From positions 62,001-126,000 of the forward strand of contig RHPI01002998.1 of the NCBI GenBank assembly GCA_009103225.1: a stretch of DNA of 64,000 bases, read 5' to 3'. This DNA is from Chlorokybus atmophyticus (lineage: Eukaryota > Plantae > Mesostigma and Chlorokybus algae). Positions 1-64,000 of the stretch are shown one piece after another. The notes beneath the pieces were generated by a model, which saw nothing but the letters and a program-made list of their open reading frames with translations, searched no databases and had not been told where the DNA came from. Within the stretch, counting starts at the first letter, position 1. The number at the start of each line of letters is the position of its first letter. Position numbers and translations under genes: made by a program.

Positions 1-214
1 ACAACAAGACACCAGACTACCGACCATGATGACAGCAGCAATGTCAAAAAACATTGATGACAGTTGCAAAGGATGTTTGCAACAGTAGAAGCGACAATGT
101 CAACAACCACAACAACGATGACAACAACACCAACTGATAAAGCAATTATCAGGAAAACAGCGACATTAAAGACAGCCTCAACAACAGTAACAGCACCAAC
201 AACCCGTTTCTCAC

Positions 215-542
215 CATGTTCTCTGCTCGCGAGCTGCGCCGAATCCCGACTTTGGCTCCGCTGCTCTTCTTGCACATCAAGCACATCAAGCACATCACCG
301 CCCTCTCCCTCCTGGTCCGTCGCCGCATCCCTGCCCACCACCACCGCCGCCTCCTGCAGTCCCGCCGCCTCCCCCTCTCCACCGCCCACTACAGGCGGCC
401 ACTCCAGGCCCGGCTGATCCGCCGCCGCCGCGTCCTCGTCCACTCCAGCCTCCTGCGCCACCTCCGTCTGACCCTCCATTCGCTCCATCTGCTCCTCCTG
501 CTCCGCCGCCGCCGCCGCCGCCGCCGCCGGCGGATCCGCCAT
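215..542 (-). CDS. Probable first coding exon of a gene running off the left edge; acidic, Ala/Glu-rich low-complexity N-terminus, product unknown
   Basis: Acceptor-like accgcag, then ATG at 542 and an open frame MADPPAAAAAAAAEQEEQMERMEGQTEVAQEAGVDEDAAAADQPGLEW...ASREH ending at a GTGAG donor (214). No recognisable domain. Confidence 0.45.
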
Positions 543-2746
543 GGCCTGCTGCGGTTTGTGTCTATTTTTGGCGTTTCTGTGTGCTGCAACTTGTTTTGTA
601 CAGCTCGCTCAGAATCGCTGCCCCTGTGTGCCATCAGACAGACGTGCGCAGCGCGCGGCACTGTTGATGTGTCACGTGACGTTTCCGCCGTGCAGGTGGC
701 AGCTCTGCGGCGGCGGCGGCGGCGAGTTTGTTGGGTGTGTGGGGCGCAGGGAAGCAGGGCTGGGTGACGGTAGCAATCATGCTTGTAGGCGGCAACCATG
801 CCAGGCCAGGTGAGGTACACAGCAAGCTGTGCGGTCGCCCTTGGTGCTGCGCTCGACGCTTTGAGCGACAACGGCGGCGGCCAGGCCAGGGCAGGCCAGG
901 CCAGGCCTTGGCGGCGGGCGCGCGTGCTAGCCTTATTTTCCTTATTGCGTGCACTTACGCCAGGGCCTGTGCCAGCCGCTGACAGGGACCACGGCAGGTA
1001 GACTGTTCGCGCACAGTTGCACGTGCACGCACGCACTCCCGCACACACACAGAGAGGCGCGGAGACACGGGGGGGGAGAGACGCATGGGCGGATTCAAGC
1101 GTACGCGCACGCACGTACACAAACATGCACACACGCGGACCCCTAACCCACATGCATCCATCAGATGAGACGACACACGCGAGTGCATGCATTCCAGCGG
1201 CAGGCAGGAGCGCACACATGCGCATGCAACAGGTTGTTGCCATCCACGCGTGCGTTCGCTTCTCCGCAGATGCAGACGTGGAAGAGAGATCCAGTGTGCT
1301 TTGTGGCTGACTTGATAGTGGGTGCAGTCAATGGGTAGGTAGATTGTGCAGCATCATATATATATATATATAGCCCAGGAGTGGATAACCGGTTTCAATG
1401 GCGTCACTGTCTGCGCTAGTGTACTGGTGTGTATTGGTGTGCATTGGTGTGGAATCTTGTTGGTGGTAGTGTATGTTACGTGTGATATCAGTGGCATGCG
1501 TATACGAGGCAAGTCACATGAAGTGCATGGCAACCTTGCTGGATTGAATTCACAAACACTGTGTATGCACATGCATGACTTGTAGACATGCAACACATAC
1601 ACATATGTGCAATCAGATGCATATGCAGTCACACGAACAACACTGCTTCGAGGAGACAACTTCCTTCTGCACACATAACCATCCATAGTGGGCCCCTTTG
1701 CTGGCCCCTGCGTGCTTGTTTGTTGCCTTTAACCTACTGCCTGCTGTCTCTGCATGTCTACTGTATGGTACATTGTAATGGTACATATCGCCTAGTATAA
1801 ACACTCCCTTGGGTCCAAAAACAGCTTGAACACAAGGCAAGCAGGCAGCCAGGACTCATGCATACATGCATACCCTTGCACGAGGCATCACAGGCATCAC
1901 ACAGGCTCCTCTGCAGCCAAGCAAGTCAAGTCTCGAAGGGGTTGAAGATTTCGACTTGGCACTCATCCTTGAAACAAATACACAAAAAGCGTGTTGGTGG
2001 GCTTGACAATCATATTTAACAGCGCAAGTCACAATCATCTCTCGAGGAAGCCACCTACTTAACTATATCTTCCAGATCACCAGTAAGACTTATCAAGGCT
2101 TCGTCACACATAGTAGCACTGAGCCAAGAGTGTGAGAGAATGTGAGACACCCAACTTGATGTTGATAGACATCACACACAATGCCAGGGCCAACTTTCTT
2201 CTTTGGTCTGGCTCTGACTTGGCAAAGCCAGAGCTTGAACGAAATGAGTATGTGTGTCCTAGATCAGAAAGGGCTCTCCCCCCCCTGGTACCCAACACAC
2301 ACATCTCTCTCTGGCACGCAGGGGCAGGCTGATTGATTGATGGATGATGTGTCACCAAGGAAGAAAAGAGAAGGAGAAAGGGGGGGGGGGGGGGCNCATG
2401 TAGAAGTGTTGTGTGCCTCGTTGTGCATGGCCAATGTGCAAATTGCGCCCTTGATACAGGATTGCCGGGTGCTGAGTCGAGGAGAGATTAAGTGCCCTTG
2501 CTGCCTTGCAGTAAGTGCAAAGCAAGCAAGCAATAGTTCCCAATGGCGCCCTCAGTAACGTTGCTAGCCTTCCTCTACCTATCTGCCTTCACCCTGCTCT
2601 CGACAACTGCCCAACCACAGGTTCCAACGCTGAAGCACAACATCCACATGCATGTACCGCAATGCGTTGCTGTTGTCTTAGCATCATGCACATATGCAAC
2701 TGCAATGGTGTGACGGTACGACGACAACAGTAACACATTACTACAG

Positions 2747-4129
<1,383 letters not shown>

Positions 4130-4977
4130 AGTGAAGTGAAGTAGGATATACAAGCCAGACGGCTTCCAGTGGTTTGATGTCTAAAGTGTGTTGTGGCGGG
4201 TGGATAGGTGGTTATGTCTGTACTGTTGTGTTGTGGTGATGCGGTTCTCTCTTGACAATGTCTGGTGGGAGCGTACATCTGTGTTTTGAGTTAGTGCAGT
4301 GACATGCCTGTCCAACGTCACACAAAATAAGTGACTCATCTTACTTTGGATTGGAAGTGTGTGAAGCGTGTGAACTTGGTTACAACAGCATTAAAACAGC
4401 GGTGTGAAATTGTCCCTTAAGTCGCGCCTCGTCTCTTGCACTGCCACCGTGTGATGTACCTCATAGGCAGTTGCATACTTCTGACAGAGTTCAGAAAGCC
4501 ACTTGCACCCAAGTCCACTGCAAACAGCCGTTGCGGTTAGACCAATCCGGGCTGAGGCAGCACCATGACTGCGACAATCGAGGCTGTAAGCTCAACCAGA
4601 GCAGCAGCGGAAGCATGGCACACTCCACCACAATCATCTGATTGCGTTTCAACTCCGACATAACTGCTGCTTGTGTGCACGCGTGTGCGTGCTTGAGTTT
4701 GCACACACGCATACATGTGCGTATTGCAAACCTGAATCAATGTTGGACTCGTTGACTAATAGATGCTCGAGTAGCGCACCTTGCTTTGAGCCCGTCAATT
4801 TGTTGAGTACTATTGCATCCGTGCCAGAAGCCCAACTCATTGTAACAAGAGCAGCCAACAAACAACTGTCAAGGCAACAACCCAAAGCGCTGACATATAT
4901 ATAAGTGCACTTCCTCACATATACGTAATTAACGAGTTACCCATTCATACACAACAAACTTCCCTTGTTGTCCCAAC

Positions 4978-6509
4978 TCATTCCGTCACCTTATACACCC
5001 ACCTCGCCAGCGTCCCCACCCACTGCGTATAAAAGAAGTAACAGCACGGTACCCACGACGGCATCCCTTCATCCCCTATACTCAACACCCTCAGATCCGC
5101 ATTCCCAGGATAATGCCACAGATGAAAGTAGTGCATTATGATCACTTCGAACACGGGGGCAGAGACGGCGCACAACACGGCGAGGGAGAAACCGTGAGGG
5201 GTGGAGTCGAAGGAACGCCAGTTGAGGAGGGAGAAGAGGGTGAGGATGGAGGCGATCACGCCGTAGGGGAGATCTGCAGTGAGGTGAAGTATGTGTGTAT
5301 GATTGTTTGTGTGGGATGTTGATGAAGTAGAGAGGGGTGTAAGTATGTGGGGGTATGTGGCGGTGAGTAGGTTGACGTGGGGTTGTATGGCATGTTTGTA
5401 CACTGTTGGGTACATGGACTTTAGATTGACACTTCTCTTTCTGTGCACTTTGGGAACAGTGGCATACTAGTAGAGCACAGAAAAGCATAGAAAGGGCAAA
5501 GCTTGTGCGATCAATTGCAGTAGTAACACGTGCTGATAAAAGCTGATGTTGGCATGAATGAGTCAATACACCGATTGCACACACCTTGCGCATACATGAG
5601 GGAGCTCAAAGCCAACAGCGCCGTAACCATTCCAAGCTGCGACACGACCTGCCAACAACACATCAACTAAACTGTCGTCATGACCACCCGCAAGCAATCA
5701 CCTTGCACAGTGACACAACAGCAACAACAGCAACACCATCACCACCACCACAACAGCAACCTGCAGCAGCGAGACCGGCCGCGCGGTGAACCCGCCAAAC
5801 AGCCCGTCGAGCAGCGTGTGGAGCGGCCCGAGCACGGTGTACAGCAGCGCCAGCACTGCCGGCACATACGCCGACGTGTGCAACAGGCCAATGTCGAACG
5901 CACCGGCGTCATACTTCAGCACTGTCGGAGAAAGTATGAGAAGATACTTTCATACCATACACCCCCATACACAACACCAGTATATACACTCATGCACACA
6001 CCTTTGGCTAGAAGTTAATATGTGCACTGATGCTCAACAAGCCTACCTGATGCTAGCCCGTGGATGCCATCCAGGGGAGGCCCGATGGTTGCGCCAGCCG
6101 TCGCCAGCAAGCCGACCCTTGTCAAGCCTCTCTGCCAGCTCCCTCCCTGCTGACGAAACCAACAGGTCAAAGACACATTCGCACACGCACACATATGTAT
6201 GTCATTGTATGCATGCCTGTGCCTGTGCCTATGCATGCGCGCGGATGCACAGGCACAGGCATGCATTCAATGAGCTCTGTGTGTGCGTGTGCGTGTGCGC
6301 GTGCGTGTGTATGCACGCGCGTCAATTGCAACACAGCAGAACAACACCTTCTTCAAGGAAAGACTCTCTGCTGCTTCCTCTCTTGCAGCCCGCGTGTACA
6401 CACGACGGGTCCGCTGTTGGTACCAACTCGGCAATACTGATATAAATGTTGTTGACCAAAGGCTTTGTGGGACTGATAAGCGAGCATGAACCGAGGTGAC
6501 AGCCATCAT
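4978..6509 (-). CDS. INSIG-like (insulin-induced protein family, plant/algal type) membrane protein with a probable plastid transit peptide
   Basis: Phase-consistent exons MMAVTSVHARLSVPQSLW..AESLSLKK / QGGSWQRGLTRVGLLATAGATIGPPLDGIHGLAS / ..KYDAGAFDIGLLHTSAYVPAVLALLYTVLG.. / VVSQLGMVTALLALSSLMYAQ / ..WRSFDSTPHGFSLAVLCAVSAPVFEVIIMHYFHLWHYPGNAD..PSWVPCCYFFYTQWVGTLARW..TGA. The LDGIH..Y..GA..IG.LHT and PxWVPxxYFFY motifs match this family. Confidence 0.75.
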
Positions 6510-6534
6510 ATAGGACAAAGGAAGGGAGGACGCT

Positions 6535-8133
6535 TCAAGCTTGTGGCAACTGCTCTTCTTCTAGCTGTGGGCCTGTTTCGGGCGGCGCGGGCAGGATGCT
6601 ATCGATGGTGTCAATCAGAGCGTCAACCTGTTCGGGCTTCAGACGCTCTTCGCAGTCTTCAACAACCTGCGAAATGACTCGTGAATGGCGTGTGTGTTAC
6701 ATTGTGCGTGTGGGTGCGAGGAGAGACGCGCATGCATACGTGTGCATGTGGGTGCGAGCACGTACGTGTGCATGCACACGCATACACACGTACGCAAACA
6801 ACGAGCAATGCACAGCATTCACAACACAAAGCAAGTACAAAATGAAACTCACGCACGCATGCACACGTGTGCATGCTCTTTGCAAAGAATTGACAAGCAG
6901 ACCAAGTATGCACTTAGAAATTAACGATGATGCAAACGCATACCAGGTGGACTTCTACGGCCGTGCTCGGCCGCAAATTGGCCACCTGCAGCTTCTCCGC
7001 TTTGGTCAGACCGTAAGTGGCTTCAACCGCCGACAGCACCGACGCCACGTCCGAACGACTCTATTGGAAAAAGGAGGGACAACACAACAACAGGCTTCTT
7101 GTCAGTGTCAGCATGATCAGTATGCTTATAACTAGGCAGCAAGACACAGCAGCATGGCGACTTGGGTATAGTCATTGATAGGTGCAACAAGAAGATTGTA
7201 CTACACGCACACGCACTCTTAAACAATAAATGTGTGAGATGCCAACCTGCGTGCCGGCTGGCGTCTGCTGCAGATACTCTATGATCTGCAAAAACATAAC
7301 AAGCTGATATGAGCACACAGCACGAGCAATATGAACGATGAAAGCTAGTGATGTTACGAGATCAACAGAACAACCAAGTATTGCCCACAAACACATCAAA
7401 AGCGTTGCGAACAACACAACAACACAGAGAGCTCAAGATGGCCTGCATAAGGCGAATGACAAATACATGAAAGGCACGCATAAGAAGCACCACCATTACA
7501 CGATTGGCAGTTGCGCATCACAGCGGCACACGCGCGTACAACTGATTGTGCGTTTACATATGTGTTTATAAGTAACATGTGTGTGCTCGTGCACATGTGG
7601 ATGCAGGGCGCGAATGCGAGCACCGACACGAGCGCATGTGTGCGTGCGTGTTGCAAGAGATGTCTTGCTTGTGTTTTGGCGCTTGCATGTATATGTAGTG
7701 CAGTTGCTGGTGTACTTTCGCGCGTCTTATGCGCATGGGTTACACAAGCAAACCAACATGCTGTGCAATCCAGTACTTGCGTACACCACACAAGTACTCC
7801 CTCCGTACGTGTCAATGATACACGCATGCACGCACAACAACAACAACAACAACAACAAGATAGTACCTTCGCTTCAGCCTTGCGGGCGGCTGATGGTTTG
7901 TCCTTCTTGGCGATGAGGCAGTTCAGCACTTCGAGATTGGTCAGCAGCCCCACGCTCTTCTCCAAACTGAGAATCACGACGACAACCACACACAATTCAT
8001 TAACCCAACACCGAGACAATCTCGAACAAGAACAAAACCACAGCGAAAGCAAACAGCAAAGCCACAGCACGAAGCATGCATGACGCAAGGAGCATACAGC
8101 TCAGCTCTCTCCAGCAGGCACGTACATTTTCAT
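6535..8133 (-). CDS. RPC9: RNA polymerase III subunit RPC9/C17 (Rpb4/HRDC-like, CRCP family)
   Basis: Five exons: MKI / LEKSVGLLTNLEVLNCLIAKKDKPSAARKAEAK / IIEYLQQTPAGTQ / SRSDVASVLSAVEATYGLTKAEKLQVANLRPSTAVEVHL / VVEDCEERLKPEQVDALIDTIDSIL..TGA. The LTNxEV, LTKAEKLQxxNLRP and IVEDCEER motifs are typical. Confidence 0.85.
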
Positions 8134-8457
8134 GAGCTTTCAATAGGAAGCGGAGAGGAAGCGACAGCTCCACTAGCTTGCTGGCTGCAGCTGCGTGCCT
8201 CTGCCGCCTACAACAACAATGCCGCCGCCGACAATGCCCGGGATGACATGCATCGATTACGCCTCCATGACACATTGATTACGATGCTGACGGGCGTAAC
8301 TTGTGGCAAAGCTGTGCGATCCTTGAGAAGGAAGCGTACTTGAGTCACGTAAGTCGCTCGTGCAGTAGCCTACAGCGGCGGCGGTGGCGGTAGAGAAGTA
8401 GGAGCAGGAGGAGTAGGAGAAACCAAAGGAGGAGCAGCTGCTGTGCCGCCACGTGGC

Positions 8458-11400
8458 ATGCTGTTTAACGTGTCCTCCTCACCGCAGCGCTCACCTGCCG
8501 CATTGCCCTGCTGCTTGCGGCAAGCAGCTGGTCTCACCTCTTCTCTTGCCGTAGTAAGCAGCAGGAGGAAGAGAAGGACGACAACGCTGCCGCCGCCGCC
8601 ACCGTTGACGAAGAGAACCATACACACAGTAACCAGGACGACAAGGAGAAACACAGAGCGGTGCCTCACGACAGCGTCGGCGGCTGCCCCGCAAGCCAAT
8701 GCAGTTGCACGCCGACCATCAGTCCGACAACCACGAGAAGCAGAAGAGGAAGGAGAAGGAGCACCTGACTCTGAACCTGAGCCCGAGCAGCTAATTGGCT
8801 ACAAAGTCTTCCTGCAGGACACGCAAGGTAGATTGAAAACAATGGTAGATGTCTGCTGAAGTTTGTTTACGTGGTGTGATTGTGGCTTCCCATGCTGTGC
8901 ACTCCTCTCTTTTTGCCTGCATGCGTATACTTGTGTGTGTATGTGCGCATGCATGTGTGCGTGTGCTCGCACGCGTACATGCACAGATGTGTGCGCGCGC
9001 GTGCATGCGAGTGTCCTGACATCACTCAGCAAACACAACTGAACATCTGTGTTTGATGTTGTGTTCCATCGTTGCGAATGCATACAGAGTTGATCGGCAC
9101 CGTCTCCCGCGTGGACTCCATCTCCCCCTCCTCCTCTCTCCCGCAACCCCCTCTCCTCCGCGTCTCCCCCGCGACCCTCTCCTTCCAGCTCGACGGCTTC
9201 GCGATCGTCGTCGATAAAAAGGACCTTGGCGATGAGGTCGATGCGGACGAGATGGAGATAGGGGTGCCGCTTGTGGAGGAGATCGTGCCGGGGAGGGATC
9301 ATGAGAGGAGGTGCCTGTATATCAATGTGAGTGGTTAGATGAATGGGCCTATATGTGCACGCATGTCTGTGCGCGTTCATGACAAGCGTGCATGCATATG
9401 TGTGTGCTTGTACTTACAAGTAAGCACGCGTGCACTAACGCATGTGTGCGTGCTTGCATGCCAACATGTGTGTGAGCATGCATATCGTGCCCCCCCCCTC
9501 ACCNNNNNNNNNNNNNNNNNNNNNNNNNNNNNNNNNNNNNNNNNNNNNNNNNNNNNNNNNNNNNNNNNNNNNNNNNNNNNNNNNNNNNNNNNNNNNNNNN
9601 NNNNNNNNNNNNNNNNNNNNNNNNNNNNNNNNNNNNNNNNNNNNNNNNNNNNNNNNNNNNNNNNNNNNNNNNNNNNNNNNNNNNNNNNNNNNNNNNNNNN
9701 NNNNNNNNNNNNNNNNNNNNNNNNNNNNNNNNNNNNNNNNNNNNNNNNNNNNNNNNNNNNNNNNNNNNNNNNNNNNNNNNNNNNNNNNNNNNNNNNNNNN
9801 NNNNNNNNNNNNNNNNNNNNNNNNNNNNNNNNNNNNNNNNNNNNNNNNNNNNNNNNNNNNNNNNNNNNNNNNNNNNNNNNNNNNNNNNNNNNNNNNNNNN
9901 NNNNNNNNNNNNNNNNNNNNNNNNNNNNNNNNNNNNNNNNNNNNNNNNNNNNNNNNNNNNNNNNNNNNNNNNNNNNNNNNNNNNNNNNNNNNNNNNNNNN
10001 NNNNNNNNNNNNNNNNNNNNNNNNNNNNNNNNNNNNNNNNNNNNNNNNNNNNNNNNNNNNNNNNNNNNNNNNNNNNNNNNNNNNNNNNNNNNNNNNNNNN
10101 NNNNNNNNNNNNNNNNNNNNNNNNNNNNNNNNNNNNNNNNNNNNNNNNNNNNNNNNNNNNNNNNNNNNNNNNNNNNNNNNNNNNNNNNNNNNNNNNNNNN
10201 NNNNNNNNNNNNNNNNNNNNNNNNNNNNNNNNNNNNNNNNNNNNNNNNNNNNNNNNNNNNNNNNNNNNNNNNNNNNNNNNNNNNNNNNNNNNNNNNNNNN
10301 NNNNNNNNNNNNNNNNNNNNNNNNNNNNNNNNNNNNNNNNNNNNNNNNNNNNNNNNNNNNNNNNNNNNNNNNNNNNNNNNNNNNNNNNNNNNNNNNNNNN
10401 NNNNNNNNNNNNNNNNNNNNNNNNNNNNNNNNNNNNNNNNNNNNNNNNNNNNNNNNNNNNCCACCCCACATGCACATGCTTGTGTGCTTGTGGTGGTGCT
10501 GCACCGCTTACCATGTATGCCTACCATGCATGCAATGAGTGCAGGAGTGCATGCACTGCATGCACTCTTGCACTCATGCACTCATGCGTGCAGTGTATGT
10601 ACTCCTGCACTCGTGTGTGCAGCAAGGTTGGTCACTTGCACGACGAGTTGGCAACCATCAACTGGAGCTGACAACCTCAACATGCTCATGTCGTGCTACC
10701 CCCCGCACCAGCGCTGCATCCAATGCACACTCTCATCCAACCTCAATCACACTCATCCCTTGATCATCATCATTGACATTCCTGTCACGTCAGCCCCCGC
10801 CCGGCCTGCTTGAGCTCGGCCGCCAGCCCCTCCTGATGCACTACCTGGACCGCGAGATACGCGAGTTCGTGAGATCCAACAACAAGAGCCGCATAAACAC
10901 CACCACCACCACCAACAACAACAACATGGCTAACGTTGGTGCGGGCGCAGCTGCAGCTAGGACGCGCAAAACTGGAGGCGCCAGTAAGTAAGCGTAAATA
11001 TTGTGTTTTATACTATTTTGTGTACTATGGTAGGCCTTTCCATCCACCATGTACTTGTTGTTATGTTGGTTTGCCGTGCGCGCTCACGCCTCACACGTGT
11101 TCGCGTAAGCCAATCACGCTTGATATGCCATGTGTGCATGTAAGTGCGCGTAGTACGATCAAAGTGGTGGTGGTGGTGATGTTGTGCTAATGGTGTTTCA
11201 TGCGTTGGCAGGTTGGTGCCCGCAGCAGCCGACAATCCGGATGCCAACGCAGCGCGAGCTCATCACGGCCGATCGCTCCGACTTGGTCTCAGCAATAAAG
11301 GTATGAAAGCATTGTTACTGCCTTCCAACACAATACAGCATAACACAACACAGCACAACACAACATATGTTCTTACGCAGGCTGCGGGTGGGTTCACGAG

Positions 11401-13686
11401 TGTGGCGCAGGCGCTGGGCTTCAGAGGCCCAAGGCGTCCGCGAGGCTACTGGTATGTTGTTGTTGTTATTGCTGTTGTTTACCCAACATGATACATTGTC
11501 CAACAACGCTAGTGTAAAAACAAGGCGTGCTACTCTGCAGTAAGAGTGTTTTTACTGCATAATGTAATCCCAAGGCTTGTTGACAACTTTCTTGACCGCA
11601 CATGTGCGCACGCGCACACGCTCACATTTATCTACGCGCACATGCATAACAGGGACGACCTCGAAAATCTTGATGAGGAAATCAACTTATTTGTAGCCGC
11701 GAACTGGACAATGCACACCATTGAAGACACAGGTAGGAGATCAGAAATATGCACAAACATGTTGTACTTGTACTTGTACTTGTACTTGTATCGGACATTC
11801 AAAAGTTGACTTATGTGTGTATGTGCGCGTGTGTGTGTTGTTCTTATGATGGGTAGGTAGGAAAGTACTTGTATGTGTTGACTCGTCGTCATGTGTTGTA
11901 TGTTGTGCCAGGTGAAGTGTACTACTACAACGCGATCAACTACGCGACAACGTTTGACGAGCCGCATCCCGACGAGGTGGTGCTAACGTCGTGCGAGCCC
12001 GCCGACGAGGACGCGCTGCCCGTGATGCCCACCAACAGGGACATCCTCGCTGCCGGGAGATGGGACCTCCACCATGCGGTACGCGCAACGTACACATAGT
12101 GTGGTTGATGACAGGTGTAGTGCTGTGTGCAGAAGTGCATGCTTGTTGAGCACAGATTTGCACGTTTGTAGTGTGTAAGTGTGTGCACGCGTGTTTGCCC
12201 TTGTGTGCACACTTTTCATGCACACGCGTTGTACACATGCGTGTGTACATGCATATGTGTATGTGCATGACTCCTCGTCATCATGCTTGTGTAGTCATAC
12301 AGCATACACCGTGTCGGTTTGTGGTTGCGTCAGTACACCCTCTCCCACATACACATGTGTGCAAATGTCTATAAGGAGTGGGCGTCATGTGTTGTGTTCA
12401 TGTTGTCTTCTCGTGTCGCTCGCAGATTGTGTTGCACGGAGGGTATCGGGAGGTGGCTCAGGCGCTCAATCGGCAGCGTGCGAGGCGTGCGCGCGAGACA
12501 CTGCAGGGGCTGGAGATGGACATGCAGGCGCTTATGGAAGAGAAGCAGCTGTAAGTGAATGTGTTGTTGGCGTGCAGTGCAGTGCATGCATGTGAGCGTG
12601 TATGCCTGTAAAAGCACATGTGTACATGGACGTGTTGTGCTTAGACATGTGCACACGCACATACGACCTATGCCCATTGAGCGCACGCTCGCATACAAAC
12701 TTCGTATACACACTTGTAAGTCAGGTGCATATACGTGCATATCAGTGATTGAAGGTAATTGAGGCAAACATGTTGGTGGTGTTGACCGCTGCATTGATCT
12801 GCTTCTTACCCGCAGATCGCGGCTCCCAACGGCTGTTGAATTCGCGCGCATGGGCCGGCAAGACCTGGTGTACTACGTGCAGGAGCGCGGGGGCTTCCCG
12901 ACCACCGCTAAAGCCCTTGGCGTGCGCAGCCAACGGCGCGAGGTGGGTTACTTGCATGTGTGTTGTTTGTGTGGGTTCGCAGTGTTGCAATCTGTGAGCG
13001 ATATCACCAAGTGTGTTGGGATGTAGGTCATTGCACTGTACCCGACCGCGCTAACCATGTTGGGATGTAGGTCATTGCACTGTACCCGACCGCGCTAACC
13101 ATGTTTATTAAGGGGTGACTTGGTTGTACTGCATGCATCATGTTGCATTCCTGCACACACGTGCAAGCGTCATGCCCGCACGCGCAAGCGTACACATGCA
13201 CACTTTTGCGTTTATGCATTTGAGTTGGAGAGCTGGAGAGCTGAACTGTAAGGTTTCTCAATTATCATGCGATGCAGAGGAGGTATTGGGAGGACATCAG
13301 CAACGTTGAGAAGGAGTTGAGAGAGTACCTGGTGCAAAAACGCATGCACCAAACCAACAAGAAGGATCAGAAGCCTACCCCCAGCCTGCGGATGCCCACG
13401 CATGCCGAGCTTTTGAGCGCCGGCAGAAGCGACTTGCGGTATGCTCTGCAGGTACGTTGTACCGTTGCTATATGTGTCCAACGTGCCAACAACTGTGATT
13501 GGCCTTGTTTGTTTTGTCTTGTGTTTTTGTCTCATCATGGTGTGCATGTGTCTGTAGCTGCATGGCCATCAAGTGCTGGTGCAGCGTCTCGGGCTTCAGC
13601 GAGCGAGTAGAGGGGCGCATAATCGTGCGCCGAACAAGGCTTCGCAAGTTGCTCAGCAACGGAGCGAGCAGACATGCACGGTCTGA
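8458..13686 (+). CDS. Plastid-targeted multidomain protein: RimM-like PRC barrel, four MPTxxEL/GRxDL/GG helical repeats and a WW-like insert
   Basis: Ser/Thr/Arg-rich N-terminus. RimM-type segments LIGYKVFLQDTQGELIGTVSRV, IGVPLVEEIVPGRDHERR, PPPGLLELG. Repeats MPTQRELITADRSDLVSAIKAAGG, MPTNRDILAAGRWDLHHAIVLHGG, LPTAVEFARMGRQDLVYYVQERGG, MPTHAELLSAGRSDLRYALQLHG. WTMHTIEDTGEVYYYNAINYATTFDEP is WW-like. TGA at 13684. Start codon uncertain; an N gap lies in an intron. Confidence 0.7.
9504..10460. other. Assembly gap (N run)
   Basis: Run of N. Confidence 1.
13014..13105. repeat. Perfect 44-bp tandem duplication in an intron
   Basis: TGTTGGGATGTAGGTCATTGCACTGTACCCGACCGCGCTAACCA twice, plus TGTT. 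Confidence 0.9.
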
Positions 13687-14787
13687 CCATTGAGTGTGTA
13701 ACCAAGCTGGCTGTAGGCACAAGGTGTGTATAGGATATGTGAAGTGCTGTTATTGAACACACATAGGCATGCCACATGCACACCATGATGAGACGATAGG
13801 GTTGTGGTTGCTAGGGGCCACGGCGGGGCGCTGTGGTGCACAGCACCAACCACTGGGTGCTCCCTCCCCCTGCAGGTATTATCATCAACTGCTGCCACCC
13901 CTCCCGCTGCTGCTGCACATAGCCGCATGGTTGTTGCTCTGCCTTGTTTACCCTATTGCTGTGGCCCTTAGGCAGTAGTGTGAGGGAAGGGTGGGTAGGA
14001 GAAGGGTGGTTGTTGTGTTGTTGTTGCAATTGTCTCCTTGCTGTTGCCGTTGCTGCTTATGAAGCGCACAGATATAAGCACACGACAACACCAGCATTGC
14101 TATACAAGGTTGTACTTACAACACCATCGGGCTAAACAACTATCACGTTGGCTGTGCTGCGCCGGAAGACTTGCATGGCTTATACTCTACAGACTGGCTT
14201 GGCTCTCAAGCAAACAGACTTGCAGGCAACAAGGCATCCACAGCTTGATCGAGTCACACAGCATACCATGGACATGTCGCACACGCTGATAACTAAGTCC
14301 AATGCAATTGACTTGCAATGTCGAAGCGCAAGCCTCAGCCAACCTACTTTGAATTCGGGACATGGTAGTTGTGATGGTTGCATGTACCACTTACTGCCAT
14401 GTAAAATGCATTATGCGCACTTCTCATGTAGTACACAACACAATGCGCAGTGCCAGGTCCACAAACAGAGGCATCATGCACCCAGTGCAGTACTGTGCTG
14501 CTGAATGTCATATACTTGTGTGCGACCTTTCGCATCCACTACCTACGACTAATGCGGGAAATCAACAGTATACAGGAAACCGCCAAACAAGCATGCAAAC
14601 TTCGCTGGCTAAAAGATGTGGCTAGTGACTGCGTGCTCAATCCAACAAAATGATGCTGATGCGCAAACCAACAATCACTGGCACAGCACCTTGCCTGAGG
14701 GCACCTGGCCACCTGCCTTGGCAAATAAGGGTCTAAAATGCATGACCCTGCTAGTTACTTCAACGGGAGTTGTCATGACGCAACCCC

Positions 14788-17578
14788 TCATTTGAGCTTC
14801 TTGAAGCCGCAGGCCTCAAGCGCATCCTTCAAGGCGTTTAGCATCAACAGCACATTGCGTGGTGTCGCATTGAAGCCCATGAGACCAATGCGCCAGACCT
14901 GACATGCGTGTTAAAAACCAACGTCAGCATGGCTCTGCGTGGTCCATGTATTGGCAACAAACAGTGTACGCCTCAAGGATGTGTGTGTGCGCATGCGTGT
15001 ACAACATGTGTGCATGGCAGACACAACAATGCTGGCCGTGATTGCTATGCACATGATGACTGGAGCAGCATGTCATCATGCATACGTGCATGCATCACTG
15101 ACCTTTCCAGCAGTGGGGCCCAAGCCGCCAGCGATCTCCAGGCCGTACTTCTTCATGAGGTAGGCGTTGACATCACTCCAGGAGACGCCTTCGGGTACGA
15201 CCACAGTTGTGACCGTTGGCAACCGCTCTTCTGGTCTGACAAGGAGTTTCAAACCCAGTATCTGCACAACATTGTCACTGTCAGTTACAGCCTGCACGGC
15301 TCTTTTGGTCGAAACATACCGAGTGCAAGTTGATAAGGCACAAAGCTGTTGTGGGTCCCGCACACTCAAGCAAAGAAATTCACCTCAAGACCCTCCCAAA
15401 GCTGTTCAGCAAGAGTGCGATGCCGCTCCCACGCCTTGTGTAGCCCTTCCTCAGCAAGAATTGCTAGGCCTTCTCTAAGCTGGTAGATGTTTGTCACCAT
15501 GCCTGTCAAAATAATGCATGCACCTCAGACAAGCCCTTTGAATACCTTTGGATAACCGCAGAGCCTTTTGCACGAGCTATGACTCACCTGTATGATGATA
15601 TTTGCGTGGGCCTCCATCGACGCCCCAGTACTCCCCCACCAGGTTCATGTCCAAGTAATACGAGATGATGGGCGTCTTGCGTGCTGCCATCTTGGCGCGT
15701 GCTTTGTCGCTGAAAGTGATAGGAGAAGCACCTGCACAGGGCTAATGTTCACGTGCAAACACCGTTGGCACAACGCGTTGCGACCCAGGATGGGGTGCAC
15801 TGCATACCATAGGTATGACAACACTCAGGCTGGGTACCGTCATATGTGTGCGCATGACGGTCTGAGTGCACACGTACACCCAAAGACTAGGTACATATAT
15901 ATACACGCACAAAGTCATACCCAGCCTTGGTTCAGACATCAATGCATGCATGCGCACATGCGTACACATGCGCGTGTGCGTGTGTGTGTATGTGTGTGTG
16001 CATGGCGCATTGTGCACATGTGCGTCCGTGCGCGTGTGCACGGCGCTTTGCTTGCCTGGTGGCACACCAAGACACTTCTGAGAGCCCGAATAGCACACAT
16101 CAATGCCCCATTCGTCGCACTTGACCGGCACACCGCCTAGCGTGCAAACGGTGTCCAGAAATAAAAGCACATTGCGCTTGGCACACGCCGCTCCAACGCC
16201 ACTGCAGATAAGCAACTTGTTGATTGCGATCTTGCGTATTCCATTAGGCATGCTTGTTGACTCTCTGGGAACACGCGCACAAACAACTTACTCTAGAGAC
16301 TGATAGGTGCCTGTGCTGGACTCGCCATGCACCAAGAAGAGGACTTTGGCGCCTGCGTTCTTATCCAAAGCCTCCTCAATCTGTCACAGAAGTGTGTGAG
16401 TCAAATGTGGTCTAACTTGATTCAACCATTGTTGTCTTTTGTGAAGCACGATGTGCCTTGCCTGTTCTATAGAGAAGGTTGTCCCTGCAGCAGCTGTCAT
16501 TTTTCTTGCATCACCACCAAAGCGTGTGACCATCTCTGCAACGCGCTCGCCCCAGATGCCATTGATCCCCACCTGACGGCAGCATGCTAGGTAAGCAATG
16601 TTGTCAAGCAAGCCACGAGCCACACACACTACACAGTTGATAATGTTGCAAAGAGAGCTGCCTACCACCACAATGTCGCCAGGCTCAACAATGTTGGCCA
16701 CTCCTGCTTCCATGGCAGCGTGTCCTGTGCCGCTGACAGCCAGTGTAAGCTTGTTCTGCGTCTGGAAAGCATACCGCAGCCACGCTTGACACTCGTCCAT
16801 AATGGTGAAGAACTCCGGGTGCATGTGACCTGAACACCAACAACAGTGCAAGGCAGCTGTTATTTCCGTCTTCTCAAACAACAGAGCATGCACAAAGCTT
16901 CCCACCACTACTATACCTAACAATGGCAGCGTGGAAACAGCCAGCACGCGGGGATTGATGGTTGATGGGCCGGGGCCCATGAGAATCTTTGAAGGCACCT
17001 GTTGCAACACAGAGACAGTTGCAGTAGAGTTTGCACCCAAAAAGCTGATGTAACACTTCACTGCGACGCAAACAGCATTGCCTGTCAAGCAGCAGTTGAC
17101 CGTGTCTATTTCAAGGACTGTTACCATACGTGACAAACCTGAACTAGCAACCAGCACTGAAGTAGATGGCAGAATAGCAAAGTGTGGTGCGGCTGGCCAA
17201 AAATTAAACGTTTCATATGCAGTGTGTAGTACGCTGTGGCACAGGCAATGGCTTGCATGCATGCATTGGAACGTCCAAACAGGCGTCAACCCTGGCAGCA
17301 ACAACCTAGACATGCCCATGTTCATATAAAGAACAAAAGCTGCGTCTAGTTGACTCACATTGCCTCTGTTGATTTGCTATTTCAGGGCGTAGACCAGTCA
17401 GCAGCAGGCTCAAAGCACAAGCTGCGCAATGCAAGAGTCCGACCACAACCTCGCAGCACCCAAGACGCTTGCCCCTTTCTGCACACACCTGCAAAGGTGC
17501 CGTAGACAGCTGCGGCTTGCCATACTTGAGCTCTCCTTTGGCCTCCGCTGCCTCCAGCTCTGTAGCCGCCGACGCCAT
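14788..17578 (-). CDS. AGXT: Alanine/serine-glyoxylate aminotransferase (class V PLP enzyme, AGXT type)
   Basis: [62 protein letters not shown] (PLP lysine), [41 protein letters not shown]; TGA at 14788. Confidence 0.95.
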
Positions 17579-17858
17579 GGCTGACGCCGCCGCCGACGTG
17601 GCCAACGCCCGTTCTGTTGTGCTTATCCGCCGTTTGGGCGTTCCGCGTGCTTATCACACAAGGGATCAGCACGGATCACAGGCGGATCAGCGAGTTCAGT
17701 GCCCACGCCTTTACGCCAAGAGTCCTTCCCTGAACCATTCAAGGTTCATTGATCGCTTGTAACAAACTGATCCGAGAACGAGTCAGCATGTGCGTCAGCT
17801 TGTTGCTGGCATTGGCAGCGACGGCATAGTTGGCGGCATAGGCGGGCCGCTGGCTGCG

Positions 17859-20376
17859 ATGCCCGGGGCAAAGCTAGCTGCATTTGTGGGGTCTGCCTGC
17901 AGAAGCACGTCTACTGCTGCTGCTGCTGCTACGGCGACAAAGGTACGTTTTTGAGGGGCATGCCGATCAGTTAAGCTCAGCTAGTCTTCCACGAGACAGG
18001 CGAAGTACCCACTTGCCTTGACTGTATCTTGCTTTGGCGGATAATTAAAAGTTGAAGTGTGTGTTGTTTTGTTTCAGCATGTGGGCTTCATTGGTTTGGG
18101 CAACATGGGCGCACGCATGGCTGCCAACCTGATGAAGCACGGGCACAAGCTCACTGTCTTCGACCGGTAAGAGTTGCTCACTGTGCAGTGCACCCAGCAT
18201 TCTCTTACCCCACGCGAGAAACGTTCGTCAGCAAATCCTGCTAACCTGTCGTTAGGGTAGCATAAGGTCATTAGCAGCTTGTCAACCACTGCCATGCTCA
18301 GCTGAGCACTGCTTGCTTACGTGAGCAAGCAACTGAGTGATTCACCATCTTAATAATACCACCAACCTGTGACAATCAGCATATTGTATCTTGTAATGCA
18401 GCAATGCGGCTGCGGTGAGGGTAGCTACCGACAATGGCGCTGTGGCAGAGTCGAGCCCGCGCGCAGTGGCAGCTGCCTCCGACGTTGTCATCACAATGCT
18501 CCCATCTTCGCCTCATGTAAGATAAACACAGCAACCCACTTGCTCTACAATGCTGGTCAGTACGTGCGCATGTGTGGGATTGTGGTCAAGCAGCATGGCC
18601 TGGCTTCAGTTCAGCAATGAGCCTGTGCATGTTCGCTCAGGTTGAAGAGGTGTACTGCGGTGCTGATGGAGTTCTGAGTGGCGGTGCAGTTCGGCCCTCG
18701 CTGCTGATAGATGCATCCACCATTGACCCTGTTACAGCCAGACGCGTGGCGGAGAAGGCTGCTGGCTGCCAACTCAGAGCAGGCTCTGGTAAGCATACAA
18801 GTTGGGGTTGCACTGCCTTCATGCTGAGTTGAGTGAGCTGTGCTGACTGTTACATGCGTCCTAGGGCAGAGGGGATATCAGGTGCAAGCTCTCCCGTGAT
18901 GGTCGATGCGCCAGTCTCTGGAGGCGTGGTTGGCGCTGAGAGAGCAACACTCACGTTCATGGTGAGCAAGCAGGGGGAAGTTGCTTTGTGTCATTTACAC
19001 AAACACGCACACCTGCCTTGCGCACTGCCTGCTACTGTGTGTTGGCTAGAACAGCAAAACGTCAGGTGGTGAGTTAATGACCAGTATCAGTAGTTGTGCA
19101 GCAACTCAACACTGCTGATTACTTCGACTTCGCACGTGTCTTGTCCTGACTTGTTGTTTCACAGTTGCGATGTATTCAACCCACCTGTGCTGTTGTTGAA
19201 CAGGTTGGTGGTTCAAGTGAAGCGTTGGACGCAGCTCGTCCCCTGCTTCTGTGCATGGGTCAGCATGTTCGGCATTGCGGTGCAGTTGGCAATGGCCAGG
19301 TACGCCAGCAGCCTGAGGGGTGTTCGTTGATGCACACACAAAATGTGCCTCTAACGCCTTTGCAGACATGGGAGTTGCGTCTCATCCTTGTGAAGCTGAG
19401 CCACAATCGTAGCCGCTTGCAGGTGGCCAAGCTGTGCAATAACCTGGTGCTGGCGGTTTCGATGGCGGCTGTCTGCGAGGGTCTCTCTCTAGGACAGCGC
19501 TTAGGGGTTGACCCCAGAACGCTCACAACCATCTTCAACACATCATCAGCTCGTTGCTGGAGCAGGTGCGTAAGTCAATCAGGCGTGTCTAGTTGGGACG
19601 CAAGGGACTTGATGGGGTTGGTTTGCAACGACGTGAACCAAGACACGAATGCAGATTGTACATAGACTAACCTGTACAGAATCAATTGCTGCTTGCTTAC
19701 TGTACAGGCATGTGTCACCGGCATAGATTGGTCATCAATTTGTCCACCTGATCGAATGGGGAGAGCCTTGCTTTGCTGCTTGCTTAGTGTAGAGGCATGC
19801 ATCTCTATAACGGCCTGTTGGCATAGCACGTTGATGGATGCGTGCTGATGATTGTCTTGCATCTGCAGTGACAGCTACAACCCCTGTCCTGCTGTCATGG
19901 AAGGGGTGCCCTCCTCACGCGACTACAGTGGTGGCTTCGCATGCCATCTCATGGTATGGAATGTGATCAGTGCAGATGAGTGGCTGAGGGTACCATTTTG
20001 TGCTGTAAACTGTTTGCTGCCAGTGCCGCAAAGTGACATTGTCACTGTGCCTTGTGCGCAAGCCGTAGGTATTCTGGTTCACGTGATGTTTGCATGCGCC
20101 CTTTTCAGATGAAGGATTTGGGGCTTGCCCAAGTTGCCGGTGCTGAAGTTCAGTCGCCAGTACCTTTGGCGGAAGCGGTGACCAAGTTGTAAGTGTTCCT
20201 GCAATATGTAGTGCTTGGCGCGCAATTCGATCCATTATGCAGGCTTAAATAAGGAATCCGTAAGACATGACGGAGCTGTTGCATGGTGCAGGTATGAGCA
20301 AATGTCCACGAGTGGTGCACGTGAGAAGGACTTCTCAGGTCTGTTCAAGTACGTTTACAAGGGAGAAACGGCCTGA
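17859..20376 (+). CDS. HIBADH: 3-hydroxyisobutyrate dehydrogenase, probably mitochondrial
   Basis: [19 protein letters not shown] (Rossmann fold), [78 protein letters not shown]; TGA at 20374. ATG choice slightly uncertain. Confidence 0.95.
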
Positions 20377-20515
20377 TTACCATGTGAGTTGGCAAGGGTG
20401 TCCCCAAAAGGGTGTCACAATTACTGTAGTGTAGTGTGGTGTGTGCATCGATTGGGATAAGGCCCTTACGTACTGAGTTTGGAACAATTCAGAATGCTGA
20501 TTGCAGTGTACGATT

Positions 20516-20520
20516 TGTAA
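20516..20520 (+). promoter_or_regulatory. TGTAA chlorophyte-type polyadenylation signal of HIBADH
   Basis: TGTAA 140 nt after the stop; TGTAA is the established green-algal poly(A) signal. Assignment is by position only. Confidence 0.45.
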
Positions 20521-20596
20521 TGTCACACGCTGTTGCAACAGGCTTTCAACTGTTGTTAGCAAACTTAATTATCAGCCTGTCATGAACGTGTCGCGC

Positions 20597-20772
20597 NNNN
20601 NNNNNNNNNNNNNNNNNNNNNNNNNNNNNNNNNNNNNNNNNNNNNNNNNNNNNNNNNNNNNNNNNNNNNNNNNNNNNNNNNNNNNNNNNNNNNNNNNNNN
20701 NNNNNNNNNNNNNNNNNNNNNNNNNNNNNNNNNNNNNNNNNNNNNNNNNNNNNNNNNNNNNNNNNNNNNNNN
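20597..20772. other. Assembly gap (N run)
   Basis: Run of N. Confidence 1.
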
Positions 20773-21250
20773 GGGTGTCCTTGTCACATGATGCAATACC
20801 CATCACACAATTTGCAACTTATGAATCTCATGCATGTCATTTAGTTAAGTATGCGTTAATTTGATTGCTTCATGGGCATTAATGTTGAAGCTTATATTTT
20901 GTAGGTCACCTCAGTGCATATTGTGTAACGTTCTTCTCAAATACGCGGTTTGTACAGCAATTCTCAGCAAGCCTGCTGTAGTGCATTTTACTGTGGCATG
21001 ACGCCTAACCAAGCAAGCAACAACCTCAATAACAACAGCAACAACAACAATAACAACAAACCAGGTCAACACTAGCAACCACACTACTTATGGTATATTT
21101 ATAATCCTTTACTTTATGCACTGAGCCTGCTGGCCCTTGCCTGCCCTGCTGGCCCTGCCCCTCCCCTCCGCTCCTCACCAGCACGTAGCTAGTGCATAAG
21201 TTGGTTGACGCCCTTGCCCTTTTAATTGAGCTGCCGTTGCCCGTGTGCTC

Positions 21251-21327
21251 GCTTGTGCTTGTGCTTGTGCTTGTGCTTGTGCTTGTGCTTGTGCTTGTGC
21301 TTGTGCTTGTGCTTGTGCTTGTGCTTG
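21251..21327. repeat. (GCTTGT)n hexanucleotide microsatellite
   Basis: About 13 consecutive units. Confidence 0.9.
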
Positions 21328-21547
21328 CGTGCCCGTTGTGTCAACATCAGGAAAGACAATGCACATGATACCGTGATATGACATATTACTCACCGTTCTG
21401 AGCAATTGCACTGGTGTGTGTAACATATGTTTTGTAACAAAAACTATTCCATAATGGTTGTTTGCCTGATTGTATTGCAGTCAAATGCGTAATTCTTAAA
21501 ACGGGGGTTCGTTTATTGTACATCATCTTGTCGCTCGCAACGCGGGG

Positions 21548-21634
21548 GCTCGACTGATCCTGAGTGGTCTGAGGTGCAGGATTCAAACCTGTAGCGGCCT
21601 AGCGGCCGAGCTGTTCGATTCAGCCTGGCGAGCG
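21548..21634 (+). tRNA. tRNA-Sec: Selenocysteine tRNA (tRNA-Sec, anticodon TCA at 21583-21585)
   Basis: 87 nt colinear with eukaryotic tRNA-Sec: 9-bp acceptor GCTCGACTG/CTGGCGAGC with G discriminator, D arm CCTGAG-TGGT-CTGAGG, anticodon arm GCAGG-ATTCAAA-CCTGT, variable arm CGGCC-TAGC-GGCCG and 4-bp T stem GCTG-TTCGATT-CAGC. The variable and T stems show compensatory changes relative to the vertebrate sequence. Confidence 0.88.
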
Positions 21635-23599
21635 ACACGAGTTCAATCCACACAGGCCTCCCGGCGAATGGTTGGCACTTTTCCGTCGCGGCATCGGCCT
21701 TCATCAACCTCGTCATGAGTCTGACTCAATTACAGGTAGGGTTAACTGCCCTTTGTTGGGAATGAACCCTTACTTGGGACATCCCTTTTTCGGGCTGCAG
21801 CTGTTGGCCGGTCAAGTTATTGGGGTTGATAGCCCTCGTAAAGACCTATCCAACGAACCCATAACCTAGCCAAACGGCCAATCAGGCCAGGAGTCATGCA
21901 TTATTGGAAATGAATGTTTTTGCATGGAAACGGGGTAAGATTGCCCCAAAGTTTGTAGTATCATACTTTCACATCAAGTTCAAATGCATTTTTTGTTTTC
22001 GTGCCTAGTGTGTATCACTGTTAAGTTACCTTATTTCCCAAGTTTTATTCCATTCTGCGCGAAAATGAGGTTTCATGTAGGGAAGTGCCCTAGCGTTTTC
22101 TGAGTCCCCAAGATGGGGCTCGGGCACTCGAGGGGTGACACCCCTCACACCCTCCACTTCGGTGCGCCTCATTTCACTCAATACTTATCCATAACTTGTG
22201 AGAAAAAATTTACTATGTAGCCAATATTTTGTTAACAACTATTGTTTATACATGTCCGCAAAAAACCAACAACGCCGCCGCGGAATCCTTAACACCCCCA
22301 AACAGCCCCAGGTTAGAGCAGTTGACCCTAGTCTAATCGAGAAGTGAGTCATGAACCAGAAGTGATGGTTACTGCAAGTTCCGTTTGCCCCTTGCTTCTA
22401 ACGGCAACGGCATGGTCATATATTGATTGACCGTCTCACCCTCTGTCAGTCATGCACGCGCTCGTCACCATAGACGCGGCACGCTACACGGCAACACAGT
22501 ACAACAGTGTAACGCCAGCCGGCGTTGCAGTTTACTGACCGCAGGTGATAACTTGCTACCGCTGGATCAAAGATGTACGCGCCCTTGTTTTGAAGTTACT
22601 CAAATATAAGCAAATAAAGGCACAAAATGAGCACCGTGTGCATGGCATTTAAGGGACCATAACAAGCGGTGCGGCTGATTGGGCGGGCCGGCATTAGGGC
22701 ACACGCAAACCTCACCCCCAAGGGCATCGCATGCGGCACCCGCGACTGCCGGGCTGCGCGGCCCGCATGCTGCTCATTGGCTAGGCGGCATTTATCATCT
22801 ATCAGCCGTTCGATCTGTAAGATATAGATCTCAACCGTCCAAAGCACATCCCCATTTTATGCAACTGCTCAAAATATATGCAAATGAATGTCAATAATGA
22901 GCACAATGTGCACGATGCACATGCCGGCATATTGATGCATGTGGCCCATATGATTTGAGATGTAACATTTACTTAAGGTGGCAAAACAATATCTTTGATG
23001 TGTTGCAAATTGAAGCAAATATGTTGCGATATGAAGTACAGATGGTGCAATATGGCGTGATGTGGCTAGCAACCTGCAGTTAAGCATTAGAAAACTTAAT
23101 ATGTAACGTACCGTTTACGCCACGGTACGTGCTGCGAAATTCAACAGTAATGCCGAGGTTACCACCATCACAATAATGCTAACCAAAATTACCTTAACAT
23201 TAAGATTCAACTACGGGAAAAATTGCATTATTAAGCCACCATTTGGTCACGCATGGATTTGATCAAATGGGATCGCGACGGTGACAATAGCCGTTGCTTA
23301 AAAAGGCAGCGAATTGGCCAATTATTGCAGAGGTGCACAAAAGATGCTGAAAACTATCTCGGCGGCAACTGCTCGCCGACGGCGACCCAAATTGACTAGC
23401 GATTCGGTGCAATTGCAGCTCAATTAGTGGTTAAAACGGCCGCGTTTTTTGAGGTACGAGGTCGGGACAAGCCCCATACCCCAAAGACATGCCGCCACTA
23501 CTCACCCTCGTTCTAACTGATCCACTCTACCCTTAAATGCTAATCAATTACATGCTATAGTTACCGCGTCATTAAACATGGTCAACAGCCGAACAATAT

Positions 23600-23650
<51 letters not shown>

Positions 23651-26400
23651 TACATATATATATATATACATGTTTTAATTCATAGATTTTGACCTTATGC
23701 ATGTAAATTATATACGTATACATATGTACACATAATATAAGTATTTTAATATATATATTGGAAACTATTTATACACACATCTATATATATCTAAATGCAT
23801 ATATAGTTCTGTATTATGTATGCATATGTATTACATACAAATATATATAAATATGAGTATACATCATATATATTGCATATATTTAATACAAATATTTATA
23901 TACATATAGTATATAAATACCATATATGTATATAACTGTATGCCTACTTCTGCTTGTGTAATACGTATGGATATATATGAATGTATATTTGACATATGCA
24001 CGTACATACATATACTAGAGTTGTGAGAGTTATAATAGTTAAAATGGCGTTTAAGGGGACCCCGCATATCCGAAAATCACGTATGTTAGCGTGACTAGCC
24101 ACACGTTAGTCACGATAAACGCTTTACCAAGTTAAGTTGTACTAATAGCCACGATGTGCTTAACGTGTTGATGCGGCCAACGAAGGCGCCGTGTAAAAGT
24201 GGGCCCAATAAAGCGCCTAATTGTGCGTGCGAGGTTTCTAACGCGAGGCGTTAAAATCGGTCCAAAAAGGCCCCCGTAACAATAAAAAGTCACACATTAC
24301 TGTGACCCATCACACGCGTTGCACCATGCGGTTACACGAGAAGCGTCCGATCAGTGGGCAGCGCCGAGAAACAACGCCGAGGACGAAGGAAAACCGTTAT
24401 ATTCTTGGGCGTAGAACTTGCAGTAACTATGATAATAAGGCATGACGCAAGTCAACATCCGTCATGAGGGGAGTCCCTTAAACAGGTGACAAGGACGCTA
24501 GATGTGACTAACATCTGCTCTTTACTGATGAGCAGAATATTGAGCGTCAAGTGTATGATATCGATGCAGTTACCCATTACGCCCATTATTGGCATCATGT
24601 TCTACCCATCATGCCCATCATGCTCAACTTTCCCAATTTCCGTCACATACCATGACGATACTGTTATACAAGATTTAAAATTAAAAATAATATACAAACA
24701 ACACGCCCCCAAAAAAAGTACTAATTAAATTTTCGAATTCAATATGTTTGGAGGCACAACCTCTGCATGCAAGACATTTGATACGCTCATTTCGTATAGG
24801 CAATAATTCTCATATACGAGGTCTTTAAGAGTAAGTTAGCGGAGGTAAAGTGAAAGTGCATGCCTTATTAAATGCATCGGCGTGTTGCAGACAACTGGCA
24901 ATGAATGCATACGCAATTATGAGTGAATGCAGCGTTGCGTTCATTTTGTATAAGTGCCAAAAATATGCATGTACCCTAATGTAAATATGTGTTCCATTAC
25001 ATCAACAAAGACCAATTTGCATGCATATTTCAATGTATGGCAGCGGGGATTAGGGTTAGGGTTAAAATGAGCACTATGTTTATCAAATGCATAGGGATTA
25101 CAAATACGGACATAATCATGTTTGCATTACCTTTCATGCAATTGTTATGCAATATGCAAGAGTGCTGATTCTTAATATACAGTACTTGACTATATATTTG
25201 TATCTGTATGTTAAATCTGGTATGCAAAACAACGCGTGCTTCATAATATACATTATTCGACTCGGAGTTTTACAATCTTCGCAGCCAGCCTACATGCCAA
25301 TCGCTACATAGTACACAAGCAGTTGCACTAAACTTGGTAATTGTAAACAACATGAATACAATCTCTTACTAGCATAGCATTCAAACAGTTGCTTTGCCTG
25401 AAATCAAATTCTTTTACATATTGACACACACATATATACCTATAATTGTGTATATATACACACATATACACTTATATATACATATATATATAATATGTAA
25501 GTTTATACTTATGTGTATATATATGCATATATATACACATATATATACACACACATATATATACACACCCATATACATATGTGTATATATATGTACATGC
25601 ATATGTATACATATATATATACGTTATACATAAATATATGTATATATATATTTGTGCATATATACACACACACAGATATGTGTATATATACATATATACA
25701 CACACACATAAATATATGTGTATATATATACATATACAAATATGTACACACATATACATATGTGTATATATATACATATACATATATGTAAACACACACA
25801 TATAAATATACATAGGTGTGTGTGTGTGTGTGCGCGTGCGCGTGCGCGTGCGCGTGCGTGTGTGTGTGTGTGAAGGGGGGGGGGGGGGGGGGGGGNNNNN
25901 NNNNNNNNNNNNNNNNNNNNNNNNNNNNNNNNNNNNNNNNNNNNNNNNNNNNNNNNNNNNNNNNNNNNNNNNNNNNNNNNNNNNNNNNNNNNNNNNNNNN
26001 NNNNNNNNNNNNNNNNNNNNNNNNNNNNNNNNNNNNNNNNNNNNNNNNNNNNNNNNNNNNNNNNNNNNNNNNNNNNNNNNNNNNNNNNNNNNNNNNNNNN
26101 NNNNNNNNNNNNNNNNNNNNNNNNNNNNNNNNNNNNNNNNNNNNNNNNNNNNNNNNNNNNNNNNNNNNNNNNNNNNNNNNNNNNNNNNNNNNNNNNNNNN
26201 NNNNNNNNNNNNNNNNNNNNNNNNNNNNNNNNNNNNNNNNNNNNNNNNNNNNNNNNNNNNNNNNNNNNNNNNNNNNNNNNNNNNNNNNNNNTTTTTTTTT
26301 TTTTTACACTTGGCATACTGTTTGCAACATTTTCATCAGTAATGATTATGGCATCAATATATACATTTCATAAAAATAATAAACATATACATGCGCATGC
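23600..26400. repeat. AT-rich low-complexity block with cryptic (TA)/(CA)/(TG) simple repeats; includes N gap 25896-26291
   Basis: Mixed TATACACACATAT tracts at ~23610-24010 and ~25400-25870; the ORFs here are Y/I/C/M/V/H repeat translations. Confidence 0.8.
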
Positions 26401-27983
26401 CGGTTATGTTGTTTTATATGATAGCAAAATGTTGCAAACCTTACATCTCTCTCTCTTGCTTCCTCTCTCTCTGTCTCTCTCTCTCTCTCATGTGTGTTTG
26501 CGTGCGCGCATCTGTGTATCACATGTTGTAGCATCAATTGCGTGCACGGGGTCCTAATCAATTTACATACACTCACTCAATGTATGTGACAAATTGACTA
26601 AACGGCGCATTTAAAGGTAAATGTTTGCTGCCTCCAAACATGTTGTGCGCATATATGCACGTGTGTGTGCGTGATAACCACTGCGTATGGCGGCATGTAG
26701 ACGTTTAAGGGTGTGTGTGGATGTATGTATAAGCGAGTGGTCGAACGTGGTGTCGGTGTGTTTGGCCTCTTGAAAAAGGCTCACAGAAATTGGCATAGGC
26801 TGCGGTGTGTAAATAACCCACGGTATTCTTTAGTAAAAGGCGAAAGAATAGTACGCCAGATGAGTTAGCTACGCAGCGAGTGCCGGATATCGAGGTTGCT
26901 GTCTGCATATGTACGCCTGTTGCATGCTAGCGTGTCGCGGGTTGACCACTGGCGTATGAACAGCGTCGTGTGAGCCGTCCGTTGGGCGACTATCTCGCAT
27001 CGACGGCGCACGCACGTCTCTGCCCAGACAATGGCAGACGTATGTTCAGCCACACGATTTGGAGTATAGTACAGCTAACAGTATGCACTTTAGGTGTAAG
27101 GTTGGTTAGTTTGGCCCGTACTCTAGTTGACGATTTAGTTAGTTAGTTTAGGCCTTGTTGTAGGTTTGCTTGGGGTCACTTTCCCTGCTGTATTGCAACC
27201 CTACAACGGGTCACACAGTGACTCACACTGTCTGCGACGGACTGTATGGGACAATTTTCAGGTTAGATGAATGGTCATTGCCATGGAGTGCGCTGCACAC
27301 GGTGCAGCACACCTCGTTTGGCTCGAGATTTGCCAGGCGTTGCCAGTGTGTGACACTGTGTTTCTGCCAAAAACGTCAAAACAATCCCAAAACCCTAGAA
27401 AACCCACAACCGGAAATTGTGAACGGAGCGCGATTGGGCCTCGAGCGCCCCGCTTAGCGGTTAAGAGCGATCGGAGGAACGGGGGGCAACCGCGAAGCCA
27501 ACAGTAGCGAAAGTACCCATGTGCGTTTCAAGTGCTGTCTAGTCTGGTGGCTACCGATGACGTTATTACGTTGCTTGAAGCCGATCTGGATGTTTGGATT
27601 CTGGCGTTTTGGCTTCTGCTGTGGAGCGGTGGGGTTGCTGGGCAGGGCGGCGGCGGCGGCGGGGGCGGTGTCGTTTTGGATTCTGCGTCGTCGTGGTCAC
27701 AATGCGGAGCCTGTTCTGTGCTGTATGCGGGAAGTGCATGCTGTAGTAGCGGAGTGATTACTGACGAGGATTGGAGGTGTAGCAGTTGCCATAGGTGTGA
27801 CGGCCGCACGGCCTGGCCAGGGATTGTGCAACACACAGTGGTAGAGAGTGCAGGCCACTGTACTTCTGGTAGCAGCTAAGGTATATGAGTATAGGTCTCC
27901 TACAAGTAACGATTTGTGCATGGGGTGCGGAGTGAGCTAAGCTGAGCTGAGCTGACCTGACCTCTCCTTCCAGGCTTCCAGCA

Positions 27984-30527
27984 ATGTCAGCTGGAAGGCT
28001 GTTCGTTAGGATCAGCAATGACAAGATTATTGTCCCTTTTGAGGCTGAGCGCACGGTGGAGGAGCTCGCCAGGGAGGCAAGCGCTCGCTACATGCGCCTG
28101 GTAAAGAGGCGGTCCACGCCTGCGGACCAGTCCAGACTTTCGGAAATAGTAAGTGAGCTGAGCTGTAAGCTGTGAGCTTTACGTACTCACCTGCATGGAC
28201 TGCTGTTTGGCAGAAGTGTTTGTCTTTGTCGTCCTTTGCATGTAAGCTTGCCTGTGTGCGCTGCATGCTCAGTACGCACACAGGGTGCACATTAGGTGGT
28301 CATATTGACAACACAATGCTTACAAACATATTGAGCAGCATGTCTGAGTTGCCCTAAACAGTCGTAATCAAGCAGCATGGAAGTTCTTAGCGCTGTGACA
28401 TTGCTCTGTGCAATGCAAACATCTTCAAAAACCCGTGATGATAGCGGACTTGTATGCAATTGATCGTTTTCAATGTGCCACTCTGCCCCACGTTGGGTGG
28501 CACAAGCCAGCAAGAGTGGAAGTAAGTGCGTGTGCTGAGCAGGAGAATGAGTCCATGATAGTTGAGCTGCGCTCCGGCGGTGCGTCGTTGGATTACGATG
28601 ACATTGTTGGCAGCGTGCTAAGCCCCGGCGAGGAAGTGCAGGCATTTCTGAAGACCGCTCCCGTTGGTGAGGCGTGTTGCGTGAACAAGTCTCTGGTTGC
28701 TGTTGCGCACAATTTGATATTCATTCAACTCGAGCTTGCACATGTCTGCGTGCGTGTGCGTGATGCCTGTGCCATGTGTGCAGAGAATGCGTGGGTGATG
28801 GGTGCTGTGCCGGGGTCAAGTCAGGTCGGTTGGGTGCAGCAGCCAGTAACCAATGAAGTGCAACAGCAGCAGCAAGGAACAAAAAGAAAATACATTGGCA
28901 GCGACAATGTTGGCATGCGCAAACGAGTTCAGGTCAGCATCCACATGCGCTCATCACGCGTGAAGGCCACAACAGTCATCAATGACTGCTGGCTGATAAG
29001 ATTTCAATTCAGAAGAAAACCTTTGAGGAAGCCAAGGCCTTTGCCGAGAGCTTGGGGCTGAAGAGTCAAGCCGATTACATAGAGTGGAGCAATAAAGGCC
29101 TTAGGCCGCCAGACATGCCACGCAACCCGAATAAGTACTACAAAGACAAAGGGTGGACCTCTTGGCGTGACTTTCTTGGTGAGTCACGTCAGTCTGTGGC
29201 CTCAAGCTCTAGCCTATTTTTTTGTGGCCTCAAACACCAGCCCATATCAAGTGAGGCGGCTTGACAATGGTCATACACCAGTTGTGCAACCTATTGTGTA
29301 GGCCATTGTGAAAGAGTCCATCAGGCATTACTAATTGCAGGCACACACGTGCGACCATTTGATGAGGCCAGGGAGTATGTGCGCCGGCTTGGTTTGAAGA
29401 ACCAGACCGAGTACAAGGAGTGGAGCAAAGCTGGCATGAGGCCGGTTGACATACCTGGTTAGTGCAACAGCTGCAGCAGTTGCGCATATTGCTACTTTAC
29501 TTTACTGATGCACTCTGCTTGGTCTGGCAGGCAACCCATACAACTTTTACAGAGACAAGGGTTGGATTAGCTTCCCTGACTTTCTCGGCACGGAGCGCGG
29601 CAAGGCGGGCAAGCAGTGGCGCGTGCCGTTCAAGTCCTATCACGAGGCCAAGAAGTTCATGAAGACGCAGGGTCTGAAGTCCCGTGACGACTTCTTTGAA
29701 TGGTGCAAGAGCGGGATCAGGACCTCGCAAGCGCTCGACATTCCAAGCAACCCACCCAAAGCCTATCAAGACCGCGGGTATATCTAGCCCCCTTGATTGA
29801 CTCAGTATACACGAACCACCTTTCTTTCTTGCAGAAAGCAACGTTGTTGCAGTCTTTGGTTTGACCTCTCAAATGGGTTACTCCCTGCAGGTGGGTGTCG
29901 TGGGATGACTTCCTTAGTGTCAATGAACAGCCAGCAAGTGCTGTGCCTGTCGGCGTTGCAATTGGCGTTCTTCCTGTGAGTTGAACAGCCTTCACGTAAA
30001 GAACTGACTTACATAGGGTGTTGTTGAACACTGGGAACTCAATTCTGGCACTGTGCAGGACGAGCATGGCCAGGCAGCAGAGGCTGTGCCTGTCAGCGAC
30101 GTAGAGCAGGAGCTACAATTTGAGTCGATGTCAAACATGGTAGACCACGGGTTACACGGCGACCATGACAAAGTCCCCTCTGGCGCACACGCATTGGGTA
30201 TGTTGCACTGAATGACGGGTCATGCGTGCATGCCATATTTCACTGCAATCCTGTTTATTCCTGTTCACACCGGCTGTGTGTGATTGCTTATGCTCATTTC
30301 TTGCTGTTTGAATAGCTGACCTATCGCAAGGGCACTCTCAAGCTCCGATTCAGCAAGCGCACCCGCACTCTCTCGCGCACCCGCACCCTCATCCTCACCA
30401 CATGCTGCAGTCTCACCCTCTGCAGCCTCACCCGTTGCAGCAGCACCAACTGCAGCAGCACCAGTTACAACAGCACCAGTTGCAGCCTCATCAGCTGCAG
30501 CCTCACCCTCACTCTCTACAGCACTAG
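27984..30527 (+). CDS. Protein with a Par3/HAL-type N-terminal ubiquitin-like domain, three phage-integrase-repeat-like units and a His/Gln/Pro-rich tail
   Basis: MSAGRLFVRISNDKIIVPFEAERTVEELAREASARY..LRSGGASLDYDDIVGSVLSPGEEVQA. Repeats FEEAKAFAESLGLKSQADYIEW..RPPDMPRNPNKYYKDKGWTSWRDFLG, FDEAREYVRRLGLKNQTEYKEW..RPVDIPGNPYNFYRDKGWISFPDFLG, YHEAKKFMKTQGLKSRDDFFEWCK..DIPSNPPKAYQDRGWVSWDDFL. Last exon has LQQHQ/LQPHP repeats ending at TAG 30525. Confidence 0.75.
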
Positions 30528-31996
30528 CAATAGAGGTGGCAGCAGAAAACCATTGGATACACTCTGCCTCAAACTATATGACAAGCTAGGCTTGCGGCGA
30601 TTGCATATCCCACTTGAGAGGTAAAGCATGCTGGTTCCTATTGCAAGGCGCTCGTGCATAGCTCTTGGCTTGGGCAGATGGCAGACTGCAACAATTGATG
30701 CGTGCTTACTGGTGACAGAAGTCCTGGAAACGGAAGGGGAGCAGAACTGAGGATGCCATACTTCTGTAAAGAGTTGGAGGCAAGGAGCGTTGGCAGTTTA
30801 AGACTATGTGACATGCATAGCTTGGATATTCAGGTAATGGTACGCTCACGAGGGCGCTCACCACAATCACTATGTGTAATCTAGCGTATAATTGTTTGTA
30901 CAGAGCGTGAAGGTGTGTGTTACCCTAGGTTGTTTGTGGCAGTATTCATTATTAACCTATTGTATACACCAAGGCACTAACATACATGTCTAACGAGGAG
31001 GTCTAGGGTAGTGTAGCGTGTAAGGTAGCAACAAGCAGTAGATATTAGCCCGGTGGTGGCATATGATCATGCGTGCGTGCTGTTTGTGTGTGCGCTTATG
31101 TGCTTTTGCATAATGCATGTACAAAACTGCCTCGAGCATATCCTGTACATGGTGTACAACAGACTGTTTTCCAACCATCATGGTACCAGGCAGCATATGA
31201 TATTGCATGCAAAGGGCACCTTGTGCACCCAACAGTTTGAACTTGGCAGTGATTGAGAGCAAATTGCAGTGGCCATTGTCACAGCACATGATATGCGCTG
31301 GCCAGCAGCTGTGGTGGCGACGGCGGCCAATGTTGCAGTTCCAGATCTGATCCTGCTGTGCTTGAGCTTGCGCACACCTGGTGCTCTGCAGCACAGTTGT
31401 GCAAATGACAGTTGCCGTAGTCACAAAACGTGATACGTGCTGGCCAGCAGCTTTGGTGGAAACGGCACCAACACTGATTCTGCTGTGCTTGAGCCTACGC
31501 ATACGTGGGACGGCTGCGGCGCAGTTGTGGAGTCGACACTGTGCTGCACACAGAGTTAGCACCTTAGCTGCGCAAGCACGTCCAGCTCCTGCTGTGCTTG
31601 CCGGCCTGCCGTTGCGTCGTCGCGTGATGATCATCAAAGCACCTGTGCAATTTGGCATGCGATGCAGCACGCAGGTCTGTTTGTATTTGATGCGTGCTGA
31701 AGCACATAACAGCATAGGATGCAAAACAAAAGCACTGGCTGACAAAGGACTGTGTGTATACACGTACTTGCATATTTGCAGAGGAAAGAAACCAAAAAAC
31801 ATACATAACAGTTGGGTTTGCTAGAATGCGCAGACCCTCTACAGCAATCCCTGCAGCCGCCCAGCAAACCCCCTCCCTCTTATCTGACAGGACTATATAT
31901 TGGGGATACCCTCAGTGCTGTGTACATATGGACCTTTGGCAACATCCATACCTAAAGTGGACACCCACTCCCCTCCCAATTGAGCGTGTGGTAGTT

Positions 31997-34900
31997 TTAA
32001 AAGTGGCCAATCGGCCACATTGGGCCACCAGGGTTGGTGCTCCACTTGGGTGGGAAAGCGCCTGTGATGACGCGCTGCTGCGCCTCGGGGTCCTCCGCGA
32101 AGTGGTGCTTCATGGTGCCGGGTGATGGGAGCTTCACACCGTTGGCAGCGGTGAACACAGTGGAGTTGTTGGGCACGGCGATGGACTTGTCAAAGACGGG
32201 GTTGACGTCCATGAAGATGCGCAGCTCGCTGAACTTGCCCGTGGTTGGGTCTACCCGGAAGATGTCTCCGCAGGGCAGGACAATGAGGCTACCGTCCAGG
32301 CGCCAGTACCACACGTCCATCTCAACAAACACGGTGTAGCCCGACTCTTTGATGGACTTGACGTCATGGTACACAGCCTTTACACCGCTGAAGAAGGCCT
32401 CTGCAGACCGGAAGATGCCATCCTTGGCAAACTCCACCTGTAATTGTATCAGCTAGTTGGTCATCTTGTGCTTGCATTTGCTCCATGCTCACAGGCACGC
32501 ACACACATGTGGCGTGCATGCATAGGTTCAGTGCAGAGCTACTATTAAGGTGCATTGCACAGCTGCTGACCTCAAAGTTGCCAAACTGGTAGATGGGATT
32601 GTCAGTGAAGAACTCAGTGAAGCCCTTGCTGTCGAAGGACTCACCGCGGGTGAACAGCCTCTTGGCCATGTGAGAGTATGTGCCCTTGGCAACACTCGGG
32701 GTGGCTGTTGAGGCAGCCTTGCCAGAGCCAGCCTGGATTGGCCACATGGGACCACCCGGGTTGACTGACCACTTGGGTGCAAATCCATTCTTGATGCGCT
32801 CCTGTGAACAACCACCGTCACCACAGATGATTGTGCGAGGCCATGCACCTAATGCGGCAGAAGAATGCAACCACCGTCATGAAATGCAAAGCATTTGTTG
32901 CCTATCTTGGCCAACCTGAGCTTCTGGGTATGACGCAAAGTGTGTCTTCATGGTGCCAGGAGATGGCATGCGGGCACCACCAGCGATGGTGAAGACTGAT
33001 GCTGAGTCTGGCACTGGGATGCTTGGGTCGAAGACAGGGTTGACATCCATGAAGATGCGCAGCTCGCTGAACTTGCCAGAAGCAGCTGACAGTACACAAA
33101 CATCAGCTTGATTTGTGAGTTAACGGCCAACAACACAATCAAGCGCTGCAGTGACTTGCAGAGCCATACTCACCATCCACACGGAAGATGTCCATGCAGG
33201 GCAGCGTGATAAGGCTGCCGTCCAGGCGCCAGTACATGACATCCATCTCCACGTAGACGCATTCATCCACCTGGAAGTTCATATGCAGTCAGCATCGCTT
33301 GCACAAGGACAATACAGACGCATAGCTGAAAGACACAACAGACGCACCTGCCACATCTCCTTGATGTCATGATACACGGCCTTGATACTGTCAAAGAAGT
33401 TCTTTCCTGACTTGCCAATGGCGTCCTTATTAAGTGCCACCTCGAAGTTGCCAAACTGCAAGTGCAACACATCAGACCGCAGCATGATAGCACGCAGTAC
33501 CACATTTCACAAACAAGATCAAGCCCAAAGGGGCCCGCACCTGATACACCGGCGTGTCTGTGAAGAAAGTGACAAAACCAATGTGGTCGTGGGCCTCTCC
33601 GCGGGAGAAGAGCACCTTGGCCAGAGTCACGCCCTCCGGCTCAGCCTTGGCTGGTGCTGCGGTATCTCCCATAGCCAAAGCCATGGCAGCGCTCACAGTG
33701 TAATCGTACTTGCCAATTGGCCACTTGGGACCGCCGTCGGTGGTGGACCACTTGGGTGCATAACCCTGCAGCACGCGAAGCTTGCCCTCAGGGTGCTCCG
33801 CAAAGTGGTGCTTCATTGTCTCTGGCGGGGTGAGAGTGGTGCCGGCCGCTGTGCAAGGCACATTCAAGTGAGCAAACTGCTGTTAATACAGCAAATGGAT
33901 TGATGCAACACGACATGGTATTGGTTACGCGCAGATTGCATGTGCATACCCGTCAACACAGATGCGTTGTGGCCAACTGGCAAAGCTGCGTTGAAGACTG
34001 GGTTGCAGTCCATGAAGATGCGCAACTCGGAGAACTTGCCAGTGGCAGGGTCAACGCGGAAAATATCAGCGCAGGGGAGCTGCACCTTCGTGCCATCAAG
34101 GCGCCAGTAAATAACATCCATCTCAACAAAAACAGTGTACCCGTCCTCCCAGATCATCTTGATCTCGTGGTATACAGCCTGTCAAGCAAAGCGAGATTAA
34201 GATGATGGCAATTGTAGTACCACTCTGAAGAAGAATAGCACCAAGCCAACAACAGTTCAACACCATGTTCCAGTATGTCCTGCATTGTGCTACATGCCAG
34301 AGAGAGTTGCTGACCTTAATACCGCTGAAGAAAGCCTCTGCAGACTTGAAAATTGTGTCCTTGCTGAGGGCAACCTCAAAGTTGCCGAACTGGTATACTG
34401 GGGTCTCAGTAAAGAAGGTGATGAAACCAGCAGAGTCAGAGGCCTCGCCGCGAGAGAACAGTCGCTTGACCTGTGAAGCATTGAGAACACCCACTTTAGC
34501 CATGGGCTAATGCATAAGGAAAACATGCACGCCTGTATGTGTATGACAACACACCATGTCGGTGTATGTGCCAGGGAGCACGGCAGGAGTGGGCATAGGG
34601 GGCTCTGCCGGCAGCTCGGGCACAGCTCTGATTTGCCACTTGGGTCCACCCTCCTTGTACGACCACTTCGGTGCAAGACCGTTCTTGATGCGATCCTATC
34701 AAAACAAGACAAATAGAATGGTTAAAGCTGGGTGGGTTGCATGTCTCCAAAGACCTGCCACAAACTTGATCGGTCATCATGCCAGGCAGTACCTGTGCCT
34801 CGGGATGAGTGGCAAAATGGTGCATCATGGTGCCAGGGATAGCCAGCTTCTGGGCACTGGCACCAGTGAACACTGTGGCATTGCTAGGGACTGGGATGCT

Positions 34901-37454
34901 CGGGTCAAACACAGGGTTGACATCCATGAAGATGCGCAGCTCGCTGAACTTATCAGCAGCAGCTGTAAATAACAAACAATTGTCAATCACGCGTGTCTGC
35001 CTATTAGGTAAAGAATTACTGAAAGGGGACTTCAACTGCGTACCATCCACGCGGAAGATGTCAAAGCATGGCAGGGTGACCACTGAGCCGTCCAGCCGCC
35101 AGTATGTGACATCCATCTCCACAAAAACGCAGTCCGCGTGCTCCCACATGCGCTTGATATCGTGGTAAACGGCACTGATGTTGTTGAAGAAGTTCTCTGC
35201 CGACTTGAAGATGGCATCCTTGGATGTTGCAATCTCAAAGTTGCCGAACTGCACAGCACGAGAGTGACCACCACAAGTCAGCTTGTGGCACAGCACGAGA
35301 TCCTGCATCAGCACTGCCACTAGGAAGCAATCATGCACCTGGTACAGAGGAGTGTCGGTGAAGAACGTGATGAACCCGGCAGAGTCGGAGGCCTCACCAC
35401 GAGAAAACAAACGCTTCACCATGTCAGTATTGTACCCGGGCTGACCCTTTGCTGGAGGGGTGTAAGCGCCAGCAATTGCAGCCGCAGCTCCACCATCCTT
35501 GCCGAACCACTGGTCGAAGAACGGCTTGTATACATCCCTGAGGAAGTACAGGTGCTCGTACTTCTTGTAGCAGCCGCCAACATCACCAGTTCTGATCCAG
35601 ACCACATCTCCGAAAGCAGTCATTTCGCTGGTGTTGACGTCAAAGCACACCTGTCAATGCGATCACACTAAGCCCCGCTGCGTGTCTTGCAAGGGTGGCA
35701 GCGCACAACAAACAAGTCCAATGCTCCATACTGTTAATTGTTTTACAACAACTCTACACCCAAATGCTGCATGAATAGAAGTAGGCACCTCAAACGCATG
35801 CAACATGCATGGCAGCATAACGAAATTGGCTGTGGCAACAACAAACTTAACGCACCCAGTCAAAAGACACGTCTTCACCACTGAAGGTGACGCGTGGCCA
35901 TGTCATGCGCACGCGGGGGTTGGCGAGCATTGCCCACCAGCTGGACTCGTAAGTGTTGCCCTTGGTACGGCCATACCAGTAACCCTTGAGGCCCTGAGGG
36001 TCCGGGTTGTTGGTAATGCCTCCCTCAGAGACATCATACAGGGAATCCTTTGTGAAGTACATGAGCTCATCACGATATTCATTGAAGAGCACAGTCAGTC
36101 CACTGTACTCCTCAGTGACGCCATCAATGGTAAACATGCGATTCTTCTTGTCACCATCGCGCAGCGCTTGACAATGAGTGACCCACCAAATCTGCATACA
36201 GCATTGCAATGGGTTATCTGACCGGCAAACGCAGACAACAATGCATGCAGCCAGGAGATGCCCAAGAGCAGTGTAATGCACTTCTCGCGTTTCACAAGTG
36301 GTACCTTGTTCTCCAACTCTACAGCAGCGGGCGAAGAATACCTCTGCCGAATCTGCAAATGCATCACACACATCAGCTGGCAGCCTGCACAGCATGATTG
36401 CAAAAACCCACAGGTCGAAATTCAACAGCTGTACCTGAGCAAGTGTGGCGTTACGATCAGTTCTGCGGTAGATACGAATGCCCATGATACGAAGGGCATC
36501 TTCAATGATTTCCGGAGGAGCCTGGTGACATGCATGTCAATACTTGATGCTGGGTGACAGTGCAGCGAACAACAAATCACAATCAAGTGGTGGTCGGAAG
36601 CCACTGCAAACACGGCTGTCATGGAATTATTACTTATGATTAACGGTGTTACCTTCTCCTCGGATAGAGTGCTGTAGTCAACGGTGAAGTCCTTGGCACC
36701 AAGGTGTGAAGGGACTGTCTTGTTGGTGTTGGCAAAGCACTGTGTGAGGAAACCAAGCTCAACACGACTTAAGTAGGTTTGGGCCAGTCAATGCATGCAT
36801 TGGGCCAGTCAATGCAGACCGCCACATTATCCCAAAAAGATGGAAACCCTCACCTGGCCAAGGTTTAACTTGATCTGAGTGTAGTAGTTTGCGGGAAACT
36901 GCTTCTGCCTTTCAATGAACTCCAGGGCGTTCTGCACTTCGTCTTGCGAGTAAGATGTTGTCTGCACCTGCCAATGTACACACAGTGTCAGCGACAACCA
37001 ATGCATGCCAGATTACAGAGGCATCCAAGTTGGAGTGATGCATGCATGCACGCAGGCATTGACTCAATTGCATTGAAGTGCAAAATAATAATGAGTGAAG
37101 AAATGGGGAGACAGGCACTGAGGTTGGGCATGCAGCGATATCCAAATCACGTAGTCCAAGCAGAATTACATAAGGAGTAGAGGGGTTGCATGTCACCGCT
37201 GGCAATGCACCTACCGGGGCAGTAGCGGTGGCCACGGCCTGAGCTGTGGTTGAAGCCGGGCGCGATGCTTTGGTCGCACGCGAGGATGTGGTTGCCACGC
37301 GCACAGCAGTGCCGCCAAGAAACGATGCAGACTCGCTGGCGCCTGGCAGTTTGCGAGCTGGCCTGGTGGCCACGGGCAAGTCTGTGCGAGCAGCGGCGCC
37401 CCGCTGCTCAGCCACAACAGCGGAAGCTGTGGCTGTAATCGTAGACCGAGCCAT
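31997..37454 (-). CDS. Plastid-targeted polyprotein of about 1000 aa: one N-terminal NTF2/SnoaL-like module plus four tandem SnoaL-like repeats
   Basis: Transit-peptide-like exon MARSTITATASAVVAEQR.. Then QFPANYYTQIKLNLGQ..IWWVTHCQAL..NEYRDELMYF..WWAMLANPRVRMTWP..RTGDVGGCYKKYEHLYFLRDVY. Then four copies of KRLFSRGE..D..GF..FFTDTP.YQFGNFE..AVYH.IK..VFVEMDV.YWRLDGS...LPC.DIFRV...KFSELRIFMDVNPVF..TM.HHF..PKWS..GGP.W; TAA at 31997. A non-coding 5' exon lies near 38025-38200. Confidence 0.85.
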
Positions 37455-39716
37455 GGTGGTCTGCAAAAATGTACGATCCCTTGAACTGCAGTACTATGCA
37501 AATGCGATGCACTCAGTTGCAACTGGCCATGCAACAAGCAGGGTGACCCGACTCAACACAACCATACAAGACTATAGCACAAGCCACCGTTCAGATGACT
37601 GCGGCTGCAGGCTCACCCTTTACACTGACATCTCAAGGAAATGAACACTAGCTGCAGAGCAGAGTGTGGCAGCAAGACAGGTAAGCAGCAAGCAGCAACA
37701 AAGGCCATAGCTGAGATGCAACCGCGCAGAACTGAGCGCAGCGGGGCCAAAACACAACGCACCGACATAGGATACCACGATCTTGCGGCACACAACTATC
37801 CATACAATGCTACGGCGACAGCATGCACGTCACAATGCAAAAGGTAAGGCGAGGTCGGTTGACGTGAATGCGAGCAATACACACTTAAGCACACAACAAA
37901 CCATCTTGCAGAAGCAACTGCTGAGCGCTCAAAACGACAGAAGAGCACAGATAACGTAGATAGCTTAGCACTACTCAGCACAACTCCGGCAAGCAGGCAG
38001 CAGCTGCCTGTAGCAGCAACGTACCTGCATGGTGGCTAGCGCTGCGGTTGCGACAATGCAAGCAGCGGCACGTCGCTCAGGGTATCCTTCCCCCCTTCAA
38101 TCGCAGCGAGCGCAACAGCTGCCGCCACTTCCGACGCCGCCGTCGTCGCCACCACCACCGCTGGCGTCGTGCTCTCGGCCTGCTTGGGGATAGGTGCTAC
38201 GCAGCTAAACTAGGCGTACCCTTGACTACGTAACTAACCGCATATTGCGCTGACCGCTAACGTACCTGGCTGCTGCACGTTATGGCAGGTAAGTAACCTC
38301 TGCGATGCCATGGGGTGTCCCTTACGTTATGGTTTTATTCTCTGTTTGACTTGTCGGTTACCGCGGACTAGGAATCGACTGTTACGTCGCTCAGGCTCGC
38401 AGCAGGCCGCTTGGGGTGAGGTTGTCGAATCTGAAGCGTAATCAGGCTTACAGCGATGGGCCGGCACTGCCGCGGCGGCATGCTGCGAGATTACATCACT
38501 GGAGGCTGTGAGTGACGTAACATAGGTCAGTCTGGCGTATTCGTAACCAACTTGCCGCGCAGCAAGAGCGTAACCAGTGCAGACCGGTCAATCTGGCTAG
38601 CAGCCGGTTGCTGACCAGCGTCTGTAGCCTCTACCGGTCTCAGGTGATGACGATTGTGCCATGCATGGGTCGTTTCGCAACTCGTGCCTTGTGCAACTGA
38701 AGTTGCTAGTGGAAAAGTATTGGGTACAAGCCGACAAGCGCAGTGCGAAGGTTAAAAAGTTGCGTGTTGTGCTGGACAACTTGTGCACTGGAAGAGTTGC
38801 CCACAGGCATAATCATAATCAGCTGTAAATACAACTTTACAGGTATATTGACGGTAATACCAAGAATGCTTGTCATACTTGTTCAGTTGACAACATATCA
38901 ATTCACAAAGATCATCTGATGATCATATAAAGTCTATGACAAGCAATACCATACTTTATGTTTTTCGATTAATGAATTCAGTGATTTACGCCATGAATGC
39001 GGTGTACATGTACCACACAACACTTGTTACCGTGGTTATCCAAGACAATCCTCATACGAAATCCTAGGCCTTTGAGACACAAATAGGGCGGCTGTCACAG
39101 TTAAATACGGTATTTAAACATTGTATTCTATCTATTTAAGCACACATAATAAAGTACTATATGTATAACATGCTCATGCTTTTGTATAACATTCATAGTG
39201 TGCTTATTCATATTAATATTAGAACACATGGAAGGCCGGCATATACACTATCATGTTAGCTTGTGATTATAAGTAAACGTGTACAATATCACCCATATAA
39301 CATTATATTACATACACAATTCAAGTGTACATACATTAACAATATGGTATACAATGTAAATATCGTGTTGTAAGCTATCTCACTTGTAACAATTCAAATT
39401 GATAGTAACAGTTGAGAAGGTTAACATGGTACTCTCTCTTTATATATGAAGTATACAGCTTTCTCCTTGCGTAGCCGCTAGCAATAATAATATATCACAG
39501 TTTTCGGAATGCAGTAGAAGATAACTTCACTTATTCGTGTACATACATGCATGGTTGCATTGCCTATATGAATGCCAGCATGATGCATGGCAAATATGAT
39601 GTCAGACATCATCATGAGCCTTACTTGATGGTGCATTAGCATCAAGACTCTTCCAATAGTCTTGGTACAAGGCTAACATGTGACACAGCATTGACTATTA
39701 ACGTCGCAAAAATGAT

Positions 39717-42700
39717 GTGGCTCAGTCGACGTTCGATGAACAAGCAGTCTCGATCAGCGTTAATTATGTGGCTTTTTTAAGAGTTGATACTCGCATTGTG
39801 AGAAGGATTATCAAGCTCAGCAATGTGCGTACGAAAGGTCTTTTTTTCTTTGCACGGGTGTGCACAAGTTACTTCTTGCCTGTCTTTACTGGACGCAAGT
39901 CATTGTTCAGTCAAGTGACACATCGCCTCCTTCCCAAAGCAAATTGTTGTTATTGTGCACTGCCTTATGACAGTCACACAAGCAACATTAACGTGATGCT
40001 CAAGCGTTGCCGCACTGTTGCCTCAAGGGTTGCTGCAATGCACCGAGCACTTGTACACGATTGGCGATGCCGGGTTGGGCAAAACCACAACCTTTATTCA
40101 TTCACCAGTCAATGAGTGCGTGCGTTGAGTTTTCAAAACTGATGCGAAGCTTTCAACGCCAGCCAAAACTGCTCTTCACATACGGATGAGCATGCGAGCA
40201 TTGCAAATAACTTGGGCGTGGCTCTGAGCCATGAGACATTGGAAACAAGCAAAGGTGGGGTGTGGTATTGATCAGGCAAAAAGGGCTTCATTATGCGGCA
40301 ATGCGTCGGCTAGAGAATTTGCAACTCTATTGTGCTCTTGCAGGTGTACATTGGGTGAAGGAAGCATCATCTGCAGCATGTCATAAAAACAAGCATCTCT
40401 TTCTTCACTAGTGCAGCTGCACTTGTTTCCTGCTCGCCATCTGATACTACCCGAGTGCAACCCAATCGCTGACATCTCTTGTTATTTCTTGCAGCACGCA
40501 ACCGAAGCAACAGGCCCAGCACGTTAGAGCAATCATATCAATAGCTGAATAGCATGCAATCATAGGTAGCATCTATTACCAGCAAGGCTGCAAGCTTGCT
40601 AATTGATTGGCTACAAGCTCCCAAGTTGAAGGCGCTGCATCAGTTGACGGTTGTATTGGAGCCTACATGCTTTCGCAAAGCAAGTGATTCAGCTGGGTTC
40701 AACATGTGTTGAGAAATGCGGACACACCTAAAAGCTGCCCAAGCAACTTGCTGAAGCAACCAACACCGGTGCTTGTCAATCATTGCAGCTGCGATTGCTT
40801 GGAAATTGTGCGTGACACTTGTTCCATGTCGGAGTTACAGCACTTGCCAATGGAACCTACGAAAACTGTCTGTCTTACATAGCCGAATGCCACCAGATAA
40901 TTGAGCAATGGCAACAAGTTGGCCGTGAAAATGATGGTGTCAAGAAATTGCGCAGTGATGTGTTTTTGCTGGTACATGTGTTTAGCAAATTTACTTTGTG
41001 CATATGTATAACTATGCTTAAACTGTTTATTTGCAACGTCGCACTGCTGAGTCTATGCAAGCTTTACAACAAGCTGACGTCATGGTTGAAAACGCCCTCA
41101 GTGGTGATCAAGACCTTGATGTTGACATGCTGCGGCATGCTATTGACAAGTACAAAAAGGCTTTGCTGCTTACGCGCGAGCACGATGTAGAGAACGAAGC
41201 CATCGCATTGAGCAAGTAAATTATGCTGCAGCAATGCGGCGTTGCTGTGTGCATTATTGAGTGGAATGCTAAGCAATTTACGCCTTACATAGGTTGGGCA
41301 GAGTGTATATGAAGGTTGTGAAGCTGGAGAAGCGCGGCAACAAGTACTGCATGCAAGCCATTTAGCTGGCGCATAAGCAGCAGGCGCGCAATTGGTTCGG
41401 GCAAAAATGGTGTGTGGAGTGCACTGAGCTCACCAAAAAGGTACGAGCTGCAGCTGCTTTATGCTTGGCCAGGATCATTATGTAAAATAGCCAGCGTACT
41501 GTTTCAATGTAGCACATCGCATGTTGCTGCAGTATCGACAGCGCAAGCTTGCACGCGAAGCCAAGGAGCAGGCCAAGCAGCTCGCGCCCATCCTCAAAGA
41601 GTTGAAAGCTGTTCTTGACATCATATGGGTAAGTTGTCTCATAAATATATGCACGGCTTCTACATTAATGCAGGCACACAGTCGTGCATTTCTTGACTGG
41701 TAAAGGGTCAGCTGATTGGAGCACAGAGTGTTTCAACATCACCTTGTTGGGGCAGGCAAAGTCTCAAGAGTCTGGCATTGCTCCTCTGCAGCACATATAC
41801 CATGTCTGTATTGGATCAAGCGCGATGTGCAGTATTGTTCAGTGCCATGCATGATTTGCATTGCAAAGGCCATGCTTGAGTGTGCATATGCTTGTGCACA
41901 TGCGCGCGAATGTCTGCATGTTGTATACGCGTGTGTTGTGCTCGTGCTGATTGTGACACTCAGGTGTCACGCCTATAAGGCTGGTAAAAGTCATTCTCCG
42001 TACAAGAGCGACGGTCAAGTGCAACCTCCTCCTCCTCCAGTTGAGGTTGAGGGTGATCTCGACTATAAAGTCGAGGCCATCGTCGGTAAACGGTTTAGAA
42101 AGTATAAGAAAAACTTTCGAATCCAATACTTGGTAAAGTGGCTTAGTTATGGTGAAGAACATAACACCTGGGAGCCCATTTCCAACTTGGCAAACTGTGC
42201 TACCAAGCTAGACGAGTTTGAGAATAAGCTCAAATACACAGGCGCCACTTGAGCTTGTGCTCAGAGCATGTGTTCAGTTGCAAAAGCGTGGATGCACGTG
42301 CAACCTCCCTTCATGTGACATACCAACACCGTCAACACTGATACTTAGTATCAGAGTTGGTTCTGTCACTCCCGTGACTTGCACTACTTTCACGCGTCGA
42401 GTGCTGCTATCGACGGCTTTGGCCAACTGTGCCAGAAGCTGTGCGGGACTTGTGTTTCATCATTTTGCAACGAGGTCGTTGCAATGCAAGTGGGGAGGAA
42501 TGTCACGCATATAAGGCTGGCAAAAGTCAATCTATGTCCCTTACTTATGTAGTAAGAGGAGACTAAGTGGATTTTCCATTCCATAAGCATGTATAGTGCT
42601 TGTGGGGTGCGCTTATGTAGGTCTACTCTTGAGCCTATATGGCCCTGAGTGTGATGAACTACACAAGGCATTGGTGAGGGCTAGCATTGAGCTGGTCAGT

Positions 42701-43691
42701 GCCTAAGGCTTTTGGCCCAAACCTATAAGTTGCCACAGGATGTGACAGCTCCAAGAAAGAAAGCCAAGTTGGCAAACCACAGAATCATACTGTGGTAGTG
42801 CGATTTGCCATAATGATGACAGTTGCAAGGCTAAGTGATGCCTGTGGTCAATCCGCAAGTAATACTATACTAGGAGAGCCTATGTTTGTAGTTCTGAGGT
42901 AGGATTGTTCCTCCTATGGAAAACCGAGGGAGTTTGATAATCCCGAGGTTGATGTCCTGTGATGGGACATGTCCTATGTGGACACAGTCAGCATGTGCTG
43001 GAAGGTCAGCACACAGTGACAAGGCCTTGGACCTTGGAAATGCTGTGTGCCAGGTCGGGAGAGCGGCAAGTGGTATAAAAGCTCAGTTGCTACCTTGAGT
43101 AGGAATTAGAGTGTGTTCACCACTTGAGGGCCACTTGTGTGTGGGGTGCCTGGTTGTAGCTGTTGAAGGGGCTCTCCCCCTCATCCCTTGTGAGGTGTGG
43201 TGTTGTGTGTGTGCATGTGGGTGTGTTGGGCGTGGGTGTGCCTGGGGCTGGAGCTGCGTGAGAGGTTGGTGGTCATCCTCTCCTCCCTTGCTGCGCTTCT
43301 GCAACTTCCCGTGCACCGTGGTGCTGATGGGACTTCCGCTGTAAGTCCTTAGTGCTTGTGCATGAGTTTGCCAAGCCCCGACCAGCAAGTAAGTAGAAGT
43401 ATCGTTACATCAAGTGCATCCTCCGAAATACGCCAATCACAAGATGAGCAGTTTGAACTCTGAGTCGATGAAGGAAACCATGCAATCAGCTATCCTCCAC
43501 TATCATCCGGACAAAAAATCTAGCATTTGGCTTGAAGTGGGAGGTAAATGCTTAACTGTGGGCAACACTAACGCAATGTTCCTTATTGCATGTAATCACA
43601 TCACACGTGCATAAGCTTGGTACGATGACAGGTCTTGTGCGAAGAGATCATCAAGCATATTACCGGCAAGTATGAGCATCTGAAGCGATAG
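39717..43691 (+). pseudogene. Decayed TPR-like + C-terminal J-like (HPD) protein gene, interrupted by an LTR element
   Basis: Spliceable exons (..AIDKYKKALLLTREHDVENEAIALSK / LGRVYMKVVKLEKRGNKYCMQAI*LAHK / YRQRKLAREAKEQAK.. / VHPPK..AILHYHPDKK / VLCEEIIKHITGKY*). Lesions: in-frame TAG at 41363, apparent frameshift near 40055, no in-frame ATG at the 5' exon, and an LTR insertion at the J-exon acceptor. Confidence 0.65.
41965..43409 (+). mobile_element. Internally deleted Ty3/gypsy chromovirus LTR retrotransposon
   Basis: 29-bp 5' LTR stub TGTCACGCCTATAAGGCTGGTAAAAGTCA (41965) is repeated at 42501 right after polypurine tract GTGGGGAGGAA. Between them lies an integrase C-terminus/chromodomain (PYKSDGQVQPPPPPVEVEGDLDYKVEAIV..YLVKWLSYGEEHNTWEPISNL). 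The 3' LTR 42501-43409 has TATAAAA at 43074 and ends in TTACA. 5-bp target-site duplication TCAGG (41960) / TCAAG (43410). Confidence 0.85.
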
Positions 43692-44657
43692 AATAACAGC
43701 GACGTTAAGCACATAGACTAATGACAAGGTGCATCTGTTGTGCGTGGATGTGTGCCAGGGTGGGTGCTCTGAGTTTGTGCCACTTTATAACATGTGATGT
43801 CATTATTACACACGCAGAACACATGCATCTGTGGCCCATAAGTTAGAAGTGCTGTGCTGTAACCAACGCATTTGTATGATACCGATGCACCTTTGCCGCG
43901 CATGTATATGTCGACGTCATCAACCGAGGACCATGCGTTATTGTCGCATAAGCTACCTATCCACCTACTAAGCCATCGCTATAGTGCAACCACACTCGAC
44001 CAACTGCTGGCCCGCTGAGACGGCAGATGCTACGCACTGGAAGTCACGCGTATTGTACGCCGGCTGCGCTACTGTCCCAGTTGGTCTTCCGAACGTTCAA
44101 GCGTCATACGCCGCAAAGATTGCACAGGGAGCAGGCTGAGTGGTAACAGAGTTTGCTCATACCGAGGACAAGAAGGCACATGCCCACCGCCCGACCCTAA
44201 CGAGCACGATCTGAAAGCACAGCACATTCCGTTGTGCATTGTTTGTACATGATCGCATGCAGCATATGCAGCATGCGATCTTTGTAAAACCATGTGCAAC
44301 GGCCAATGCGCCAGGCACTGCTGACGTGAGCAGTGCACGGCAAGGGTGATACGACGCAGCGGAGCACCGCTGTGTTGCGGACAATGGCAGAGGAAGGAGG
44401 TGGAGACAGGGAGGGAGGGCGGGGGAGTCCTTGTCGCTAATGTGCATGTTGCCATCCTGACCAACAGCGCCAGAAACCAACCAGCGCCACTGTGGGCAGG
44501 TGATTATAACCGCATGTATACAGAAAATGCCAGTGATGTAAGCTATTGCTTGACTAACAGGGTGAAGGCAGTAGAGTAGTGGCGTAGTGAAATAGCCCGG
44601 CGGTGACCTGGCGGTGGGTGGGTGTGGGGGGGGGGGGGGGCCAAAAACACATGCAGN

Positions 44658-45050
<393 letters not shown>

Positions 45051-45699
45051 CCAAAAACACATGCAGTGCTTCACCACGCCAGGCGAGCGCACTCAGATGC
45101 ACAATCATGCGCCCGCGCGCCCTCACTACCAGCCCCGCCGTCGACCCCAGCCTCGCGCGCGCATACGCATGCATACACACGGCAGTCGCATAGCAGACTC
45201 AGCATGCCTTGCACCCTACGCATCTGAGCTTGTCCATACCTTACTGATGTCCGTTGACAGCCTTGCCCCACAAATAGCCAACCCTAACACGCAGTCCTTC
45301 AACAAACGATGGAAGCACGGGCGAGAAAGACAGCAACTCCATATTGTCATAGCCAAGCTACTCTCGAGCGCACACAAACAAAAGTACGATATACAGGGCA
45401 CCCCCCACAGCGCGGCATGCGCCCAGAGAAACATCTCGCATGAATGGTGTGTACAAACGATGTGGCTACTGATACATACAACACACCACCAGCTGCATGC
45501 CACTCAGCCCTCTGAACCCAACAACGGTTCATGCTGTTGACCGCTCGCATGCTCTGTGCTAGCGTCTTGAGACCCATTTGGTGCAAGGTGCGTACGCGAT
45601 ACACGCCAACCTGTGTTACAACAGTATGTCTCAGGGAAGTGAAACAAGACTTTGCACCAACAAGAGGCTCGCGCAGACACATCATCAAAGGCCGCTCAC

Positions 45700-49117
<3,418 letters not shown>

Positions 49118-49372
49118 GCTGAACTACCTGAATGCACTATGAATAATGAGTCACACTTCTCACACTCTGCGGAAGATAAACTTCTTAGAACTGTCTCGGA
49201 AACACACACTAGTACCAGACATATTGCCCGATTGCTGTTTCTTATAAAAAGTACCTCGTTACTTCCCTGGATAGTGCACAGCGGTATCTGTAGGCAATCT
49301 GTTGTCTGCGCAGCTGCGTCGGCGGCGTCGTTGTTGGTGTTGTCGTCGTAGTCGTCACCAGCCGTCGCCACC

Positions 49373-50307
49373 ATGTCGGTGACTCACATTACTCTGCCAG
49401 TGAAGGACGTGCACAAGAGCTTCGCCTTCTACGAGGCGGCGCTGAAGCCTTTGGGGTGAGTGAGGAAGAGGAGTAGAGTTGGAGGCTGCATGCCATGTGT
49501 GCCTGGATGTGCTTGGATGCTGACTACACTGAATTGCACTGTTGTGCACAGGTACACCAAGTTTGACAGGCCGCAGCTGTCAAGAGGCATGGGCGGCTTC
49601 TGCAACGCTCGGGGCGTGCCGGACTTCATGATCAAGGAGCTGAAGGACGGCAGCGAAGTCCAGGGAGTACATGCAGCTTTTGCTGCGAAGGTAGGCGCCT
49701 TGTTGACATTTGACAAGGCCAGCAAGGCTAGGGTTTGGTGGTGAGGAGCATAGCAGCAGTACTGCGTTGGTGAGGCAGCTACATTGTTGAGCATGCATGA
49801 GGTTTGCTAGAGGCAGATGTGAAGGGATTTCCTAGCTGAGTGATGGGAGAGAAGAAGAGGGTTGTTTCGGCAGCTGAGCAGCAGGGTTGGGGGCACACAG
49901 GTTGTGTTAAGATGAAGCCGCCAGAGCCGTCTGTGAAGCAATCCTTGTCTAAGGGACTGATTGTACTTGCAATCCAATAATAACCTTGTTTCTGTGCAGT
50001 CACACGAAGATGTTGACGCATGGTACAAGGCCTGCCTGGATGCAGGTGCGAAAGACAACGGGCCACCAGGTAATGACAGTTGTTGCCTAACCGTAAGTTG
50101 ATAATCTCGAGTGTGCATTGAGTGGCTCTTCATGGTGGGAAGGCAGCCGTAGCTGAACATGTTAGACAACACACAGCATCATGCCCACACCCGTTTGAAA
50201 TGTTTGGTGTGTGTGCAGGCTTGCGCGTGGATTACCATCCCAACTTTTATGCTGCCTTCGTTGTTGATCCCGATGGCCACCGCCTTGAGGCCTGCTACTG
50301 CGACTAA
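49373..50307 (+). CDS. Single-domain VOC/glyoxalase-bleomycin resistance family protein (microbial type)
   Basis: Four exons: MSVTHITLPVKDVHKSFAFYEAALKPLG / Y..VHAAFAAK / SHEDVDAWYKACLDAGAKDNGPP / GLRVDYHPNFYAAFVVDPDGHRLEACYCD TAA. Confidence 0.9.
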
Positions 50308-51461
50308 AGCGGGATGCTGAAGCCGAATCACGCTCATGGATCAACTCTGCATGGGTGAATGTAATGTGTGACCAGTTCAAGTCAATCCACAGTGGTGCCA
50401 TCTTGTCAAAATGTACAGTGCAGATATTGTCATCCAGGTGCATGTTCGGACAACGGGACATGTCAAGACATGTTGTAACAACAGGATACGTGTCATCATT
50501 AGTGACGTATACCAAGTGTAGTGTAGTTTTTGTAACTAGTGTAGTTGATGCATAACTGAAAGAAACAATTTTGACTACGCCAAGGTAGACTAGCTGTTGG
50601 TACTTGACCAGAAGGCAATTGCTGTGCCCTTGACGCATGATGTTTATCACCAAGTGGTCGCGAGGCACTTGAGGAGCTCCTTTTTTGTTGCATTACCATC
50701 ACCGCATAAATTGGCAAGGGGCATAACATCATGTCATTGCTGCGCTGTACTGATGTTGAAAGCGTGCAAAACCTTTGATGCATACCATTGCATTGCCCAA
50801 ACTTGCTATTTCAAAAAAGCGAACTGGGTGATTGTACAGCTTCGTACCACATCATTAGTCCGGATGGTAATGTTCGTGTTTCTGCTGTTTACATCAACAT
50901 GTATATGCTTGTTTTTTGTGCACACTGTGCATTACTACCAGTAAATGCCAGGCAATAGCATTGCTGCCCAAAAGTACCGCTCAATCAGCAATAAAAGGCA
51001 TCAAGCTATGATTTCAACTGAAACTTGACTGAGTACAGGCTTAGTAGGAATGCATCTATGTTGAATATAGCTAGTTGATTGTAAATGTACTATGTCATAT
51101 TTGTGGACGATGCAGCACAACACACATTATGCTGTGATTTACCTGAAACGATCACATCTTGGTATCGAAAGTGATAATAGTCAAGAAAGGGAATCCTTGC
51201 AACCCTACCAAATTGCACTCTCATACAGCAGATGCAGTTTGAATCACCATTGTCTGGTTCATGCTGGGTTGGAGAGGTGTTGATGCGCGTAAACACATGC
51301 TTGTGGAGATTGTTGCACACAAACGCTTCCTACTGCTAGCGCTGAATTACCCATTCCGCTTGACTGTGTTATAAGCACCACATGCATGGCAAGCAACCCT
51401 ACAACTACCTACAACAATTGCAGTATAAGATTAGCCCTTGTAATCACAACAGCCGATTGTA

Positions 51462-53346
51462 CTATTCTTTGCTAGCCATGTCGGCATCTGATTGTTTCCG
51501 ACTTAGCAATGGCCTGCCTGCTTCGGGATCTCCACTACGATTGGGTTGTGGTGTATGCGTCGCCGTGGGTTTGCTGAAAAAAAGACGCATCGTTACACGA
51601 CCACATTCACCGGATGCAGCACGGGAAAGTTGACCACACAGTACATACCTGTTGTAGTGTGTGTATGCTACCATGCCAACCACTGCGATTGCAATGCCAC
51701 TAAGGTTGCGGTAATTCCATGGCGAGGCGAACAGCATGAAGCCGGCACTCAGCACAAGGCAGGTTTTCAGGTGCCCCAGCACCTGAGGAAGTTTCAGTTT
51801 GCCATAATTATCATGGCATGCACCGAAGGCTGCAGAGTCAAACCTGATATGTCACAGGACTCGTAATGCCAATGACCAGAAACGTGCTGAAGTTCACCGA
51901 AATGGACACCAAACAGGAGAGAATGATGAAGAACTGAACACAGAAACAGTCAATAATCATGGCACGCGGTACACTGCTGCGACACATGCTACAGAGATGC
52001 AAGCCTCAACAGCTGTTGTGCTCGTCATAGACATCTGACATCCACTTACCAGCACAGGCTGATTGTAGTCATAGCGGAACACGTTCTGGCCAGTCAGGTA
52101 CTTGTCAAAAAGTGGCCCACACAGCATCAGCGTTGCTGACTGTATGGGGGATGACTGGTACAAAAGCTGTGTACTGCTGACTTGACAGTTCTTTTGAATG
52201 GTGTTGGTGGTCTGCAAGACGAAGCAGCAAGGGCGCAAACATCAGCGCATTGCGCTTACCATCATGCTGTGCAGTGGCAACACGCGTGCACACACACATG
52301 CATAGAGAAGCACGCGCGAGCTCTTGCGTGTGCTTCTCTATGCATCGACACACGCCACTCACGATTTGCCCGTAGCAAGTTGTGATGATGGCAGCTGCAG
52401 AAAGCATTGTGCCGACGAAATTCGCTTCCAGATCGGTAACAGTGGCCACACCCACTCCAAGCAGCAGAACTGCCAAGCTCAGCTGCACAGAACGACTGCC
52501 ATATTGCAAAACGAGGACCATCAAGTCAGACATTTGACACACGGAGAGAAGCGCGACAACAGCAATGGCACATGTGTGCTGTGCAGAGCACCGCTGCACA
52601 CACAACTACCAGACAATGTACGTCTGCATCGCTTCTGCTGCTAGAGCACACCTGAATGTTTTGTTGTAGAACAGGATCTGAATCATAACTGTACAAGGGA
52701 TGATCGCGAGCTTGGTCATCTGCACATGTACAAAATCATGTTTGCAGTTTGCAGAACTTACTGTGGGCTAGTATTGTAAACCAGGAAATGCAGCAATTCT
52801 ATTGACTTGTCTTCAGTGCACATACTGCATTCCAAGCGCAGTGGCAAGCAAGGATGGAAAGCTCTCACAGCGGTATGCGCTAATGAATTCAACATGCATT
52901 GACGCACCTGATAGAACCCAACCGAATTGAAGCCCAGGCTGAGATTAAGGAACCCTATTGAACAGCCATTGATAATCCCAAACAGCAGCTGGGGCCCCCA
53001 ATCAATGCCTTTGTGTTCAAACCACCCAAGCGTCCTTGCCACATGCAGGGCTAAGAATGTGACGCCCAAATGCCATGCTGTCAATGTTGTTGCTGCGCAC
53101 ACATACTGCATCACGACAGAACGACACACAAGGAAACCAACTGCATGCTTCCTGCTAGAACATCATGCATGTTAATACCAAAGCAATGCAGCCTTCAGTG
53201 GCGTTGCAAGCTACACACGCACAGTGAAGTAGGGGAAACTCACCAAAGTTGAAATTCAGCACTGACATCAAGTACTTGTTGCATAAGACAATGGAGACAC
53301 TGGAAACCACGCTCAGCGCCAAGGCGCCCAACACTCGCGGCTCCAT
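51462..53346 (-). CDS. Nucleotide-sugar transporter of the TPT/NST family, UDP-xylose transporter-like
   Basis: GALALSVVSSVSIVLCNKYLM, ATTLTAWHL, LNLSLGFNSVGFYQ, LGVGVATVTD, TNTIQKNCQVSSTQLLYQS, VNFSTFLVIG, VLGHLKTCLVL closely follow plant UXT1-3. Confidence 0.92.
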
Positions 53347-54387
53347 TGCACAACAGCAGTGGCTGGCCCCACGCTTCACGCTATCATAAGCAACATGCAC
53401 TCTCCGGACAATGTTGTTGCCACATCGCCTCCCACAAGCAAATCACAGCTAGCACAGCTCAGGGTCAAGCTCAAGCTCCAAGTGAAGTGGAGTCTCCCAG
53501 CACCAGGTATCCACGACCAATTGACATGTGGAAAATGCGACCACAGCTGAACCTAGCTCAATCAAACCCTCAGACAGATGACACCACAACAATGCGACTG
53601 TCGAGTCGTCCGACAAGCATTCCCCCGCTGCTGCAAGCTGATTGCCAGCTGTCACATCAAAGCCCTAACTAATACACGCTGAGGTGCAGCGTTGCAGCAT
53701 TGTTGCAAGGTTTTGCCATGTATGACACCCGTTGTCGCATGCGTTGTATCACAAAAGCATGAAATTGCACAAATGGATGTGTCGCCGACGGCTACGCGCC
53801 GTTAGTGTTTACCGTTTATACATTTAACGCGAGATCCGGATCTTTTATCCCGAATTGATATTTGAGGTCAGGTCTAGAGCTCTGTGCAAAGCGCCTCTGA
53901 GGAGCTGTCTCGATATCAACGCCCGGCTGTCACCCAGCCTGGACCGGGTCCCACCCCTTCCTTGGTTAAATGCCGCGCCTTGGAAGTGTGAGACATGCGA
54001 AGTTGATCTTTGTAAGTCACCTGCCAGTCAAATCACCTGGTCCGGGACCCCGATCGCTTGAACACAAGGCTTTAGGTCTAATGAAACAAGTTCTTCAAGA
54101 GGTTTTTTCCAGACAACCTCATGGGTTTACGTTGCAGTTTTCACTTGAAGCACTCTGCTGACCGAGTCCGCTAACCACTAAGTGTATATCACCTTCATTG
54201 GTAGATATCTGGCTTTTGCCTTGCGAGCTTGCGTTTGTGGTTGCATTTGGTGCCAGCTGGCAGCCAGGTAGGGTTTCGCCCAGCGACGGCTGCCGCGGTG
54301 AAGTTGTCCGCGGCGTGGCCGTCGACTTGGGTGACATTGTTCTGCTGAGCGGCGAGAGAGGTTGGGAGGGGAGAAGGGTGTCTCAGC

Positions 54388-57300
54388 ATGGCGCTTGCTG
54401 GCGCTGTGACAGGGAGTGCTGCTTGCTTGACAGCAGCGCCGGCGCCTGCGGCTGCGGATCTGCTGCCGCCGCGCCAGGCCAGGCGTGGGATGAGCGGTTG
54501 CTACCCGATCTCTGCAACTTCTGGTAAGATAATAAATGTGCTCATTCTAGGTCCACGGCATGACATGCGAGTTATGCCCTCATGTAAGGTGCATGCAATG
54601 CAGCAGTGGTCCTGCGTGGCAGCTTTGTATCCTTGGACAAGGTGACTGCAGAGAGTCAATACCGTGCAATGTGCTTACTGTTGGTTGTGGCCTAGCATTC
54701 TGCCTGCCTGTCTTTTGCTGCTCGTATGGCAGCCTGCATGGCAGCAGCTGATTTGGACGCATGAGCCAGTCTTTATAGCCATATTCGCCAACGGTTCATG
54801 AGCTAGCAGCATATCGCTGTTTTGCTTACTTATACATCAACAGTTCACAGCCTTGCGCATGTCTTGGTAACAGATTTCAGATAGGTTAGCATTGCGCCAT
54901 GCCCGCAAAGCATTGCATATTCAGGCTGGCGTGCATGCTAATGGTTGTCATGTCATTGCATTTTGGCAGGAAGCAAGCATATGTCTACATATTCTGGCCT
55001 TGCCCGGACCAGTTCTTCGACTGCAGTGCGAGCATCATCCAGCACGCGCAGAAGCCAGGTGCATACTTGCACCAACGATTGTCAGCTGATATTTGCGCAC
55101 ATTTTCAGCTTGCATGGGCAGCTGCGCTGATGTGCACAAGTCCGGGCACCACAGTCCTTTCTGCCCAAGTTGAAGTTGCCTGAGCCAGAATTCTTACAAA
55201 ACTTGGTGCCTCCCCCTCATATTTATGGTATGCTGTGTCCAGGTGCCAGCTGTAAGGGCAGAAGCCAGGGATTCAGATGTAGATTACCGCCCTAGCCCGT
55301 TGGAGGACCCCAACCTGAAAGGTGTCTCAAGTCCATACGCCACTCTTGACGACGATGATGAGGAAGACGACGATCTGTATGAGGATGCTGGCGAAGCGAC
55401 CAGTTATGGTAACAGAGATGCTGCCGCCAATGCTGCAGCGCAGTTGGAGGTAAGGCCAGTGCAAATGTTGTTAAACAAAATGTTGTCATGTGCATCTCGG
55501 GTAGGTATTGGTGTGCTTGTTGTTGACTTGGGATCTCAGTGGCATTGCTTGTTGCCTGTTATTGGGCACGTTTTGTTCAAAATTCACGATGTAGTACAAC
55601 AGCAGTCGACTGACTCTGTTAGTGGCACAGTTTGCTGAGCGATACTGTGTTGTCTTGTGCATTTTACTTGAAGCCGGTTGCAGCATGTCAAGTGTGATTG
55701 TAACGCTGTGCATTGTGACGCTGTGCAGGCATTGCGTAAAGATAACCAGATGCTGCGTGCCCGGATGGAGTCTGCGACATTGTCACCATACAAGGTCCCG
55801 CAGCCCTCTGGGGATGGAACCGATGTGATCAAGGTCAGTTCATGCCTTACACACATGTACAGCAGGTTGTCTCCTGGTTATACACTTTTGGTTCAGTAGC
55901 ATGCCCTGTACCCCTGGAGACAGCTAACAAACCACAAACTATGAAGTCATTGACCCGATTTTGCAGATTGACCCTTATCTGGAGCCTTACAAGGGACACT
56001 TGCAATACCGTTACAGCAAGTTCAAGGAGAGGTTCGCCGAAATTGAGAAGTATGAGGGGGGCTTGGAGAAGTTCTCAAGGGGTTATGAGAAGTTTGGCTT
56101 CACTTTGTCTCGTGACGGCATCACATACAGGTAAGGCCATGCACTCAGCACATCACTTGTGAGTAGTTAGTTATTGCCAATGTCGGGTCTCATAAGTATA
56201 AACTGTGCAGAGAGTGGGCCCCTGCAGCCACGAAGGCTTCCCTGATTGGCGACTTCAATAACTGGGACCAGAACGCTGACCCCATGACTAAGAACCCCTA
56301 TGGCGTGTTTGAGCTCAACCTGCCCAACAATGCAGACGGCACGCCTGCCATTCCCCATGGATCGAAGGTCAAGATCCGCATGCTGTCTGAGTCCGGAGAG
56401 TGGATTGACCGCATTCCCGCGTGGATAAAGTATGCCGTGCAGGTACAAAACTGCAATCTGTATCATCGATCTCAACCTCTGTAGTACCTATATGCTGATA
56501 CTGGACGCCGGTGTTCACATTCGGTTTGAGTAATCGTGTCAGCCATAGTTGCCAGGTGTTGGGTCGTGAATGTCATACGTAGTAGTGCAGACATTGGCGC
56601 AGACTGCCAGTCTGCGGATTGCACAACAGAAATGGCCAAGGGTTTTGCTGTCATTGCCTTGTGTAACTGTAACCGTTGCATGCAGCCTGAAGGTCAAGTT
56701 CTGTATGATGGTGTGTACTGGGATGCACCTGAGAAGTACGAGTTCAAGCACCCTAGGCCACCGAAGCCTCGCACTCTGCGCATCTATGAGGCACATGTTG
56801 GCATGTCGTCTGTGGATCCCAAAATCAGGTGAAAATGCGCAACTTATGTCAATGCAGTATTCTAAGTGTGCACTGCTGAAACTGACAGCACCACATGTGT
56901 GCAGCACGTACATCGAGTTCCGAGACACTGTGCTGCCTCGCATCAAGGATCTGGGCTACAATGCTGTGCAGCTCATGGCCGTCATGGAACACGCGTACTA
57001 TGGCTCATTTGGTTACCACATCACAAACTTCTTCGCTGTATCATCAAGGTGACTTATGCACCTGTGCGTGAGCTATTGAAGTTTTGATTGTGCCTGCCCG
57101 GTGTGTGTATTGGTGTACATGCAACACACCAGCAGCAGTTGTGGAAGGGGTGGGGGGGAAGGGGGGCTCATTTCCACCATTATCTCAGAGCAGGTGTGGT
57201 TGCTCATGTTGCTCGCAATCATGAGTTCAACATCTGCTCCTGATGTCTTGCTGCAGGTGTGGAACTCCAGAGGACCTCAAGTCGCTTATCGACCGCGCCC

Positions 57301-59686
57301 ATGAGTTGGGCCTGACCGTCCTGATGGACGTTGTGCACAGCCACGCCTCTAAGAACGTGCTTGATGGACTCAACAATTTTGATGGATCAGACTCGCACTA
57401 CTTCCATTCTGGAGAGCGTGGTTACCACTGGATGTGGGACTCTCGCCTGTTCAACTATGGCAGCTGGGAGGTATGACAAGCAATGAGTCATACGTTAATG
57501 ATGGGCTTGTCTACATTGCAGCTCACGTCTCAACACTTGTCTCTGCATTGATGGCCTGATTGGCAAGCTGTGCATGCGTGTTGCAGCGGCTAATGTATGT
57601 AGTGCATCACAGGTTATGCGATTCCTTCTCAGCAACCTGCGTTTTTGGATTGAGGAGTACCAGTTTGATGGCTTCCGCTTCGATGGCATTACATCCATGA
57701 TGTACACTCACCACGGCCTGCAGATGACCTTCACTGGTAAGCTACTTGTAGGTGTTACCCTCCGTGGGTATTGGGTCACTTAGCTACTACTATTCAGTCG
57801 TTGTCGCTCTGTGCTGCAGTCAGTATTGTTATACCATCCTGGGTAGTTTGACGCTTACGTTCCTGCTACCTCAGGTGACTATGGCGAGTACCTTGGCCTC
57901 AACAGCGACATTGATGCCATCAACTACCTGATGCTAGCCAACGATATGTTGCACCACTTGTATCCGTTTGTCATCACAATTGCAGGTACATACATCTGTT
58001 AATTGTTAAGCGGATTGGCTAACAACAGCTTGTGCTACTACGGACATGGTTGTTGTCATCTTGTATCTCACCTTCTACACAAATGTGCAGAGGACGTGAG
58101 TGGTATGCCAACACTGTGCAGACCGGTTCGCGAGGGTGGTGTTGGCTTTGATTACCGCTTGCAGATGGCTATCGCTGACAAGTGGATTGAAGTCTTAGAC
58201 GAGTATGTGATAGTAAAGCAATCACTCTATCAGCATTGCAATGCATCAAGTTGTGCGTTGTTTGGTTCATGCTTGCAGCATTACCAAGCCAATAATCAGT
58301 TCGCATAAGACTTTGCGTTGTACAGGTACAAGGATGAGGAGTGGGATATCGGCAACATCTGCTTTACACTGACCAACCGCAGATGGGATGAAAAATGCAT
58401 CGCGTACGCCGAGTCACACGACCAGGCTTTGGTTGGTGACAAGACCATTGCCTTTTGGCTCATGGATAAGGTAAGTGCACGTACGCTTGTGTCAATGGTG
58501 TATGTGGTAAGGTCAGCTCTCGACATAATGTAACCCGGTGTATTGTCAACGTTGTGCATGCATAGTAACCTGCTGCAGATAGTTGGACTGACAGTCTCTG
58601 GCACGCAGGAGATGTACTGGGGCATGGCGCTTGACAGCCCACCGAACCCCATTGTTGACAGGGGTATTGCACTGCACAAGATGATCCGCCTCATCACGCT
58701 CGCTCTTGGTGGGAATGGCTACCTGAACTTCATGGGCAACGAATTTGGTCACCCAGAGTGGATCGACTTTCCGCGGTGCGTTGTCCAGTTGCACTATCAA
58801 TGCAGTTGCTGTCATATGCGGTTGTGTGCTTGGGGTTCTTTAACAACATTTTTGCTGCGGCCAACTTTCGGGACACTTGGCACCTAGAGCTTAGTGGTCG
58901 TTGTGTTCGATGTGTCACATGTTGTTTACACACTGTCTTGCAGTGGTGATCGGTTTGACTCTGTGAAGAACAAGTGGATCCCTGGCAATGGCAACAGCTA
59001 CGAAAAGTGCAGACGACGCTTCGATCTGGCTGATGCCAACTTTCTGAAGTATCAGTGGCTCAACAACTTCGACAGGGCAATGAACCACCTGGATGAGCAG
59101 TTTGAGTTCGTTGCCTCCGAGCACCAATATGTCAGGCAAGCAACGACAGTTGTATCAAGGGTTTTCCACCCAGCTGTTTGTTGGCCTTGGGTGCAAAGGT
59201 GTCAAACTTGCACTTGTGGTACAGCCGTAAAGATGAAGCCGACAAGCTCATTGTGTTCGAGCGCGGTGACCTGGTCTTTGTTTTTAACTTCCACTACAAC
59301 CAGAGCTTCACCGATTACCGCGTGGGCTGTCTGAAGCCTGGCAAGTACAAGGTGTGTGCGTGTTGTAGCAGTTGTCATGACATAGGACAGCTGTATATAT
59401 GTAGTTCAGGTGTTCTGCGTTCAGTGCTGACATTATGTGGTTGCGTCAATAGATTGTTCTCAGCACGGATGAGAAGGACTTTGGCGGATGGGCGAATGCC
59501 ACCAAACATGCGAATGCTGAGTTCTTCACGCAAGAAGGGTACTACGACAACCGCCCGCACTCGTTCATGGTCTACGCGCCATCTCGCACAGCAGTGGTGT
59601 ACGCGCCAGCGGAGTTTAATGATCCCCTCGACCAGTTTTGCGAGGAGAAGCCCGAGGCAGACGAATGCCGCATGTACGACGAATGA
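54388..59686 (+). CDS. SBE2: Plastid starch branching enzyme II-type (GH13_8) with a CP12-like C-terminal extension
   Basis: Transit peptide; [150 protein letters not shown]; ends [24 protein letters not shown]. Confidence 0.96.
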
Positions 59687-62079
59687 GGCGGCATTCCCCA
59701 CACACGGGCTGCTGACATTGAGGTTGCTCAGGTTGGCAACGTTTGGCAGCGGTTTCTTGTACAGCACAAGACAGGTTACAATTGTGAACCAAACCGTATA
59801 TTCTTTTTTGTACTTAGTCTCTAGATGTTGTTTCGCTTGGTTGGTTGCCTTCATCAGATAGGGTTATCCTTAGGTTAGCAGGCCAGGATGCCTTCTGCTG
59901 CAGCTGGTGGGCGGGTGCAAGAGTTTGAGTTGACTGGTGTTGAATGCATGTCTTTGCCTCTTTTATGATTGCAGGAACTGGGGCATAGTGCAGGTGTCCA
60001 TACTTGGGCTGTCATGATGTGAAAATGCAGTCAGTGTGTACGCGGACAGCTGAAAGGTGTGTGACTGGCTTGGCAAAGCCGGAAGGTAGTTGCTTTGGCA
60101 GTGGTTGGGGCGCAATTGTCATTGCAAACGTTGTGCTGCAAGCAAACATAATACCAACTAGGGGTTTTTCCTCGGTGTAATGTTTCCTCTCTGCTCACGT
60201 TGCGTATGAACTTGGATTTGAAGGCCAGCGTGCCGTGTGTACATGCAGTGTACGCAAGTGTTGCTTCCGCACTTGTGCATGCATGCCTTATACCTTATGC
60301 ATTCGGGACACGGAAGGTGAGGGCAACGACATCCACATGGTGAGAGGATAATGAGAGCTTAGAGGAGTCGCATGCGTGGACAAGAAGTGGACAATCTGTT
60401 GAGGAGGAGGTCTCGACAGTGGAACCTACTTACGTGCGGTATAGCCACCAACCCATGAAAGAAGCCAGGGGCCCTGAGAAGCGCATGACATCTTTGCTGC
60501 AGCTGCTGCTGGTCACTCACAACTCTCTATGCCAAAGCCGTTGCGAGCGCAACCCTAACACAACGACATAAGACTCGAGACGACCACAGTGGTGCACTGC
60601 CCTTGCTTTGGCAGTTGCGCTAACTGTGGCGTTGCTGTCTCAGGTGAGGCGCAGCTTGTCTTACCTTGCCGCTCCTCGCTTGGCGTGCGACTGAAGGGCC
60701 CAGCGCATTGCCTTTGTTGTGCTTGTCGTATGCTAATTTGCTACTTACCTACTGGTCATCCACTACTACCGACTGCCTTTGCCCACACTGCGCGGTCCAT
60801 TGCTTGCTTGCTTGCGTAGGTCGGTAGTGTCGTGCTACTGTACTTGCATATGCATATGTATTGACGATGGCAAGACTCTGCAAGTAGCAACGGCAACGGC
60901 AGGACGCAAGAGCTGTCTAACCCATGTTGCTACAGGTTGGTGGTGATGTCTGTCCCTCCTGCCCCCGCCCCTTCACCTCCCTTGCACGCACTGAGCTGAA
61001 GCGCAAAGTCAGTGTATGCCCCCTGCTGTAATTGAAAGCACTGTGTTCGTGTGGCTTGCTGTATTACTGTGCTGTGTTACCTGTTGTGTGAGGCGACACG
61101 TCACCATGAGTGCTTGATCGTTGCGAAGCTTAAGAACCTCCATGGATTGATTGGTTGATGTGCTGTATTGGCGTTGCGTGTTTTGTATGCATGCCTCCTT
61201 GTGCGTGAGCATCTATTTCGCTTCGTCCTTGTGCGCGAGCAGGTGTCGTCTGCTCACGCACAAGGAGGAACATGTATGTCCACTCTCAAGCATGCACACC
61301 AGGTTCGGCCAGACGTATGCAATATAAGCTACACTGTGCAACCCACCATGCATGCTAGTTTAGGCTGCTCATGACACAGGGATCAGTGATCCCTATGTCA
61401 GTCAAGTTGTCCAGTTCGAGCAATCCGGGGCGGGCGTGACGGCGTGCATGTGCGTATGTGCATGCTTGTGTGCACACATGTGTGTGTGACTGTCTGTGCG
61501 TGTGCGTGTGCAAACGCTAGCTGAACAGCGCATAGAAACACCAGTCGGTATGTGCCTGCAACATGCACAAGAGTACGAGGCCATGGGGGAGAAGGTGAGG
61601 AAGCAGATGGCGGAGGTGCAGCTGCGGGTTTATTTTCTAGGCCAACGAGTTGCAGCTGATAACAACGGGGTAGAGTACCGTGCCAACAAGCACGGCACAC
61701 AAGGCCAAGGCTAGTGGGTTTGTGGACTGATGGTACATGTGCGTGCATGTTTGCCTGTCCGTGTATGTGTGTATACGTGTATGTGCACGTGTGTTTGGGT
61801 TATGGGTGTGCCAGTGCGTGCGTATGCGCACGTGCGTGTGTACTGGTGTATAAGTCTGTGTCGCTCGCATGCGTGTGTGACGTGTGATAATGCGAGACAA
61901 CATGCACATAGAGCAGGTGGCACACAAGGAGTACTCTAGAAGGGGCTTTAATCCGGTTCACATACAATTATCCAAAACTGTAAAGCGGGCAGCTACGGGG
62001 TTGCAACTTTCAGATATCCATCAACTGATGTTTGGGGAGAGGGAAACAACAAAATCAACGAATCCGATGCTTCTTAGAC

Positions 62080-62284
62080 TTAGACGAAGTTCAGGTTGGC
62101 GAAGCATGTCTTGGCGCGTGTCTTGATGACGCCCTGCTCGGGGTTGAGGTTCTGGACGGTGAAGCCAACGGTGACGTGGGGGTAATAGGTGGTGGGGTTG
62201 AACAGGGCGGCGCTGCCACCACGGCTCACGACAAGGCTCTGGATCTGGTGGACAAAAGATGGGGAGTGTCAGTAAGTTGATGTG

Positions 62285-62358
<74 letters not shown>

Positions 62359-62967
62359 CACAGCTGTGCATGTTACCCTACCTTCTTGCGGATGTTGATG
62401 AGTGCGGTGTTGGGTGTCTTGAGGACGATGAAGTAGGCACATGTCCTGACGCCCGAGACGACGCGGCACGCTCCGCCGAGGCAGTCGAGTGCGAAGGCGA
62501 CGCCCTGGATGTTGTTATTGTTGCCGAGGACGACCATGTCGTGGAAGGAGACGTACTGGGAGATGCGGGCGAACTCCACGTCACGCAGGACGGTGATGTG
62601 AGCCTCGCCACGGGTCTGGGTGGGGCGGTCGTAGCCGCTGGGGATGGGACCGTTGGTGGTCAGCTTGGTGTACACCGCCTTCACGGGGGGGAAGTACACG
62701 GTCTTGTGAAGCTCCTGGGCCTTGGGGTCAGGGACGTTGGCGACCTTGTTGTACACGGTCTTGGCGATGTTGTAGGTGGCGATGATGGTCTGCTCACACA
62801 GTCACACAGTCAGTCCTCAATTTCTCTCCCACCCAACGCACACATGCACAATGCAATGCTATGCACTGCATGCATGCCACGTATAAATGCCACGTCACCT
62901 GGGCCTCAACGGCGGAGGAGACGGCCAGGAGGGCGACCACGGCGATGAGCACCTTGGAGAACGCCAT
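62080..62967 (-). CDS. Secreted 2H phosphoesterase (two HxT motifs), strongly codon-biased
   Basis: Signal peptide MAFSKVLIAVVALLAVSSAVEAQ; exon 2 VYFPPVK..RGEAHITVL..; exon 3 SRGGSAALFNPTTYYPHVTVGFT..QGVIK..TCFANLNFV TAA. Third codon positions are predominantly C/G. Confidence 0.8.
62289..62350. repeat. (GA)n microsatellite in an intron of the 2H gene
   Basis: About 30 GA units. Confidence 0.9.
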
Positions 62968-63336
62968 GGTGACAGATGAGGAGGACTGGTCCTACAAGGG
63001 GAAGTGTCAAGTCAGTCAGTCAGCCAGCCAGCAACCGTCATTGCATGCACGCATGCATGCAAGAGCACAACTAGTAGCAAGCGAGCAGGCACACCAACAA
63101 GAACCGCAGAGGCAGAGTGCAGCCATGCGTAAGCTTACCCGAAACAGCAGCGACTTGCAAGTGACTGACTGTACTTGCTTATGAAAGCCTTGCCCGATTT
63201 TATACGTGCGTCGCGCTGCGCTGCGGGGCCGCGGACGACGACGCGAGATGCTTGAAGCATTATGCTTCATCAAAGATGCCTCCGTAGCATGGTGTGCGCC
63301 GCAAAGTGGTACTTGAAAAGGGTTGCGCACCGAGAG

Positions 63337-63425
63337 ACAGGGAGCTAGATGCTGCAGACTGAGAGCTACTCACTGTCCTGTGGGGTCCTGTGGGCAGTCT
63401 CAGTCTGCAGCATCTAGCTCTCTGT
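63337..63425. other. Long inverted repeat / pre-miRNA-like hairpin
   Basis: GAGCTAGATGCTGCAGACTGAGA (63342-63364) is the exact reverse complement of 63398-63420. The stem extends to 28 bp with one G:T pair; 33-nt loop. Confidence 0.75.
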
Positions 63426-64000
63426 GGTAGCTCAGCTACATGCTGCGCCAGCCGACATGGCCCCCCGCGACGTAATATTCCTCTGCCGTGTTCTGTCGTG
63501 TCGCGCGCCATACGACGCGGAACCGGCCAACTTCGAGTGTTAACTTCATAATACGCTATCAGGCTATGTAAAGTTTGTTGTACAACGGAACCGGCAAAAG
63601 TTGTGGTGGGTAATAGCGTGACTTTGTGTGTTTCCGAGATTCGGCACCAAGTTCCATGGTCGTGGTTTTGGTGAATAACAGCGCACCATACCAGTCAGAA
63701 TTCGTTTACCACCACCACGACCGGTGTGTACCAGTCTTTAAGAATGCAAGCCAGCTGCGATTAGACCTCTGACTGGTACGTTAACGTTAACATAGCCGGC
63801 TAGCGACCAGGCTCGTTCACGTCATCTTCAGAGTTGTTTTCGTTGTGCGACGGCGGCCAGATTCCGCCGGCATGTCAATGCATCTGTCTGCCCTCCCTTC
63901 GTTGCGTGGCCCTCGAGATTCGCCACAGCGGCTCGCATCTTGCGTATGGCAGAAGGCTGGTTTAAGGGATCAGCACGCACACAATCACATCGTTGTTCTA

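Follow-up and report, generated by a model that had tools for sequence, protein, structure and literature searches.

Limonene-1,2-epoxide hydrolase (LEH; PDB 1NWW, 5AIF) is built on a cone-shaped alpha+beta NTF2-like core, and its catalytic residues are an Asp101-Arg99-Asp132 triad together with Tyr53 and Asn55. The related NTF2-like enzymes SdnG, SalBIII, MonB, and Lsd19 are grouped with it. In a different setting, the plastid polyproteins of Euglena and dinoflagellates (LHC, RuBisCO small subunit) consist of near-identical units that are cut at conserved linker peptides. The iota carbonic anhydrases, including diatom LCIP63/COG4875 and the COG4337 proteins of Anabaena and Bigelowiella, have defining features that include a (H)HHSS/His-x-Ser motif and catalytic Thr and Tyr (PMC6776030, PMC8132391). 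Finally, cyanobacterial proteins annotated as “nuclear transport factor 2 family,” EthD, or “AtaL-like” carry the very same domain as the repeats described below (51–61% identical to the last of them, R4). Examples are P0078 (Synechocystis sp. LKSZ1), P0081 (Cyanobacterium sp. IPPAS B-1200), and Nostocales proteins of 800–1400 aa; they have N-terminal EthD, CMD, VOC/glyoxalase, DUF1857/AtaL, or FAD-oxidase domains and no leader.

The locus analyzed here lies in a window of 64,000 nucleotides (the whole stretch of DNA studied) from the freshwater streptophyte alga Chlorokybus atmophyticus. It is one spliced nuclear gene on the minus strand, and in its 1163-aa product a leader is followed by an N-terminal module of approximately 280 aa (the N-module) and four repeats. 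On balance, we favor reading this product as a plastid-led fusion of NTF2-like domains with cyanobacterial parts, catalytic repeats, and a role in carbon or oxidative stress. The coding part comprises 18 exons within 37454 to 31997 and a 6-nt start on an upstream exon; the 17 introns that separate these 18 exons all follow GT..AG, and the reading frame runs through without a break. The product is identical to the public model P0073 (jgi/Chlat1/3675, 1163 aa), in which all exon translations are contiguous. P0073 begins with MQTTMARS, and its annotated start is four codons upstream of the ATG at 37454 from which the sequence-only reading had begun the gene. The gene therefore reaches past that coordinate, since its start, ATGCAG, sits on a separate 5' exon at 38030–38025. 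Based on RNA contigs and the splice site, this first exon (38025..38172, upstream limit approximate) holds the 5' UTR and the first two codons (ATG CAG). Its border with the intron, at 38025/38024, reads ..CCACCATGCAG/GTACGT, and the loose ends of RNA contigs of X1, X2, and X3 beyond 37465 match the window from 38030 onward. The first intron (37461..38024, 564 nt, GT..AG), placed by RNA contigs and sequence, falls between codon 2 and codon 3.

The second exon (37215..37460) holds the remainder of an 84-aa leader, delimited by composition and by comparison with homologues. Residues 1–84 are 26% Ala, 18% Thr, 11% Ser, 10% Arg, and 3% acidic, with a net charge of +7. Bacterial homologues are without this N-terminal extension, and the paralogues and orthologues P0064, P0065, P0072, and P0158 have leaders similar to that of P0073. 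The leader, predicted to direct import into an organelle, is most likely a stromal chloroplast transit peptide, its composition being what points to the stroma.

The N-module (residues 85–366; 35477..36967) is encoded by exons 36967–36854, 36739–36653, 36521–36435, 36352–36305, and 36191–35856 and the first part of 35650–35339. It has no Pfam or NCBIfam match, and its family numbers only 22 representatives among 1.84 billion proteins. The structure model (282 residues, starting at protein residue 85; pLDDT 86) places an NTF2-like fold in the C-terminal two-thirds, at model residues 100–267 (VIA Z 9.8). The N-module ends and the first repeat begins within the exon at 35339..35650, as indicated by the continuous frame and by an RNA contig covering 35339–35570. 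As a single exon carries this junction, the fusion is written in the DNA.

Four repeats of approximately 186 aa follow, all delimited by hmmsearch. Trees assign them to two alternating types, in the order A-B-A-B: R1 (type A, residues 375–561; 34624..35452; domain score 332 bits, with a Pfam SnoaL_2 match), R2 (type B, residues 574–759; 33709..34587), R3 (type A, residues 779–964; 32730..33651), and R4 (type B, residues 975–1163; 32000..32699, with an AlphaFold model and the stop codon at 31999–31997). Their pairwise identity is 61–69% in protein and 60–81% in DNA. The linkers are short (12–20 aa) and rich in Ala, Pro, Gly, and Thr. R1 and R3 have three intron positions in common (after ..YQ, after ..FRVD in phase 1, and after ..PEAQ), while R2 has its own positions, as does R4.

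What the sequence-only reading had observed, namely, one spliced gene with a transit-peptide-like leader, one distinct module, and four conserved repeats joined by Ala/Pro linkers, is confirmed with three corrections. One is the start. Another concerns intron positions, which were said to differ between repeats; this holds for R2 and R4, but not for the three positions shared by R1 and R3. The third is the word “polyprotein.” Like the Euglena and dinoflagellate polyproteins, the Chlorokybus gene is nuclear and places several tandem units behind one leader, with plastid targeting predicted here. However, its units are only 61–69% identical and its linkers differ in length and sequence, with no common motif, and cleavage into units is without support.

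P0073 matches Pfam SnoaL_2 (PF12680) at 77 bits (cut-off 27; E 1.9e-21), and Mesostigma P0072 has six stretches matching the same model. Across 57 bacterial homologues, 59 positions are each conserved at 93% or more, and every Chlorokybus repeat retains 57–58 of these. Many of the 59 are polar (R18, E20, D23, Y37, Y66, H67, E82, D84, Y87, W88, R89, C99, D101, R104, E114, R116, and D120). A related strain has the same splice joints, and its differences are 28 synonymous vs 6 non-synonymous. This ratio and the retained positions argue against chance. The AlphaFold model of R4 (pLDDT 96.6) predicts an NTF2-like core at residues 1–130 and a family-specific C-terminal extension of approximately 55 aa with conserved motifs (M152, R165, G169, P173-K-W175, and W184). 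At Z of at least 8 the model matched 158 PDB representatives, and the best 50 of these 158 were nearly all NTF2-like. The models thus support an NTF2-like fold for both module types, as had been proposed from the sequence.

The best fold matches of R4 were LEHs (Foldseek E 1.8e-08; VIA Z 14.6, rmsd 1.9 over 121 residues), with dozens of further NTF2-like structures trailing by only approximately one Z unit. LEH was also the only PDB family matched by the repeat sequence profile, marginally (LEH chains at E 0.02–0.9), with 16–20% identity to the repeat domain. In a weak HMMER alignment, two of the five LEH catalytic residues were matched (Tyr53 to family Tyr37, Asp101 to family Asp84), while Arg99 fell in a gap, Asn55 stood opposite Phe, and Asp132 opposite Ile. 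Unlike LEH, the repeat domain has the C-terminal extension and a tandem arrangement. Membership in LEH is not supported, given this marginal similarity and the lack of a match to Pfam LEH (PF07858) in P0073 at E ≤ 0.01; LEH is nearest in fold only.

Relatives of both module types are encoded separately in cyanobacteria. For the N-module, the relative is a protein of approximately 189 aa, to which it is 34% identical over 218 aa (blastp, E 9e-38). Judged from their sequences, the two are distant relatives, a new finding. The gene for the 189-aa protein lies directly upstream of that for the repeat family. Inspection of the neighborhoods of bacterial matches found the two genes adjacent in loci L079 and L081; of 72 loci, 45 carry both within 8 kb of each other, and in 43 of these 45 they share a strand. 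One EthD protein of Anabaena sphaerica has the 189-aa homologue as its C-terminal part, and its coding sequence stops 3 bp short of the repeat-family gene. The pair sits within a conserved cluster with a CMD/AhpD-like protein, EthD and VOC/glyoxalase domains, SDR, DJ-1/PfpI, a Slr1855-like protein, GlgX isoamylase, and STAS/RsbW/IcfG partner-switch regulators. That the pair adjoins icfG-type carbon-regulation genes is also new; the icfG operon was identified from 10.1101/2021.07.28.454097 and PMC12329169, and an icfG-type operon has been implicated in carbon regulation (PMC12329169). The interpretation offered by the sequence-only reading is partly supported overall: a cyanobacterial gene set fused into one protein has support stronger than could be known from the sequence, cyanobacterial homologues exist, and no characterized eukaryotic family was found.

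Among eukaryotes, within the length ranges searched, the repeat family was found only in Chlorokybus (four repeats) and Mesostigma (six), in both behind leaders, whereas in bacteria it stands alone at approximately 185 aa or, in P0074–P0086, also as two tandem copies. Trees indicate separate origins for the cyanobacterial tandem copies and the algal A/B pair. N-module and repeats are joined in Chlorokybus only; the Mesostigma repeat protein is without an N-module, and in that alga the N-module occurs in fusion with an APX-like peroxidase, which we count in favor of a link to stress. In an unrooted tree, the ten algal repeats form one clade (support 100/96), with types A (95/76) and B (98/87) within it, and the A/B pairing is older than the Chlorokybus–Mesostigma split, a new finding. 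The clade is nested in a larger group (87/80) whose remaining rows are 58 from cyanobacteria and 3 from other bacteria, and this nesting among cyanobacterial proteins, likewise new, is supported by the sequence comparisons: repeats are 65–73% identical to cyanobacterial domains vs 50–58% to those of other phyla, with R1 up to 73% identical to domains in cyanobacterial genome loci. A very long branch separates the N-module from the bacterial 189-aa family. Consequently, the N-module and the repeats may have entered eukaryotes at different times.

The repeat gene could have come by ancient endosymbiotic transfer, with the plastid ancestor as donor and later loss from almost every other archaeplastid lineage, an origin that we consider possible though doubtful. 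The alternative is later horizontal transfer from a cyanobacterium to the common ancestor of Chlorokybus and Mesostigma. The cyanobacterial affinity and the plastid-type leader are consistent with the endosymbiotic route, and the family evolves so slowly (50–60% identity between bacterial phyla) that 65–73% identity cannot date the transfer. Against it stand the restriction to two algae in the length ranges searched and the placing of the algal clade, which falls within crown-group (Nostocales-rich) sequences instead of lying outside the cyanobacteria as a whole; support for this nesting is moderate and the tree is unrooted. The gene cluster itself, however, moves between bacterial phyla.

In the reading that we favor, the alga would have joined two functionally linked bacterial partners in one chain and multiplied the second. 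Because N-module and repeat family are fused in one protein, they would be expected to work together. Each repeat may be an independent catalytic cone-shaped pocket, performing acid/base chemistry on a small oxygenated metabolite, probably as a hydrolase or isomerase of the limonene-epoxide-hydrolase kind. NTF2-like domains of such kind usually form homodimers, which the A-B pairs might replace. The N-module could act on, or deliver, the same substrate, and the likely role would be a protective or housekeeping one, linked to carbon or oxidative stress.

A non-catalytic role is unlikely. Each cone would then house a hydrophobic ligand, be it a carotenoid, quinone, lipid, or oxylipin, and four of them in one chain would make a high-capacity stromal carrier or buffer. 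The NTF2-like fold does include known binders, and a homologue of the OCP C-terminal domain and designed steroid and drug binders were among the fold matches, at Z of approximately 12–13. However, that homologue, Anabaena CTDH (8qx7), came only 48th, with Z 12.1, a value in the range of generic NTF2 folds; it gave no sequence signal, there was no Pfam match to the OCP C-terminal domain/CTDH model (PF02136), and the carotenoid or oxylipin binding suggested earlier thus gains no specific support. Some 59 near-invariant positions, many of them charged, across at least five bacterial phyla and the algae would be rare in binders, and the genomic partners are enzymes (SDR, VOC, EthD, CMD, and DJ-1).

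Returning to catalytic repeats, a more specific proposal is speculative, and we would not expect it to hold. The repeat domain and the 189-aa/N-module protein might form a hitherto unrecognized, cofactor-free two-component enzyme system of the cyanobacterial icfG carbon-regulation cluster. It might act directly on inorganic carbon, or else on some reactive metabolite, derived from sugar or oxygen, that is produced when photosynthesis and carbon supply fall out of step. The system would have been captured by an early streptophyte alga, then fused, multiplied, and sent to the chloroplast. If true, this would define a new class of enzyme, one that parallels the iota carbonic anhydrases.

That the cones are themselves iota-type sites, hydrating CO2 without a metal, present once in prokaryotes but multiplied and sent to the plastid in algae, is improbable. 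Fold class and evolutionary pattern are those of LCIP63 and the COG4337 proteins: in both groups an NTF2-like cone domain of approximately 160–190 aa is single in most prokaryotes and present as 2–6 repeats behind a leader in algae (PMC6776030, PMC8132391), the repeat duplications predate the divergence of the species, and there is a link to inorganic-carbon biology, here through the adjoining icfG-type operon (PMC12329169). However, neither the N-module nor the repeat profile matched any iota carbonic anhydrase chain in PDB at E ≤ 10, the repeat family consensus has no (H)HHSS/His-x-Ser motif, there was no CaMKII_AD Pfam match, and no iota structure was among the best 50 of 158 fold matches. 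The repeat family also differs in its two-repeat forms and many enzyme-domain fusions in cyanobacteria, and the Chlorokybus protein in its second, unrelated NTF2-like module. With no sequence match and no motif, membership of the repeat family in this group is not supported; the iota carbonic anhydrases are nearest in architecture only.

The Chlorokybus gene is real, expressed, and nuclear. Of the 17 introns separating the 18 exons, 14 are supported by spliced RNA contigs from two studies, as is the 5' exon; these contigs give no support to several separate transcripts. The exon 6/exon 7 joint is not among the contig joints listed. One contig joint in X1 is odd and non-canonical, near the N-module/R1 border. 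That neighboring N-module and repeat genes were wrongly merged, or that bacterial sequence intruded, is barely credible: no single contig of the two studies spans the whole coding sequence, repeats and N-module are in separate models in Mesostigma, and the X1 joint lies close to the border, but the N-module/R1 junction is inside one exon and one open frame (35650–35339), no stop separates the units, contigs cross exons 9–16, exons 16–18, and the stretch from the 5' exon up to and including exon 6, with GT..AG at every joint, and eighteen spliceosomal introns exclude bacterial contamination.

One expressed gene under purifying selection encodes, in a single frame, four NTF2-like cones and a fifth NTF2-like module. 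The gene lies on the minus strand, with 18 exons spanning 37454–31997, GT..AG flanks and an unbroken frame throughout. The public Chlorokybus model jgi/Chlat1/3675 (P0073; Chrsp24S03849, 1163 aa) contains every exon translation, in order and without gaps, which identifies the window as nuclear DNA of Chlorokybus. The public annotation already includes the gene as a prediction. Literature searches on SnoaL and Chlorokybus, on cyanobacterial EthD/SnoaL/DJ-1, and on horizontal gene transfer in Chlorokybus/Mesostigma found no publication on P0073 or the repeat family. Our searches were run with single exons or with parts of P0073, the latter after the exon-by-exon match had been checked. The N-terminus of P0073 precedes the ATG chosen in the sequence-only reading by four residues. 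A loose RNA-contig end at 37465 matches the window from 38030 onward, and the sequence at the 5' exon boundary is CCACCATGCAG with GTACGT directly after it. There is therefore a 5' exon that ends in ATG CAG (38030–38025, minus strand), holding the annotated start codon at which P0073 begins, and it is followed directly by a first intron of 564 nt (37461–38024, minus strand). The two ATGs are in frame, four codons apart, and both stand in a CCACCATG context.

Spliced contigs are present in four "organism A" runs from two studies, and the listed RNA joints match 14 of the 17 introns to the base, allowing for their stated ambiguity. The exons are connected by contigs in sections, namely 5' exon to exon 6, exons 7–8, exons 9–16 and exons 16–18; no contig covers the whole gene because the repeats break k-mer assembly, and the exon 6/7 joint is absent from the listed RNA joints. 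The junction between the N-terminal module (N-module) and the first repeat (R1) falls within a single exon (35650–35339), so the fusion is independent of splicing. In one RNA run only (X1), a contig joins 35572 to 35853, skipping 280 nt with non-canonical ends, and this is probably an assembly shortcut. Another run (X3) comes from a strain that is 95–99% similar, with identical joints. Its 34 listed differences comprise 28 synonymous and 6 non-synonymous changes (two of the latter in the leader), a ratio that indicates purifying selection on the gene.

The protein begins with a leader (residues 1–84) of 26% Ala, 18% Thr, 11% Ser and 10% Arg, with acidic residues near nil and a net charge of +7. 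Bacterial homologues begin right at the domain, without a leader, whereas a leader like this one is present in four related algal proteins. No hydrophobic stretch of the kind needed by a lumen signal follows residues 1–84, so a stromal transit peptide appears the likeliest identity for this segment. The N-module occupies residues 85–366 and is followed by four copies of one domain, R1–R4 (residues 375–561, 574–759, 779–964 and 975–1163), with pairwise identities of 61–69% in protein and 60–81% in DNA. The linkers, 12–20 residues of Ala, Pro, Gly and Thr, have no common motif, and on that ground the reading as a polyprotein cleaved into units is set aside as unsupported.

The AlphaFold model of R4 (pLDDT 96.6) consists of an NTF2-like cone (residues 1–130) and a family-specific helical extension (residues 135–189) that had no match in structure searches. 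The top fold matches are limonene epoxide hydrolases (LEH; Foldseek E 1.8e-08; VIA Z 14.6, rmsd 1.9 over 121 residues), with dozens of further NTF2-like enzymes and binders only 1–2 Z units below. LEH was also the sole match of the family profile in the PDB (E 0.02), where family Tyr37 and Asp84 align against LEH Tyr53 and Asp101. The sheet strands bear many polar residues that are conserved, which suggests acid/base catalysis rather than passive binding, and an enzyme with LEH-like chemistry is a possible, if still tentative, identity for the repeat. Membership in the LEH family itself is not supported, given the marginal profile E value; in that weak alignment LEH Arg99, Asn55 and Asp132 have no equivalents. 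Carotenoid binding of the type found in the C-terminal domain of OCP, which the sequence-only reading had raised, finds no specific signal in the fold matches and is dismissed. Pfam and NCBIfam searches with single exons gave SnoaL_2 at sub-threshold level only; a protein-language-model atlas placed R4 in generic SnoaL_2 clusters only and returned nothing usable for exon 6.

A different precedent is offered by the iota carbonic anhydrases, NTF2-like cones that are single in prokaryotes and plastid-targeted arrays of 2–5 repeats in algae (PMC6776030, PMC8132391). This group is the closest architectural precedent for the Chlorokybus protein, but it has no sequence relationship to the Chlorokybus modules and no motif match. 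Membership in the iota group is therefore not supported by sequence; carbonic anhydrase-like activity of the repeats is improbable. What the comparison does provide is a second example, after the iota group, of an NTF2-like protein with one domain in prokaryotes that algae expanded into a tandem array and directed, in the present case probably, to the plastid. The present array has an ordered pair of repeat types, apparently retained since before Chlorokybus and Mesostigma diverged.

The history of that array can be read from its relatives. A search with exon 18 alone found standalone proteins of ~185 aa at 43–62% identity. The search for long proteins, seeded with a long cyanobacterial family member, found the Mesostigma orthologue P0072 (a leader and six repeats, without the N-module), cyanobacterial proteins of ~737 aa with EthD domains and two tandem copies of the repeat domain, and many Nostocales and Pleurocapsales proteins of 800–1400 aa, in which CMD, EthD, VOC/glyoxalase, DUF1857/AtaL or FAD-oxidase domains accompany one copy, followed by another SnoaL. 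For eukaryotic members, the family searches covered 80–255 aa and 562–1788 aa only, on either side of 256–561 aa. The repeat domain was found at 72 loci (one genome per species), which are mostly cyanobacterial, with best segments mostly 55–70% identical to R2; the few loci in Chloroflexota, Acidobacteriota, Pseudomonadota, Armatimonadota and Bacteroidota reach 50–58%.

In the maximum-likelihood tree, the ten algal repeats form a single clade (support 100/96) with two types: A (Chlorokybus R1 and R3 with Mesostigma R1, R3 and R5; 95/76) and B (Chlorokybus R2 and R4 with Mesostigma R2, R4 and R6; 98/87). R3 diverges before R1 plus Mesostigma A, and R4 before R2 plus Mesostigma B. We read this branching as an A–B dyad older than the Chlorokybus/Mesostigma split, with the doubling of the dyad probably older as well, and with one dyad later re-amplified in Mesostigma, where those copies are 87–98% identical. 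The introns fit such a dyad history, as three positions are common to R1 and R3; none is common to R2 and R4. The cyanobacterial two-repeat proteins form their own clade, an independent duplication, and are rejected as the source of the A/B dyad. The algal clade as a whole is nested in a group of 58 cyanobacterial and 3 other bacterial rows (87/80), which makes a cyanobacterial source of the repeats the best-supported reading, with moderate support in an unrooted tree. Of the 59 columns in which at least 93% of 57 bacterial domains agree, each Chlorokybus repeat keeps 57–58, and all four cones are probably functional. Mesostigma R1 (P0072:91–275) has a long branch and keeps 42 of the 59; C99 and D101 are among the 17 columns lost, and this repeat may be inactive.

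The N-module has no Pfam or NCBIfam match, and a complete HMMER search of 1.84 billion representatives yielded only 22 proteins. Relatives that match along its full length comprise standalone proteins with a plastid leader in Chlorokybus and Mesostigma, one protein from the diatom Cyclophora, and others on some eukaryote-like ENA contigs; shorter relatives of ~190 aa are bacterial. In a predicted gene model of Mesostigma viride (Mv12193; P0158/P0176), a leader and N-module precede an APX-like haem peroxidase (PF00141, E 3.8e-36). The structural model (pLDDT 86; 282 residues from protein residue 85) is NTF2-like at residues 100–267 (Z 9.8, rmsd 3.3 over 126 residues), and all top structural matches are NTF2-like. 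The N-modules of eukaryotes group as a separate clade with a long branch, and the fused module is nearest to a standalone Chlorokybus paralogue (P0064). This suggests a fusion specific to Chlorokybus, and that the N-module and repeats need not have come together.

The two parts are nonetheless linked in bacteria. In Synechocystis sp. LKSZ1 and Cyanobacterium sp. IPPAS B-1200, a gene for a 189–191-aa protein without a Pfam family lies immediately upstream of the gene with EthD and two repeats. This protein shares 71% identity with P0161, a bacterial relative of the N-module, and 34% with the Chlorokybus N-module over 218 aa (E 9e-38), the latter similarity being detectable on the window DNA itself. 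A tblastn search with the N-module exons had no match in six bacterial loci, all of them without the 189-aa gene. The 189-aa gene lies within 8 kb of the bacterial gene for the repeat domain (family gene) in 45 of the 72 loci, on the same strand in 43 and upstream in 35. Judged by this homology and gene order, the algal protein joins homologues of two adjoining bacterial genes in unchanged order, which supports the earlier proposal of a fused cyanobacterial gene set. We hold the statements on the gene, its architecture and its origin, taken jointly, with high confidence. Bacterial fusions of these parts also occur. In Anabaena sphaerica, a 518-aa EthD protein has the homologue of the 189-aa protein as its C-terminal part, and its gene ends 3 bp before the family gene. 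There (L082:7442–13682), three genes are consecutive: the one for this EthD protein, one for a 1054-aa CMD–EthD–VOC–repeat protein, and one for a 495-aa Nif11–SnoaL protein, in which the repeat domain occurs a second time.

Other neighbours within ±8 kb of the family gene at the 72 loci are CMD (42 loci), DJ-1/PfpI (34), a 606-aa Slr1855-like protein (33), SDR (28), STAS (21), GlgX isoamylase (19) and OprB porin (18). RsbW-like kinases and GAF–SpoIIE phosphatases come next in the cluster. The 606-aa protein, STAS, isoamylase, STAS and kinase/phosphatase stand in the same order as in the icfG operon of Synechocystis 6803 (slr1852–1862), an assignment made by Pfam content and gene order, with 6803 itself not among the 72 loci. 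To our knowledge, the enzyme-like passengers of this operon have been ignored so far. A part in the coordination of inorganic-carbon with glucose metabolism is attributed to the operon (10.1101/2021.07.28.454097; PMC12329169), and its regulators are currently being worked out (PMC12329169). Parts of the cluster also occur in Chloroflexota and Acidobacteriota at 61–77% identity to the cyanobacterial versions, which suggests that the whole cluster moves between phyla; four loci (L060, L068, L069 and L070; Chloroflexota and Bryobacteraceae) hold the family gene with 189-aa, CMD, DJ-1 and Slr1855-like genes. Sphingomonas, Chthonomonadaceae and Ferruginibacter have the domain in another context, together with isochorismatase, SDR and an outer-membrane porin (Alginate_exp), to which YceI, DUF6640 and PQQ dehydrogenase are added in the first two.

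Each cone may act catalytically on a small metabolite that is oxygenated or reactive, with A–B pairs taking the place of the homodimers typical of the NTF2-like fold and the N-module acting in the same pathway as the repeats. To judge by the partner domains (DJ-1, VOC, CMD, EthD and SDR) and the peroxidase fusion, the role could be tied to carbon or oxidative stress. Two uncharacterised families, a highly conserved SnoaL_2 subfamily and the Pfam-less family with its 22 representatives, are tied together on three independent lines: adjacency in cyanobacteria, common EthD fusion partners there, and the algal single-chain fusion. Their place beside the icfG operon connects both to known regulators, and the small repeat domain, with its high-confidence predicted structure, is experimentally tractable.

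In the window, no other cluster genes were found, and neighbouring ORFs within ~8 kb offered no functional link, the sole match being a chromodomain ORF (PF00385, E 5.6e-18; 41716–42249, plus strand) ~3.5 kb upstream of the first exon. GC content falls to 0.33 at 39000–39500, against ~0.52 around it. Downstream of the gene, a short tandem array at 30405–30510 has a period of 15/30 and ~7 copies with 74–76% matches.
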